IMG/VR virus record: IMGVR_UViG_3300038424_000251
Span: 186,001-250,000 of that record
Strand: one strand, 5' to 3'
Length of the DNA stretch: 64,000 bases
This document shows positions 1-64,000 of the stretch, in pieces (position 1 is the first letter of the stretch; each line of letters begins with the position of its first letter). Position numbers and translations under genes: made by a program. Below the pieces are notes generated by a model, which had not been told where the DNA came from, did no database searches, and saw only the letters and a list, made by a program, of their open reading frames with translations.

Positions 1-1
1 A

Positions 2-1015
2 ACCAACACACCCGCAGCAGCCGCCTCGTTCATCAAAGGAACGATGAATATTACCTTCAACACCCATCAGAATCCGCCGGGAACGAAGGGCATCCAAGAC
101 GTTTATGATATTAATATCAACGTCGCAAACAGCGCCGTATTCCACGGCAAAATGACTGACCGCCCGCAGATTATTGAGGGTATGTTCAGCAAGGCCATCA
201 CTCAACCCCGTTCGTTGAAGTATGACGTTGCTTGTGACGTTGTGAATCCAAAGAATCCAGCACAGACGAAAAATATTGGCCGCATGTATGGTATGGTGCC
301 GATTTCATCCGATGGTGTGTATAACTACGACAAAAGTTCTCTTGTGGTTGACATTCTGCCGATGGGTAACGCTGGTGGTTTTACAAGTAAATTCAGTGGG
401 CAAGCCGCGGGTAAGCCGCTTGTTCGTCCCTCAAATTGGACTGATACCATTCGTGAAACAGTCAACATCAGTCGTCTTGTGAATGGTAAACCTATGACCG
501 TCGCATTAAAGCGTTATGACAAGATGGACTTCCGCCAAGTGGTCATCGCCGAAGGACCAGTTCAAATTTATCAACCCGTAACTGTCAATGGTCAAATGTA
601 TTATGATTATGACAAAAATTGTTGGTTCTTCAACAACTTCACCGTTCAGTATGCCGAAGGTGGTATCGTGAAAGTTGACCGTGTTACCGGCACAATTCGT
701 TGGGTTGAAGACCCAAACCGCAAGAGCAACGGTCTTGGCCAATATGAATTCGATGTTCGTGTTAATGAACCGGCACCTGACGCTTCAAGCGCCTTTGCCG
801 CTCCAACTGACGAATCAGCGTTCTTCTCAAGTGATGCTACGGTGCCCGGCTTGAGTGGCACGATGAAATATAAAGACACAATGAATGCAAATGGTGATAC
901 GTTGGCATCGGCTGTGACGATTGACTTGAATGGTAATAACATTACCAAACAGGAAGTCATGGTTCTCGGTAAAGTGATTATCTTCGCCTCGGTAATTCCT
1001 ATGAATTCTGACTAA
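2..1015 (+). CDS. hypothetical, probably secreted/periplasmic protein; 5' end lies outside the window
   Basis: Frame of track ORF 44..1015 stays open to the left edge (TNTPAAAASFIKGTM...); beta-rich, higher GC than neighbours; no family recognised. Confidence 0.6.
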   Translation, partial: TNTPAAAASFIKGTMNITFNTHQNPPGTKGIQDVYDININVANSAVFHGKMTDRPQIIEGMFSKAITQPRSLKYDVACDVVNPKNPAQTKNIGRMYGMVPISSDGVYNYDKSSLVVDILPMGNAGGFTSKFSGQAAGKPLVRPSNWTDTIRETVNISRLVNGKPMTVALKRYDKMDFRQVVIAEGPVQIYQPVTVNGQMYYDYDKNCWFFNNFTVQYAEGGIVKVDRVTGTIRWVEDPNRKSNGLGQYEFDVRVNEPAPDASSAFAAPTDESAFFSSDATVPGLSGTMKYKDTMNANGDTLASAVTIDLNGNNITKQEVMVLGKVIIFASVIPMNSD

Positions 1016-1077
1016 TAACAATAATCAATCAAAACAACAAACAATACAACAAATAGTTAATACAACAAACTAAATAT

Positions 1078-1641
1078 ATGAAACAAACAATTGTTACATT
1101 CGCAGTTCTTACATTGGCTATTATTGGCCTCAACGCTGCTCAAACAAATCCTGTGAGCACCAATGACGCCACTACTACTCCAAAACTCAACACCAACTCT
1201 TTGAGCATGAAGGATGATGCTACTCCGAAAGAGTCTTACGAACTTACTATTGGTGGTGGTGGATTCGTTAATCCTACGACAAGTCAAACTCAATTTGGCT
1301 TGGATACTACCTTTTCTACAGACCCTATTAAGAAGTATCCCAATGTCTGGTTTGGAGTGGAGCAAGTTTTGTCTTGGCAACCTTCTGTTGCTGGTGAAAC
1401 AGATATTTATCCTGAATATGCATGGGATATTTACAAGGATTTGTGGCTCAACACTGGATGGTATGCTGGATTATCGTATGATTCGGATACTTCGGCTTGG
1501 CATACAGGTCCGGAAGCTTCCTTTGAATATTATGTCGGTGCCAATGCCTTTATCTATATTGGAGCAAGTTATGATGTGCTGAGTCGGGGAGTTGATAATT
1601 CTCAAATCCCATATAGATTTGGTATCGGTATAACGTTCTAA
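1078..1641 (+). CDS. signal-peptide protein, candidate small outer-membrane beta-barrel
   Basis: N-terminal MKQTIVTFAVLTLAIIGLNAAQ, alternating hydrophobic beta-strand pattern, C-terminal YRFGIGITF ending in Phe. Confidence 0.5.
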   Translation: MKQTIVTFAVLTLAIIGLNAAQTNPVSTNDATTTPKLNTNSLSMKDDATPKESYELTIGGGGFVNPTTSQTQFGLDTTFSTDPIKKYPNVWFGVEQVLSWQPSVAGETDIYPEYAWDIYKDLWLNTGWYAGLSYDSDTSAWHTGPEASFEYYVGANAFIYIGASYDVLSRGVDNSQIPYRFGIGITF

Positions 1642-1658
1642 ACAAAAGTAATTCAACC

Positions 1659-2270
1659 GTGACCCAAATAAAACCTGAAATCTACGGGAAAAACGCAAAA
1701 CCGCTGGGTCAGTACCCAGCGGTTGTTTTGGTTAATCCCAAGTATTCTGCTAACGTTGGTGCGGTACTTAGAGCAGCTTCGTGCTTCGGAGCAAAACAAC
1801 TTTGGTGGACAGGAAACCGTGTTAGGTTGGATGATGGGCAACGTCTCCCCCGTGAAGAACGGTTGAAAGGTTATAAGGATGTTGAACTTCGCCAGTTTGA
1901 TTATCCATTTGAACATTTTAAGGGTGAAGGAGTTACGCCAATTGCGATTGAACTATTGCCGGGGTCTGAATGTCTATGTGACTTTATTCATCCTCCTAAA
2001 GCGATTTATGTCTTTGGGCCAGAAGATGGCTCAATAGACCAAGTAACTCGAAGATTTTGTCATAGATTTGTAAGCATACCAACAAAACATTGCACAAATC
2101 TGGCAGCAGCAGTTTATTTAGTTCTCTATGACAGAATGTTTAAACACTGGATGCAAACAGGCGAAAAACCTGAACTTAATGAACAACGTGGATTCATTGG
2201 CGATGATGAACAATCAAACCAAGACGTTTGGAGAGAAGCTGGTTATAGAAATGGAGTAGCATTTATATGA
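1659..2270 (+). CDS. SpoU/TrmH-family (SPOUT) RNA 2'-O-methyltransferase
   Basis: Motifs VVLVNPKYSANVGAVLRAASCFG, YVFGPEDGSI, SIPTKHCTNLAAAVYLVLYDR match SPOUT motifs 1-3. Confidence 0.85.
   Translation: MTQIKPEIYGKNAKPLGQYPAVVLVNPKYSANVGAVLRAASCFGAKQLWWTGNRVRLDDGQRLPREERLKGYKDVELRQFDYPFEHFKGEGVTPIAIELLPGSECLCDFIHPPKAIYVFGPEDGSIDQVTRRFCHRFVSIPTKHCTNLAAAVYLVLYDRMFKHWMQTGEKPELNEQRGFIGDDEQSNQDVWREAGYRNGVAFI
1701..1722 (+). repeat. AGT-loop GC hairpin, member of dispersed family (inside SPOUT CDS)
   Basis: ccgctgggt-cagt-acccagcgg, perfect 9-bp inverted repeat; shares AGTACCC..AGCG with copies at 40524 and 59969. Confidence 0.55.
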
Positions 2271-2971
2271 AATTATGGAATATAGGTTATCTTATTGTTT
2301 TCCTATTACTAATGATAACAGGTCATTGGTTTATAGGTATTGTAGCAGCATTGATTTGGTATATGGGATATAAAATCAAACGTTTCTTTTTTTCTATTGA
2401 TTAATTCACGAATATGGAAAATATAAAAATCATATCATTATACTGTATCGTCATTTTAATTGTTTCAATAACAGCTATATGGTTTTTGAATGGCGTGCAA
2501 GATTTTTTTGAATATCAATCCATTCTTGAAGACAACAATACTTCGTGGAATAGTTGGTATAGCCAAAATTGGTTCTATTCTCCTTACACTAATTTTAGAC
2601 TGTCTCAATATCCATCAACATTTCATATAGCAAAACTAACGGTGATAATAGCCAGATATGGATTGAAAAAGAGAAAAAGGTTGGTAACAAAACATTTTGG
2701 ACTATAGACTATAAAATGGATTTAATAAAACATGAATAATACAAAATACATTTGTAACGCAGCAAAAAATGGATATTGTATTTTTCAAATTTTATTTGCT
2801 GGTCCCAATTCCCGCACATTCTGTTCTGATGCTGTTCCTCATTTAAAAGGAGAAACCAACGATTGTTGCTGTAATAATTTATTAAATCATAATTGTGGAT
2901 GGGCAGCTAAAAGCACAAAAACCAATCCTAAGAAACTTTTTCCATCAGCTAGATGTACAAAAATTAAATAA
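2267..2971 (+). other. cluster of three small hypothetical ORFs (2267..2404 membrane peptide, 2414..2707, 2732..2971 Cys-rich)
   Basis: Tightly packed co-oriented ORFs between SPOUT and ligase genes; 2267..2404 read by eye, below the track cutoff. Confidence 0.55.
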
Positions 2972-2973
2972 TT

Positions 2974-3627
2974 GTGATAGAATATCCAACCATCTTACCA
3001 TCAGCAAGAGCACCGCACGCTCCGTGTGTTGCTTTTGAGAAATATGACGGTTCTAATATCAGAGTAAAATATACTAATAAAAAAGGGTTCTGTCTTTTCG
3101 GTAGTCGCACCCAATTATTCGATAAAGGCCATCCATTTTTAGGAGAAGCTGTAGATATTTTTTACAACAAATATCAAGACAAGTTGATTGACCTTATTGA
3201 AGAAATGTGGCCTCATGAACGTGAAGTAATTGCTTTCCTTGAATTCTTTGGGGATAATTCATTTGCTGGTTATCACGAAAAAGATGACCCGAAAGATTTG
3301 ATACTCTTTGATTTAATGATTGGTCATAAAAACCGAAAATTTCTATTACCTCAAGAATTTGTCAGACTTACAGCCAAAGTCAAAGTTGAAATTCCAACGA
3401 TAATGTATGAAGGCAATTTAAGCGACCAACTTATTTACGATATTCGTGACGGTAAATATGATACATTTAGTAAACGTAAAATATTTGAGGGCGTCGTTTG
3501 TAAAGGAACAGAACGAACCGGTGCTCATCGCGGTAATATTTGGATGGCAAAAATCAAAACACGGAAGTATTTAGATTTACTTAAAGGTAAATTTGGTGAA
3601 GAAGAAGCAAAAAAGTATGGTGAATAA
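2974..3627 (+). CDS. RNA ligase-type nucleotidyltransferase (short, adenylation domain only)
   Basis: Motif I AFEKYDGSN, LILFDL, FEGVVCK, MAKIKT. Confidence 0.75.
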   Translation: MIEYPTILPSARAPHAPCVAFEKYDGSNIRVKYTNKKGFCLFGSRTQLFDKGHPFLGEAVDIFYNKYQDKLIDLIEEMWPHEREVIAFLEFFGDNSFAGYHEKDDPKDLILFDLMIGHKNRKFLLPQEFVRLTAKVKVEIPTIMYEGNLSDQLIYDIRDGKYDTFSKRKIFEGVVCKGTERTGAHRGNIWMAKIKTRKYLDLLKGKFGEEEAKKYGE

Positions 3628-4525
3628 CATGCGAAAAATGCTTAAAGATTTTTTGGATAATTCTTCTCCTGAACAATTAAGAGAAGAACTTAAAAAAGGA
3701 AACCGACCATTTTTTCAAACATTAAAAGACCCCACAATAATTCATATGAAAAATATAAAAGTCAATGTAACATTGGAATTTGAATTTCCATTTAATGAAA
3801 ATGATGAAGTTTATAAAACAGTCTTTGAGAATTTAGTTAACTATGCTCTTTGCGAACATCTTGAAGATGCAAGTTATTGGTTAGCAAAGAGTAAAGGGAA
3901 TAAAAAATCTACCGATTATGAGATTTATGTTCACCATAAACTATGGGCAGATGTATTGACAAAATCAGAACTAAATGTGAACTACGAAGTAATATTCCCC
4001 AAAGAACCAACTAAATCCTACTGGGTAAAAGACGATGGAATACACTGCCCTATCTGTGGTGTTGAAATGGATGGTTGTCATATTGGCTCATTTTGTAGTA
4101 AAGAGAAGGGCGGTTGTGGAAAATGGTGTGATGGACGTGCAGACCTAACAGATGCAGAAGCAGAAAAATTTAAAGAAATAATAATAAGATGAATTCGCTT
4201 ATAACAGAAAAATTTAGAAAGTTAAAATTTCCTCAAAAAAGATTTTATGCTGAAAGACTTTTTTGTTTGGATTACTATGAACGATTAAAATACATTCAGT
4301 ATATGTTGACTATCTTTAAAGAAATTAAAAATTACTATGAAAATTAAACCTGACAAAAATGTTGAAGCTCCTCCAACTGAAATTATAACAGAAGGATACT
4401 ACAAACTTTTATGTGCTATCATTGGACATAAATTCCAATGGAAAACTACACCTAAAAAACATTACCAACAGCAAATATGTGAAGTATGTGGAATGACGGG
4501 TGAAACAAGAAAAAACAGAGCATGA
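3593..4525 (+). other. two hypothetical ORFs (3593..4192 with C-terminal Cys cluster CPICG...CGKWCDG; 4337..4525)
   Basis: ORF track; Cys/His-rich putative zinc ribbons. Confidence 0.55.
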
Positions 4526-4869
4526 AAATTGCTGTAGTTGGTTCACGAACATTTAATGATTATGATTTATTAAAGAAATCATTGGACAACTTGTATCCAA
4601 ACATAAGTCTAATTATTTCTGGTGGTGCTAAGGGTGCGGATTCTCTTGCTGAAAAATATGCTAAGGATGAAGGGATTCCCACCCAAATTTTTAAACCTAA
4701 TTGGAAAAAGTATGGAAAAGCTGCTGGTTTTGTTAGAAACAAAGATATAATTGCTGCTTCAGATATGGTTATTGCATTTTGGGACTGCGTCTCGCATGGA
4801 ACTAAAAACAGCATTGAACACGCTTACACGATGAACAAACCTGTAATTATTGTTCCAGATTTTGTTTAA
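4522..4869 (+). CDS. DUF2493 / SLOG (YspA-like) nucleotide-binding protein
   Basis: KIAVVGSRTFNDY, IISGGAKGADSLAE, PNWKKYGKAAGFVRN, VIAFWD...GTKNSI. Confidence 0.85.
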   Translation: MKIAVVGSRTFNDYDLLKKSLDNLYPNISLIISGGAKGADSLAEKYAKDEGIPTQIFKPNWKKYGKAAGFVRNKDIIAASDMVIAFWDCVSHGTKNSIEHAYTMNKPVIIVPDFV

Positions 4870-5539
4870 CATCACAAGGTATCTTGTCAAATTCCAGATT
4901 ATATTTTTTACACAATGCTAAAGCTTTACGATATGCAAGAAAAGCTTCTTTTTCGTTACCGCTTCGTGATAGGGCTTTCAATTTTTTAATCTTTTTAAAT
5001 TCATCGGTAGTCAAAGAACCATAAATAAATTTACCGATTTCTTCTGGTTCAATAGTAACATCATCAGTAATAACATCCTCAAAAGATACACTATCACCCA
5101 ATTCATCAAGTTTTTGTTCTATTGCTAATGAATGTAGTATTCCTTTGATATACAATTTGGTTTCATCGCTAATCTCAAATCCGAATTCTTCAAGATAGTC
5201 TTTAAGCACTTCTTCAGCGGTTTTAGTAGTCTGCTTTATCTCTTCCTCTCTTAACATAAAATACAAGAAATTAAGAATAGGTGTGTAAATTGTAGGATAA
5301 AAAGTAGTATTACCTTGGAAAACTTCTTCTTCGGTTAATCCCCTCTTTTTCCCATCTGTAAGTAATTTTTGACGTTGCTTAGTTCCTTCAAGAATTTCTG
5401 TTTGATATTTTTTTGTGTATAATTTTGCTGCATCTAAAAGGTTTTGTTTATCCTTCTTGACCGCCTCTTTCTTTTTAGCCAATGCTCTAGCAAAATCTGG
5501 GTCATTTTGAAGAATTCTTACCAATGAATAGTTTTCCAT
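4847..5539 (-). CDS. hypothetical protein with C-terminal DUF2786-like domain
   Basis: KIKKLKALSRSGNEKEAFLAYRKALALCKKYNL. Confidence 0.6.
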   Translation of the reverse strand: MENYSLVRILQNDPDFARALAKKKEAVKKDKQNLLDAAKLYTKKYQTEILEGTKQRQKLLTDGKKRGLTEEEVFQGNTTFYPTIYTPILNFLYFMLREEEIKQTTKTAEEVLKDYLEEFGFEISDETKLYIKGILHSLAIEQKLDELGDSVSFEDVITDDVTIEPEEIGKFIYGSLTTDEFKKIKKLKALSRSGNEKEAFLAYRKALALCKKYNLEFDKIPCDVKQNLEQ

Positions 5540-5627
5540 AATTAATCATATATACATAGATATTTCGGAAAACGCCTTATTTTATAAGGCTTGACAGTAT
5601 ATAGAAAAAGTGATATAGTGCCCTATA

Positions 5628-5972
5628 ATGAAAAAATATACCATCGTTAGTAGGCGTTCCAATTTCGTTATGTGGCGTGTTCCCATTTGGGAGACATTCA
5701 TAACCGGCAAGAAAACCAAAAAGAATCCAAAAGGCATTTATGCAGGTCATCTTATCACAAAAAATTTACTCACTTTTGACTCATACAAAGAAACCAAAGA
5801 AATTGTAAAATGGTTAGATGATGTTAATTTTATATGTCAACATAAAATTGTAAATGTTGATAAAATTGCTGAAATTATAAAAACTACTAAAGGATTTTAC
5901 CCAAAAGGAAGTTATTATTATTGGAAAAAATATCTTCTTGATGATTCTGTATTTAAAAGAAAAAAGAAATAA
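5628..5972 (+). CDS. hypothetical protein, leaderless cassette
   Basis: ATG 8 nt after -10 TATAGT (5614-19). Confidence 0.65.
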   Translation: MKKYTIVSRRSNFVMWRVPIWETFITGKKTKKNPKGIYAGHLITKNLLTFDSYKETKEIVKWLDDVNFICQHKIVNVDKIAEIIKTTKGFYPKGSYYYWKKYLLDDSVFKRKKK

Positions 5973-5973
5973 C

Positions 5974-6459
5974 ATGATTTACTGGCTCATAGGTCAACCC
6001 GGTTGCGGAAAGAGTACTTTGGCAAAGCTTCTACAAGCAAAAATTGAAAAATGTCTGTATTTTGATGGGGATGACTTGCGTAAAATCTTTGGTAACTCAT
6101 ACTCTCCTAAACATTTTACAAGAGAATGGAGAGAAGAACAAACACGAGCTTTACAACGATTGATTACTTATCTTGTTGACCAAGGATTTAACATAATAAT
6201 TGCTACAGTTAATCCTTATAGAAATGTAAGAGAAGAATTCAAAAATTCAAGAATGGATATGAGGGAAATTTATATTCACAAAACTGATGTAAGAGAAAGA
6301 GAAAATTTTGCTGTTTCTGATTATGAGCCTCCTTTAGAAAACTTTATTGATATAAATACCACGGGTCACACTCCCGAAGAATCAGTAGAAGAAATCGTTC
6401 AAAAAGATATTTCATTGGGCATACTTGAACTTATGAAGAAATATCATGACTATAGATAA
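5974..6459 (+). CDS. P-loop nucleotide/polynucleotide kinase (APS-kinase/NMP-kinase fold)
   Basis: WLIGQPGCGKSTLAKLL Walker A, YFDGDDLR, IIIATVNPY; start moved to ATG 5974. Confidence 0.8.
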   Translation: MIYWLIGQPGCGKSTLAKLLQAKIEKCLYFDGDDLRKIFGNSYSPKHFTREWREEQTRALQRLITYLVDQGFNIIIATVNPYRNVREEFKNSRMDMREIYIHKTDVRERENFAVSDYEPPLENFIDINTTGHTPEESVEEIVQKDISLGILELMKKYHDYR

Positions 6460-7215
6460 AGTAACATCATTAGCTGACCTAGCATTCAAAGCTAAAACTA
6501 ATAAGTATTATAAAAAGTTAGCTATTATTGCAGCTGAATATCTCGGCGGTTATTTTGAACAGAAGACATACGAATATGCTATAAATACTTTATATAGAGT
6601 AGCTCGTTTCAATGACCCAAATTCATGTCTATCAGTAGTCAATGCAATAAATAATCTTAGAAATAGAGTAGAAGAAAACCCTGACCCTGTAGTTGAACGA
6701 CTCAAAAATATAAAAAAAGAAGATATGCCTTACAAAGACAACATATCATTTAATGAACGGATAAACGAAGAATGTGAACGCCGCCAAAGGCGACAATGGG
6801 AACAAATGATGGAAAGAGAATATGAAGAACAACATAGGCGATGGAGGTCTTACGATTGGATTCCCTACTATGACGACCATACGTAAATATGAAAAAAATT
6901 ACTTCATTATTTGACTTCTTCCAAAAAGTAAAGACAGACAAAAGGTATGAAGAAGTAGCACGTTATGCTTATACCTATAATATTGGCACATCTCCTACTC
7001 GTTTTAGATATGTGGATGCTGAAAGGTGGATTAAAGAGTGGATAAAAAATAATGAATCGGATACTTGTAAAGCGATGGTTCTTTATTTAAATGAATGTAT
7101 GGTTAAAATTTACCCATCAGAATACGAAGATTTAGAATTATTGAAAAATTTAGTTGAAGAAGATGATTGTGTTGAAGATGATTGTGTTGAAGGAAGCGAA
7201 GAACCCGAAGCCTAA
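6446..7215 (+). other. two hypothetical ORFs (6446..6886, 6889..7215)
   Basis: ORF track, abutting; the second has a 15-nt tandem duplication (EDDCV x2). Confidence 0.6.
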
Positions 7216-7263
7216 TAGTTAATAAACGAGGCTTGACTTATTATAGAATTATGATAGACTTTT

Positions 7264-8361
7264 GTGATGAAAGTTGACCTACAATATATTGACTTGACGC
7301 AATTCATGGTACATGAGCGTATTTTGAATGGTGAAATGGTCTATTTGGTTCAACCTCAACATATTGGCGCAAAATGGGACCATGACAACAAAATTTTCCG
7401 TTCCTCTCTTTGGGATTCCAATGGTGAGCTTATTTCAGCAGGCTTTTACAAATTTACGAATTGGGGTGAATCGCCTGACGTTTTTCCTTTACCCAATTCT
7501 TTAAAAAATTCCACCATCGTTGAAAAAATTGATGGTTCATTACTCATTGTTTCAAAATGGAAAGGTAAATATATTTTAAGAACTCGTGGCACCGTTGACG
7601 CTACTCAACTTGAAAATGGTCATGAGCTTGAAATTTTTAAGCAAACTATTCTTCCGAATATTATAAACAATGATAATACTTGGAATGTCTCTTATTTGTT
7701 TGAATGGGTATCACCTACTCAAAAAATTATTCTTAATTACGGCGACCAACCTGATTGGTATTTAGTAGGTGTTGTAAAACATAATGATTATTCATTAGTT
7801 CCTCAATCAGAATTGGATGAATACGCTTCTTACAATTTTATGAAGCGTCCTACCACCTATACCTTTACCACCATTGAAGACCTTTTGTTGAATGTTGACC
7901 AATGGAAAGACAAAGAAGGCGTTTGTGTTTATTCCGATGGTGGGCAATCAATTCATAAAATTAAATCTACATGGTATCTTACCCTTCATCACATGAAATC
8001 AGAATTGGCTTCATTTGATAAAGTTATTGATGTATGGTTCAACTTTGGAAAACCCACTTACACTGAATTTTATGATAAAGTGTCCACTCAATTTGACCAT
8101 GAATTGGCAACTCAAATCCGTGGTGATATATCCCGTATTTGTGATGGTTGGAAAGAAGTTTTGAAAATTGAGGAAGGTATGGTTAATTTCGTTAAAAACG
8201 AACTTAGCAAATATCCTACTCGTAAATTACAAGCAGTGGTTACATTTCAATCGTATGGAAAAGGAACAAATCGTTCGTCTTATGTTTTTAAGTTATTGGA
8301 TGGTAAAACATTAAGTGATGAAGATTATAAAAAATTACTTTATCAAGTAACAAAAAATTAG
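7264..8361 (+). CDS. T4 Rnl1 (RnlA)-like RNA ligase
   Basis: FYKFTNWGE, motif I VEKIDGSLLIV, YILRTRG, YLFEWVSP, KEGVCV, KIKSTWYLTLH. Confidence 0.8.
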   Translation: MMKVDLQYIDLTQFMVHERILNGEMVYLVQPQHIGAKWDHDNKIFRSSLWDSNGELISAGFYKFTNWGESPDVFPLPNSLKNSTIVEKIDGSLLIVSKWKGKYILRTRGTVDATQLENGHELEIFKQTILPNIINNDNTWNVSYLFEWVSPTQKIILNYGDQPDWYLVGVVKHNDYSLVPQSELDEYASYNFMKRPTTYTFTTIEDLLLNVDQWKDKEGVCVYSDGGQSIHKIKSTWYLTLHHMKSELASFDKVIDVWFNFGKPTYTEFYDKVSTQFDHELATQIRGDISRICDGWKEVLKIEEGMVNFVKNELSKYPTRKLQAVVTFQSYGKGTNRSSYVFKLLDGKTLSDEDYKKLLYQVTKN

Positions 8362-8374
8362 AACATACAAAATT

Positions 8375-8872
8375 ATGATAATTCTAATCATCATATTATC
8401 CCTAATAATTTTGGCACTACTTGTTGTTATTTATTGCCTGAAAAGTGCCTTTGATTTTGAACGACAAAATGCTGAATATTTTCACAAGGAATATCATAGA
8501 AAGCTGAAAGAAATTCAAAATATGATAGACGCTGGTGCTATTAATTTTTCCAAAAAATGGAAAATTGAAGATTAATCTAATATTGTGCAACATACCCTCA
8601 CATCAATGTTTGCAGGAATGCTTCGCAAGCAAGGATATGATGTAATTGAATACGAATGTTTTGAGATTGTAGAATTCTCAAACTTTGTTTTGGAAGGTAT
8701 GATTCAATTTGACAAAGTAAGGAAAGTCCATCGTGTAAGATGGAAGTGTAAAAAAGGTTATTGTATTTTTGATGTTCCTATGGCTCCCGGCTATTCATCT
8801 TCTGAATTCAAACATGTGGGCGATTTGTTGAATTTCTTACAAAGGCGATTAATATGGAAAAGACAATACTAA
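8375..8872 (+). other. two small hypothetical ORFs (8375..8575 with N-terminal TM helix, 8585..8872)
   Basis: ORF track. Confidence 0.55.
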
Positions 8873-9461
8873 GCTTTGGTAATTTTTTGTTTTTCAATAC
8901 CAACCAATTGTTTGTAACATTCTCTGGCCTTTTTAATATCTTCCAATAAAGTAGCTTCGGTTTTACCTTCCTTTGTATAAACTTCAAGTAAGAAAGGAAA
9001 CATATCAGGCATAACAAATGCCCTTAAAGCAACTTTATCATCAATTATCGTTTCTCTTTTCATATCGTTTTAATAGTTTGTAGAAGAGCTTCGGCTCTTT
9101 GAGTAGCAGTAGCGGTGGTAAGTTTAAATAAATCATCTGGAGAACCAACAAATGTTCCATTATTAAATAAGCGTATTCCTAATATTTTACAAAGATGTGT
9201 CCAAAACATCCAATGTGGATAATGTGCAGGATTACTTGATGCCATATTGCCTTCTGGTAACTTTAGTATTGCCTCATTTATTGCATTGAGGTCATAAAAA
9301 TAATCGGGGATTTCTTTTCTAAAAAATTTCTTACCAAATCCTTCAACATCAACAAAGTTTGGAGGAAAACCATCAATACCATCTGCATCGTGATAATGAT
9401 ATTCTTCAATGTCTTTCCATCCACAAAACTTTGCAATCGTAATTCTTTGTTCATAACTCAT
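8869..9461 (-). other. two hypothetical ORFs (8869..9063, 9060..9461)
   Basis: ORF track; ATGA-type overlaps in a minus-strand run. Confidence 0.6.
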
Positions 9462-9471
9462 AAATATCCTT

Positions 9472-9735
9472 TTAATTATTTATTTTATTCTCTTCTATCA
9501 CTACTACCGGTGGTTTAATAGGTTTAGGTAATTCCATCCATGCCTGAACTTTGAAGTTTTTAGCATCGGATTCTGATGCCATTCCGCTAAATATCCAAAC
9601 ATTGTTCCCATCAGGTTCTAAAAGATATGTAGCAATAACTACAACATCGCCATCAGTAACCAAATATCTAGCTCCTGATGCAGGAGGACTTTCCTGAATA
9701 GAAGTCCATTCAGAATTAAATTTATAATTTTCCAT
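9472..9735 (-). CDS. DUF551-like phage protein
   Basis: WTSIQESPP...YLVTDG...VQAWMELPKP pattern. Confidence 0.6.
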   Translation of the reverse strand: MENYKFNSEWTSIQESPPASGARYLVTDGDVVVIATYLLEPDGNNVWIFSGMASESDAKNFKVQAWMELPKPIKPPVVVIEENKINN

Positions 9736-9762
9736 ATTTGTTATCTCCTTTTATAGAACAAA

Positions 9763-10068
9763 TTACTTTGTTAGTTTTTCTGATTCTGTAACTATTGGAG
9801 TAACATACCATTCTTTTTTCTTAAATGTTGGGTCAACCCAAGGTGTTGTATTGGGATTTGTAGTGAGTTGTGAATCCACATACCCGACTTCTGATTTAAA
9901 TTGTCTTAATAAATCATCAAGATATTGTTTAGCAATATTGACATTTTCTTCAACATCTTGAACACGATATTTTTCACCAGTCCACAATTCAATATCCAAT
10001 GAGCGGAAAATACTAAAAAGACTGTCTAGTATTTTTTCACTTGGTCTTTTTTCTCTACTTTCTCCCAT
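9763..10068 (-). CDS. hypothetical protein
   Basis: ORF track, within minus-strand run. Confidence 0.6.
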   Translation of the reverse strand: MGESREKRPSEKILDSLFSIFRSLDIELWTGEKYRVQDVEENVNIAKQYLDDLLRQFKSEVGYVDSQLTTNPNTTPWVDPTFKKKEWYVTPIVTESEKLTK

Positions 10069-10078
10069 AATCTTTTAA

Positions 10079-10606
10079 TTATTGTAATGACTCTTTATAT
10101 AAATAATCCATATTTTCCAAAACCCCCTTTAAAGATATGGTATTAAATCGTTTTTCATCCGCTTTTCGCAGAAAATCGATAATATTTTGCGGAATACATT
10201 TTTTTTCTATATTATCATGAAAACGCTTGGATATTCCTTTATATTGAATAGATTCTTCTGCTTCTTCGGATGTATATCCTTTAGCCAAAAGAATTGCATA
10301 AGCTATGGATGGAGAACGGTTACGTCCAGCATAGCAATGAATTAGAACAGGTTTGTCCCCCTTGTAATATTCATTAACAACTCTCAAAGTTCCAAAGAAA
10401 GGAGAATAATCCCACCTACCTATCTCTTTGATAGGAAACCAAAAGGAAGGAATACCTACTTTTTGATAATTAAAAGTAGCGCCTACACTGTCTGATACAT
10501 TAACAACAGCACAATAATATTGATTAATAAGTTCTGGCTTAACTGATAGAATGTTATCCAATCCTTTTGGGGTTGGAGTTACTACAAATATTTGGGATTT
10601 GTTCAT
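10079..10606 (-). CDS. dual-specificity / tyrosine phosphatase family (CX5R)
   Basis: PVLIHCYAGRNRSPSIAYAILL signature HCxxGxxRS. Confidence 0.85.
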   Translation of the reverse strand: MNKSQIFVVTPTPKGLDNILSVKPELINQYYCAVVNVSDSVGATFNYQKVGIPSFWFPIKEIGRWDYSPFFGTLRVVNEYYKGDKPVLIHCYAGRNRSPSIAYAILLAKGYTSEEAEESIQYKGISKRFHDNIEKKCIPQNIIDFLRKADEKRFNTISLKGVLENMDYLYKESLQ

Positions 10607-11546
10607 CTTTTTCTAAACATTTTATATATGCGTAGTTCCATTCACAATACCAACAAGTATAATAGAATCTTTGAAAAAGACCGTTATCTGTTATATCTGT
10701 AGGTATTGTATTATTAGCACCACACTTACTACATTTTACATTTGTTGTTTTATTTTTCACTTCTTTTTAGATTTGGTATAACAACATCTTCGGCCATTTT
10801 TTGTGCCATAGCAGACACTTGGATTAGTTCTTTAAGAAGATTATTTAGATTACGTTCTTCTGTTTGTTTTTTAACTTCATTCCAAGCTTCATCCAATTCT
10901 TCGAGAATTACAGCATACCCTTCATGGATAGAGAGTATAGGACCATGCTTCCGCCTAGCCCTTTTTAATTCTTCTCTAACTAAATTATTAAACTTCATCA
11001 TATCCCAATAATTTTCCAATTTCTTTTTTTTCAAATGCTATTCTTTGTAAAATATATTCAAGTTGCAGTCTAAGTCTATTCTTTGCATGAGCAGTTTTAC
11101 ACAAATTATATTTATTGATTAGTTGAGTAGCTTCTTTAAGTGCCCATTCACCATTTTGCACATATAAAGCTTCATCATCTCCAATATTGTCATCATATTC
11201 TTCCATATAATAATTAATTTTCTGTTTGATTTGTTGCCGCAATCATTTTTAACTGGTTGAATTTGTTATCCAAAGCCAGTATTTTAGAAGTATCGTGTTC
11301 ACGCATCTTTATCTCATATTCTATTCGTTTTTGCAAGGCAATTATTTGTTTGCTCACTTCTTCTTTCTGGTCATAAAGTAAAGTAGCGTCATTCCATTTT
11401 GACATGAGTTTATCTGACTCTTTTCCTAAGAAATATACCGTTGCCAAATCGAGTTCTAGTTTTTCTTGAAATTCTTGAGCTTCTTTTAAAACTGTCTGTA
11501 GTTCTTTTTCCAAATTTTCTTTTTTCATTGGATAACACTTTATCAT
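10554..11546 (-). other. flanking small hypothetical ORFs (10554..10760 zinc ribbon, 10988..11242, 11214..11546 coiled coil)
   Basis: ORF track; CSKCG...CWYC motif in the first. Confidence 0.5.
10750..11034 (-). CDS. MazG-like nucleotide pyrophosphohydrolase domain protein
   Basis: HEGYAVILEELDEAWNEVK...KELIQVSAMA ExxE helices. Confidence 0.65.
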   Translation of the reverse strand: MKKKKLENYWDMMKFNNLVREELKRARRKHGPILSIHEGYAVILEELDEAWNEVKKQTEERNLNNLLKELIQVSAMAQKMAEDVVIPNLKRSEK

Positions 11547-11640
11547 ACAATCAAAAATTACACAACTTTTTATAATCTAAACGGTTGACACATGTATATA
11601 AAAAATGGACAAATGACCATTTTTACAATAGAATAAAATC

Positions 11641-12184
11641 ATGATTCAGGCGCAAATTATAATAAAAGATGAGCATGGAGAAAGTATCAGAGTATTTAAC
11701 GATGGTTCACCGTATGAAAAATTAAAAGCTGGTGATATTGTAGAAGTAGAAATGTGTGAACATGGAGATTTAAAAGATTATTTAGTTGATGCAACACATT
11801 GGAATTTTGGTCATTTTGGGAATACATTAGTTATACACCTTCAATCAGTCAATCCAAAACCGGAAGTTAAAATGACTGTTCATTTACCGCCTTGGTCATC
11901 GAATATTAGCCACTCCCTCTATCTACCACGCCCTTTATCACGTTTATCAAATATCCATACTTCTTGACATTTGGATTTTTATATGATAGGATATTATTAT
12001 GACACTAAAACTTTACGCAAATAGTAAAAATATTATAAAATTTCTAAATGAAGAAAATTCAATATCAGTAAGTCCTAAACTTGATTATCAATTCAATACT
12101 GAAATTATAATAGATACCAATGACTACCAAATTACTAATTCTGGAAGTTTATTCACAGTTCAGAAGAAAAAGTCAGTGGTCTAA
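11641..12184 (+). other. two hypothetical ORFs (11641..11967, 11999..12184)
   Basis: ORF track; second headed by promoter at about 11965. Confidence 0.55.
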
Positions 12185-12201
12185 CAGACAATATTAAAAG
12201 T

Positions 12202-14136
12202 ATGGACACTGCAACGTTATCTTTAATCAAAAAGAAACAAGAAGAGTTAGATAATTTAAGAATACAGTTAAAAAAGGATTTCATTGGTCTTGATGATGTT
12301 GTTGACCAAGTTATTGAAAGTATAAAAGTTTGGTATATTTTTCCAGAACTACAAATTAGACCCACCATCCTATGCCTATGGGGGCTTACTGGCGTAGGTA
12401 AAACTGATTTGGTTCGTAAAATGGTATCCTACATTCGGATGCAGGATAGATTTCTTGAAATTGAAATGAATGGCAATGATTCTACATCAATTACTATTCA
12501 AGGAAAAATGGAAGAATCTTCACTTTCCCCAGAAGAACCATGTATTCTTTTCTTGGATGAATTTCAAAAATTTAGAACCATTACAGAACAAGGTGAACAA
12601 ATTCCAGAAAACAGAGCTTATTCAGATGTATGGACATTATTAAGTGATGGCAGGTTTCATGCTGATTTAAGCAAGAAAACTGAACTCCTTAGTGAACTTC
12701 TTTACAGTAAATATTATGCTGATTATGAGCGTGTTTACCATGATGAAAAAGAAGATAAAAAGAAAGAAGCTAAAGAAAGTAAAAGAATATACAAAACTGG
12801 CGTTTCTTTGGCTCGTCGCGTAAAACGTCTTTTTAAATTGGAAGATTCTGTTGAAGAAATCATGAAATATAGTGAGGACCAAATTTGTGACCTATACGAA
12901 AGATTTTCTAAAAACCCTACAATTTTTGAGGGTGAAATATACAAAAAACTGCTTATTATAGTTTCAGGTAATTTGGATGAAGCTTATAAAATTGCAAAGG
13001 ATGTTGACGAAGTTGATTTAGATGCTGATTGGTATCATGAATATAGTAAAAGAATTACCGTTTTGGATATTAAAAACGCACTAACCAAGAGATTTCGTCC
13101 CGAACAAATTGCTCGTTTTGGTAATACTCACATTTTGTATCCTTCGTTAAGTAAAAAGAATTATTATCAAATTATTAAGATGAAATGCAACCAAATTGGT
13201 GATTTAGTTACTTCAACCAAAGGTATTAAAATTCAATTTCATGATTCTGTATTTGAGACAATTTATAAGAATGGTGTATTCCCAACACAAGGCGTTAGAC
13301 CATTGCTTTCAACAATTACCAATATTCTTTCATCTGTATTACCTAATTACATTTATAATTGCCTATTGGATGATGCTACTTTATTGAGAGTAACTTGCCA
13401 CGGTAATAAAATGACTGGTATATTTAAGAGGAAAAAAATCGTTATAGAAATTCCTACCGTGCTGGAATCTCTCCGTGAAAAAATTGATGAAGATTCACGC
13501 CATGTTGTGGCAGTTCACGAATTGGGACACGCAGTTGTTTACACTTTATTATTTAATACTGTTCCTGCACAGATTTGCACGGATTCAATCACATCGTATT
13601 CTAATGGATTTATCCTTCGTCATGCAATGATGGAAAACAAAGAAACTCTTTTAAAAAAATTAACGGTAGGAATGGCTGGAAGAGCAGCAGAAGAAATAGT
13701 ATTTGGTGAAACATTTGCTAGTGCAGGTGCTGCAAAAGATATTGAAAATGCAACTAGCGCAGCTTGGAGTTATGTTGGTCGTTATGGATTTGGCGATTTT
13801 TGTGGCGCCATCACATCTAAAAGTAATGACAATGAATTTGAAATTTTTGACCGTGAAAAAATTGGTCAAATTACTGAATCATTGTTAAAAGAAGCAAAAG
13901 AACAAGCAAAAAGCCTTCTTCATACAAATCTCAAATTTTATCAAACTGCTCTTGGAACACTTATGGAAAAAGGTAAAATTTCTCCGAAAGAATTTGAAGA
14001 AATTGCAATGAATTTTGGTATTTCTGTGAAAGAAGTTAAAAGTGGAGAAAAACTAATGCTTGATTATGAAGAGCTTTCAAAGAAATTTCTTAACTCAAAA
14101 AGACTTTCCAAACCACGCAAAAAACACAACGCTTGA
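12202..14136 (+). CDS. AAA+ ATPase (ClpA/B NBD2-like) fused to peptidase M41 (FtsH protease) domain, no transmembrane segment
   Basis: Walker A GLTGVGKT, Walker B ILFLDEFQK, RFRPEQIARF, GVRPL; zinc motif AVHELGHA, MAGRAAEEIVFG, GAAKDIENAT. Confidence 0.8.
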   Translation: MDTATLSLIKKKQEELDNLRIQLKKDFIGLDDVVDQVIESIKVWYIFPELQIRPTILCLWGLTGVGKTDLVRKMVSYIRMQDRFLEIEMNGNDSTSITIQGKMEESSLSPEEPCILFLDEFQKFRTITEQGEQIPENRAYSDVWTLLSDGRFHADLSKKTELLSELLYSKYYADYERVYHDEKEDKKKEAKESKRIYKTGVSLARRVKRLFKLEDSVEEIMKYSEDQICDLYERFSKNPTIFEGEIYKKLLIIVSGNLDEAYKIAKDVDEVDLDADWYHEYSKRITVLDIKNALTKRFRPEQIARFGNTHILYPSLSKKNYYQIIKMKCNQIGDLVTSTKGIKIQFHDSVFETIYKNGVFPTQGVRPLLSTITNILSSVLPNYIYNCLLDDATLLRVTCHGNKMTGIFKRKKIVIEIPTVLESLREKIDEDSRHVVAVHELGHAVVYTLLFNTVPAQICTDSITSYSNGFILRHAMMENKETLLKKLTVGMAGRAAEEIVFGETFASAGAAKDIENATSAAWSYVGRYGFGDFCGAITSKSNDNEFEIFDREKIGQITESLLKEAKEQAKSLLHTNLKFYQTALGTLMEKGKISPKEFEEIAMNFGISVKEVKSGEKLMLDYEELSKKFLNSKRLSKPRKKHNA

Positions 14137-14169
14137 CTTTTTTTATAGTTGTGGTAGAATTCACTAAAT

Positions 14170-15966
14170 ATGCCACAAGAATTACCAATCACAACTTCTA
14201 AGTATAAGTGTCAGCGGACTGAGCCATTTAGATGTGATAATCAGAAGGATAATAAGATATTACATATTTGCACTATTTGTAATCCTAATCATTTGCATTT
14301 AGAATGTGGTATATGTGGGTATCAGTGGAATGAATTTGTTAAAAAGAATCAATGAGAATTAAACTATGAAAAATAACCATATTGGTAGAGGATTAGCCAC
14401 AATTGCTGCAGCGGCGATGTGTAGTGTTATGTTATGGCAGACACAAGGACAATCAGGAATTGGTTGGTTCATTATTGCCTTAATTATTATATGGGGATTA
14501 TAAAATATGAAAAATCTACTAAAAAAATATTACGAACTTACGGTTATTCCCTCTATAGTATTAGGGTGTATTACTACCCTTGGATGGTACGGCTTCCATT
14601 GGGCAAATGAAGGCATAGTCTATGTTACATCGGGTGAAGTGATTTTTGCCTTTCTCTTTTTCCTTATTCTTATGACAATAGAAGATGTTTTTAAAATAGT
14701 CAAACCTTTTGTTACCAATTTTTATAAAAAATATGATGGTAATAATTTTTAAATATTTATTTACATTTGCTTTAGGACTTACTTTTGGTTTCTATTTGCT
14801 TCCTCTGATTGTTGAAGAAATAAAAGAATGTCTCTTATTTACCTCTAACAAAGCTGCATATATTGCTAAAAATGCAGAAAAAGTAGAAAAACAATCAATC
14901 ATCAAATCTAGGGTTTTCAAAGATAGGTTGGAAGAAATTCTAAAAACTATTAAAGAAAGAGCATCAGAAGAACATACCTCCGTTAGAATTACTTTCATTG
15001 ATTCCTGTAAAACTGATAAACAAATCAGAATAGCTCTTAAAAAACGAGGATTTCAGAGTGAAAGAGAGTCTGACAATAGTTTGCTAATTTATTGGTAAAT
15101 TTGTCAAACAAAGTAAGGCTTGACTTTTACCATACTTCGGTTATAATAACAGTAATATGTTCAATACATTTTTCAAAGGCAGTGTGGATGAGCTTTTAAA
15201 TCACGTTGCTACTGCTCCAAAGTCGGAGATTGACAAAGTAGGCAATGGAAATAAACGTGTAAGCAGAGAAGAAGCCATTGAAATGACGATGGATGATTTA
15301 AAAATTCCCCGTGAAAAAGCGGAGAAAATTGTTACAAAAATCCAACTTGAAGAATATCACAAAATTGCTCAAGGTTTAGTTGAAAAGGGGCTTCTTGAAA
15401 TTACTGAATATGATGAAGAATTTCAACCAGTTTATGGTGTCACGGAAGCCGGGAAAAAATTTGCTAGTCTTTCTTAATGATATGTCATGAAAAGACCGAA
15501 AATCAAATATGTATCAATAAAGTTGCCGGCAGATATAAATGCTTATCCTGTTGACAAATCCGGTAGTCCAAAATTACCTAATTATACTTCCAAATATTTG
15601 AGAAATTATGGAAGAAAGCTATTTAATATTCTCCTAAATAAAATTCCATCCAGTATATACACTGAATTGGTTCGTTGTATTAAACAAAAAGAAAAACTTT
15701 GAACGCTTGACTTTTTATAAAACTCTAGTAAACTCTAGTAAACTTTAGCCATTATGAAGAAAAGAACCAACATATCAGTCGCCATAACAGCAGATGAATC
15801 ATATCCTGTTTACAATTTGGAAAAGATAAAAAGAGGCGAAAAACCTTCTGCAAAATTAAAACTTCCAATAAGATTATTTAATGAATATCAATCAGTAACA
15901 AAACGAGTGAATGAATTACACGTTGCCATAAGAACATTAGTTGAACAACAACATTTATCTCCATGA
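14170..15966 (+). other. run of small hypothetical ORFs (14170..14355 zinc finger, 14507..14752, 14709..15098, 15157..15477, 15487..15702, 15754..15966)
   Basis: ORF track; several have their own promoter. Confidence 0.6.
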
Positions 15967-16601
15967 GAATTGCTATTTTAAGTTGGGGTTCGTTAATACA
16001 AACGGGTGTCCAAAGAGGTTTGTTAATTGACGGGGATTGGCATATAGGTGGCCCAATACTTCCCCTTGAATTTTCCCGTATCAGTCAGTCAGGCGAAAGA
16101 GCCGGTTGTCTAACACTTGTCATTGATGAGCAAAACGGTGTAAATGTTCCAACACACTACGCCCTTAGTTCTTATACTAATCTAAACAATGCTATTTTTA
16201 ATCTTAGAACAGTAGAAAGAATTACACTAATATATAGCATAGGATATGTTAATATTACCAATAATACCGAACGTGAGTTTGCACGAAGAAAGCATCCAAT
16301 TGCTTGCAATACTATTAAAGCATGGGCACAAACTAATTGTTTTGATGCAGTTATTTGGACGGGTCTTCTATCAAATTTTGAAGAAAAGACAGGCATACCA
16401 TTTAGTGTAGAAACTGCTGTTCAATATCTTAGTCACTTGAGAGAACCAATAACATCCCGAGCGTTTGAATATATTCGTAATACACCTGCAGAAGTTATAA
16501 CTCCACTTCGCAGAGTTGTAGATGATTCTCTTTCTGTTACCCCTACTCCCATAAGGGATGAAGTACCACCCCCCTTTTCTTTTCATTTTAGGCCATTATA
16601 A
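15963..16601 (+). CDS. gamma-glutamylcyclotransferase-fold-like hypothetical protein
   Basis: N-terminal IAILSWGSLI and LPLEFSRIS resemble the GGCT-like YGSL loop; weak. Confidence 0.4.
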   Translation: MRIAILSWGSLIQTGVQRGLLIDGDWHIGGPILPLEFSRISQSGERAGCLTLVIDEQNGVNVPTHYALSSYTNLNNAIFNLRTVERITLIYSIGYVNITNNTEREFARRKHPIACNTIKAWAQTNCFDAVIWTGLLSNFEEKTGIPFSVETAVQYLSHLREPITSRAFEYIRNTPAEVITPLRRVVDDSLSVTPTPIRDEVPPPFSFHFRPL

Positions 16602-16624
16602 CTTTACATTAAAGCCTAACACGC

Positions 16625-17647
16625 ATGAGAATGTTTAATAAAGAAAGACGTTATCCAATTTCAAAAGAAAACGAAATTGAAACATTTAAGAAAGAGCTTG
16701 AATATTATCGCAACTACAATGTGTATAATATTAGGTTATTCGGGTATAGAATCATTAATATCTACAAAAACATAAATGTTCAAGTTGTCATTAGTAAAAA
16801 TTGTAATTATTCTTGCCCATTTTGTATAGAAAACGACCATACTATCAATGAGGAAATTGAATCTCCTATAGGCAAAATTTTTGATTCTATTATTGACCAA
16901 TATACTGGCCAAGGAATTACACCCAGCGTATCAATTACAGGCGGCGAGCCCACTTTATTTCCTGAAAGATTAAGAGAGATTTACCAAATTGCTATTAAAA
17001 GATGGGGCCTCTCGCGTGTCAATATAAATACCAACGGAGTTAACCCTGATATTCTTGAAGAAATGAAAGGTATCAGGGTTAATCTTTCACGTCATCATTA
17101 TTGTGAAACAAAAGCTGACATGATTTTTGGTAAGAAGTCTGATTATGTCATTGGCAGTAATATCACAATGCAATGTGTAATGATGAAAGGTTTTATTGAT
17201 TCCGTTGCTGAAATAAAGAAATATATGGATTTCTTCATAGCAATGAGAGCTGATGGATTTTCTTTCCGTGGAATGTCAAAACTCGACGCCAGCAAAGAAT
17301 ATGTCAGAGAAATTGATTTTAGCACCACTCATGCCATTGACTTCTTTTCTATTGTAAATGAAGTATCAAATGACCCGGCTTTTGAATTTGTTCAACAAAA
17401 AATTGGCGACCATTATTTTTATGAGATTTACAAATATAAAGGGAAACCTGTTCGTTTTACTTATTCCAATTTTGAATTTCTAAGAAAAGTTGAAACCGAA
17501 GAACGAAAAAATGGTAAATCCTACAGTCGTGCTACCATTATTTCTCCATCTGGCAAGGTTTACACGGGTTGGACATACAATATCAATGAATTAACAATAC
17601 CATCATCATATCATTTTTTTAGTGGTGCATCTATTTCCATCGCTTGA
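16625..17647 (+). CDS. radical SAM protein
   Basis: CNYSCPFC (CxxxCxxC), SITGGEPTL, INTNG. Confidence 0.85.
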   Translation: MRMFNKERRYPISKENEIETFKKELEYYRNYNVYNIRLFGYRIINIYKNINVQVVISKNCNYSCPFCIENDHTINEEIESPIGKIFDSIIDQYTGQGITPSVSITGGEPTLFPERLREIYQIAIKRWGLSRVNINTNGVNPDILEEMKGIRVNLSRHHYCETKADMIFGKKSDYVIGSNITMQCVMMKGFIDSVAEIKKYMDFFIAMRADGFSFRGMSKLDASKEYVREIDFSTTHAIDFFSIVNEVSNDPAFEFVQQKIGDHYFYEIYKYKGKPVRFTYSNFEFLRKVETEERKNGKSYSRATIISPSGKVYTGWTYNINELTIPSSYHFFSGASISIA

Positions 17648-17680
17648 CAATCAATATGAAGATGATATAATAACTTCATC

Positions 17681-18297
17681 ATGAAAAACATACTAACAAA
17701 ATTAGCCAACAACAAATTTGTTTTATATTCCATTCTTGCCTATTCATTTGCTGCCCGAGTGCTTTTTGAATTTGGGGTGCCTATTGGAGCATTTTTTGTT
17801 TTAAGTTTTAAGACTGCTTCAATTCTTTTTTCTCTCTTAATCCTCTGGCAGTTGGTAAGTTATGTAATTCTTATCAAAGCACAGCAAGAAAATAAGAAGA
17901 AAGTAACCGTTTATTTTGATAATCCCACCGATGCAGGGAAATTTGAGAGCAGACTTAGCCATTTAAGAAATATGCTTCGTTTTGATTTGGGTAGAAATGA
18001 AGATGTTACAGAAACTATTGATGATTTGAAACAAACACTTGAAAAAAGTAAAATGATTCTGAACAGTTAAACAACAAAATTGGAATAAAAATTATGTTAA
18101 GCACAATTTTTTTAATTATTTATTACACTCTATTATTAATCGCATTTGGACTGATTGCCTTTGGAGTTTGGTTTACTATTTGGTTTTTCCGCAAAGAAGC
18201 GCAATATAAGCGAGAAGATGCCGAATCTTTAGATGCTTGGAATAAAATGACATCAGAAGAACGAAAAGCAAGTGGAAGAGCAAATCGTTTTTGTTAA
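17681..18297 (+). other. two small membrane proteins (17681..18070, 18094..18297)
   Basis: ORF track; hydrophobic helices. Confidence 0.6.
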
Positions 18298-18395
18298 TTA
18301 AAATAATGGAGAGCGGTGACGCTTGACTTTCTATAAAAGTATGGTAGAATGTTTGTGTTGTTGAGAGAGAACGCAAACAAATAAGAACGCTAATT

Positions 18396-20741
18396 ATGAT
18401 ACCCGTAAAAGATTGTCCCGATGTAGTTCATCAAACCACTCCTATTGCTCGCATTGACATGGGTAAAATGGATGAAGAATCCATTCGTGTGATGTTGGAG
18501 CAATCACGCGATGGATTTTATTCAAACAAGGAATTGGCTCCCATTAGAGAATATTCAACTAATGCACGGGATGCACACGTTGAATCCAATTGCCATAGCA
18601 GACCAATCGAAGTTACATTACCTTCTCAATTGTCTCCCGAACTTCGTATTCGTGATTTTGGCAAAGGTCTTTCATTTGAAAGATTATGTGACGTTTATTT
18701 TCACTATTGGAAAAGCACAAAACGCGGTTCCAATGATACGAATGGTTGTTTGGGTATAGGTAGCAAATCAGCAATGGCTTATTGTGACGCCTACACCGTC
18801 ATTTCAATTTGTAATGGTGAAAAGATTGTTGCTACAGGTCAGAAAAATGGATATGCTGATGTTATTTTCCGTGGTCAAAAAGATAACAGTGAAGTAGATG
18901 GTATAGAAATTGTTATTCCTATTCAGCAAAAGGACATCGCAAAATTCATTCACGAAGCGATGGAATTCTTCAAATATTGGGATATTCGTCCTGTTTTTCA
19001 TAATATTGAAGAAGATACTTTAAAAGAATCATTCAATATTATGGATACCAAGCCTTTCCTTTCGGGGGAAGGTTGGGCAATTCGCCCTTCTGGTTATGGT
19101 AATAGCGAATCAAAAGCTATTATGGGGTTTGTTCCCTATTCTATTGATTGGGAACAGGTTAAGAATAGTATTCCACCTGAAATTAACCAAAAAATTCATG
19201 GTATATTTGATTTTCTCCAAGAAAATCTTACCACACTTTATTTTAGTAATGGCACCTTGTCGTTTACGCCCAACCGTGAATCACTTCAATACAATGAACC
19301 TACGGTAAAAGCTTTAAGTGAGAAACTTGTATCTATTTATGAGAGCCTTCTAAATCTCATTACTGATAAAATTTCCGATGCTCCGAATATTTGGGAAGCG
19401 AAAATTCGTTACAATCGTATTTTTCGAAGAGAATTAGAGGGATTTGACAAAGAATCAATGTATAGCGGCAACCTCAGCACACTTGAAAGAATCTTAAAAG
19501 GCCGTATTCAATGGAAAGGCATTACTATTGAAAATGGCTTATTTGAAGAATTACATGAGTGGGATAAAAACGATGGTAAATTGGACTCTAATCAATACAG
19601 AAGCAGTAGTGAATCTATGCCTGTATTAAATACTTATGTTAAAGACGATGACAGAACAGGCATTAAATCTTGTAGTAGGAGAAGCCGAAGGCGTTGGAGA
19701 AGCTATAGTAATAATCAAATAATCGCTTCACCAAAATCTGTGGTAATTATTCAAGATACTGATAAAAATTCTTTAGCCAAAGGTCTGGCTCGTTGGTTTC
19801 TTTACAAATCCAACAAAGACGTGTCACAGGTTTATGTTCTTAATTTGTCAAATTCAGCTGTTAAGACAGCTTTCTTCAAACATTTCAATTTTGACACGGT
19901 GCCTGTTTCTTATGTGTCACAAAATGAACCGTTAATCAAATCATATTTGAAAAGTATTAGAGCGCCTCGCGGAAGTGGAACTGGTTCTCCCCGTGAATCC
20001 CAACCTCTTTATTGCCCATTTGTGGAAATAACAAATCGGCGAACTGCAAATTATGTTTCTGAACCATCTTGGAATTATGAAAATGTTAATGCCCGTGGAG
20101 TTGAAGGTGGTGGTTTTTATGTAGTTTATGCAAAAAATTTCTTCACCTACGATGGTAAAGACATTGAACACGGTTCAAGTGGATATTTTTGGCAGGCTAT
20201 CTATGACTTAGCTCTAATAGTTGGTGAAAACATACCAAAAGTTTATGGTATTCATCCAAAAACTGCCAACTCTGTTTGGTTCAAAGAAGCGATTGAAGAA
20301 GGTTGTTGGACAAATCTCTTTGATTGGGTGAAGGAAAATATTGATAAATTACCAAAAGATATTATCAAAAAAGTTTCAGCCTATTGTGATATTGAATATA
20401 ATCGTGTAGGAACTATCCCTGCTGAAACTTTGGCTCTCTTACTGGTTGATGGTAACGGAATTGCAGCTAAATATTTCAAGGAAATTGCCGACTTTGGTAA
20501 ATATTGGAATACTAAAAACATTCCTACATTCCTTAATATTCCGGGTTGGAAATATGATGAAAACAACACAAAATATTTTGAGAAACTAAATGAAGAAATG
20601 AAAAAGAAATATCCTCTTTTGTTCAGAGTAGCTCAAACGTGTGTAATAGGCAATTGTGACCAAAATAGTTGTAATACATTAAATTCTGATTTAGCAAAAG
20701 AATTGGCCAATTATATCAACATGGTTGATGTTTATGCTTGA
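18396..20741 (+). CDS. rIIA: rIIA-like protein (N-terminal GHKL/Hsp90-type ATPase)
   Basis: PIREYSTNARDAH, IRDFGKGLS, GCLGIGSKSA, FTPNRESLQY; lies upstream of rIIB-like gene. Confidence 0.8.
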   Translation: MIPVKDCPDVVHQTTPIARIDMGKMDEESIRVMLEQSRDGFYSNKELAPIREYSTNARDAHVESNCHSRPIEVTLPSQLSPELRIRDFGKGLSFERLCDVYFHYWKSTKRGSNDTNGCLGIGSKSAMAYCDAYTVISICNGEKIVATGQKNGYADVIFRGQKDNSEVDGIEIVIPIQQKDIAKFIHEAMEFFKYWDIRPVFHNIEEDTLKESFNIMDTKPFLSGEGWAIRPSGYGNSESKAIMGFVPYSIDWEQVKNSIPPEINQKIHGIFDFLQENLTTLYFSNGTLSFTPNRESLQYNEPTVKALSEKLVSIYESLLNLITDKISDAPNIWEAKIRYNRIFRRELEGFDKESMYSGNLSTLERILKGRIQWKGITIENGLFEELHEWDKNDGKLDSNQYRSSSESMPVLNTYVKDDDRTGIKSCSRRSRRRWRSYSNNQIIASPKSVVIIQDTDKNSLAKGLARWFLYKSNKDVSQVYVLNLSNSAVKTAFFKHFNFDTVPVSYVSQNEPLIKSYLKSIRAPRGSGTGSPRESQPLYCPFVEITNRRTANYVSEPSWNYENVNARGVEGGGFYVVYAKNFFTYDGKDIEHGSSGYFWQAIYDLALIVGENIPKVYGIHPKTANSVWFKEAIEEGCWTNLFDWVKENIDKLPKDIIKKVSAYCDIEYNRVGTIPAETLALLLVDGNGIAAKYFKEIADFGKYWNTKNIPTFLNIPGWKYDENNTKYFEKLNEEMKKKYPLLFRVAQTCVIGNCDQNSCNTLNSDLAKELANYINMVDVYA

Positions 20742-20771
20742 CAATTTATAAAAATGTGATATACTTCCATT

Positions 20772-21267
20772 ATGAAAAGCAAATCCAAAATACAAGAATT
20801 TTTAGAACGAAATAAAATTGTTTCGTTTGGCGGTCTTTACTTCGGTAAACCCATCATTGGATTGGATTTGTTTGAAAAAGAAATTTGGATTACACAAGAA
20901 TGTGAAACAGGCCACAATATCGGCGTTCACGTTTCTTGTCGTGGCGATGATGAAATCATTGTTGGGTGGTCTGAACTTGGATGGGTGTTATATGGAAAGA
21001 AATTTGTTGAAAAACTCATTAAAGAATTTAAAGAAAGTTTTCCTGAATTCGATGTTCATGAATATGACCATTTGCCTTTTGTCAAAAACTACATCAAATT
21101 TAACAAATAAAAATATGGATAATTTAATTGAAAAACTTTTGTATCAAGATTCTTGGTGGTGTCCAAGAGAATTTAAACCTATTGTATTTTCTGTTGGCAT
21201 CGGCGTAGTCATTGTTATTGGTATTATCATTAGTCTGTTGATGAACCATTCGTCGCTTGACAAATAA
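20772..21267 (+). other. two small hypothetical ORFs between rIIA and rIIB (20772..21110, about 21115..21267)
   Basis: ORF track; leaderless promoter at 20738. Confidence 0.55.
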
Positions 21268-21310
21268 TAACAAAGGTGTATAATAAATACCGTCAACTAA
21301 AAAACCGATT

Positions 21311-22321
21311 ATGAATATTACATTTATCCCGAAAAGGTCTGTAACGCTTGTCACTTCTGACTTCCGCGTTCTTACCGCAACCAAAGATAACCCAAACTGG
21401 CCCAAAATTGAGGCTGCCATCAAAACTAACGATGAACAATCTCTTATTGGCGCCATTTCAATCAAAGAATCAATTCGCCGATTTGGCAGTGGCGTAAAAG
21501 GGTGCGGCGATATTACTATTAAGAACGACAACATTTTTTACCGTGGAGTAAAACTTTTCGGTGAAGATGTGAATCGTATTCTATCTTATCTCCGCGGTGG
21601 TTTTCCTGTGGAAAGCATGATTCTCTTTCTTGAAGCAAAACTTCGTAACAAATACCCCGAATCCGTAGCTTCTTTATACTCATTTTTGGAAAACAAGGGT
21701 ATGCCCCTTACTGACAACGGCACCATTTTGGGATACAAAGGCGTTGGAACTGATTATTTTTCAATTAATACTGGTTCCGAACCTTTAATTGAAGGAATTC
21801 GTAACGAACGTGGCGCTATCCGTAATCAAATTGGCGATACTGTTTGGATGGACAGGTGTTATGTTTGTGCTGATAATTCTCAACCGTGTGGTCCCGGTCT
21901 TCATATTGGTTCAAAGAATTATGCTACAGGTTGGGCTGGTGCTGGGCACGTAATGGTAGCTGAATTCTCACCCGAATATGTTGTTTCGGTTCCTAATTGT
22001 GAGCATGAAAAACTTCGTGCTTCCCGTTATCGTATCGTAGGTGAACTTCGTGGTGACGTTCTTAACGATACTTATGATAGCAATTATGTTCGCCCGGATG
22101 GTGCTACTGACCCCGATACTCTTAATATCGAAGGCGAAACGGATTGGAGTAATCTATATAAAGTTAGTGACTGGTCAAAGGGCAATTCCAAGGGTGTCAA
22201 GGATGGAAGAAGCCATCAAAAACGCCTTTTCTATGAATGTGACAAGGGGCGAACATTCAAGAAATACTCAAATGAATGGATAGACGGTTACTTATCAGGA
22301 TATAGAACTGGTAGAGAATAA
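21311..22321 (+). CDS. rIIB: rIIB-like protein
   Basis: LYSFLENKGMPLTDNGTILGYKGV, CGPGLHIGSKNYA, VVSVPNCEHEKLRASRYRIV. Confidence 0.8.
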   Translation: MNITFIPKRSVTLVTSDFRVLTATKDNPNWPKIEAAIKTNDEQSLIGAISIKESIRRFGSGVKGCGDITIKNDNIFYRGVKLFGEDVNRILSYLRGGFPVESMILFLEAKLRNKYPESVASLYSFLENKGMPLTDNGTILGYKGVGTDYFSINTGSEPLIEGIRNERGAIRNQIGDTVWMDRCYVCADNSQPCGPGLHIGSKNYATGWAGAGHVMVAEFSPEYVVSVPNCEHEKLRASRYRIVGELRGDVLNDTYDSNYVRPDGATDPDTLNIEGETDWSNLYKVSDWSKGNSKGVKDGRSHQKRLFYECDKGRTFKKYSNEWIDGYLSGYRTGRE

Positions 22322-22383
22322 ATTTCCTCTCACAAAAACGACACGTCTAATTAGCGTTCCACGTTGTCGTCGGAAAAAAGCAA

Positions 22384-22420
22384 GAGGCGTTCTATTTCGG
22401 GTGGAACGCCTCCCTTTTGT
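22384..22420 (+). terminator. intrinsic terminator between rIIB and GIY-YIG gene
   Basis: gaggcgttcta-tttcggg-tggaacgcctc followed by ccttttgttt. Confidence 0.7.
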
Positions 22421-22428
22421 TTATCAAT

Positions 22429-23211
22429 ATGCCAGAAACATCTATTATAAAGATAGGAAGAATTTATTTGATAACAAATCTAATAAACAATAAAAAGTAT
22501 ATTGGAATAACTACACGCACCGTAGAAAAAAGGTTTAAAGAACACATCCGAACATCAAATAATGAAAAATATTCTTTCCTCATAAATAAATCCATTAAAA
22601 AATATGGAAAAGAAAATTTTAAAATTGAATTGGTAAAAGAATTGTATGATACTACTGAAAACGAATTGTTGTTTGAAGAGTCGTTTTACATAAATAAATA
22701 CAACACACTAATTGATAATGGTTGTGGTTATAATTTATTAAAATATGATGATGGTCATCTAATTTTCAGTAAGGATATGAGAAAAAGAATGAGTGAATCT
22801 CATAAAGGAGAAAAAAATTATAATTTTGGAAAACATTATACGGAGGAAGAAAAAATCAAACAATCTTTATCACATATAGGAAAACAAATCGGAAAAGATA
22901 ATCCTTTTTTTGGAAAAACTCACACAAAAGAAACCAAAGAACTAATATCGTCAATTCACAAAGGAAAAATAACATCAAAAGAAAGTAGAAAAAAGATGTC
23001 CATTTCTCAAAAGCTAAGATTTGAAAATGTGAATAATTGTTTTAATATTGATTTCACAACAAGGAAATTTAAGAACATTCTTACAGGCGAAGAATTTGTA
23101 GGACTCAGACGCAATTTTAGGAGAAAATATGACTTGAAAAAATGTAGTGTGAATGCCTTAATAAATGGCCGATTAAAAATTCTTAAAGGATGGATTTTAG
23201 TTGAGGCTTGA
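22429..23211 (+). CDS. free-standing GIY-YIG (Seg-like) homing endonuclease with NUMOD3 repeats
   Basis: GRIYLITNLINNKKYIGIT, RFKEH, E...I, N...GYN; GEKNYNFGKH and GKDNPFFGKTH repeats; ATG at 22429. Confidence 0.9.
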   Translation: MPETSIIKIGRIYLITNLINNKKYIGITTRTVEKRFKEHIRTSNNEKYSFLINKSIKKYGKENFKIELVKELYDTTENELLFEESFYINKYNTLIDNGCGYNLLKYDDGHLIFSKDMRKRMSESHKGEKNYNFGKHYTEEEKIKQSLSHIGKQIGKDNPFFGKTHTKETKELISSIHKGKITSKESRKKMSISQKLRFENVNNCFNIDFTTRKFKNILTGEEFVGLRRNFRRKYDLKKCSVNALINGRLKILKGWILVEA

Positions 23212-23248
23212 CTTCTTATAAAATTGTGGTATTATAAATGATAACACT

Positions 23249-24873
23249 ATGAAAAACATTACTGCGAAACAAATCATAGACGCTTTGTTTGAATATATTG
23301 AAATAATGGGGTGTGGAAAAGCTGAAAAGTTAGGTGCCGAAGAAACAGAGTTTATGGCAAATGTTTGCCAATCTGATGAAGGTATAATGTTTGATGGTTT
23401 TGACGGTGATGCCTTCATTGACAGAAAACGATTTACAAAATTTATCAAAGAAAAATTCAGAAACTAATTTTGTGTTACGCAAATTATTCATTTGGCTTTT
23501 CGGTGGTTGTCGCCACAATTGGAGTAAATGGCGTGAAAATTTTGCCGGTTCTTCCTTTCAATGCCGTGAATGTTCAATATGTGGTAAACGTCAGGAAAAA
23601 ATGATATACAGATGGTAAAATTTGAAATTATAGTTCAGCCGTTGATTGCCGCAATGCTCCAAGACAGAATAGTATGCGATGTTACAGAATCTCATATTAT
23701 TCACCCTTTACTTGGAAAAATATCTTCATGGCGTGGTTCTGTTGAAGAAGAATATTTTTCAATTTTGTTTGCAAAAGGGGTTCTCACCGTTTCATTGGTG
23801 GAAAGAGAGTACAACTTGGGAAGTTCTGTTATCAATTATGCTATTTCTGAACATTTATCCAAAATATTAAAGGAAAATAAAGACAATACAGCTTTGAGAA
23901 CGGCAGCCATTCTTGATTACCACACAAGACAAAGCCCAAGAGAACAAAGCGAAGTTTCTTTTATTGATGTAATGGTGATATTGGAATGGCGGTATGCTGA
24001 ACGAGCTAAAATCTATTATAATCCGTTGGACGAATACATTGGACAAATATGAAAAAGAAAATTTTCAGGCAAATGTTGATTTATCGTGGAAACTCTACAA
24101 GTTTTGAATCATTTGTTGTAGCAACCGACTCAAAAGCGCTTACTTGGGAATTGCGTGGGCATGGTGAAACTCCTGCAGAAGCGGCTGAAAATGGATGGAA
24201 CAAATTTAATAGTAACGAAACCACTTGGAAAAATTTTGGTCGCGTAACTTAAATAATATGTTTACATTATCTTCACCATTCATTGAACCTGCTAAGTTCA
24301 ACGACAGAATTCATGGAACTAAATCAGGAGATACTGACTATAAACGTAATACTTACGCATTATGTCAGTGTGTTGATTTAACCAAGTTGAGTATTATTTT
24401 AGAAAAAATGGTTAACGAAGATAAACTCAATCCTCAGATAGCAAATGTTTTTATGACACAAGCAAGAGTATTGTTGGCTTCAATGCTTTCTGAAAATAAT
24501 AGGATTCATGATTTATGAAAAAATATAAATTCAACAATGAAGAAGTAAAGATTGTCGAACCTCTTAATATTAAAGATAAAGATGGAACTTGGGTTCAAAT
24601 CGAATATCTTACAGGTGAGAACAAAGGAGCAAGACAACCAATAACATTGGAAGAATTAATGGAAATTACATGAACAAAGCATTCCCCATGATAGACGGGC
24701 CACCGATTGAATGGGAAGAAGCTGAAAAAATATACAAAATTTATTACTGTTTATTTGGTAACATTCAATCACTTGAAGAAATTGCCAAACGTGGTGGTTT
24801 TAGATATAGTGAAGTCGAATACATGAAAAAAGAATATGAAAATAAAAAATGTAGTTGTAATAAAAATTTATGA
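23249..24873 (+). other. run of small hypothetical ORFs (23249..23467, about 23470..23618, 23612..24052, 24049..24252, about 24258..24518, 24670..24873)
   Basis: ORF track; abutting co-oriented ORFs. Confidence 0.55.
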
Positions 24874-26360
24874 AAAAATTGTTTATCGGAATAATATTCC
24901 AAATAACACTTTTTGGAAGTATTCAGTTCTCCACCGCTCAATTATATAACATTGTAGATTTAGGACCTTGCGCACCATACGCTATTAATAATGAAGGTCA
25001 AATTGTTGGTGAGATGTCTGGTAGTGCTTTTTTAAGATATAGTGATGGCACTATAACTAATTTAGGGAGTCTGCCCGGCAGTCCTTATAGTAGCACAGCA
25101 TGTAGTGTTAATGATAACGGAACGGTGGTTGGTTATAGTTATATACCACCGAACGGCTCTATAACTCATGCCTTCTTATGGAGCAGCAATTCCGGAATGA
25201 TTGATTTGGGAACTTTAGGTGGTTCTGATATGGATAGCCAAGCAGATGGTATTAATAATAGTAACCAAGTGGTCGGCTATTCTCAAATAAGAACAACAAA
25301 TGGTCCCATTTTCATGCGTGCTTTTTTATGGAGTAGTAAAAGCGGGATGATTAATTTAGGACTTATTAATCCCACTGATACTGACAGTAGAGCATATAGT
25401 ATTAATAATAGCGGTAAAATAGTTGGTGAATCCTTTCCTTCAAGTGGAAATTCACATGCATTTTTATCTAATAGTAATAGGATGACAGATTTAAGTTTTC
25501 CTGTCCCTTTTAACGGTAGCACAGCATATAGTATCAATGATGAAAATCAAATTGTTGGTTGTAGTGTTCCTCCCGGCATTTCACATGCTTTGTGGTGGAA
25601 TTCTAATAGTAATAAAATGGTTGATATAGGTACATTAGGTGGATGGGTAAGTATAGCAAATAGTATTAATAACAAAAATCAGATTGTAGGATATTCCTAT
25701 ATAGATCCTATCCCCATATCCGGAGTGACACCTACATCAAGTGCCTTTTTATACAGTGGTAGTGAATTATTTAATCTTAATTCATTAATTTCAACTAATT
25801 CTGGATGGTATTTACACTATGCCATTGCTATCAATGATAATGGACAAATTATCGGCTGGGGCACTAATCCTTCGGGTCAAAGTGACGGATTTTTACTCAA
25901 TTTAGTCTCTTCACCAACTCTTACCATAAATATTTCCAATCATTATATAATTTTGGAGTGGTCAACTAATTTTTCAAATTTCATATTGGAATCCACCACA
26001 AACTTATTGCTTTCACACTGGAACATTGTTTCCAATACTCCAACCATTACTAATGGAAATTATACTGTAATTCTACCAACTGTTAACAAACAAATGTTTT
26101 TTAGATTATATGAGGCAATTCAATATCAACCTGTATTACTAACTCTCAATATTACAAATGTTTCTAATTATGTGATTTTGACATGGGGACCAGCAGCTAA
26201 TGTTTCAAGCAGCTTTATATTGGAATCTACTCCAAGTTTGGCTCCAACTGCAGTATGGAATGTCGTTTCTACTAATTCTCCTGCTATTATTGAAGGTCAA
26301 TATACTGTAACTAATTCTATATCTGGTCCATCTATGTTTTTCCGATTGCGATTAAATTAA
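24870..26360 (+). CDS. secreted HAF-repeat protein with two C-terminal beta-sandwich-type repeats
   Basis: Signal peptide; repeats HAFLWS..GMIDLGTLGG...A.GINN..QVVG; two copies of L.W...FILEST..L...W...N.T......FFRL. Confidence 0.85.
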   Translation: MKKLFIGIIFQITLFGSIQFSTAQLYNIVDLGPCAPYAINNEGQIVGEMSGSAFLRYSDGTITNLGSLPGSPYSSTACSVNDNGTVVGYSYIPPNGSITHAFLWSSNSGMIDLGTLGGSDMDSQADGINNSNQVVGYSQIRTTNGPIFMRAFLWSSKSGMINLGLINPTDTDSRAYSINNSGKIVGESFPSSGNSHAFLSNSNRMTDLSFPVPFNGSTAYSINDENQIVGCSVPPGISHALWWNSNSNKMVDIGTLGGWVSIANSINNKNQIVGYSYIDPIPISGVTPTSSAFLYSGSELFNLNSLISTNSGWYLHYAIAINDNGQIIGWGTNPSGQSDGFLLNLVSSPTLTINISNHYIILEWSTNFSNFILESTTNLLLSHWNIVSNTPTITNGNYTVILPTVNKQMFFRLYEAIQYQPVLLTLNITNVSNYVILTWGPAANVSSSFILESTPSLAPTAVWNVVSTNSPAIIEGQYTVTNSISGPSMFFRLRLN

Positions 26361-26440
26361 TAATTTTCATCATGGATTTGGAAAATAAAAGAATAAAGTA
26401 AGAGGCTTGACTTTTTCTATATTTCTGATAAACTTTAACC

Positions 26441-26689
26441 ATGAACGCAATCACAGACTCAATAGCCATAAATCATAGTGGTTGGGATGATATTGGCGAA
26501 TACGGCGATATTCAACTTTACGATGCTACGTTAGTTGTGGATACACCAAAATTGAAGAAAGGCACAAAAGTTGATGTTGTTGCCTTCTTATTTTCAAAAA
26601 GTCAGTGCGAAATCTACAAGAAACTTGGCAAAGGACCTACATCAGTAGAAATTGTTGATAAATTTCCGCTAAAACTTGTTGTAGCTTAA
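26441..26689 (+). CDS. hypothetical protein, leaderless cassette
   Basis: ATG 6 nt after -10 TAAACT (26429-34). Confidence 0.65.
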   Translation: MNAITDSIAINHSGWDDIGEYGDIQLYDATLVVDTPKLKKGTKVDVVAFLFSKSQCEIYKKLGKGPTSVEIVDKFPLKLVVA

Positions 26690-26695
26690 TGACTT

Positions 26696-27649
26696 ATGGG
26701 TTACGCACATATTGAAAATCTTTACAAGAATCAGTGGATTCTTCTGTTCAAGGAATGTTATGCGCTTGAAAAGATTCACGGAACAAGCGCGCATATCCAT
26801 TTCAATCCACCCGTTACGCCCACTTCAACGGGTCGACTGACCTTTTTCGCTGGTGGTGAGAGCCACAATAAGTTCTTATCACTATTCAACGAGGCAGAAC
26901 TACTGAAAGCCTTTAATAACCTTGGTATTCCTTGTGATAAATCCGTTACTGTTTACGGTGAAGCCTATGGTGGTAAATGTCAAGGAATGTCGCATACTTA
27001 CGGTCCAAATCTCAAATTTATTGTATTTGATGTTCAGATTGGCGATTGTTGGTTGAATGTTCCCGATGCTGAACAGGTTGCTAAGAAATTGGGCCTTGAA
27101 TTTGTTCATTATATCAAAGTTTCTTTGGCAAAAGCTACAATAAATGGCCTTGGTATTTTAATTGTTGAAACATCATTGAGCGGTGTTGACCAACAAAGAG
27201 ATGCATGTAGCGTTCAATCCGTTAGAAACGGTGTTACTACTGCTGAAGATTACATGGCAGGCAAAGGAAAGAAACGTGAAGGCGTTGTTCTTCGGCCTTT
27301 AATTGAACTTACTATGAATAATGGTGAACGAGTAATTTGTAAACACAAAGGCGAAGAGTTTAAGGAAACCGCCACTCCCCGACCTGTCGTTGACCCGTCA
27401 AAACTGAAAATGTTGGAAGACGCAAACGCCATTGCAAATGAGTGGGTAACAGCAACAAGATTACAACACGTTATTGACAAGATTCCCGGTCATTGTATGG
27501 AGAAAATGCGAGAAATTATTTCAGCAATGACCGAAGATGTATTGCGTGAGGCAAAAGGTGAAATTGTAGAATCCGATGCGGTAAAGAAAGCTATTTCTAA
27601 AAAGACTGTAGAAATGTATAAGAATTTTCTTAAATCACAAATGAAATAA
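26696..27649 (+). CDS. Rnl2-family RNA ligase
   Basis: Motif I ALEKIHGTS, VYGEAYGG, FIVFDVQ, REGVVLRP, ICKHKGEEFKE. Confidence 0.85.
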   Translation: MGYAHIENLYKNQWILLFKECYALEKIHGTSAHIHFNPPVTPTSTGRLTFFAGGESHNKFLSLFNEAELLKAFNNLGIPCDKSVTVYGEAYGGKCQGMSHTYGPNLKFIVFDVQIGDCWLNVPDAEQVAKKLGLEFVHYIKVSLAKATINGLGILIVETSLSGVDQQRDACSVQSVRNGVTTAEDYMAGKGKKREGVVLRPLIELTMNNGERVICKHKGEEFKETATPRPVVDPSKLKMLEDANAIANEWVTATRLQHVIDKIPGHCMEKMREIISAMTEDVLREAKGEIVESDAVKKAISKKTVEMYKNFLKSQMK

Positions 27650-27757
27650 TGAAAAATTTCTTTCAATGGTTATGGGCAGCAGTAAGATTTATTCCTGCTG
27701 CTTTAATTCTTACGATGTATAAATCTTTAAAGGAACGTTCAAAGAAAAAATAACAAA

Positions 27758-30700
27758 ATGAACGCTCAAGAAGAAATTTTAGGATTGACTAATCTCTACA
27801 ATAGGTTGGCTTCCTTGATTGGCCGAAAAATCACAAGGGATGAACAGAGGAAACTTTCTGTTATTCATGATGATTGTCTTATTTTTGATAATTTCAGTGT
27901 TTCTCTAAAAACAGGAACATTTTGTTCTTATTTAATTTCTAAAATAGAATGAAATCATCTTATCGCTCTTTCTCTATTCGGAAGCATAATGATGGATATA
28001 ATGCTTTCGTTGGTTTTACTCGTATATTTTCACAAGACCTTCCTAATGTTCACCGCACAAAAATAGCAATAAATTTATGGAGAAAATATCACATGAACTA
28101 TAAACGATTCTGGGGATATTTTAGATTCCTTCTTATTAACCGTTACAATTATAACGGAATATACGGAAAACTTATTCCTATTAAAACATTGGAGAAAACC
28201 AAGTGACGCTTGACATTTTATAAAAGTGTGATAAAATTTTACCATGAAACTATTTGTATTCTTACCATCTAAATTTTGGGGTTATTGCGGCGGCATGGCT
28301 ATTGCCACGGGCAATACGTTTGAAGAAGCTGCAAAATCTATCCAAGACCATGAAGATAAAATTCATGACGCCATGAAATGGGACATAACTCTTATGAAGT
28401 TTCTCCGAAAAGATTTTGAAAAAGAGCCAAGAAGTTGTGAAGAAGTGGACAGTTGGGTATTGTTATATGAAATTACTGTAACTTCTAAGCAGTCTCCCAT
28501 TTGTGAAATCAATTTTAACTATGCTTAACAAATTGGGGTAATGAAAAATAATGAATTCAAAGTTGGTGACAGAGTAAAATCAGCATCCAAAAAAGATGCT
28601 TTCGATATAGCCTGTGGTTTTGCTACTCCAAAGAAAATCACAACTAAAACGGAATTTGAAGTCGCTGTTATTGTTGAGAATGGAATAACTGACGATATGG
28701 GCACAAAACAAAGTGGACTTATTATTATTCCTCTTTATGAAGATAGAAACGAATTTTTCTGGCCGTATGTGTGGAATTTCAAAAAGTTTGTGAAAATTTG
28801 ATTTTATGAAACAAGTTACAGTTAACTTAGATTTTTCCAAAGTCTATGAATCACGCCCGAATGATGGAATGGTTGGTAGTATAATCTTAAAAGCACTAAA
28901 AAGTAAGAAAATTAAAATAATAAAATTTCGTTATACTTATGTCGAATCTAAATATGGGATATCTGAAATGCCACGAGATTTAATTTTAGCATCATTTATA
29001 AATGACCACTATAAAGGATTTGAGTGGTATTTAGATAGATTATCTGGAAAATACACATTTACATTTAAAAATTGACATCAAAGTTGTAAAAATTGTATGA
29101 AACTAAATATCCCTGAAATCTGTGATGAACCGATGGAATACATATACAAAGGATTTGAAGGAATGTTCATTCCCGGCAACAAAGTTCCAACAAATCGTAG
29201 ATTCCAAAAAGCATCATCAGTAATCCTTTTAATTCGTGCATGGAATTATTGTGGAGCGTTTATTAAGACACCCCAAATACCACCACGAAAAGCAACAGAA
29301 AAAGAATACGAACTTATTTACAACGCATTTAATTCTCAAAACAAATAATAATATGGAAAAGCATTACGGAAAAGTAGTAATAAGTAGAAATAAAAAAGGG
29401 CAAAACTACGTTCGTGTAGAAAAACTGGATACAGACCATGTTTATCTTAGTCGTTCGCCTCGTCAGGCAGTTAGTAATTTTGATATTGCCGTTCAAAGAA
29501 ATGATAAATGGTATTTCGTTCAGTGGATTAATCCTCATATTGAAAGTTGTTTGGGCGGAGGCAAATTTGATACTTTGCAAGAATTAATCCAATGTGCAAT
29601 TGATAACGGTGATACTGTTTATGAATTTGAAGAATATGCTTCTGCGGCACATTTAGCTAACAACGGTTAATTTATGAAACAATCTATTACTTATTCTACG
29701 CCACACAGCGTTTATTTCATTTCTGGTGGTGTATATGGTGGAACAATTTCAGCACCTACACGAAAACAATTATTGGAAGAAATAAAGAAATTTTGTGATA
29801 AACACAAAAACGAAGCAGAAGTGATTACATTCGGACCCATTAAAAAGACAGTGGAAACATGGGAAGTTAAAGGAAAGTTCACAATTTTTAGAGAAATCAC
29901 CAATACATTTCTAAACGGTGGTAAAAATTTGAGAAAATTTTACAAAGAAATAAATCTATGAATAAAAAATACCTAATCCTTAGTCGTTGTGAAGATGAAG
30001 TCGGTTACGATGTCGTCACAAAATCAGAATTAAACAAAAAATTACAAAGTGGAGAATATGAAGGATATACTTTTCTTGATGGCACCGAGAAAATTGATTT
30101 AGAATACTTTCCATCCAAGTCCGTTCTGATTATGGCTGGTGAATTTGTTATACCAAAACCGAAAAAAGTTGTCACAGAATGGGAAGTGTGATAACGTGTT
30201 AACGCTTGACTTTTTACAAATTCCTGATAAACTATTCAACATTATGAAAAATCTATCGCTAATTCTATCCATTGTCGGCATTTTAATTTTGAGCTGTGAA
30301 ATTCGATTGGGTATTTTGAGCAGTTACAACTATGAGAAACACTATTCTCAACTGTGGTCATTGGCTGAAAAATCTTCAACGATTCCAGCAAAACAACAAT
30401 ATATTTCCCAATTTCTCAATACTCTAAAACAAGGTAAAACAAATGGAGATTTTGCTGAATACGATGCTCTTTTTCTCAAAACACCAAATAACAATTTTGA
30501 CGCCAATCTGAAAGCTTTGGAAACTCTTTCCGCACGGTTGACCGAAATTCAAAGTATGGATCCTTCGTCTTTTCAATATAACACCGCAATTCAACAGATT
30601 ACCGCACAAGAACAAGGTGAGGCTGGACCAATGTTATCAGTATTTCAAGGATGTTATGATTTGAATAATTATTTCTTTATTTGGAACTGGGTAGGTGGAA

Positions 30701-30771
30701 CGCTTGTCATATCTTCCTTGCTTTTAATCATTGTATTCGGATTGGTAAGACTTATGTGGGATCTAACTTAA
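27758..30771 (+). other. run of small hypothetical ORFs (27758..27952, 27949..28206, 28244..28528, 28541..28801, 28806..29075, 29097..29348, about 29353..29670, 29674..29961, 29958..30191, 30244..30771 membrane)
   Basis: ORF track; abutting, several promoters. Confidence 0.6.
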
Positions 30772-30775
30772 CATT

Positions 30776-31378
30776 ATGAAAATAAAAACACTAATCGTAG
30801 CAACATTCATATCTCTATTCGCATCGGCGATTCCTGTTTTCGCCACTGAAACCAATACTCCGGCTACCAATAATCCATCATTATTGGAGCAGGCAAAAAC
30901 TACAGCGCATACGATTGTAGCAACCAATCTTAATGAAGTTGTTATCAGTATGCTCCAAGGCGTCAAAACCGCCAGTGGTGAAATCTATGACGCTTCCAAA
31001 ACTGCCATTATAAAGTCAGTTGACTTTGCTTCGGAGCAGGCACCGTTGGTGGTAAAAGAATTTCTCCACTGGAAGATGGCACAAGCAGTTATTTATGCTA
31101 TCATTTGGATTATTCCGTCATTAGCTTTCTTCTGGTTTGCTCGGAAAGCTCGTCTTCTTGCTAAATCAGACAAAATTCCCGAAAATGACAAATACACTAC
31201 CGACAAAGGCGATTTGGCAGGGTGGAAGTGGTTTTTCAGAATTGTAGGAATAATTTTATTAATGATTAATCTTTCAATAAATGGTATGACTATTACTCAA
31301 ATTTTGGTGGCACCCCGCGTATATTTGATTGAATACGTGGTTAATAGCATACAAGGTATGCAGCAACACCATAACTAA
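30776..31378 (+). CDS. membrane protein with signal peptide, paralog of 33030..33608
   Basis: Shared TNLN.V...ML.GVK.ASGEIY.ASK.AI.KSVDF..EQAP.V.K.FL.W and APKVY/APRVY blocks. Confidence 0.75.
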   Translation: MKIKTLIVATFISLFASAIPVFATETNTPATNNPSLLEQAKTTAHTIVATNLNEVVISMLQGVKTASGEIYDASKTAIIKSVDFASEQAPLVVKEFLHWKMAQAVIYAIIWIIPSLAFFWFARKARLLAKSDKIPENDKYTTDKGDLAGWKWFFRIVGIILLMINLSINGMTITQILVAPRVYLIEYVVNSIQGMQQHHN

Positions 31379-31554
31379 AATTTTTGTGAAAATAATACGG
31401 TCAATTAATCAATGGTATGACAGAGTAAGAGAGCCATACAGATTTTTACTAGCCATATCAGTCATTACAGGCTTTATTATCTGTTCTTTATATTTTAGAC
31501 CAATGGGTATATTGCTCCTTCTGATTCTTTTAGTATTACGACTATACTATCTTT

Positions 31555-32796
31555 ATGCTTAAATATGCAAACGAATTCACGGTAACAGGTACTGGGCCTG
31601 TTCCCGTGGATATGATGCGATATGACCGATGCACACCATTGACACAAGAAGATGCTGCTTTTGCAGACCGTGAAATACATTGCTTAAATCATTCATCTCT
31701 TCCAGAAATTTCAATACAAATGATTAGGTTCACCGAAGGAAATGGGAAGCACCATGCTGACCATCCAGCAACTGGACGGTGGAATAGCTTTGGTTGGGAC
31801 GTGTCTAATGTAAGTTGGCGAAAATTGGAGTAAGAGAAAACTTGACTTTCTCAAAGAATCGTGATAGACTATTTTCCTAATGAAAAGAACGCTATCAAAA
31901 CAAAAGAGAAATCGGAGAGCACTCCGAAAAAATTCTCCTGCGGAAACTAGAGAAAATAAAGCTACTAAGGCTCTTGAAACTATTCTAGCAATGTCAGAAA
32001 TATATTACAACGATTCTAAATTTATTCTAATATCTAAAATAGCAAGAGAAGGATTGGAATGAAAACTCAAAAATTTCCAATAATCGGTTACATTGCCGTT
32101 TGGCCTTCCAATAGAATTGTCAAGGTAAAGGTTGAACCTTGTAAAAATAATCCTCTGTATCCTTTTGTTCTAATATCTTTGGAAAAAGGTGTGAAGTTAG
32201 GAACATTGCAATCTAACAGATTTCATATCGCTGACCCCTCACTCATTACTCTTTACAAATCACGCAAAGAAGGTGAGAAGGCCGAATTGGAAAAGCTACA
32301 CGACCAATATTTACAAGAAAAGCGAGAATTGAGAAAACAACAAGAAAGAGTAAAATTGGCAAACAAACAAATTGCCGAATACAAAGCATTTGGGCAAATT
32401 CAAACCGTTTATGCGTAATTTATTAAAACTAATAAACGCCTTATCAAATTGTCCAAGAACTGCAGATGGATTAAAAAAAGAAGGCATTGACAACGCTTTG
32501 GAAATTGCCAAAGAATATCCCAATTTGTTCACTGTTTCATTTTTAGTTTCAACACCTATAATTTCTTTACGTTTTATGAATGAAAAATCACAAAGAATAC
32601 AATGTGGAAAAGGTTCAAGACCCCGACCTGTAAAGGGTAATGTTTACCGAGAACGGTTTGATAAAATTTTTGGAAAGAAAAAGAAATCGATTGAAAAAAA
32701 GAAAGAAAAAACATTGTGCCCTCATTGTGCAACACTTAATTTGATTCAGGAATCTCCGTGGATTGAAAAGTGTCTTAAATGTGGTTGGTCAAGATG
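31555..32796 (+). other. small hypothetical ORFs (31555..31833, 31880..32062, 32059..32418, and the C-terminal GKGSRPRP peptide of 32372..32797)
   Basis: ORF track; FTVTGTGPVPVDMMRYD and GKGSRPRP resemble small conserved phage proteins. Confidence 0.55.
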
Positions 32797-33029
32797 AATT
32801 TATTGGATTTGTTGGGAAGAATATCAAAAAGAACTACCTCTCTTGTAGAGATGTGGACGTTAGTTTGATTTTCACTTTCCAATAGATACACGCTACAAAT
32901 TGAGATTTTGGGATTTGGATTATTCAGTAAATCCAAATAATTATCAAGGTTTGTTCTATAAAGCGGTAAGTGGATGTATAGGAACTCCACGCTTGACTTT
33001 TTACAAAACTATTCTAAACTTATCAAACT

Positions 33030-33608
33030 ATGAAATCACTATTCTCAATCGTTGTTATGTCGTTGTTAGCATTGACCGTTCCGGTTTTTGCTCAAACCAA
33101 TACTCCTACTACTTTGGAACAAGTAAAGAATACCGCAACTGCCGTGGTATCAACCAACTTGAACCAAGTTCTTATTGAAATGCTTTCTGGTGTGAAAGAC
33201 GCCAGTGGAGAAATTTATGGAGCTTCCAAACAGGCAATCCACAAATCTGTTGATTTTATTGCCGAACAAGCTCCTGACGTGATTAAACAATTTCTCATGT
33301 GGCGATTGTTCCGCGCAGTAACTTGGGCTTCTATTTTCACATTTATAGCAGGTGTTTGTCTGTTTTTTTCCTATAAACTAAAAAAATATCAATCAAAAGC
33401 GAGCACAGAAAGTTATGGCGACCCATCTGAACACCAAGTAACTACACTTTTCAAGTGGATATTAGCAGTTGTTGCCTGTTTATTTATAACATTTGGTGTT
33501 GGTGCAAATGCATTTGAAATAGTTAAAATCAAAGTGGCACCGAAAGTTTACATTATTGAATATGTAATTGACACTATTCAAGGTCATCAAAATACTAACC
33601 ACCGATAA
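33030..33608 (+). CDS. membrane protein with signal peptide, paralog of 30776..31378
   Basis: Direct pairwise similarity visible by eye. Confidence 0.75.
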   Translation: MKSLFSIVVMSLLALTVPVFAQTNTPTTLEQVKNTATAVVSTNLNQVLIEMLSGVKDASGEIYGASKQAIHKSVDFIAEQAPDVIKQFLMWRLFRAVTWASIFTFIAGVCLFFSYKLKKYQSKASTESYGDPSEHQVTTLFKWILAVVACLFITFGVGANAFEIVKIKVAPKVYIIEYVIDTIQGHQNTNHR

Positions 33609-33639
33609 AATTACCATAATATTCATCATTAATTAGTTT

Positions 33640-36162
33640 ATGAAAACAAGTGAATGGAAAATTGTCATTATTGTATCAATTGTATTTATGGTGGGGTTTT
33701 ATGTAGGATATGAAATTTGTAAAAACAATATGAGATATGATGCCATAAATGCTGGCGTTGCTCACTTTGTCACTATTAATAAAGACAATCCTTATAATGA
33801 ATTTCCTCATAGCGAATTTCAGTGGATTACAAACACTGTTATAAGGAAGTAACGTATGAAGGAAAGCCTTATTACATATTATTAATAATAATATGGCACA
33901 AAAAATAGTTACAAGCACAAGCCCAAGAATCTTTGAAGAAAAAGTTAATCAACTTCTTGAAGATGGATGGAAAGTAGTTCCCGGTTCAATGATTAATTCT
34001 GTTTCTTCTCATTATGATAAAACGTGGAGTAGAAGCGAAGTTAATTATCTTTGTTCGGTTGTATTGGAAAAATCAACTTAAGATTTATGGGAGAATTAAC
34101 CATAGAAGATTACAGAAAACGCCTTGAACAAGCGTATGATATGTGGGATAGTGGTCTTGAAATCCACGATGGAACTAATGGTGATTTAATACCTATCAAA
34201 GATTGGATAGAACAAGTTGAAGGTGTTGGCTTTATTGATTACGATGGCCATGGCGTATTTTCTTTCAAACGGGCTGATGGAGTATGGATAAAAGGTAGAT
34301 TGCATATTCACCCTTCTGACATTACAAAATTTAAAATAACACCGCCTGCGTGGGCAACTCATGTGTTATGGTTTAATAGATAAAATTATGTTAGAATTTG
34401 TTAAAAAATTTTTCAGAAGAAACTTAACTCCTATTGATTATTCAAAAGTTATTGAAGTCGGCGATACTATTGGTTTCACGTATGCTAGTTATTATCACGA
34501 AGGCATAGTTGAAACTATTTTGAATTTAAATGAAAGTAATGATGATGTAAAATATGTCATAAAAATTACACGAGATGATTCTCCTAGATATTTTTCTAAC
34601 TGGATAGGTAGGACTGAAATAATTGATTTAAGTTATACTTATTGGACAATTATTAAAAAATATAATGTTACAGAAATACCAGTTGATGTTTCTTTTAAAA
34701 ATAAATAATATGAACGGTAGTTATTACAAAGAATGGTTAAAAGAACAAAATCCTGAAAATCCAGTGTGTGAAATGTACTCTGGCTTCATTATAATGTTAT
34801 TCTTATTTTGTGGTGGTATTGCTCTTACTTTGTCAGCACATTTATTATGGTGTATAGTTGTAGTGTTATTTTCAATATTAGGAATGTATCATTGGGGAAA
34901 ATTGATAATATAATGGTGGTTTTATAATCATAACATTAAAATACAGAAAGAACTTGAACAAGAACGAAAAGAAGCCGAACAAGAACGGTACAAATATGCT
35001 ATAATTCAACTTAAAGAAATAAAAAAGTTGATAGACGAATTTCTTAAAAAAGGTGAAGAAATACAGCATAGAAATATGAAACAAGTTTCACCCGGTCTTT
35101 GGATTAACAAAGATTCCACGATGGAAGAAGTTCTTAAATGGTTAAATGATATGATTCCCAAAGAAAAGTAAAATATGATGAAAGGCCAACTAGTATATGA
35201 TAAAGAGGGAAAGTTGATTTCCCACAGACGTTGGTTTAAGGTAATATTTAATCCAATTTTGAGAAAATTTGGTTGGCAGATTGTGACTCAAATTGATAAG
35301 AAAGAAAATTTTATCGGGTATATATTAAAGAAATACGAAAATTCCAAAAATCATGAACATAATAATTTTTAGCAAAAAATGCTGTCAGTGGTTTAAGGGC
35401 TGGCGTCAAAAACACAAAAAATTGTATTTTAACTTGATTGTTGCTCTTGTGGTGTTTGGAGGTATGCTTCCTTCCTGCCTTGTATTTTCCGTGTTTGGGA
35501 TGGTTGTGCATCATGTAACTTGGCAAATAAACTTTGCTTTACTAATTGGAGGTTACATACTATTTGTTTTTGGTTCTCTATTAGGTGCTCTTGTGGGATA
35601 TGTAAGCCTTCTTGCGGAAAAATATTATTTTTTAGAAAACTCCGATTCTATTGACAAGATTAAATCTTAACAATTTATCATATACCCTATAGGGATAGTG
35701 GTAGTAGGACTCCCACTAGCGCTTGACTTTTTATAGAAGTATGATAAACTACTATATTGGTTATGAAATTGAAAAACCTAATAGTTTATCCTATTCTTGG
35801 AATAGCCTGTTTGTTGGCTTTATTATCCGTTCCATCTATCTTAATGGTCGGCATTGCTTTTGCCATTGACGGTCAAGAAAATGAAACACTTGGTCAATAT
35901 CTTGAAAGGAAAGAAATTTAAATTTATGAAATGTAAATCTCCACTGACACCGTTGTTCATAGTTTTAACAACTGGCTTTACCGGCATTTTTGCGTTCATA
36001 TCCACTTTAACTTTATGGACACAAAGATTTCCAAAACTTGGAGCAGTGATTAGTATAATCATTGCTATTATTTTTGTCCTACATTGGTATTGCTTTTGTC
36101 GTTTTCATGACGAGTTGAGAAAAGAAGCCGGATGGAAGATTGAACCACCCACTAAAATATGA
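33640..36162 (+). other. run of small hypothetical and membrane ORFs (33640..33852, 33893..34081, 34051..34383, 34361..34708, 34665..34913, 35175..35372, 35353..35670, 35854..36162)
   Basis: ORF track; some starts uncertain. Confidence 0.55.
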
Positions 36163-36536
36163 AAAATAGAATAATTAAATTCAGAGTTTGGGACAAAACC
36201 GAAAAAACCTTTTGGAATACCGATAATGGTCTTTACTTCTGGTTACATGGTGAAAGTGCAAAAGAACTTGCTGGTGGTATTTCTATTGCCTTCTTTATAG
36301 GAAGAAACCAAACCTTTATTGTTCAACAATTTACTGGCTTAAAAGACAAGAATAGCAAAGAGATTTACGAAGGAGATATTGTTGAATTATGTGGAGAAGC
36401 TATAATTGCGTGGGAGGAAAGTATTTTTGAAGTAAAATATTACGCAAACCGATTTACTCCCGAAAATATTTGTAATCCCAATGAAATAAAAGTAATCGGA
36501 AATATTGGTGAGAATAAAGATTTACTCAAAAGATAA
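36159..36536 (+). CDS. YopX-family phage protein
   Basis: IKFRVWDK...QFTGLKDKNSKEIYEGDIV...VIGNIGENKDLL. Confidence 0.9.
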   Translation: MKNRIIKFRVWDKTEKTFWNTDNGLYFWLHGESAKELAGGISIAFFIGRNQTFIVQQFTGLKDKNSKEIYEGDIVELCGEAIIAWEESIFEVKYYANRFTPENICNPNEIKVIGNIGENKDLLKR

Positions 36537-39500
36537 ATGAAACTTTGTCGTCACGAAAATAACGTTTTAGCGTGGAAAGGAGACGCTGCACTTTTATTTG
36601 TCGCTCGGTTGATTCTAACCAAAATATACCCTTCTGAGATACCTATTAAATTTCTGATGGCACGCCAAGAAAGAATCGTTTCCAACCATTCTCTAAGCAA
36701 TTACTGTAAACGTCATAATTTGAAATATGGGTGCAACGTCTTGGAAATCAAGATTGGACAAATGATTTTTGATAATATCAGTGAGGCCGAAGAAATTGTG
36801 AAAGATATTATCAAGAATGATATGGTGATTAGAAAAATGGATGCAGAACAACTTGTTGATGGTAAACTTAACTTGGAATTCTTTAAAAAGAATCAAGTCA
36901 CTGAAAGAATTAGATTGGAAAAAAGGTTGTTCTTCCAGAAAGCAAACGCCTTGAATCTCATTCCTGCAAAAAAACGTTATATTTTTCCTTATTTTAAGAA
37001 AATTTGTAATTTCTGTCTGGCGTGTAAATATTCATTTGACATTTTCACAAGAAAAGATATAATTACTACAACCGAACAATAAAATGCCACCTATCATTTA
37101 TGCCATAAGAGTAAATGAGAATAGAAGTGAAATTTTAAAGGTATTAAAAATCCTTTTTGCTCATGGTTATGTTTTTGATACAAATAAAAGATTAAGAACA
37201 ACAGATTCATTTCTCAAATGGTATGATGGTGATTTTATACATTGGAAGTGGATTGTTCTTAATACTGATTCAACGTGTAAAGCGGTTGTTACCGCATATT
37301 ATGATATACCTTACGGTTTTATAGAAACAACCGCTGAAGCGTTTATTGAATTAAAATTAAAATAAATAAAATGAAAAAAAGAATCTACATAAAAGTGTTT
37401 GGTAAAAAGAAATTAATTCGTATAAATCATGGTTACGGTCAAAGTGGAGTTGGTATTTTACCTGATAGAAGTAACACGTATATTACAAGAGATTTTTGGA
37501 TGGATGGTTACAGTTACTTTGTAGAAGAAACAATAAACATTGGATGGAAATTTGCTGAAGATGGTAATACTTTTATACCTCTTTCTCCATTGCCAGAAAT
37601 TGACAGACGGTGGTTATCCAGAAAATTTGAACAGAAAGTAAAGAGTACCTTGAAATTGTTGAAAAAAGCTTACACCAGAAATATCAAATCTCACAGACAA
37701 GAACAAATGAAACTTTTAGAAGAAATAGGAAAAGTTGGAAAGTTTATAAATGTTCAATCGCCTGTAGTGAATCAACCTTCATGGAATGGTTTGCTTAAAG
37801 ATTTAAAAACGTTCGGTGAGAGTTTTAAGAAGGCAAGAATAAAGGGTCCAATTATCAATGCTGCTGGGGAAAGAATATGAAACTTCAAATATACAAATAT
37901 AGAGGCAGTTGGTCAAGTGGAATAGGTAAATGGTTGTTTGTCAATTTGACAGGGTATTCCAAAGCTAGTGTTAAAGATTACTTTGATAGAATTAATTCCG
38001 ACTGGTCATTTGGTGAACACTATCGCGGTGTGAACTGGAAAAAAGTAAGTAAACCATCAAAGGAATTTCTACAAGAAGAATTGGAACGGTTGGAAGATAA
38101 ACAAGAATCAATTCGTAAAAGAATCAGAAGCGTCCTTGAATACATCCAAGAAAATAACGTGGTTTTCAGTGACGGTGATAAAAAAAAGAAATAATATATG
38201 GCAGAAGTGGTAATCAATGAACCAAGTGTTTGCATATATTGTAGAGGAAACAAACGATACTTTATGGTTAACTCTGATGAACTTGCTTATCTGATAAGAA
38301 CATTTAACAATATATGGTATTGTCAAAAAGCAAAAGAGTATCAAACGATTGATACTTCCGGAGATATTCATTACTTTATATTTGATTACAAATATAATAA
38401 AATACACAAATAAATAAGTATGAAGTATAAAATCCATGTTGGTAGGAATAGAGAAAGAATTGAAAAGGTTCTTACCACGCTTTTTAAATATGGTTATGTA
38501 TTTACAAAAACAAGAAGAATAAGAGATTTCAATATCATAAGAAATGGACACTGGTGGAATGATATGACACGTTATTGGGAGTGGATTATTACAGGTTACG
38601 ATGAGGATTGCAAAATGGTGGTAGGTGCAAGTGATATGACATGGACAGACTTTATGGAAGTTTCATTGGAAGAATTTATTAAATTGAATACGGTAAATAA
38701 GAATAAAACTCAACATACATAAAAATATGATAAACCAAGAAACAAAAGCATTTGCTGAAAGTATTATGAAGAATGTTGGTGAAGAAGCAGACAAGCTTTA
38801 CCATGATGGAATGAGTATTGTTGGGGATAATGTAAATACTGCTATCCATTTTCTTTCACAATCAACGGTATTGTATGCGGTAGGAAAATCAATAGCAAAA
38901 GCAATCGTTGAACATACACCTGTTCCACCAAATCCTGACGGTGAGAAGAAGTGAGGCTTGACTTTTTATAAGCGCATGGTATCATGAAATAATGAAAACT
39001 CCAAAATTCAAGATAAACGATGTAGTCACATTTGACGGCTCACCAAAGAATATAACGGCCATTGCCCGCGTAAGTTACATCATTTACGACAAATTTCTTA
39101 AAAAATTTACATACACTTTGGAAGGATGGTGCTGTAAGTTTGAAGAAGAAGAATTGACTCTTTTTAACGGTTCTGTTGAAGGTTAAAAGATATGAGCAAA
39201 ACAAGACCAGCAGCCAGTTTTGATGCAACGTATTCCACATACGAAAACTCAAAACAAAGGCCATTATCAAAACACTTGGTTGACCTAATTATTGAAAATT
39301 TCATCAAAGTGGAAGTGGGTGGTTGGGGAACAAAAATGAAAATCATTGTCAAACAAGGTGCAAAAGTTAGCACGCGCACCGATGAACACGGAGTAACAAC
39401 CATTTACTGTGAACCACCCAAAGACGTTAAAACGTCTATAATGACTCACGAACAACTTACAGAAACGGTAAAAAAAGTGGTAAATGCTATAGAAGGATAA
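36537..39500 (+). other. run of hypothetical ORFs (36537..37082, 37084..37365, 37371..37880, 37877..38194, 38198..38413, 38420..38722, 38727..38954, 38992..39186, 39192..39500); 37084 and 38420 are paralogs
   Basis: ORF track, abutting. Confidence 0.6.
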
Positions 39501-39508
39501 AAACAGAT

Positions 39509-39913
39509 ATGATTACATTTTTGATGACTTTATCAATAGTTGTGGTAATGCTTCTTATTAAAAAGAAAAGCAGAAAATTCTTTTTCTATGTAATTTTTCC
39601 TCTTTGGTTTGTACTAATTTTCTTTAGTTATTCAGGTGCATGTTCACAAGAGAATTTTTCTTTAATTATACCAACATTTCTGATGGTATCAGGTTGTATG
39701 ATGAACTATTCGGTAATAACGTTGAATAAGGGAAAAATGCCGGTATCAGAGAATTTTGATGGTAACATTGAACCGTATAATTTGTCTCATTGCTTAATAA
39801 ATCCAAAGACAAGATTGAAGTGGTTTGGAGATATTATTGACTTTAGAATTTCATACGTATCCATTGGGGACGTATTGATTACTGTGGGAGCTTTGTTATT
39901 TTTTGTATTGTAA
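39509..39913 (+). CDS. DUF5317-like membrane protein
   Basis: NYSVITLNKGKMPVS...TRLKWFGDII...SIGDVLI. Confidence 0.65.
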   Translation: MITFLMTLSIVVVMLLIKKKSRKFFFYVIFPLWFVLIFFSYSGACSQENFSLIIPTFLMVSGCMMNYSVITLNKGKMPVSENFDGNIEPYNLSHCLINPKTRLKWFGDIIDFRISYVSIGDVLITVGALLFFVL

Positions 39914-40449
39914 AAATGATAAGTGAATTATGAGAAAACTTTTAGAATTTGTAGATAACACGCCACCTTGGGTTTTATTTTTACTGACAGGAATTGCCTT
40001 TCTGCTGACTGCATTAAGTATAATTTTGTAATAAAAACAAAAGATGGTTATAGTATGTTAAAAAAATTCTTTCATAAACTGAAATGGGTGTATGGAACCT
40101 GCACAAGCGGAGAAGATAAACATATACATACACAAACAGCCAGACGAAACCGATTCACTGGCGAAGTGCAGTTCATTCTTTGGCATAAAGGTGAGAAGCA
40201 AGGCGATTATCTTTACACAGAAGATTATTGGCATAATTATAATGAATATTGGTGGCCGAATTTTAGGGAAAATGAATTAAATTTCTCACAATAATTAGCT
40301 GAATACGTATCTAAATTTGTGAAAATAAATGAACAAGTTCCTGAACAGATTTGTCCTGAATGCAAGGGTAAAGGTGAGCTAAGAAGGTTCAAGATATACG
40401 TTGGATGTTACTCTATTGGTTGTTGGAAATGTAAAGGCAAAGGAACCAT

Positions 40450-41000
40450 CCCTATATCCACAGAGGGAGTAGTACCACCCTCACTTGTATAAATATTTAC
40501 ATATCACTCTCTAGCCCTATTGAGGGGTGAGTACCCCCAGCGCTGTTCTCGTCGAAAGCGTTATGTGACTGGTGGATTAAATGAGGCTGAATATCTACAA
40601 TGATTGTTTGTAGAAATAGGATAGTTTAAAGAGCTAGATAGTGTGTGCGTTTTCTTAAAATATTGTAAAAATCAGGCTCTTAAATTTAAGTAATTGTGTG
40701 AATGAATGTCGGTTGGTTACAGCTCTAAGAGCCAGAATTTCCCCATGCTGGTTAGATCATGATTATACTATTATACAGGGCTTTCTAGGTACTTTTTAAA
40801 ATTGTACTTAATATTAATTATAAGTACTTTTAATAATTTAACTAGGTACAGAAGTACTTCTAAGTACTATCATGATCGCCCAAAAAATTATTTTATTTTG
40901 CGTTGTGCGCTTTTAAATTTTATATTCAGAAAGCGCTTAATTCTAAAAAAATTAGGATTTAGCTCTTAAAAATATTTTTTCAGAGAACAGCGCTTTTTAG
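40450..41000. other. long non-coding locus with nested inverted repeats and six GTAC motifs; candidate replication origin or other DNA control site
   Basis: agcgctgttctc 40539-50 / gagaacagcgct 40983-94; gatcatgat 40755-63 / atcatgatc 40869-77; GTAC at 40789, 40804, 40824, 40846, 40854, 40864 in very AT-rich DNA. Confidence 0.45.
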
Positions 41001-41249
41001 GATTCTATAAATAATAGAAAAGGATGGGTTTGGCGAAGTTTATCGTTAACGCTGCGCAAAACGCAGCCAGTTTCATCTTTAACGATAATAATAAGAAATG
41101 ATTTTGAAATGTTTGTATAAACGCCACGGCGCATGGTATTGTGAGATATGGATGCCAATATGGCGAAGAAATTTGAAGAATTGTAGTATCTACCTTCCGG
41201 AGCCCGTAGGTCGCCTCACATAGATATGTTATCAAATGTTTATAGAAAG

Positions 41250-41702
41250 TCAAGCGTTACTGTTATGTTTTACAATATCCACACAAAGATTTATAAAATC
41301 AGGATGTGACATATAGTGTTTAGCAATATTGGCTTCTTTTATGGTCAATCTTATGTTAGAAATATCACTGGTTCCACCATTACGCAAAGGAATAATATGG
41401 TCAGGAGAAACGTTACCACCACTCAATTTACGACCTGTTAATGCGCATATAAGTTTTTGTTGTTTAGCTAATTTCCATATATCCCATCCTGTAATAATTG
41501 ATGTTCTATCTTTTCTCTTTATAGAATAAGCTATTCTTAAACAGGCATGTCGCCAATAATAACGCTTTCTACTTTCATTTACACCGTTTCTTCTTTGAGG
41601 ATTTGTCTTATTTTTCCAATAATTTACTTTCCATTTTTGGCGGTATTGATTGTATTTTTCTGGATTTTCTCTTTTTAATTTTTCAATATAAGTTTCTTTC
41701 AT
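41250..41702 (-). CDS. HNH endonuclease (basic N-terminus), paralog of 60056..60604
   Basis: CALTGRKL...SPDHIIPLRNGGTSDISNIRL...ANIAK; probable ATG at 41702. Confidence 0.85.
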   Translation of the reverse strand: MKETYIEKLKRENPEKYNQYRQKWKVNYWKNKTNPQRRNGVNESRKRYYWRHACLRIAYSIKRKDRTSIITGWDIWKLAKQQKLICALTGRKLSGGNVSPDHIIPLRNGGTSDISNIRLTIKEANIAKHYMSHPDFINLCVDIVKHNSNA

Positions 41703-41900
41703 ACCAATAAATAGAGCGCAATTAATGTTTACGCTCAAATTGATAACATTGTGGTATGCGCCATAAATTACTATACAATTCAGGAATTAGGGGATCTTCG
41801 GTGTGATTTTATTATATCATAGTTTTTATATTTGTCAAGCCTTCAACTGTGTTTTCATGTCAGCGCTTGACTTTTTATAAAGTTTTGATATATTGAACTT

Positions 41901-42694
41901 ATGGCAAAACACTCTGAAAAGTTCTTAAAAACGTTGGATGATGAACTGAATTATTTGATTGAATTACCGCCTGCGGAAATCAAGTGTATTCTAAATTTGG
42001 GGATATACAACAATATACCGGAAAACATTGCTGATATTGTGAATGAAATATGTCAGCGCTTTCACTCACCTACAATTCTAGTGGGAAATGAAGGAAGCAG
42101 AGTAATATATGTCAAAGATTATTCAGGTAATATTACCACAAAGGATTTTGTCTCATTTATGGAAACACTAGCAGGGAAATACAATGCTGATGAATATACA
42201 TTTCGTGGCGATATACCGTTGACATATCGACTTTGGTGGGATTGATTTATGAAAATCGTTTCTGCATACCATTTGGATGCTAACCACAAATACACTGATT
42301 TACCTGAATTGGAAAATAAAGAGGGTAAAAGTTACAATGCTCTTTTTCTTCTCTTAAAAGAGGGCGACCATGCAACTGTTGAAGTTCTGGGCAGAGGATA
42401 TAAGGAAATTTGGATTGAAGATGGTAAGCAGTGGATTCAGAGAAATTTTGCTTACGAATATTAATTTCTTCAATGGAACCGCCAATCTTTGACCATAAAC
42501 TTTGGGCAGATTGCCAATTAAAGGCAACTGGTGCAAATGTTCACAAATTGAAAAACCAGATGTCAATTTACATAAGTGAATTCCAGTTAGTGGAGCAATG
42601 CGGTAAAAGTTGGAATGACCCTTTTGACGGTGGCATACGAGCGGACCTTGTTAAAAAGGTTGAACAGGAGTTGAGGAAAGAACTTAACAAGTGA
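41901..42694 (+). other. small hypothetical ORFs (41901..42245, 42249..42464, about 42473..42694)
   Basis: ORF track. Confidence 0.55.
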
Positions 42695-42734
42695 GGCTTG
42701 ACTTCTATAAAAATTCTGATAAATTAAAACCGTT

Positions 42735-43628
42735 ATGAATAAAACAAACTTAGTTCTTCATTGTGGCGCTCGAGCAATTGACCGCCAAACTCTATCACTC
42801 ATTCCTTGCCCACAGGCAACGGAAACATGGCATCCAATCCCACATATTCGATTGGTGCAAGAAGTTGAACGTTCATTAGCCGCTTCTGGCATGAAAATTG
42901 TCGTTGAAGCTTACGGAGTAACTGAAGGTAACGCTCGAATGTTCGGGTTACTTCAGATTGCCAATGGTCAAGATAGCGTTGACTACGCTTATGTAATTGG
43001 AATTCGCGGGTCCATTGATAAATCACTTTCACGGGGCTTGGCTGTTGGCTCAAGTGTCTTTGTGTGTGATAACTTGGCTTTCAGCTCTGAAATCGTTTTT
43101 CACCGCAAGTCAACCAAGAATATCGAAGAGGATATTCCGCGGATGGTTGACACTGCTATTGGCCAGCTCTCAAAGCGATACAATGACCAAGGCAAACGGA
43201 TTGACACTTACAAGGCTACAGCGCTGAGTGACAAGGATGCTGCTTGGCTGTTAGCAGAAATTGCTGGCGATGTTTTTCCGTGGCAGAAATTTGGGGATAT
43301 TTACAAGGAATTCAAGAATCCCCGCCATCCTGAATTCGGCAAGAAAAATTTGTGGGCGTTGTTCAATTCAGTGACGGAAAATCTCAAGCCCCGTGCTGAG
43401 TCAAAGGCAAGTGGTTTGTGGACACTACCTGCTCGCACTGGCAGACTTCACAAAATTTGTGATGATTATGCCGGCTTGGTAATTGATACCACTGCTGAAG
43501 TGACGCCGGTAACACAAACGGAAGTCGTCGTAGCCGAAGCTCAACCTGCTGTGGTTTTACATGATGAAATAATTACGGCTCCGGCAATTCCGGGCCCCGA
43601 AGCAGCGCATTCTGGTTCTATGGAATAA
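42735..43628 (+). CDS. DUF932-family phage/plasmid protein with Ala/Pro/Thr-rich tail
   Basis: TETWHPIPH...RMFGLL...IRGSIDKS...GSSVFVCDNLAF...LWALFNSVTE. Confidence 0.8.
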   Translation: MNKTNLVLHCGARAIDRQTLSLIPCPQATETWHPIPHIRLVQEVERSLAASGMKIVVEAYGVTEGNARMFGLLQIANGQDSVDYAYVIGIRGSIDKSLSRGLAVGSSVFVCDNLAFSSEIVFHRKSTKNIEEDIPRMVDTAIGQLSKRYNDQGKRIDTYKATALSDKDAAWLLAEIAGDVFPWQKFGDIYKEFKNPRHPEFGKKNLWALFNSVTENLKPRAESKASGLWTLPARTGRLHKICDDYAGLVIDTTAEVTPVTQTEVVVAEAQPAVVLHDEIITAPAIPGPEAAHSGSME

Positions 43629-43885
43629 TTCAAGACCGGTCATAGCCAAGCCCTAGGGGAAACCTTGGGGCTTGACTTTTATAAAAATTTTGGTAAATTA
43701 AAAATATGATTATACTACCATTAGGATTAGCCCTCGGTGTATTTTGTGGAAACTTTGTCATTTACGGAATTTTACAACATAATGTAAAGAAAGGTTTGTT
43801 CATTGGTGGATTAGCCGGTATTCTATCATTTATTCTGTTGTCTCTTTTTAATTGGCTTTTTTAACTATTTAGTATAACAAACAAT

Positions 43886-44131
43886 ATGGAAAAAATACCC
43901 GCAATCGTTGTTAAAGTGGTTCCTTCAAAAATAGAGAAGGATGCTTTTAGCGGTAAACGTTATGAAGTAGGCAACTATGTTCTTGTTCAGGAGATTGCGT
44001 CAGGCGCACTTCATACATTTATCAATGGTTCAATAAACGGAGTGAAGCCTGAATTACGAGTGGTTGACACAGGGGGAAACATTACATGGCAAAGGTCTGC
44101 AAGTTACAATCTTCCTTTCTTCAGCGCTTGA
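43886..44131 (+). CDS. hypothetical protein
   Basis: ORF track; stop overlaps next -35 box. Confidence 0.6.
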   Translation: MEKIPAIVVKVVPSKIEKDAFSGKRYEVGNYVLVQEIASGALHTFINGSINGVKPELRVVDTGGNITWQRSASYNLPFFSA

Positions 44132-44260
44132 CTTTTTCTAAAATGGTGGTAACGTTTCGGTGACCGGCCAGTCGGGGGTTCGTTAGCAAACTACCAAAAA
44201 GCTGACATGGGGGATGGGTAAGTTAGACGGTATTGGCTCCGTGGAAAGCCAAACTCTGGT

Positions 44261-44300
44261 AAAAAGTAACGGCGCTGACGATAGTAAAGTCGGCGCCGTT
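44261..44300 (-). terminator. 12-bp hairpin terminator
   Basis: aacggcgctgac-gatagtaaa-gtcggcgccgtt, with A5 at 44261-65 giving a U-tract on the minus strand. Confidence 0.7.
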
Positions 44301-44381
44301 CACGTGCGTTTATAATAATTATCGATAAAGGAATCATCGCAGGCTCCGGTCCCCTACTCTCTGGAGGTTTATCTCCACAAC
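44261..44381 (-). ncRNA. candidate ~120-nt small RNA carrying the 42-nt motif (copy 1)
   Basis: Promoter TTGACT 44415-10 / TAGACT 44393-88; motif 44320-44361; terminator stem 44268-44300 then U-tract. Confidence 0.55.
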
Positions 44382-44416
44382 GGTAATAGTCTAACAAAGT
44401 TTTTATAAAAGTCAAG

Positions 44417-45112
44417 CTAAATCTTTTGATAGACAAGCCCGCCAGTGGAATCGATGAGTCGTTGCCATCCTTCGGGAGCTTTGCAAGGTTCATCATAATG
44501 GTAAAAATATTTTGGTAAATTTGCCAAAATAATAGTGCCGGGTTTAGCATCTTGAGCGAGTTTCTTTTCTAATTCTATTTCCAGCTCGTTCTTGTGAAGA
44601 GGACAATAGAAATAAAGAATGTCAAATTGATTATATCCTGTATAAGTTAGTGCGTTTCCTTGAATGAAAAAATCACGGTCACAACGGCAAGAACCATATT
44701 GACGAAAAATATAGTCTGCATTTAGCTTACTAAACAACCCTCGTCCAGCTTCAATCAGTTCTTTCCTCAATTCCAAACCGAAAGCGTCAAATCCAAAACA
44801 ACTGGCTAAAAACACTTTTTGCCCAACGCCACAACCAACATCGAGAAATTTTATTTTGGATATTTGTGTAGATGTCAAATGTAACTCTTTGACAACAAAT
44901 TGGAGTTGTTGAATGAAATCGTTTATTCCAAGATGGATGCATTTATATCCACTATCAGCATCCACATGACGCTGATATTTTTGGTCAGCAGTTTCACCGA
45001 TTGTTTCATTGGCTTTTTGTGCTTCAATCTCAAACATCTTGTCAACGAGATTGCGAAAGCATCGGTCCATCAGAGAAGAGTCAGCCCGGTTATAATCGAG
45101 CAAAGAATTCAT
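44417..45112 (-). CDS. class I SAM-dependent methyltransferase
   Basis: KFLDVGCGVGQKV, GLELRKEL, IQGNAL, DILYFYCPL; probable ATG at 45112. Confidence 0.8.
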   Translation of the reverse strand: MNSLLDYNRADSSLMDRCFRNLVDKMFEIEAQKANETIGETADQKYQRHVDADSGYKCIHLGINDFIQQLQFVVKELHLTSTQISKIKFLDVGCGVGQKVFLASCFGFDAFGLELRKELIEAGRGLFSKLNADYIFRQYGSCRCDRDFFIQGNALTYTGYNQFDILYFYCPLHKNELEIELEKKLAQDAKPGTIILANLPKYFYHYDEPCKAPEGWQRLIDSTGGLVYQKI

Positions 45113-45113
45113 G

Positions 45114-45296
45114 CTATTCTCTTTCGTGAAATCCAATTTGGAAAATTTGGGGTTTGCTACCAATAGCAAGGGGAATGAAGTCTATAGCTTCGTGAGTTTC
45201 TTCGTTCCCGTAGTCACGAAGCTGAACGGGTTGCTTCAATTCCAACGGTGACATTTCGTAAAGTTTTTCCAACAGTTCTTGATATGTTAGTGCCAT
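45114..45296 (-). CDS. hypothetical protein
   Basis: ORF track; own promoter. Confidence 0.6.
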   Translation of the reverse strand: MALTYQELLEKLYEMSPLELKQPVQLRDYGNEETHEAIDFIPLAIGSKPQIFQIGFHERE

Positions 45297-45343
45297 ATAA
45301 ATGGTAATTTATCAAAGATATGAAAAGAGTCAAGCGTTGTCAA

Positions 45344-46051
45344 TTAGGATTGGAGTCTGTTACTACCTACCGATACAATGGATGATTTACGAGTCCACCT
45401 TTCGATAAGCTTGAAATAAGCTTCCTGCTCAGTTTTACCGTGACCAAACGGATTTTCTGCTGACGGGCAAATTTCGGATGGTTGAGGACACCAAACCATG
45501 ATGCCGGTTGCATCGTTTATGGCAAGCAATGGATGATTACAAATAGGACACGTTTCTTTCAAGGTGCGGGCATCTTCGACAATCTTTTTGACTTCTACCA
45601 CAGGGTCAATTTTGACTTTCACTGACGGAGTGATACCGGTTGGTTCAACCTTCAAAACTTCCACTACCAAAGGAATTTCAACGGTTGGCGTTGTGTCAGG
45701 TTTCGCTTCCACCTTGGCAGTTTCGGTTGACTCGGATAGTAATTTTGGTGATTCAGCTGCGGGAACAATTACGGGTTCAGTTGGAACAGTTGGCGGAATA
45801 ACGGCTGGTGTTGGTGTTACAGGTGCTGGTGAAGGGGTGACGATAGGAACAGGTTGACCGTCTGCCAATTTCCACAATTTTGACGGTTTTCCTTTTCCGG
45901 CAGATGGCCGGTTTCCGGCAGTCACGATTACGCCACTTTTGATGGCTTCTTGATACCGTATCCAGACTTGCTGGTTGGTTTGATTATTGAACTTCGCTAA
46001 TTCCGTGTGGGTGAAAACTCCACTTGGAAATTTTAATGGTGTTTTATTCAT
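45344..46051 (-). CDS. putative winged-helix DNA-binding protein with Pro/Thr/Val-rich linker and C-terminal Cys motif
   Basis: N-terminal FTHTELAKFN...SGVIV...GKGKPSKLWKL; CPICNHP...WCPQ..ICP. Confidence 0.55.
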   Translation of the reverse strand: MNKTPLKFPSGVFTHTELAKFNNQTNQQVWIRYQEAIKSGVIVTAGNRPSAGKGKPSKLWKLADGQPVPIVTPSPAPVTPTPAVIPPTVPTEPVIVPAAESPKLLSESTETAKVEAKPDTTPTVEIPLVVEVLKVEPTGITPSVKVKIDPVVEVKKIVEDARTLKETCPICNHPLLAINDATGIMVWCPQPSEICPSAENPFGHGKTEQEAYFKLIERWTRKSSIVSVGSNRLQS

Positions 46052-46241
46052 AAAGCTAGTTTATCAGCATTCTATAAAAAGTCAAGCGTTAATTGAATTT
46101 CTCAAATATCGTTAAAGTTTTCAATATTGATATTCTCCAAAGAAGTTTTTACAGGGCTTGACTTCTTATAGAAATGATGTAAAATGTTTTCACAATCGAA
46201 ACAAACATAAAACAAAAACAAATCAAAAACCATAAGTAAAT

Positions 46242-46760
46242 ATGAGTAAAAACGCAAAGAACGCTCGCAAGGGCAAGAGTCAAAAGGGTGAATGGGGCCA
46301 TATTGGAGCACCCCCGAAGAAAACCAACTGGCCCAAACGGCCATTCACGATGGCTACTTTGTTCAGTCGCAATGAGCATCAGTGCGAATTGTCACTCCGA
46401 AACAAGGTGGATGCCGGCGTGAAGGATGGAACAATTCTGGAGCTCCAGTCGAAGAAACAAGCTCACGGTGCGGTTGGCCGCCCGAAGTCTGTTTTCGTAT
46501 TGAAGGAAAACTACGACAAAAGCACCATGACTTTGGCAACCGCCAAGGTGAAGAAAACCAAGGTGGCTCCCGTTTCTACCCCTGTCGCAGCCGCTCCGGC
46601 GTCTGTAGCAGTTGCACCGGCCGCACCCACAACGGCAGCACCCGCCGAAGCTGCTTCTACCACTGCTCCCCCGCCTGCTCAGTCAGCACCCGCAGTGAGT
46701 GAACCAGTTTCCTCTCCGGCAGCTGAAACCGCTCCGGCGATTCAGCCGGCTGTTGGTTAA
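46242..46760 (+). CDS. putative winged-helix DNA-binding protein with Ala/Pro-rich tail, divergent relative of 45344..46051
   Basis: PFTMATLFSRN...DGTILE...GAVGRPKSVFVL. Confidence 0.55.
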   Translation: MSKNAKNARKGKSQKGEWGHIGAPPKKTNWPKRPFTMATLFSRNEHQCELSLRNKVDAGVKDGTILELQSKKQAHGAVGRPKSVFVLKENYDKSTMTLATAKVKKTKVAPVSTPVAAAPASVAVAPAAPTTAAPAEAASTTAPPPAQSAPAVSEPVSSPAAETAPAIQPAVG

Positions 46761-46780
46761 GCTGTTGAAATACAATACAA

Positions 46781-46822
46781 AACGGGGCTCGTGTAGTCAA
46801 TGATACGAGCCCTGTTTCCTTT
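46781..46822 (+). terminator. intrinsic terminator
   Basis: aacggggctcgt...acgagccctgtt followed by tcctttt. Confidence 0.65.
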
Positions 46823-46863
46823 TCAGGGCTTGACATTTTTCAAATGTTTGGTAGAATATTACC

Positions 46864-47595
46864 ATGATGAATTTGTTAGGAATACTTGTAATCGTTTTCA
46901 GTGTACTATTATTTTCATTAATAGTGATGTATTTCCTTTTCTTCCTGCCTGCTTATTTAAAAGCCATAACGGGTGTAAAGCTGACATTATGGCAGAAATT
47001 TTGTTATAGGGGTTATTATTGGTGTCGTCTGGTCTTCGTCATCATTAAAACGATTTTGTCCTAACGCTTGACATTTCTTAAATGTTTGATAAAATACCCA
47101 CATGAAACGGAAAAAGAAAAAGAGTAATGTTATCACAGCTTACCAATACAAGGGCTACACCATTTATATCTGTGATCATAGTGAAGGTTACTATGCTTCC
47201 ATTGCAGATGCAGATGGAGAGTATGTTGACTGTTCTCCGTATCGAAATGACATTCCAAGTGTCAAGGAATGTGCAGAAAACACTATTGACCAACTATGAA
47301 ATTTAATTTAATTGCGTTTCCGAGTGATAGATTCACTTATGATAAGCATACTTTTACCTTCACAAGTGAAGCATCAGATATGGATGACCGCCATCTTCAG
47401 CGCATTTATAACGATGCTTGTGATGTTGGATTTGCGGTTAAATTGTTTACAGATGAAATCGTTACCTTCGTATTATCAAAAGTTGTGAAGGATAAAGGGG
47501 GTGATATTACATCATGGGAATATGTTCTTACTGAGGAAAGTATTCGCCAATATCCCGTATATTCTTCTTTCAAGGCAACGGTATTTAATGATTGA
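46864..47595 (+). other. three small hypothetical ORFs (46864..47064 membrane, 47102..47299, 47296..47595)
   Basis: ORF track; leaderless promoters at 46830 and 47068. Confidence 0.6.
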
Positions 47596-47632
47596 CGCTT
47601 GACTTTCCGTAATTGTTTGGTATAATTCGGTT

Positions 47633-49081
47633 ATGAATTTTGACACAACCGGTTTATTACAGCCGCAATTTAAACATGCTGAATTTCTTGTCAATTCTCT
47701 TGAGCAAAACGGTATTGCATGGGATGGTTCCGCAACTGGCACAGGTAAAACTTATGCAGCTTGTGCTATCCTTCGTCATCTTAAATGTAAGTTCGTAGTT
47801 ATCTGTCCTAAACTTGGTATTCCTACATGGAAGTTAGTGCTTGAATCCTTTGGTCTAAAACCTGAATTCATCATTAATTATGAGAAATTAGCCCGTGGTA
47901 ACACTTCATTTTACAAAAGAATTTCTCAAAAGAAGTATAAGAAACTCTACAACATTGGCAAGGATATTGAAGTCCCTGAATTTCTTCGGGCAATGTTCAA
48001 GATTCCAAAAGACTGGCTAATTGTATTGGATGAGAGTCATAAGATGAAGGGCGTTGACTCTTTGAATGCTGGAATTCTTTTTAATATTAAGATGCAAGGA
48101 TATAAATGTCACTTAATGTCAGCGACACAAGCAACGTCTCCGCTGGACATGAGAGCATTCGGTTTTGCAATGAACCTTCACAATGGTCAAATGAAGGAAT
48201 TTAAGAAGTTTGCTGAATCTGCTGGTGCGCAGTGGATTGGTAAATGGGGACGACAATATTTTGATTCGGAAAATACAGAATCAATGGCAAAAATTCAAGC
48301 TGTTCGTGAACATCTTTATAATTTCAGAAAAGTAGGGTCGCGTCTCACTCGAAGGGACATGAAGGATATTTTTCCGCCTACACAAGTTGTGGCTGAAGCT
48401 TATGACATGGGCACCGCATCCGATAAGATTCAGGAAGTTTATGATGAAATGGAATCAGAATTAGATTTACTGGAGAAACGGTGTGAATCTTACAAAGACC
48501 ATGTTCTTGCTGCCATCATAAAGGCAAGACGAAAAGCTGAAATGTTAAAAGTTCCTACTATCGTTGAAATGGTGGCAGACTATAATACAGAAGGCCGTTC
48601 AGCAGTTATTTTTGTTAATTTTACTGATACCATTGAAGCAATCGTTTTACGCCTTGGGAAAGAATTTAATCCTGCTTTGGTCGGAAAAATTTACGGTGAA
48701 CAATCGATGAAGCAACGGCTTCAAGACATAGACGAGTTTCAAGCTGACAAAAAACATTTCATGGTGGCAAATCTTGCTGCTGGTGGCCAATGTATTAATT
48801 TGCATGATATTTTGGGCAATCGCCCGCGTTCATCGGTCATCAATCCATCATGGTCAGCAATTGCTGTTCTCCAGTCAGCCGGACGAATTGATAGAGCTTA
48901 TGCTCTTTCGGATGTTTATCAAAGATTCTTATACGCAGCGAGAACGATTGAAGAAAATGTTTGCAGACGGTTTAATGATAGAAACCGTTTTGTTACTGCT
49001 CTGAATGACGGCACCTTATCGGATGCTGATTTAATCCCTACGGAAAGATTATTCAGATTTGCCAAAGGAATGAATATCTGA
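47633..49081 (+). CDS. superfamily 2 (SNF2/SWI2-like) helicase/translocase
   Basis: SATGTGKT, INYEKL, LDESH, SAT, VIFVNF, RLQDIDEFQ, AGGQCINL, QSAGRIDR. Confidence 0.85.
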   Translation: MNFDTTGLLQPQFKHAEFLVNSLEQNGIAWDGSATGTGKTYAACAILRHLKCKFVVICPKLGIPTWKLVLESFGLKPEFIINYEKLARGNTSFYKRISQKKYKKLYNIGKDIEVPEFLRAMFKIPKDWLIVLDESHKMKGVDSLNAGILFNIKMQGYKCHLMSATQATSPLDMRAFGFAMNLHNGQMKEFKKFAESAGAQWIGKWGRQYFDSENTESMAKIQAVREHLYNFRKVGSRLTRRDMKDIFPPTQVVAEAYDMGTASDKIQEVYDEMESELDLLEKRCESYKDHVLAAIIKARRKAEMLKVPTIVEMVADYNTEGRSAVIFVNFTDTIEAIVLRLGKEFNPALVGKIYGEQSMKQRLQDIDEFQADKKHFMVANLAAGGQCINLHDILGNRPRSSVINPSWSAIAVLQSAGRIDRAYALSDVYQRFLYAARTIEENVCRRFNDRNRFVTALNDGTLSDADLIPTERLFRFAKGMNI

Positions 49082-49499
49082 TAAGGTATTTATTTCGCAT
49101 GGGTGCCAAATATTATTTTAAGAAATGTTTGATATGTGGTCGACCAGTGAATGGAGCAGACCAACCTTATATCTGTAATCGTTGCACTGCGGAAGGATGG
49201 ATAAAATCACCTGACCCTGACCCCGAAAAAAAGTTTGGTCTTTGGAAATCATTATGGTATCTTATAACATATAAACCATATATGAAAGTTTCGAGAGGCT
49301 TGACGAAAAAGTAATTCATGGTAGTATTTATTTGTGAACATTCCACAAATGAAAGTGAAGTGTAAGAATGGACATGAATGGTTTATTATGTTACCGCCTT
49401 GGTGGGCAGATTTACATTCAATTCACATGAATTGCCAAAAGTGCGGTGAAAGGCCTGACAGTTTTATGGTAGGGCCTTATCATGTCATTCCCGATGAAC

Positions 49500-49576
49500 G
49501 CAGGAGTAGCTCAACTGGATAGAGCATCTGCCTTCTAAGCAGATGGTTCCGGGTTCAAGTCCCGGCTCCTGTACCA
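49500..49576 (+). tRNA. tRNA-Arg(TCT)
   Basis: Cloverleaf: gcaggag/ctcctgt, anticodon stem tctgc-cttctaa-gcaga, T-arm ccggg-ttcaagt-cccgg, encoded CCA. Confidence 0.95.
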
Positions 49577-49582
49577 AAATTT

Positions 49583-49798
49583 ATGATTTTACAAACAGCT
49601 AATGATTTGTTGCTCTGTGAAATGGAAAAAAGTCATGGATTGAGACAATCCCTAGACGAAGCACATCAAATAATTGATGAACAAGATGAATCAATCTGGA
49701 AGTTGCAACAAACAATTTTTGCTTTACAATATCCCGAATTATGGGCAAGAATTAAAGCAAACGCAGTATCTCCTTTAAGGGAACTGATAACAATATAA
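49583..49798 (+). CDS. hypothetical coiled-coil protein
   Basis: ORF track. Confidence 0.55.
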   Translation: MILQTANDLLLCEMEKSHGLRQSLDEAHQIIDEQDESIWKLQQTIFALQYPELWARIKANAVSPLRELITI

Positions 49799-50022
49799 GA
49801 TTTTATGAAGAATGTGCCTGAACATGAAAAGATATTTGTAGTATTTCCGTCATTTGGTTACTGGGAAATTGACGGTAAGCCAGTTTCTTCGAGAGAAGCT
49901 TTCGCTAATTATTCAAAGGCTGTTTGGAAGCCATCGGAGATTGCTCTTCATCCTGAACGGTATTATTAAATAATAACTTCATCGCTTGACAAAATATAAA
50001 AACTGTGTAAAATCATAACATT

Positions 50023-50409
50023 ATGAAAAAAGCATTCACGTTGATTGAGTTAATGATTGTTGTTGCAATCCTTGGTCTTTTGGCTGCTATTGTTGTTGGT
50101 GGTAGCGGCGGTTGTAGTGTCAGTGATGGAACAAGAACAGGCACCATTTCAAAATTCAGTAACAAAGGCATCTTTGTCAAATCGCATGAGGGTGAATTGA
50201 TTTTGGGCGGTGTTATTCAAGGTAAGTCAGCATCGGCTAACGTTTGGGAATTCAGTTGCTTAAATCAGTCATTGGTCCCTGCTCTTGAGTCTGCGGTGGA
50301 TAATGGTAACATGGTTTCTTTGAAATATCATCAAACACTTTTGTATAATCCATTCCGAAGAAACACAAGTTATTTGATTACCAGTGTCACGGTGGTAACA
50401 AACAGGTAA
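50023..50409 (+). CDS. protein with type IV prepilin-type N-terminal cleavage/methylation motif
   Basis: MKKA-FTLIELMIVVAILGLLAAIV; C-terminal SDGTRTGTISKFSNKGIFVKSHEGEL domain. Confidence 0.8.
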   Translation: MKKAFTLIELMIVVAILGLLAAIVVGGSGGCSVSDGTRTGTISKFSNKGIFVKSHEGELILGGVIQGKSASANVWEFSCLNQSLVPALESAVDNGNMVSLKYHQTLLYNPFRRNTSYLITSVTVVTNR

Positions 50410-50492
50410 AATTTTATTCCCTTGTCTGATAGGGTTATTGAAAGACCGGACTTTCACAATTTTTTGCCGATACTAAAGATTGAAGATTAGTT

Positions 50493-50684
50493 ATGCCAGA
50501 TAATTTCATAAGAAACCGCGAAGGTAAAATCATTGGTCGCCAAGATGGCAATTGGCTTCGTGATGGTAGTGGAAAGCTTGTTGCTAGACATGATAAGGGT
50601 GATAATCGAACCAGAACGCGTGAAGGTAAAATTGTAGGTTCTGGTGACCAGAGATTGAGGGAATTAGGAAAATCAGAGGCTTGA
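50493..50684 (+). CDS. small repeat protein (R.REGKIIG / RDGSGKLVA / RTREGKIVG)
   Basis: ORF track; three internal beta-hairpin-like repeats. Confidence 0.65.
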   Translation: MPDNFIRNREGKIIGRQDGNWLRDGSGKLVARHDKGDNRTRTREGKIVGSGDQRLRELGKSEA

Positions 50685-50713
50685 CATTTTTTGGTTCTTT
50701 GATACTATTTATT

Positions 50714-51128
50714 CGTTGTCCAGTGGTAAAAGTCGCCGGTGAGCGATGTTCCCATTGGAATTAGCCAAAGCTGGGAGATGACTAGAACGTGACAGTAAAG
50801 CGTTCTTAGCTTAAATAAAAGCGCCGGGAACAAATACCGAAACACCGGAGACAGTTGAAACCCAATTGTTAGGAAAAGAGAGTAAGAAGATTACTCGTGG
50901 CCGCTAAGCGACCCGAAGGTTGAGACTACAACGTATCGGCGTAATGCTGATGGTAATGTGGAAAGAAATGAATGCTCCGAAAGGGGCCGTCTGGAGTCGG
51001 CTAAGTAAGAAACTTGGTCCATGCCGGTCTAAGTTTCTGAGGATGACCAGATGAAATTGTAGAGGCTGTATTGCCGATTGGCTGAAAGCGGCAACTTTCA
51101 TAACCAATCATCCAGCCCATGAATTTTT
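50714..51128 (+). ncRNA. candidate large structured ncRNA (~410 nt), family not recognised
   Basis: Own promoter (TTGACA 50681 / TACTAT 50703); no sense ORF; at least 10 helices; two pseudoknot-type pairings near 3' end; ends in U-tract. Confidence 0.65.
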
Positions 51129-51215
51129 TGTTGGCATATAGGTTCCTGAATAAGGACATTTAGGTTGGCTCAAACCCTTAAAGATTCCTACCTGCTACCG
51201 TGAACCACCAACAAA
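51127..51215 (+). ncRNA. candidate ~90-nt structured RNA
   Basis: Closing stem tttgttgg/ccaacaaa plus ggttc/gaacc; internal hairpins. Confidence 0.35.
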
Positions 51216-51249
51216 GCTTGATAATCTATTAAGTTGTGATAAGATAATT

Positions 51250-51329
51250 TTTTGTTGGTGAAAACAGTAAGCTGCTGCGAGGGTAATGCAAGACGATATT
51301 GTTTCCTCTAAAACTCTCCATCAATAAAA
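51250..51329 (+). ncRNA. candidate ~80-nt structured RNA
   Basis: Preceded by TTGATA-N16-TAAGAT; closing stem ttttgttggtg/catcaataaaa with GU pairs. Confidence 0.3.
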
Positions 51330-51351
51330 GACGTTCTTTGAATAATTTTGT

Positions 51352-51592
51352 GTTCCGTGACTGAGTAACTGCTACCGTTAGCAGTAAAGTAACATGAAGG
51401 TGAAGAATCTTTATGGATACGAAAGTAGCCGGAGTAAGTAAGGTAAAGGATGACTAAGTAGGCCAACTGAAAAATCCTTTGTAATCACGCTAATAAGCCA
51501 TAACGGCGTGGTTTAGGAATCGACGGGTTCCAACTGACTGAATAACTGAAAGGTAAGAATAGTCGAAGGTAACAAGCGAATCCTTCCGGAAC
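51352..51592 (+). ncRNA. candidate ~240-nt structured ncRNA immediately 5' of tRNA-Met
   Basis: Closing stem gttccg/cggaac; helices actgcta/tagcagt, aaaggat/atccttt, atcacgct/ggcgtggt, gaagg/ccttc; no ORF. Confidence 0.5.
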
Positions 51593-51602
51593 GCATTTGA
51601 AT

Positions 51603-51679
51603 AGCGGGGTGGAGCAGCTCGGTAGCTCGTCACGCTCATAACGTGAAGGTCGCTGGTTCAAATCCAGCCCCCGCAACCA
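51603..51679 (+). tRNA. tRNA-Met(CAT), initiator-like body with atypical anticodon stem
   Basis: agcgggg/ccccgca with 1:72 mismatch, tggagcagctcggtagctcg D-arm as in tRNA-fMet, anticodon stem tcacg-ctcataa-cgtga, CCA encoded. Confidence 0.9.
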
Positions 51680-51684
51680 ATTTT

Positions 51685-51750
51685 GTCGGTGATAGGTAGA
51701 AGCAGCAGTCGGTGTTAGTTATTTGCGCTCCCTATCACCGGCGCCCTTTT
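51685..51750 (+). terminator. 12-bp stem hairpin after tRNA-Met (terminator or small RNA)
   Basis: gtcggtgatagg 51685-96 / cctatcaccggc 51731-42, 34-nt inner region, then ccctttt. Confidence 0.45.
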
Positions 51751-51751
51751 T

Positions 51752-51937
51752 ATGGGATTATTCGGAAAATTATTAAAAACCGGCTTCGATGTGGTAACAG
51801 CGCCCATTGAAGTTGCGAAAGATGCAGTAACTCTTGGTGGGTTGTGCACCGATGAAGAAGAGACTTATACGAGTCAACGATTGAAACGTCTTCAAAAGGA
51901 TAGCGAAGAAATTCGAGAAGAAATTGACGAGCTGTAA
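51752..51937 (+). CDS. small hypothetical protein within tRNA cluster
   Basis: ORF track MGLFGKLLKTGFDVVTAP... Confidence 0.65.
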   Translation: MGLFGKLLKTGFDVVTAPIEVAKDAVTLGGLCTDEEETYTSQRLKRLQKDSEEIREEIDEL

Positions 51938-51987
51938 CTCATTAAAATTTTTGTAGTTTTCATCTTCCGGGGACTACTTATTCATGT

Positions 51988-52060
51988 GCGGACTTGGTGT
52001 TCTGGAGCACGGCAGGCTTCCAGCTTGCAGGGAAAGGTTCGATTCCTTTAGTTCGCTCCA
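51988..52060 (+). tRNA. tRNA-Gly(TCC)
   Basis: gcggact/agttcgc, U73 discriminator, anticodon stem gcagg-cttccag-cttgc, T-arm aaagg-ttcgatt-ccttt, CCA. Confidence 0.9.
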
Positions 52061-52064
52061 CAAT

Positions 52065-52143
52065 GGCCCTATATAGACTAATTGGATAGGTCGCAAGCCC
52101 TTCAAGCTTGAGAACGTGGGTTCAAATCCCCGTGGGGCTACCA
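52065..52143 (+). tRNA. atypical tRNA-Glu(TTC)
   Basis: ggcccta/tggggct, D-stem gact/ggtc, anticodon stem caagc-ccttcaa-gcttg, T-loop ttcaaat, CCA; C33, 4-nt acceptor-D linker, irregular T-stem. Confidence 0.7.
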
Positions 52144-52177
52144 CCCTATACTACGGGTGCCCCACATTAATTTTGTT

Positions 52178-53100
52178 TTAGGCTGGTGGGTTGTAAGATT
52201 CAAGTTGAATTGCTCCTGAACTGGAGATGCGATTGCGTAGGAATTTCTTGAATTGATAACTATACTTACCGTTATCTTCTTCAGTCCGCTCCAATCCAAC
52301 CAGATATTTTTCATTCAATGAAATAACTTGAACAATACGGAACTTGTCCCAATCTCCACGGTGAGGATAACGAAATGATACAATTACAATTGGTTTTTTT
52401 GTTGCATCGGGTTTGGTAGTGATTACTGCTCTTGAAACTGATTGCTTCGTATGGCGTCTGCGGAAGAAAATATAATTAGTATAATGGCGGACTGGTTTTC
52501 CAATGGAGTTATGAGTCTTCGCGATTATTGAAGGATTGATTATGTTTTGATAAATGTCACCTTCACGAATTATTTCATCCGATTTAAGTTTTCGATAGTT
52601 ATCTGGAATTTTCATATTTTTGTTATTTTACCGAAATTTTTACAAAAGTCAAGCCTTTATATGGTAGAGGGTAGTACTACCACCCCTTAGTCTCCCCAAG
52701 TCTTGAGATTAAGAGCCTTCTGTTTTGCTTCCAAATCTTTGTAAAGAATGCGTTTACGATTTTCACCCTTGGCAAAACGGCGCTGGACTTTCTTGATAAT
52801 CTGATTGGCGACTTCGGGAATATTGACGCCTCCAATGAATGGCGCAACGGCAACTAAAATTTCACAACCCGATACGTGAATTAATTCCGAAGGCCCGGTA
52901 AAATCATTATCACGCGTTTTTATAACATTTGGAGTGTCCGCAATAGCATCCATTAACTCACAGACTTTTGGAGATGCTTTTTCCCGAAGAATTCCACTTC
53001 GGTAAACACTGTTGCCGGAAAGAACACGGTCAAAAACCAGTTTAACATAGTGAGCGCTGCCACCACCCTGAATTTCATAACGGTATGTGTAATTCATCAT
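52178..53100 (-). other. two hypothetical ORFs, each with own promoter (52178..52615, 52687..53100)
   Basis: ORF track. Confidence 0.65.
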
Positions 53101-53169
53101 AAATTTATTTTAACAAAATTTTTATAAATGTCAAGCCTTATACGGTGGGGAGTAGTACTCCCCGAGCAC

Positions 53170-54039
53170 TTACGAAAAGTAGCCAGTCTTGACACTTACA
53201 GTTTTGGACCCCATTCGAATAATTTTCTGTTTACCATAACCGCCCATGCCTATATCTATAAGTTTTTTCCACGCTTTGGCAAAGAAACTGCCTTCCGGCT
53301 GTGTTCCGTGAAGTAACAGTGCGAAGTTGCCACCGTTACCGTAAGCGTGGCTATCGTCATGGTCTATTGGTAAACGAAGTTTTTTTGCTTCTTCTAATGA
53401 AGAAACGACTACCGAATAGCGAAGCTTATATTTTTTGATTAAATCATCATGCGTGCCACCATAAGAAGCTGTTAATTTGAAATTTTTCGGTATGGTTTTG
53501 AGTCGTTTAATCCAAAATGGCAACGCCTTTGTGTAAGCGTAGAATAAACGATTTGGATGGCGTCTTGCAATTTCCATCCATGCATCAAAATAAGTTTGAT
53601 TGAAAAAATCTCCCGCAACGTGTGCGCGGGTTGGTCTGCCCCATTTTGCCGGTGGTAACGATGCTTCTATTAATCTAACCACTGCGGACTTACTTTTTCG
53701 GCACGCAGCCAAAAGTAAAAAGAAGTTATGCCACCGTGCAAGTCTGACGTTAGGCCGCAACACTTCATCGATGGCGGTGAAACAACGGTATTTCGTTTCC
53801 GGACCGTCTTGAATAATGTATTTGCGTCTGTCGCCAACATCGTGACGTTTTCGGGGATTATGAATGGCGCAACTCCGGCAATCTTTTGCAAAGGGACAAC
53901 TATGACCTGCCGGAAGTGAAAGAGTGATAACGTCATCCAGTTTTAGATTGCGTTCGCCGAATTTCAGTGTATCTTTGTCTGCATTGAAACCGTTGCGGTT
54001 TAATACTGACTCCATAAATGATTTCATTGATTCAATCAT
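53170..54039 (-). CDS. GP88-family phage protein (radical-SAM-like fold)
   Basis: TLSLPAGHSCPFA, YRCF, RAHVAGDFFNQTYFDAWMEIAR, FYAYTK, SYGG; probable ATG at 54039. Confidence 0.8.
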   Translation of the reverse strand: MIESMKSFMESVLNRNGFNADKDTLKFGERNLKLDDVITLSLPAGHSCPFAKDCRSCAIHNPRKRHDVGDRRKYIIQDGPETKYRCFTAIDEVLRPNVRLARWHNFFLLLAACRKSKSAVVRLIEASLPPAKWGRPTRAHVAGDFFNQTYFDAWMEIARRHPNRLFYAYTKALPFWIKRLKTIPKNFKLTASYGGTHDDLIKKYKLRYSVVVSSLEEAKKLRLPIDHDDSHAYGNGGNFALLLHGTQPEGSFFAKAWKKLIDIGMGGYGKQKIIRMGSKTVSVKTGYFS

Positions 54040-54073
54040 TGTGGATGATAACTTAACAGAATTTTTATAGAAG

Positions 54074-54334
54074 TCAAGCGCTGGAAAGTTGACTATTGAG
54101 TTTTGCAACCAAAGTTCGCTTACGTTTGAATTCTACAAGAATTTGTGACCGAGTGACTTGATAATCTTCCAGTTCACATTTTATTCTCCAGTTAAGTAGA
54201 AATTCCTTTGAAGTAACATACATGCCATTAAATTTAGTCCAGATGCCATAATCTCCATCCTTCAATTCACCGTCATAAATTGAGGAAGTTACATTATCAT
54301 TTTCATCAAAATGATAAATAATTTTACCTGACAT
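54074..54334 (-). CDS. hypothetical protein
   Basis: ORF track; stop overlaps -35 box. Confidence 0.6.
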   Translation of the reverse strand: MSGKIIYHFDENDNVTSSIYDGELKDGDYGIWTKFNGMYVTSKEFLLNWRIKCELEDYQVTRSQILVEFKRKRTLVAKLNSQLSSA

Positions 54335-54371
54335 GCGGATAATTTATCAAAGAAATTGGATTTGTCAAGCG

Positions 54372-54453
54372 TTGATAATTTTATAACGATAAAGTAATTT
54401 AAAGATCCTCCGGTCCCCCACTCTCCGGCGTTTTTCAGCCACATCTTTACTAT
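54372..54453 (-). ncRNA. ORF-less promoter cassette carrying the 42-nt motif (copy 2)
   Basis: Promoter gcttgacatttcttaaaacaatggtaatat (54460-54489); motif 54384-54425. Confidence 0.5.
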
Positions 54454-54483
54454 GGGGAAATATTACCATTGTTTTAAGAAATG

Positions 54484-54690
54484 TCAAGCGTTGCTTCTTG
54501 ACTTTGGTGGAGTGCGGTGCTGGATAATCTGATATGCTTGTTTGCAACGCCACGCAAGAGCTGGGTAATTTATATCTTTGCCCCTATTGCAACGAAAATT
54601 ATCAGCAAGACAAACAAACATTTGTTCCAGTTGGTCTGGTTTAAGTTTGAAAATTTTGCTTAAGAATTCGGAAAATTCTTTTTCATCCAT
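54484..54690 (-). CDS. hypothetical protein
   Basis: ORF track; stop overlaps -35 box. Confidence 0.55.
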   Translation of the reverse strand: MDEKEFSEFLSKIFKLKPDQLEQMFVCLADNFRCNRGKDINYPALAWRCKQAYQIIQHRTPPKSRSNA

Positions 54691-55081
54691 ATACAGTTTT
54701 TATATTATCAGAAGGTTTTAGTTTGGCAAGCACTTCACGAACGGTGGATAATGGTTTAATAATCTTCGGTTTACCACGGGGAGATAAGGAAAATCCCTGA
54801 CTTCGTTTTAAGATTTCAGCACGAGATAAAGAAAGGGTTTCTCTTACAGACCTGTTATGATTACACTCAAAACATGCCAACACTTTGCGTTTTTGACTTC
54901 TCTTTTTTTTCTTTACCCATCGATGGACATTATAACGGGAAACCACATGGTCAATTGTTGCCATGAGTGGGTCAGGCTGCCCCTTTATTGTAGGTTCACA
55001 TATAAGTTTTGTGACTCTTCTGCACCAATGACAACGGGGGTCTTTTTTGTGTAATTCCTCTTTGAGTGTTCGATTACTCAC
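54683..55081 (-). CDS. HNH endonuclease (McrA-type, zinc-binding)
   Basis: CHWC...ATIDHVVSR...VLACFECNHNRS. Confidence 0.8.
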   Translation of the reverse strand: MSNRTLKEELHKKDPRCHWCRRVTKLICEPTIKGQPDPLMATIDHVVSRYNVHRWVKKKKRSQKRKVLACFECNHNRSVRETLSLSRAEILKRSQGFSLSPRGKPKIIKPLSTVREVLAKLKPSDNIKTVYG

Positions 55082-56608
55082 TGATTTTGGAAATCGGTTA
55101 ATTCTTTAACCAAAGTTGATGGGTCAATCCGTTCGATGAAAATTGCTTTTCTTCCTTTATGAGCAACAATACTGAAATTATGAATTCTAACTCTGCGGAG
55201 AAATGATATAGTATCATCAATTGAGCAATAACGAGTGTAAACTTCTGCTGATTTATTCAGAACCAAAATTTCCAATCTGTTCATGATAATAATTATATCG
55301 GATGTTTAGATTTTGTCAAGCTTTATTGGATAAAACCTTCTCTTAATGCTTTGTAGAAGAAACTGGAAACTTGATAAGGTTTGGGTGCTTTACAAGTGTT
55401 GATTAAATTAAGACGAAATTTAACCCATATTCTTTTCAGTATTTTTGGATTTAATTTAATCATACTGTGGTATCTTTCTTTTTGAAAAGAATTTCCATTT
55501 TTTCGTCCCAATCTATTGACCGTTGAGCAACAGGACGGGGAAGGCAAAGGTGCCCTCTTTCGTCTTGATATATTCCGTTGAAGTGATAACCGTCAAGAAT
55601 GGGAACATGAACAACGTGAACAATGTTTTTTAGAACTTTTGTGACGATACAATTTGCGTAACCATCTGCAACTTGGAATTTGATATGGCGTCCGGGGTTT
55701 AGACCGGGACGGTTTGCCATATCTAAAGTTGCCAGTCGATTTTCCAGTAATGTCAATTCTTCACGCCATTTAATTCCATCACCATAAGAAAGTTTACCGT
55801 GAGTTTCAGCATCGGCCACAATTTGTTTAATGGCTTTATCAATTGTTTGTTTTAAACTCATAACGGTAATTTACTAAAATTTTGTAGAAAGTCAAGCGTT
55901 CTCAAAGGTAAAACCGAATTCAGACATCATTCCCGTAATCATGTAGATTTTCACATCGCGGGGAAGTTTTGTGTCTCGAAGAGCCTGAATTGCGTATTTT
56001 TCACCTTCTCGTAATTGATTTGTTCGGTCAACTACTTGCCAAGGGCGAAGGTCACGGCGAAGATTATTGAGAATGTTGGAAACTTTTCGCCACAAAATCT
56101 TATCATCCTTGACTCTAAGGATTAAAAGTTTGTAATGACGAATAGAGCCAAAAGATTCCAAGTTGGTCATACAACTCTATTTTAGTGTTCAAAAGTAATA
56201 CCATCAATTATGGTAGCCACAAGAATTACAACAACTAACGGCCCAACCCATAATGGAAATGTAATACAAAGAAATACAAATCCAACTAATTTTAGAATGT
56301 TCATGGTATTCTTATACCACACTTTTTATAGAAGTCAAGCCTTAGTCCCGGCCCCAAGGAATATCATCGGTTCCAAAAGTATCAGGATTTCGTTTTTTTC
56401 CACCAACTTTGAGGCTGGTTACTTGAACATTGATAGAATTAGGTGAAGTCTCATTTTTATCACCAACGATAGTCAGACCATCAAATCTCTCAGCTATGGT
56501 TTCCATTCCTTGATTGATCAATCCTTTAATTGAATTTTCGTCCAGAAATCCGCTTTTTTCATCGGAATGAACTATAACTTTTAGAGTGACTTCAAAGGTG
56601 TTTATCAT
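55078..56608 (-). other. run of small hypothetical cassettes (55078..55284, 55460..55861, 55892..56170, 56342..56608)
   Basis: ORF track; each with own minus-strand promoter. Confidence 0.6.
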
Positions 56609-56648
56609 GGCGGTAATTTATCAAAGATTTTATAGAAGTCAAGCCTTT

Positions 56649-56795
56649 CTACGAACCACCTTCAAAATTAGGATACTGTCGGGGGTCATCATCAACAAAA
56701 GGTTGAAGTTTCAATTTGTTTGATTTACGAGACTTTTGCTGTTTGGCTTTGCGCCAACGTTCATTCTTACTGTCATGTCTGTAACTTTTACCCAT
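56649..56795 (-). CDS. 48-aa basic peptide MGKSYRHDSKNERWRKAKQQKSRKSNKLKLQPFVDDDPRQYPNFEGGS
   Basis: Read by eye (below track cutoff); ATG 8 nt after structured RNA element. Confidence 0.55.
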   Translation of the reverse strand: MGKSYRHDSKNERWRKAKQQKSRKSNKLKLQPFVDDDPRQYPNFEGGS

Positions 56796-56802
56796 AAATT
56801 GG

Positions 56803-56909
56803 TGGCCAGTCTGGGTCTTCTCCAGTTACCAACGCCTCTTGGTCAATCGTAGTCAAATCCAAGCACTCCCTACGATTTAGTCAGCATCCGCCTTTTACGG
56901 CTCTGGCCA
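56803..56909 (-). ncRNA. candidate five-way-junction structured RNA (107 nt)
   Basis: P1 tggccag/ctggcca; gcc/ggc; aatcgtag/ctacgatt; accaa/ttggt; ctgg/ccag. Confidence 0.55.
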
Positions 56910-56997
56910 TTAAATTGACGGGGTTCCTACTACACGAAGCTTATGGGCCTTCGCCGCCACTCAAACTTTATACTGTTCGGTTACCCCGTTTAAAATC

Positions 56998-57297
56998 TTA
57001 TGACCTGCTTGGCCGCTTTGTTTTAGCAGCTCTTACCACTTCGGACTTTGATGTCCGCCTTGGTGACGTTTCTTTTTCAGTCACCGTTGCTACTGGTGCT
57101 TGAGCAGGTTGCTTTTCCTTCAATTGTATAAGCCGAGCAAGTTCTCGTTGACTTCCACCACGGTTGGTAACAAGAGTAATTTTGTCTGCTCGTGATAGTC
57201 TGTTATATTTGAGTTGCCGAGTTTCGGCTTCTTCCCGTTTCCGAGCCTTGCGAACATCGGCCTTTTTGTGTGAGTAACCTTTTTCTTTTCTTGCCAT
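56998..57297 (-). CDS. highly basic hypothetical protein
   Basis: ORF track, K/R-rich; own promoter. Confidence 0.65.
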   Translation of the reverse strand: MARKEKGYSHKKADVRKARKREEAETRQLKYNRLSRADKITLVTNRGGSQRELARLIQLKEKQPAQAPVATVTEKETSPRRTSKSEVVRAAKTKRPSRS

Positions 57298-57337
57298 AAT
57301 GATGATATTTTATATCTTTTTATAGAATTGTCAAGCG

Positions 57338-57991
57338 TTAGTTGGTTCTATATGAAAATCTGAAAAATTCAATAGGGGGATAACCGGGTCCAATAGGTGC
57401 GTTTACACTTGCAAGTGGAGTATTATTATGATTACTTGCATAAATAGACCATAATGGATTACCAAGATTGGTTGAAGCCCACAATGTCCACGATGTTGCA
57501 TTTGTTGGTATCCACGGTAATGAAATAGTTAAATTAGTTATTGGATAATTTGTCCATGTATATCCTACTGGTATGTAAAATATATTAGTTCTATGTAAAA
57601 CAGGACTATAATTAGTTTGCCAGTAGCCTACTAAATTTGTTGTTATATTAACTCGAAGATTTGGTGTAGATAACAATTGAAAATCTGTTGAATAATGTAT
57701 TGTTGGTGAAAATGAACCTTCAAGTTTATTTATATCATAAGAACTGATTACAAAATAATAAACTGTTTTTGGTAATAAATTAGAAATTGTTTGGTTTGTT
57801 ATACTTGCGTTACTATTAGTGATAACACTTGTATAAATTCCTAAAATAGTACCGTAATAAACTTTATAACCAGCTACAGCTGGATTTACACTTTTGTTCC
57901 ATCCTACGGTAAGAGTAGCACTTTCAGTGGTTGAAGTTAGAACTATTACTAATGATAGAAGAGTTCCTAAAAATTTTGATAAATGTTTCAT
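57338..57991 (-). CDS. secreted fibronectin type III domain protein
   Basis: Signal peptide; TLTVGWNKS...VAGYKVYYG...TISNLLPKTVYYFVISSYD; C-terminal W.L.ASTNL...W...FFR. Confidence 0.8.
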   Translation of the reverse strand: MKHLSKFLGTLLSLVIVLTSTTESATLTVGWNKSVNPAVAGYKVYYGTILGIYTSVITNSNASITNQTISNLLPKTVYYFVISSYDINKLEGSFSPTIHYSTDFQLLSTPNLRVNITTNLVGYWQTNYSPVLHRTNIFYIPVGYTWTNYPITNLTISLPWIPTNATSWTLWASTNLGNPLWSIYASNHNNTPLASVNAPIGPGYPPIEFFRFSYRTN

Positions 57992-58025
57992 GTTGAATGA
58001 TATTTTACACGTTTTTATAAAATTG

Positions 58026-58910
58026 TCAAATGTTTTGAATCACTTCAAATGAAGTTTTTGGAACATCCAATAAAACAGAATCGTTTTCCAGCCAAATGTC
58101 AACGAAACTTCGTCCCTGAGTTTCTTCTATGGAATAAACGTCAATGGTATCATTCGGGTAAAAGGTTTTTTCACCCGGCATATCGTTACCTTCATCATAG
58201 TCAACCGTGGTCAACTTTAAAAATTTCACTTTTTTCATATCATCCATAACTATAGAAGGATATGAAAAAAAGTCAAGCGCTTATTGATGACTTAATTAGG
58301 CTGAAGTTCGTTGAATGGCAACCCTTTAGCTTGTTCCTTGAAATAATCTGGGTTATCTGTAATATTCACGAAAAGTTTCGGGTCAATATTTGATGCGGTT
58401 GCTAACCGTTCACCCGTTTTAGGGTCAATAAGAATTAGCACTTTTGGATTCAATGGTAACGGTGTCATATTTTATATCTTACTGTGGAATTAGAAAAAGT
58501 CAAGCCTTTTGACGAAGAATAAGAATTATGACTACAATACCAAATCCAGCTAAAACAACGGTATAAGGTTCCATATTTTATGTATCACCGTATGTTAATG
58601 ATTCATCATTGCGTTCACGAAGGAATTCTCGATAAGCAGGTAATTTGTTAAGTTCTTCTAATACTTCTACAGAATCAGGAAGTCGTTCCTCTTCTATGTC
58701 AATTTCTTCTGAATCTGATTTCATTATTTATTCCAATAAATTAACTTGGTCAGGGTCACAATCAAAACAATCTCCCTTTTGGTCCTCAACTGTGATTAAA
58801 AGGCCATCGTGACGGATTATTTTCACCGTTCCCAAAAACTCATGCCAATCATCTTCGGCTTTTGGAGTAACCATAACTGCTTCACCAACTTCAAAACGAT
58901 TTTTAATCAT
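58026..58910 (-). other. small hypothetical cassettes (58026..58247, a 58-aa ORF MTPLPLNPK..., a 48-aa acidic ORF MKSDSEE..., 58728..58910)
   Basis: ORF track plus two short ORFs read by eye. Confidence 0.55.
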
Positions 58911-58990
58911 GGCGTTACGTTATCACGATTCTATAAAATGTCAAGCGTTTGGATGCTTGACATTTAAAAAATCTATGGTAAATTGATATT

Positions 58991-59819
58991 GTGAATGTAG
59001 AATTAATGGAACATGAGTTGAATTTACTCAATGGTAAAACCATTGTTATTGTTCGGGATGGATTTGGAACGCAAAGTGATTCATGGGTTGGTCAGTTAAC
59101 GGTATTGCCTGAAAAATATCCTCTTGGTTTTCATTTTCAAAGTACAGATTTTGCAATATATTTCACCGCAGATGATGTTCTTAAACTTGATGACTCAATT
59201 GACAAAATAACTGCAAAAATTATTCGTCTAAAAGGACCAAACGATTATGCCCAAGTCTATCAAATCTCACATTGACCGCCATACCCAAGCTGCATCAGTA
59301 GTAGCTTCTCACAGTTATTTTGTCATTGCTGAGATTTCTAGTAATGAGAACCCCGGTTTACTGGTGGGAACAGAAGTAAGGAAATATAAAGACCCCGAAG
59401 CCGCTCCCAGTCGATTTTGGAATGGATTATATTGGACATCTTTTGTTCTTTGCCCGAATGGTGAAATACGAAAAGTTTGTTGTGATGTTCTGAAACCAAG
59501 GAATACTGATACATACTTTAAACGTCAACAAAAGATTTTTCCTCAAATCGCCGCTTGACATTTTCTAAAAGTTTCGTATATTTAAGCCATTATGAACAAT
59601 ATGGCATTGGAACGAGCCCAGAAATGGTTTACGGAACTTGAAGTCCGAACCGAAGCTCGCCAGAATTGTCTTTTGGTCAATCGTGACGATATCGATAAAC
59701 TATTCGGTATTGGTGTTATTTATGATACTGTTTTGGTGGAACTTAAAACTGGGTTGAATTACAGTCGTTACTATTGGACAAAGAAAGACCGTGAATGGCT
59801 TTATCTTGAAACACTTTAA
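58991..59819 (+). other. three hypothetical ORFs (58991..59275, 59247..59558, 59592..59819)
   Basis: ORF track; promoters at about 58958 and 59555. Confidence 0.6.
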
Positions 59820-60055
59820 TTTTGTGAAAATGGTATTAAAGAAACCTACAAGACCATTCAGAGTAGTATTGAAGTATTGGTTTCCAAGAAGACTTACACT
59901 AGCTTGTAATCCAAGAATTCATGCTTGGCTTTGGTGGAATTTTTAACTCCATTAACCCTATAGTGGGCGGGATAGTACCCCCAGCGGAAAATAAAATTAA
60001 GGACCCCCCGCGCTATTTTTCTGCGTTTTGGTGCCGCAAAAGATATTTATGGGGT

Positions 60056-60604
60056 ATGAGGAAAGAGTTAAAAGAAAAACTGAAACAAGACTCAAAACGG
60101 TATAAACACTACAAACAGAAGCGTAAAGAAGCATATAAACGAAAAATAAAAAGAATTAGGAATGACCCTATTCGTTATGAAAAATTAAGAAAAAAATGGA
60201 AGCGCTACTATGAAAAAATTACAGTAATATCAAGAGAAAAGAAAATGGAGAGGCGCAGTAAATCTCCCTATTGGCAAAAGAAGATGGGTTATCAAAGATA
60301 TAAATGTCATACATTTCAACTAATGGCTAGACATACTAACCGATTATGTAAGATTGGTAAGATAACTGCTTTAGACTTATGGAGCCTCGCAAAAAAACAG
60401 GGACTGCGCTGCCCAATTTCTGGAGAAAAATTAACCATTGAAAACATTTCGGTTGACCACATTATACCACGAAGCAAGGGCGGCACCAATATATTAGAAA
60501 ATCTAAGATTGGTGACAAGAGCCGTTAATACAGCAAAACACACTATGTCCGATGCTGAATTTTTCTCATTCTGTCAAAATATAGTCAATCATCATATCGC
60601 ATAA
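60056..60604 (+). CDS. HNH endonuclease (basic N-terminus), paralog of 41250..41702
   Basis: CPISGEKL...SVDHIIPRSKGGTNILENLRL...VNTAK; probable ATG at 60056. Confidence 0.85.
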   Translation: MRKELKEKLKQDSKRYKHYKQKRKEAYKRKIKRIRNDPIRYEKLRKKWKRYYEKITVISREKKMERRSKSPYWQKKMGYQRYKCHTFQLMARHTNRLCKIGKITALDLWSLAKKQGLRCPISGEKLTIENISVDHIIPRSKGGTNILENLRLVTRAVNTAKHTMSDAEFFSFCQNIVNHHIA

Positions 60605-60675
60605 TATCACCTATTTTTGAGCACACTACTTTACGCTTACCACGAATTTAACATAAAATTCAATTATTGTCAAGC

Positions 60676-60780
60676 GTGACCATTAACGTTAAAGGAATCA
60701 TCGCAGGCTCCGGTCCCCTACCCTTCGCTTTCTTCGCTAGTCTGGCTTTCGGTGTCGCCGCCAACCCATTCCCAATTTCT
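60676..60780 (-). ncRNA. ORF-less promoter cassette carrying the 42-nt motif (copy 3)
   Basis: Promoter gcttgacatttcttaaaacaatggtaaaat (60787-60816); motif 60684-60725. Confidence 0.55.
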
Positions 60781-60868
60781 GAAAACATTTTACCATTGTT
60801 TTAAGAAATGTCAAGCGCCACCGCAACGCTTGACTTTCTAAAAGAAATTGATAAAGTGGTATCACAAT

Positions 60869-61366
60869 ATGAGCAACATTTCAACAAGTTATCTGGATGT
60901 CGCATTGGACCCGAAAAAGTCTCACGCGACAATTGACGGAGTAATCAAATTAATTGAATTGTCTAAAATTGAATTTGATACTATTGTTTTTCGGGGAATG
61001 TCGGGTGCTCTTATGGCTCCGATAGTTGCTCATCAACTTGAAAAATTTGTCACCATTTGCAGAAAACCTTCTGATGATTCTCACGCCGGTTGCGGCCGTC
61101 TCGAAGGCCATGTTGGAATGAAAAAATATATCATTTTTGATGATTTTATTTCTTCCGGCAAAACGATTCAATCAATACTGGATACTATTAAAGACCATTA
61201 TGAATTTGAGAATGAAACCGAACCAAACTGTGTTGGTATATTTCTTTACAGGTCGGAACGGTCTATGCCTTTTTCTGGCAAAAATAATAGAGACGATATA
61301 CCTGTTTTTTCACATACCCTTGGCATGGGAAATAAACCAATATTCACTGGCGTTAAAGAGGCTTGA
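60869..61366 (+). CDS. type I phosphoribosyltransferase-fold protein
   Basis: IVFRGMSGALMAPIVA...ICRK...YIIFDDFISSGKTI PRPP-binding loop. Confidence 0.8.
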   Translation: MSNISTSYLDVALDPKKSHATIDGVIKLIELSKIEFDTIVFRGMSGALMAPIVAHQLEKFVTICRKPSDDSHAGCGRLEGHVGMKKYIIFDDFISSGKTIQSILDTIKDHYEFENETEPNCVGIFLYRSERSMPFSGKNNRDDIPVFSHTLGMGNKPIFTGVKEA

Positions 61367-61396
61367 CAGTTTCAACTTTTTTGGTAAATTATTGTT

Positions 61397-62327
61397 ATGA
61401 AAAATCTTTGTGGTAAGACGCGACCAAAGGACAAACCTTACGAAGTATGGCGTTCATTTGATGGAACATGGACGTGGAATGTTCTGAAAAAATGGCAGGC
61501 AGACGATAACAAACCTTATGCACGGTGGTTTTGTAATGTTGTCACTCCCATTTGTCCCAATGGTGAAATGGGCGACGTTTATGTTGCTGAAATCAAAGCC
61601 AATGCCGTGAAAGTGGCTTGACATTTTATAAACATTGTATAAACTTCAATCACAATATGAAAACACACTTTAAGCTTCCGATAACGAAAATGTGTATTGT
61701 TGTGTGGTATCGCAACAATGTAAAACACGAGCAACTGATTGCTACTCCTGCTAACAATGACCGGCTTGTGAATACTATGCTAATGGACCACAAGGTTGGT
61801 TATTCCGAAATTCGTGCTGTTAAACCCGTTGAAGCACAAGGTTTAATTGGTCAACGTTTCTAATAACAATTAACGTTATGAAAATTGAAATTCCTGACAA
61901 ATTGATTGAACGCATTCAACGTCAAGTTGGAATCAGTGGTTACGATGAACCTACTACGGAAAAAGAATTAACAGATTTTATTGTTTCTTCCGTGGAAGAA
62001 AATTTGACAAGGGATTTTGGCCGTGATGAGTGAAGCTTGACATTTCTCAAAACAAATGTAAACTGATTTTACAATATGAAAAAAGTTTACGTTGTAGCAT
62101 GGGAAAGCAGGGACGGTAACGGGGTTGAATGGTATCATACACCCGAAGCTGCTGACAAAGCTTTTCACGAAGAAAAGAAAAATTGTGAAATTTTCCGCAG
62201 TCGTAATTGGGCAGCTTATCGTTTTGATTTTCCAACAATAATGTCATGTCGCCGGATGATTTCCCATGATGTTGAATGTAACTATCTTAACCATTTGATG
62301 TTACCGACAACGATTAAATACCCCTAA
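61397..62327 (+). other. small hypothetical cassettes (61397..61621, about 61657..61863, 62076..62327)
   Basis: ORF track; each with own promoter. Confidence 0.6.
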
Positions 62328-62372
62328 CAAAGCTTGACATTTGTTAAAACAATTGTATCATGTCATCACAAT

Positions 62373-62810
62373 ATGACAAACACAATTGAATTAAACAAAA
62401 ATTTCTTCTTCGGTGGTAACGCAACTTTCACTGTTGAATCAGACGTGACTCACGCGTGGCGAACGTATAAAATTCGCCGCTTCAAGAAAACCGAACGGTT
62501 TCATAATCCTTCTTATGGTGTCTTTTTGTTGGCCGGTCCTGACAACGAAAATAGTTACGCGTATATCGGAATGGTTGACAAGGCCACCGGTTTCTTCCGC
62601 CTGACATCCAAAAGCAAACGAAATGAAAATTCCTCCGATGTCATTATCTTTAAGTGGGTTATGCAAGGTGTATTTAACGGAATGACGTTAAAAAATGGAA
62701 CGATTCACCATGAAGGGAAATGTGGCTGCTGTGGCCGCACTCTAACAGTCCCGGAATCAATTCGCCGTGGTATCGGACCAGAATGTTGGTCAAGGATTTA
62801 CGGGGCTTGA
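62373..62810 (+). CDS. phage protein with C-terminal DUF6011-type zinc motif
   Basis: CGCCGRTLTVPESIRRGIGPECW; probable ATG at 62373. Confidence 0.75.
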   Translation: MTNTIELNKNFFFGGNATFTVESDVTHAWRTYKIRRFKKTERFHNPSYGVFLLAGPDNENSYAYIGMVDKATGFFRLTSKSKRNENSSDVIIFKWVMQGVFNGMTLKNGTIHHEGKCGCCGRTLTVPESIRRGIGPECWSRIYGA

Positions 62811-62849
62811 CAGAAACAATTTTTTTGGTAAATTGATATTAAATAAAAT

Positions 62850-63249
62850 TATGGGTAAAATCATTGTTACAAATCCGTTTAATCAAATTGACGAAATGTT
62901 TAAGGATTATGTTCGCCCAGCGGAATATAATCAGCCGTTTGATTACTTAATGGCTGTTTGTGGTCGTATTGATTCACCCGGTCCACGGGATGAACGGTGG
63001 GAATACATTCGTGACGCAGGAATGGGATTGATTGAAAGAGTGTTGAAACGTCAACCGATTGGTGCAGGACCACATTATTTTGTTTTTCCTGACCGTTGGA
63101 TGGTACCCGGAGAAGCAATGGAGTTTGAATGTGCATTGCAGGAAAATCCCGACGCGAAAAAGTTCAAACGTGTTTATGTTGTGACGCATCAACCTTATCT
63201 TGTTAGTGGATGTTTACGAGAACAATGTCGAATTGTTCGGAAGGCTTGA
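62850..63249 (+). CDS. hypothetical protein
   Basis: Downstream part of track ORF 62767..63249 (MGKIIVTNP...); stop overlaps -35 box. Confidence 0.6.
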
Positions 63250-63284
63250 CATTTCTAAAAAGAAATATAAACTACCATCACAAT

Positions 63285-63593
63285 ATGATTAACGTCACTC
63301 TTGAAACGCCCGAATTCAAATCATGGATGCAGGGCATCATCGATAAAAACAGGGCCTACATGGCCGCAAGTTTTCCATCATTGGATGTGCCCACAATAAC
63401 GGCTACCGAAGGCAGTCGATATATTCGTGTCATGCGAGACAATTCCGCTCATGCTTTCATTGACCGCACCAACGGCGACGTGCTTAAACCGGCATCATGG
63501 AAAGCACCCGCCAAACACGCAAGAGGCAACATTTTTGATACTTTTAACGGATTGGGCAGCATGGGACCTTATGGACCGGCGTATCTTCGTTGA
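63285..63593 (+). CDS. conserved phage hypothetical protein
   Basis: AHAFIDRTNGDVLKPASWKAPAKHARGNIFD, a motif common in large phages. Confidence 0.7.
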   Translation: MINVTLETPEFKSWMQGIIDKNRAYMAASFPSLDVPTITATEGSRYIRVMRDNSAHAFIDRTNGDVLKPASWKAPAKHARGNIFDTFNGLGSMGPYGPAYLR

Positions 63594-63637
63594 AAGACGA
63601 AGGCTTGACATTTCTTAAAACAATGGTAAAATTTTCT

Positions 63638-63720
63638 TACAATAAAGTTTGAGGCCGACTGAAAAGCGCCAAGAGTAAGGGACCAGAGAGTGCGTTGATT
63701 ACTTTATCGTTAAAAAGTGA
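63638..63720 (+). ncRNA. ORF-less promoter cassette carrying the 42-nt motif (copy 4)
   Basis: Promoter gcttgacatttcttaaaacaatggtaaaat (63603-63632); motif 63671-63712. Confidence 0.55.
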
Positions 63721-63762
63721 CGCTTGACATTTTCTAAAACTAATATAAATTGTTACTACAAT

Positions 63763-63951
63763 ATGAAAAAACACAAATATTTTGTTCTCGTTGAGGAATC
63801 TGAGTCAATTCCTTCTCCCAAAATTTACGAAATTACAAGCAACGTTCCTCTTATAGAAGAACAAATTGAAAACGTCTTAGTTGATAACAACATTTCTTTT
63901 GTTGACAGCACTTTTCAAATTGTTGACGCCCCAATAAAAATTGAGGCTTGA
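63763..63951 (+). CDS. hypothetical protein
   Basis: ATG at 63763 after promoter 63724; stop overlaps next -35 box. Confidence 0.6.
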   Translation: MKKHKYFVLVEESESIPSPKIYEITSNVPLIEEQIENVLVDNNISFVDSTFQIVDAPIKIEA

Positions 63952-64000
63952 CATTTCTTAAAAGTAATATAAACTACCGGCACGATATGACAAAAACATA

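What the first reader, a model, noticed from the sequence alone, without database searches (positions are those of the whole stretch)
56803..56990. Compact five-way-junction RNA directly upstream of a 48-aa basic peptide
Seen (minus strand, 56909 to 56803): tggccag-a-gcc gtaaaa ggc-ggatgctgacta-aatcgtag [17-nt loop] ctacgatt-g-accaa gaggcg ttggt-aa-ctgg agaagac ccag-a-ctggcca. This is four hairpins closed by a perfect 7-bp P1, ending 8 nt before the ATG at 56795. A second GC-rich stretch at about 56920-56990 (hairpin cgaag/cttcg) lies between it and the upstream basic-protein gene 56998..57297. I recognise no riboswitch or tRNA-like family. Inference: a structured leader (riboswitch or autoregulatory protein-binding site), or an RNA partner of the two K/R-rich proteins flanking it.
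Basis: partly seen in the sequence, partly recalled or inferred. Interest (0 to 1): 0.6.

Follow-up and report, generated by a model that had tools for sequence, protein, structure and literature searches.

The report
tRNA-shaped RNA between two phage genes
The structure is real, but it is not a riboswitch: it is a tRNA-shaped RNA that is not a tRNA, carrying the same end signals as this giant phage's own tRNA genes, so it is most likely cut out by tRNA-processing enzymes, which would split one transcript into two messages.

Summary
The fold is confirmed: on the minus strand, 56909-56803, a perfect 7-bp closing stem encloses four hairpins (MFE -37.1 kcal/mol, z -3.06). No Rfam family matches. 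The window lies in a 365-kb peat phage with at least 53 tRNA genes, a tmRNA, a CCA-adding-enzyme gene and an RNase P RNA-like gene.

The element has the ends of a tRNA. It begins TTTAAT|G and ends CUGGCC-A-CCA-AUUU. In this phage, 31 of 53 tRNA genes end N-CCA-ATTT. The spacer before the element is identical to a tRNA-tRNA spacer. The helix layout is that of a long-variable-arm tRNA, but there is no T-loop or D-loop consensus, and both tRNA detectors reject it.

Every neighbouring gene has its own promoter placed for leaderless expression. The 48-aa ORF alone has none; its ATG follows CCA-AUUU directly.

Relatives carry different tRNA-like modules after the homologous 99-aa gene, not before the peptide gene. 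This argues against a leader or riboswitch for the peptide.

Best reading: a tRNA-like processing module, like a mitochondrial t-element. Excision would release a stable ~109-nt RNA and a near-leaderless peptide mRNA. No RNA data exist and covariation is nearly absent, so the mechanism is inferred.

The parts
57307..57334 (-). Promoter of the transcript that carries the element: TTGACA, 16-nt spacer, TAAAAT. The -10 hexamer ends 9 nt before the ATG of the 99-aa gene, which predicts a leaderless mRNA.
   Evidence: 11 of 12 consensus matches; sequence.
56998..57297 (-). Gene for a 99-aa K/R-rich protein, a member of a phage family with 279 representatives at E<=0.001. Function unknown.
   Evidence: no significant Pfam or PHROG match.
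56916..56989 (-). Module 1: a ~72-nt rod-like fold closed by the 7-bp stem ACGGGGU/ACCCCGU, ending G-UCA (a CCA with one change). Its 3' end is homologous to the CCCCG-CCA end of a 142-nt module in relative L004 that has a true T-arm.
56909..56915 (-). Spacer ATTTAAT between module 1 and module 2. It is identical to the spacer between tRNA-Asp and tRNA-Gln in the phage's tRNA array. U56909 would be position -1 for RNase P.
   Evidence: tRNA flanks.
56800..56908 (-). Module 2, the reported element: a 109-nt tRNA-shaped RNA. Parts in order: acceptor-like stem GGCCAG/CUGGCC (56908-56903 with 56809-56804); D-like hairpin 56901-56890; linker 56889-56878; long arm 56877-56845 with its 17-nt loop; variable-arm-like hairpin 56843-56828; T-like hairpin 56825-56811 with a 7-nt loop; A73 at 56803; CCA at 56802-56800.
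   Evidence: Not detected as a tRNA. The 5' 45 nt are 76% identical to L004, against 44% at near-neutral third codon positions of the adjacent gene.
56796..56799 (-). Trailer AUUU, the same as follows CCA in 31 of 53 tRNA genes of this phage. This is the proposed endonuclease cut site and the proposed 5' end of the peptide mRNA.
   Evidence: The E. coli model of RNase E cutting 1-3 nt after an encoded CCA is from PMC2190699.
56649..56795 (-). Gene for a 48-aa K/R-rich peptide, conserved at the protein level in relatives. It is the only gene in the cluster without its own promoter.
56615..56642 (-). Next promoter (TTGACT, 16-nt spacer, TAAATT, with an extended TG). Its -10 ends 6 nt before the ATG at 56608. 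It marks the end of the unit that holds the element.

Best explanation
The element is a tRNA-like processing module, resembling a t-element, inside a two-gene transcript of a huge phage. Transcription starts at the promoter at 57334-57307 and runs through the 99-aa gene, module 1, module 2 and the 48-aa ORF. Module 2 folds into the helix layout of a long-variable-arm tRNA and presents the determinants used by tRNA-maturation enzymes: U at -1, G1-C72, a 6-7-bp acceptor-like stem stacked on a 4-bp stem with a 7-nt loop, discriminator A, CCA, and the phage's standard AUUU trailer. RNase P (the host's, and possibly the phage's own RNase P RNA-like gene) would cut between U56909 and G56908. An endonuclease would cut in the AUUU trailer, followed by exonuclease trimming to CCA. 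Three products would result. (a) The 99-aa mRNA would end in structured module 1. (b) A stable ~109-nt tRNA-shaped RNA would end in ACCA. (c) An mRNA would begin at most 4 nt before the AUG of the 48-aa ORF. This last product mimics the leaderless arrangement that every neighbouring gene gets from its own promoter, in a phage without Shine-Dalgarno signals. What is shown: the fold, the tRNA-type ends, the shared signature with the phage's tRNA genes, the promoter layout, the absence of SD, and the conservation of part of the body. What is inferred: the cleavages, their enzymes, and the effect on translation.
For: The fold is the MFE and centroid, z -3.06. The element ends CUGGCC-A-CCA-ATTT. 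31 of 53 tRNA genes of the same genome end N-CCA-ATTT and most others end CCA plus an A/T run. The background rate of the heptamer outside tRNAs is about 2.4e-4 per position (derived). The 5' flank TTTAAT|G and the ATTTAAT spacer are the phage's usual tRNA leader and inter-tRNA spacer. The layout P1 plus 4 hairpins is that of a class II tRNA. Promoters at 58029, 57334, 56642, 56207 and 55895 each end 6-10 nt before an ATG, whereas the 48-aa ORF has no promoter and no minus-strand terminator lies in the unit. There is no SD enrichment genome-wide, and 65% of starts have T at -1. The same geometry occurs at true tRNAs: 7 of 53 are followed within 9 nt by the ATG of an ORF of at least 40 aa, against 2.2 expected, P 0.006. 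This element is the only convincing non-tRNA case: two weaker non-tRNA sites (160608, 155816) also pass the same filter and were judged chance matches. The phage invests heavily in tRNA processing: a CCA-adding-type enzyme, an RNase P RNA-like gene with E 9e-13 that keeps the catalytic core motifs and the L15 GGU that binds CCA, and a tmRNA. Relatives carry tRNA-like modules at the same place, some with a true T-arm (L004: ATAGG-TTCGATC-CCTAT followed by G-CCA-ATTT). The 5' 45 nt of module 2 are 76% identical to L004, against 44% at fourfold third positions of the adjacent gene. RNase P is known to cleave non-tRNA substrates that carry an RCCA end (PMC11143913, PMC12710915).
Against: There is no RNA evidence: all 24 runs that hold the locus are DNA, and the contigs show no variation. 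Covariation is almost absent. Only two C-G to U-G changes are seen in the 3-bp hairpin of L004, the 3' half is missing from the only homologue (contig end), and the L005-type modules show none. There is no T-loop or D-loop consensus, so recognition by an RNase P specificity domain is uncertain. The acceptor register that places CCA correctly has an A-A mismatch at 7:66. CCA reads UCA in module 1 and in L008. In L005, and in the contig of P0007, the peptide gene is expressed without such a module in front of it, so punctuation is not required for that gene. Conservation of loop sequences (CUGAC, GGGAGUG) suggests the body does more than act as a cleavage signal. The host is unknown and the phage has no RNase E/G. 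In the 231-nt fold P1 is not in the MFE.
Confidence: 0.45

Rival explanations
1. The element is a stand-alone tRNA-mimic RNA whose released form is the functional product. It would be excised as above but would act as a small stable RNA: for example a decoy or sponge for a tRNA-binding host or phage factor (anticodon nuclease, synthetase, EF-Tu, CCA-adding enzyme), or a partner of the adjacent 99-aa basic protein. This would be comparable to the unexplained stable RNAs in the T4 tRNA region.
For: The body is conserved, not only the ends: 76% identity with L004 over the first 45 nt, including the loop and linker motifs GURAAAGGC, CUGAC and GGGAGUG, against 44% at near-neutral sites. All 27 pairs are Watson-Crick. 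Linkage with the 99-aa gene family recurs in the window, L004, L005/6, L007, L008 and L038. Tested tRNA-type ends are as in the best explanation.
Against: Module content at the locus is very variable between relatives (75 vs 142 nt for module 1; a different 75-nt module in L005/7/8). More distant homologues of the gene have no module (L012, L040). No target can be named. There is no RNA evidence for accumulation.
Confidence: 0.25
2. The element is a degenerate tRNA relic: the remains of tRNA genes with insertions, kept only because they are harmless, with no present role.
For: Relatives have recognisably tRNA-derived modules at the same place. ARAGORN with introns allowed and a relaxed threshold calls parts of L004 and L038. 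CCA is mutated to UCA in module 1 and L008. Module 1 is about half the length of its L004 counterpart. No tRNA detector accepts module 2.
Against: There is no mismatch or wobble in 27 pairs, and z is -3.06. There is no residual similarity to any of the phage's tRNAs beyond shuffled controls. Identity with L004 is far above that of near-neutral sites. The ends exactly match the current tRNA processing signature.
Confidence: 0.12
3. One reading: a riboswitch or protein-binding autoregulatory leader that controls translation of the 48-aa peptide.
For: A compact multi-helix junction abuts the start codon. The fold would occlude the region upstream of the AUG. Basic proteins are encoded on both sides.
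Against: No Rfam match even at E<=10. There is no SD to sequester and no terminator. The association with the peptide gene is not conserved. The bodies of the modules differ between relatives while their tRNA-type ends recur.
Confidence: 0.08
4. A chance fold in an intergenic spacer.
For: A single sequence with almost no covariation. The opposite strand folds equally well.
Against: z is -3.06. The phage-specific heptamer occurs at the exact tRNA position. Part of the body is conserved. A 202-nt non-coding gap is unusual in a tightly packed gene cluster.
Confidence: 0.03

Closest known systems
t-elements of plant mitochondria and the tRNA punctuation of animal mitochondrial transcripts
   Same: These are tRNA-shaped sequences, some no longer tRNAs, that sit between coding regions. 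They are cut by RNase P and a 3' tRNA endonuclease and so define mRNA ends (Forner et al. 2007, PMC1920247). In animal mitochondria the resulting mRNAs are leaderless (from my knowledge).
   Different: This case is a phage in a bacterium-like expression system with sigma-70-type promoters. Here only one gene junction uses a non-tRNA module. The ends encode CCA, which mitochondrial tRNAs do not. No transcript ends have been mapped.
Small stable RNAs of the phage T4 tRNA region (species 1 and 2), among the 'transfer RNA-like molecules' of T-even phages
   Same: These are phage-encoded RNAs longer than tRNAs, matured with the tRNAs and of unknown function. This rests on my knowledge and on the reference list of PMC11143913.
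   Different: The T4 RNAs lie inside the tRNA cluster. This element lies in a protein-gene cluster, on the opposite strand from the nearest tRNAs (49500-52143).
Non-tRNA substrates of bacterial RNase P (pre-4.5S RNA, pre-tmRNA, the C4 antisense RNA of phages P1/P7, polycistronic mRNAs)
   Same: Each has a stem with a 3' RCCA and a suitable -1/+1 junction, which is enough for cleavage (PMC11143913, PMC12710915).
   Different: None of these has the full five-helix tRNA layout. Cleavage of this element is only predicted.
Class II (long variable arm) tRNA, Rfam RF00005
   Same: It shares the closing stem of 7, four arms in the same order, a 7-nt loop on the last arm, a discriminator and CCA. Its flanks are identical to those of the phage's tRNA genes.
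   Different: It lacks U8, the GG D-loop and the TTCRA T-loop. Its 'anticodon' arm has 8 bp and a 17-nt loop, and a 12-nt linker is present. It gets no covariance-model or ARAGORN call.
Bacterial and phage Y RNA-like YrlA (tRNA-mimicking domain)
   Same: It is a non-coding RNA that mimics tRNA and is also found in phages (PMC4201824, listed).
   Different: No Rfam match here. YrlA keeps T- and D-loop mimicry and a Ro-binding stem. No Ro/Rsr gene was looked for.

Membership tests
tRNA (Rfam RF00005 / ARAGORN) | Covariance-model score at or above 29 bits | tested here: not met
   No hit at the locus even at E<=10, while 56 other sites in the genome pass. No tRNA hit in the local E<=10 scan.
tRNA (Rfam RF00005 / ARAGORN) | ARAGORN call, also tried with introns allowed and a relaxed threshold | tested here: not met
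   Nothing at the default or ps80 threshold; at ps60 only an opposite-strand call.
tRNA (Rfam RF00005 / ARAGORN) | T-loop TTCRANN and a D-loop with GG | tested here: not met
   The loops read AGAAGAC and GUAAAA.
tRNA (Rfam RF00005 / ARAGORN) | 7-bp acceptor stem, discriminator, CCA, and the gene flanks typical of this genome | tested here: met
   The ends read TTTAAT|GGCCAG...CUGGCC-A-CCA-ATTT, and 31 of 53 tRNAs share CCA-ATTT. The register has an A-A at 7:66, or 7 perfect pairs if U-1 pairs with A73.
Bacterial RNase P substrate | U at -1, G at +1 paired to C72, and a 3' RCCA | tested here: met
   Read directly from the sequence. The determinants are as described in PMC12710915 and PMC11143913.
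Bacterial RNase P substrate | Coaxial acceptor/T-stem stack of about 12 bp with a T-loop-like cap | tested here: inconclusive
   The stack is 6 bp, an A-A, then 4 bp, capped by a 7-nt loop. This is one layer short and lacks the T-loop sequence.
Bacterial RNase P substrate | Actual cleavage at -1/+1 | not testable with these tools
   No RNA runs hold the locus.
Riboswitch / cis-regulatory leader | Match to a described aptamer family | tested here: not met
Riboswitch / cis-regulatory leader | Expression platform (terminator or SD/start sequestration that can switch) | tested here: not met
   No terminator on the minus strand. No SD usage in the genome.
Riboswitch / cis-regulatory leader | Conserved position upstream of the regulated gene | tested here: not met
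   In L005/L008 the module is followed by a promoter and another gene. The peptide gene lies after an 84-aa gene, or 1 nt after a 111-aa gene.
t-element / tRNA punctuation | tRNA-like fold directly abutting coding regions within one transcript | tested here: met
   There are 8 nt between the stop codon and module 1, and CCA-AUUU directly precedes the ATG. No internal promoter or terminator.
t-element / tRNA punctuation | Mapped mRNA ends at the borders of the tRNA-like fold | not testable with these tools
   Only DNA runs are available.
tmRNA | ARAGORN tmRNA call; G3:U70; tag reading frame | tested here: not met
   (-m option). The 3:70 pair is C-G.

The most novel reading that the evidence does not exclude
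A huge phage may run part of its gene expression in a mitochondrion-like way. tRNAs and tRNA-shaped non-tRNA modules would punctuate polycistronic transcripts, cut by RNase P (possibly the phage's own reduced RNase P RNA) and a trailer endonuclease. Downstream small ORFs would then be translated from leaderless mRNAs. The excised ~109-nt tRNA mimic would itself be a conserved functional RNA tied to a phage-specific basic protein family.
Probability: 0.2. Interest if true: 0.8.

Novelty: new variant of a known kind. Interest (0 to 1): 0.55.

Why it matters
Huge phages are known to carry many tRNAs, tmRNAs and CCA-adding enzymes (PMC7162821). These genes are usually read only as codon supply. 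If tRNA-type processing signals are also used to cut phage messages and create leaderless mRNAs, then tRNA arrays and tRNA mimics would be part of phage gene-expression architecture. That would explain why small ORFs are interleaved with phage tRNAs. The element is a compact, testable case: one junction, predicted cut sites to the nucleotide, and an obvious in vitro assay. The RNase P RNA-like gene found in the same genome is the natural enzyme candidate. I found no mention of such a gene in phage papers.

Tried and rejected
- **Rfam:** gathering and E<=10 scans of the window, the locus and the relatives gave nothing relevant.
- **Phage GenBank blastn:** no match.
- **Exact and degenerate DNA patterns in IMG/VR:** these returned only a second contig of the same phage (identical) and 22 chance matches.
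- **Protein-guided locus searches in IMG/VR:** same phage only. The genome-contig scan could not be run because the alignment was too diverse.
- **Metagenome scan and exact-protein look-ups:** these gave nine informative relatives (L004-L008, L012, L013, L037-L046), but none holds a complete homologue of module 2. L004 stops after 48 nt. One Logan contig with a diverged 3' part could be seen only as coordinates (record 18).
- **Read laying:** four peat DNA runs show a clonal population with no informative variants. No RNA runs exist.
- **Covariation in the L005-type module:** none.
- **Similarity of modules 1 and 2 to the phage's tRNAs or to relatives' modules:** not above shuffled controls, so a recent tRNA pseudogene is rejected.
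- **attP-like tRNA fragment:** rejected, because both strands of the acceptor stem are present.
- **Intrinsic terminator:** rejected (only three U after the stem).
- **tmRNA:** rejected.
- **Function of the 99-aa protein:** not resolved. No complex prediction was attempted because the partner in question is an RNA.

Full report
**Where the window lies.** The window is bases 186001-250000 of a 365,299-bp virus record that CheckV rates as complete. The record has 33% G+C. It recurs unchanged in at least 24 peat and wetland DNA metagenomes. ARAGORN finds 53 tRNA genes, including a CUA-anticodon suppressor, plus a tmRNA. The Rfam tRNA model finds 56 sites above its cut-off.

**Checking the observation.** On the minus strand, UGGCCAG (56909-56903) pairs with CUGGCCA (56809-56803) and encloses four hairpins: 3 bp with a 6-nt loop, 8 bp with a 17-nt loop, 5 bp with a 6-nt loop, and 4 bp with a 7-nt loop. 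All 27 pairs are Watson-Crick. This is both the MFE and the centroid structure at -37.1 kcal/mol, z -3.06 against 200 dinucleotide shuffles. The upstream stretch 56989-56918 forms its own rod closed by a 7-bp stem (z -2.44). Folding all 231 nt together breaks P1. The complementary strand folds equally well. Energy therefore supports a structure but does not identify the strand. Rfam gives nothing for the locus at gathering thresholds or at E<=10.

The element ends CUGGCC-A-CCA-AUUU and is preceded by UUUAAU. I listed every CCAATTT in the genome and the flanks of every tRNA gene. Of the 53 tRNA genes, 31 end N-CCA-ATTT. Most of the rest end CCA followed by TTTT or AAATTT. The commonest 5' leader ends in AAT. 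The 7-nt spacer ATTTAAT between module 1 and module 2 is letter for letter the spacer between tRNA-Asp and tRNA-Gln in the main array. Outside tRNAs the heptamer occurs about 2.4e-4 times per position, so finding it exactly one base after P1 is not chance.

**The fold has a tRNA layout but is not a tRNA.** The closing stem of seven plus four arms, the last a short stem with a 7-nt loop next to the 3' strand of the closing stem, is the layout of a tRNA with a long variable arm. In every other respect it fails:
- It has no U8, no GG in the first loop and no TTCRA in the last loop.
- It has a 12-nt linker, and an 8-bp arm with a 17-nt loop where the anticodon arm should be.
- The tRNA covariance model does not report it even at E<=10.
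- ARAGORN does not call it with introns allowed and the threshold lowered to 80%.
- It has no sequence similarity to any of the phage's tRNAs beyond shuffled controls.

**Transcription context.** The consensus scan finds strong minus-strand promoters at 58029, 57334, 56642, 56207 and 55895. Each has a -10 hexamer that ends 6-10 nt before an ATG, which predicts leaderless or nearly leaderless mRNAs. There is no minus-strand promoter or terminator between 57307 and 56795. The 99-aa gene, both RNA modules and the 48-aa ORF are therefore one predicted transcript, and the 48-aa ORF is the only gene in the cluster without its own promoter. Among 307 ORFs of at least 120 aa, no Shine-Dalgarno enrichment appears (15% against 9% background; no G peak). 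The region upstream of starts is A-rich, with T at -1 in 65% of cases. An AUG that sits 7 nt behind a stable helix, with no SD and no open A-rich leader, is poorly placed for internal initiation. A cut in the CCA-AUUU trailer would leave a 5' end at most 4 nt before that AUG.

**The same geometry occurs at genuine tRNAs.** Seven of the 53 tRNAs are followed within 9 nt by the ATG of an ORF of at least 40 aa. Only 2.2 are expected from random positions (binomial P 0.006). One of the seven is tRNA-Arg in this window. A search for GC-rich closure, N-CCA, an A/T spacer and an ATG-ORF recovers three of those tRNAs and, among non-tRNA sites, this element as the only convincing case; two weaker sites (160608 and 155816) also pass and are probably chance.

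**Relatives.** The 99-aa protein is a real phage family:
- Four homologues at 60-68% identity appear in the word-indexed search.
- There are 279 representatives at E<=0.001 in the exhaustive search.
- The conserved motifs are shown.
- There is no Pfam or PHROG assignment, and its nearest neighbours in the protein atlas are only viral hypothetical proteins.

Contigs of the closer homologues all carry structured modules directly after the gene:
- **L004** has a 142-nt module with a genuine T-arm (ATAGG-TTCGATC-CCTAT) ending G-CCA-ATTT. It is followed by AAT and the first 48 nt of a module 2 homologue, where the contig ends.
- **L005, L006 and L008** have one ~75-nt module ending GGUUUGCC-A-CCA-AUUU (UCA in L008). 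It is followed at once by a promoter and an unrelated 84-aa gene.
- **L007** has that module preceded by another one closed by a 7-bp stem.
- **L038** is a more distant relative. It has about 330 nt after the gene that can be read as three tRNA-like modules, two of which ARAGORN calls at a relaxed threshold with insertions. MFE folding supports these less clearly.
- **L012, L040-L043, L037 and L039** are more distant homologues with no such module.

**The peptide gene is not tied to the module.** The 48-aa peptide gene is conserved as a protein. In L005 it follows the 84-aa gene. In the contig of P0007 it starts 1 nt after a 111-aa gene. The modules therefore travel with the 3' end of the 99-aa gene, not with the start of the peptide gene. 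This is the main argument against a leader or riboswitch for the peptide.

**Is module 2 under selection?** Only 45 nt can be compared with L004. They are 76% identical, like first and second codon positions of the adjacent gene (78% and 81%). Third positions at conserved fourfold-family codons are 44% identical. The conserved parts include single-stranded motifs (GURAAAGGC, CUGAC, GGGAGUG). In the 3-bp hairpin two C-G pairs become U-G. This is weak evidence, but it speaks against a decaying relic and suggests the body matters as well as the ends. No other covariation is available: the population in four further runs is clonal, and the L005-type modules are too similar to one another.

**Processing machinery in the same genome.** These features lie outside the window.
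- A 496-aa open frame matches the PolyA_pol head domain of CCA-adding enzymes (E 1.2e-19).
- Between tRNA-Leu(gag) and tRNA-Ala(ggc), at 293569-293850, there is a full-length match to bacterial class A RNase P RNA (44.1 bits, E about 1e-12, below Rfam's 100-bit gathering score). The alignment keeps GAGGAAGUUC, the P4 strands, GCAAG..CAAAUAGGGAC, the L15 GGGUA that pairs with CCA in E. coli, and ACAGAACC. The specificity-domain part aligns poorly. It has its own promoter-like site and runs into the next tRNA.
- No RNase E/G homologue is present.
- I found no paper that mentions a phage-encoded RNase P RNA. The huge-phage survey lists CCA-adding enzymes and tmRNAs but not RNase P.

**Mechanism proposed.** The following steps are inferred.
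1. RNase P cuts between U56909 and G56908, using U-1, G1-C72 and the ACCA end.
2. An endonuclease cuts in the AUUU trailer. In E. coli, RNase E cuts 1-3 nt after an encoded CCA (PMC2190699). AA|UUU fits the RNase E preference as I remember it.
3. Exonucleases trim back to CCA.

The result would be a 99-aa mRNA ending in module 1, a ~109-nt tRNA-shaped RNA, and a near-leaderless peptide mRNA. The closest precedents are plant mitochondrial t-elements (PMC1920247) and mitochondrial tRNA punctuation, the unexplained stable RNAs of the T4 tRNA region, and the non-tRNA RNase P substrates listed in PMC11143913. Whether the excised RNA has its own job (decoy, or partner of the basic protein) is the main rival reading and is not exclusive of the first.

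**Verdict.** The riboswitch or leader interpretation is not supported. The element is best described as a tRNA-shaped non-tRNA module carrying the phage's tRNA processing signature. It is a new variant of a known kind (tRNA-like processing elements). Confidence in the processing model is 0.45. The work is limited by the lack of any RNA data and of full-length homologues.

Noticed in passing
Outside the window: genome G000:C1:293569-293850 (+) = L047:270-551: An RNase P RNA-like gene inside the phage's tRNA array. It gives a full-length match to Rfam RF00010 (44.1 bits, E about 1e-12, below the 100-bit gathering score). The catalytic core motifs and the CCA-binding L15 GGU are kept, the specificity-domain part aligns poorly, and it has its own promoter-like site. 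I found no paper describing a phage-encoded RNase P RNA.
   Followed up: partly
Outside the window: genome 8900-9346 (-), 260388-260791 (+), 266814-266888 (+): A CCA-adding-enzyme-type ORF (PolyA_pol domain, 496-aa open frame), a tmRNA, and a tRNA with a CUA anticodon (amber suppressor type). The 48-aa ORF of the finding ends in TAG. I did not test whether TAG is recoded.
   Followed up: no
window 55868-58029, minus strand: A series of small genes, each with a TTGAC(A/T), 16-17-nt spacer, TAAA(A/T)T promoter whose -10 ends 6-10 nt before the ATG. This predicts leaderless mRNAs. Genome-wide there is no Shine-Dalgarno signal, and T is at -1 in 65% of starts.
   Followed up: partly
window 49500-49576 (+) and downstream: tRNA-Arg(tct) ends CCA-AAATTT and is followed at once by the ATG of a 71-aa ORF. 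Six further tRNAs in the genome have the same tRNA-then-ORF geometry.
   Followed up: partly
Outside the window: genome 286742-286860, 279470-279546, 281037-281116, 282640-282717 (+): Further non-canonical tRNA-like genes in the main array, all ending CCA-A(A)TTT. The first is 119 nt long, and ARAGORN calls it tRNA-Val(tac) only when an insertion of 25 nt is allowed. The others have T-arms but were missed by ARAGORN or scored weakly.
   Followed up: partly
window 50860-51080 (+), 51740-51880 (+), 40470-40620, 60640-60810, 24090-24220: GC-rich stretches (about 50-54% against a 33% genome) with no long open frame and stable predicted folds. None matches an Rfam family. They are possibly further non-coding RNAs.
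   Followed up: no
window 56998-57297 (-) and alignment A3: The 99-aa basic protein family has a conserved core (GY.H.KADARK..KR.EAE.RQ.KYD.L....KI.L...RGGSKRELARL) and a tail (KS.VV..AK..RPSKS). The RGGS.REL.RL stretch resembles a helix-extended-helix/SAP-type nucleic-acid-binding motif. This is from memory and was not tested.
   Followed up: no
L046:515-644 and L045:296-440: More distant homologues of the 99-aa gene are followed by other structured RNAs. One is a promoter-driven ~90-nt fold closed by a 7-bp stem and ending in U6; another is a strong GC hairpin. The position after this gene seems to be a hotspot for small RNAs of different kinds.
   Followed up: no
window 54683-55081 (-); L038:2193-2492: An HNH endonuclease-like ORF lies 1.7 kb downstream of the finding (PHROG 8660, E 1.3e-5). 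A TnpB/IS605 OrfB gene lies next to the homologous locus in relative L038.
   Followed up: no
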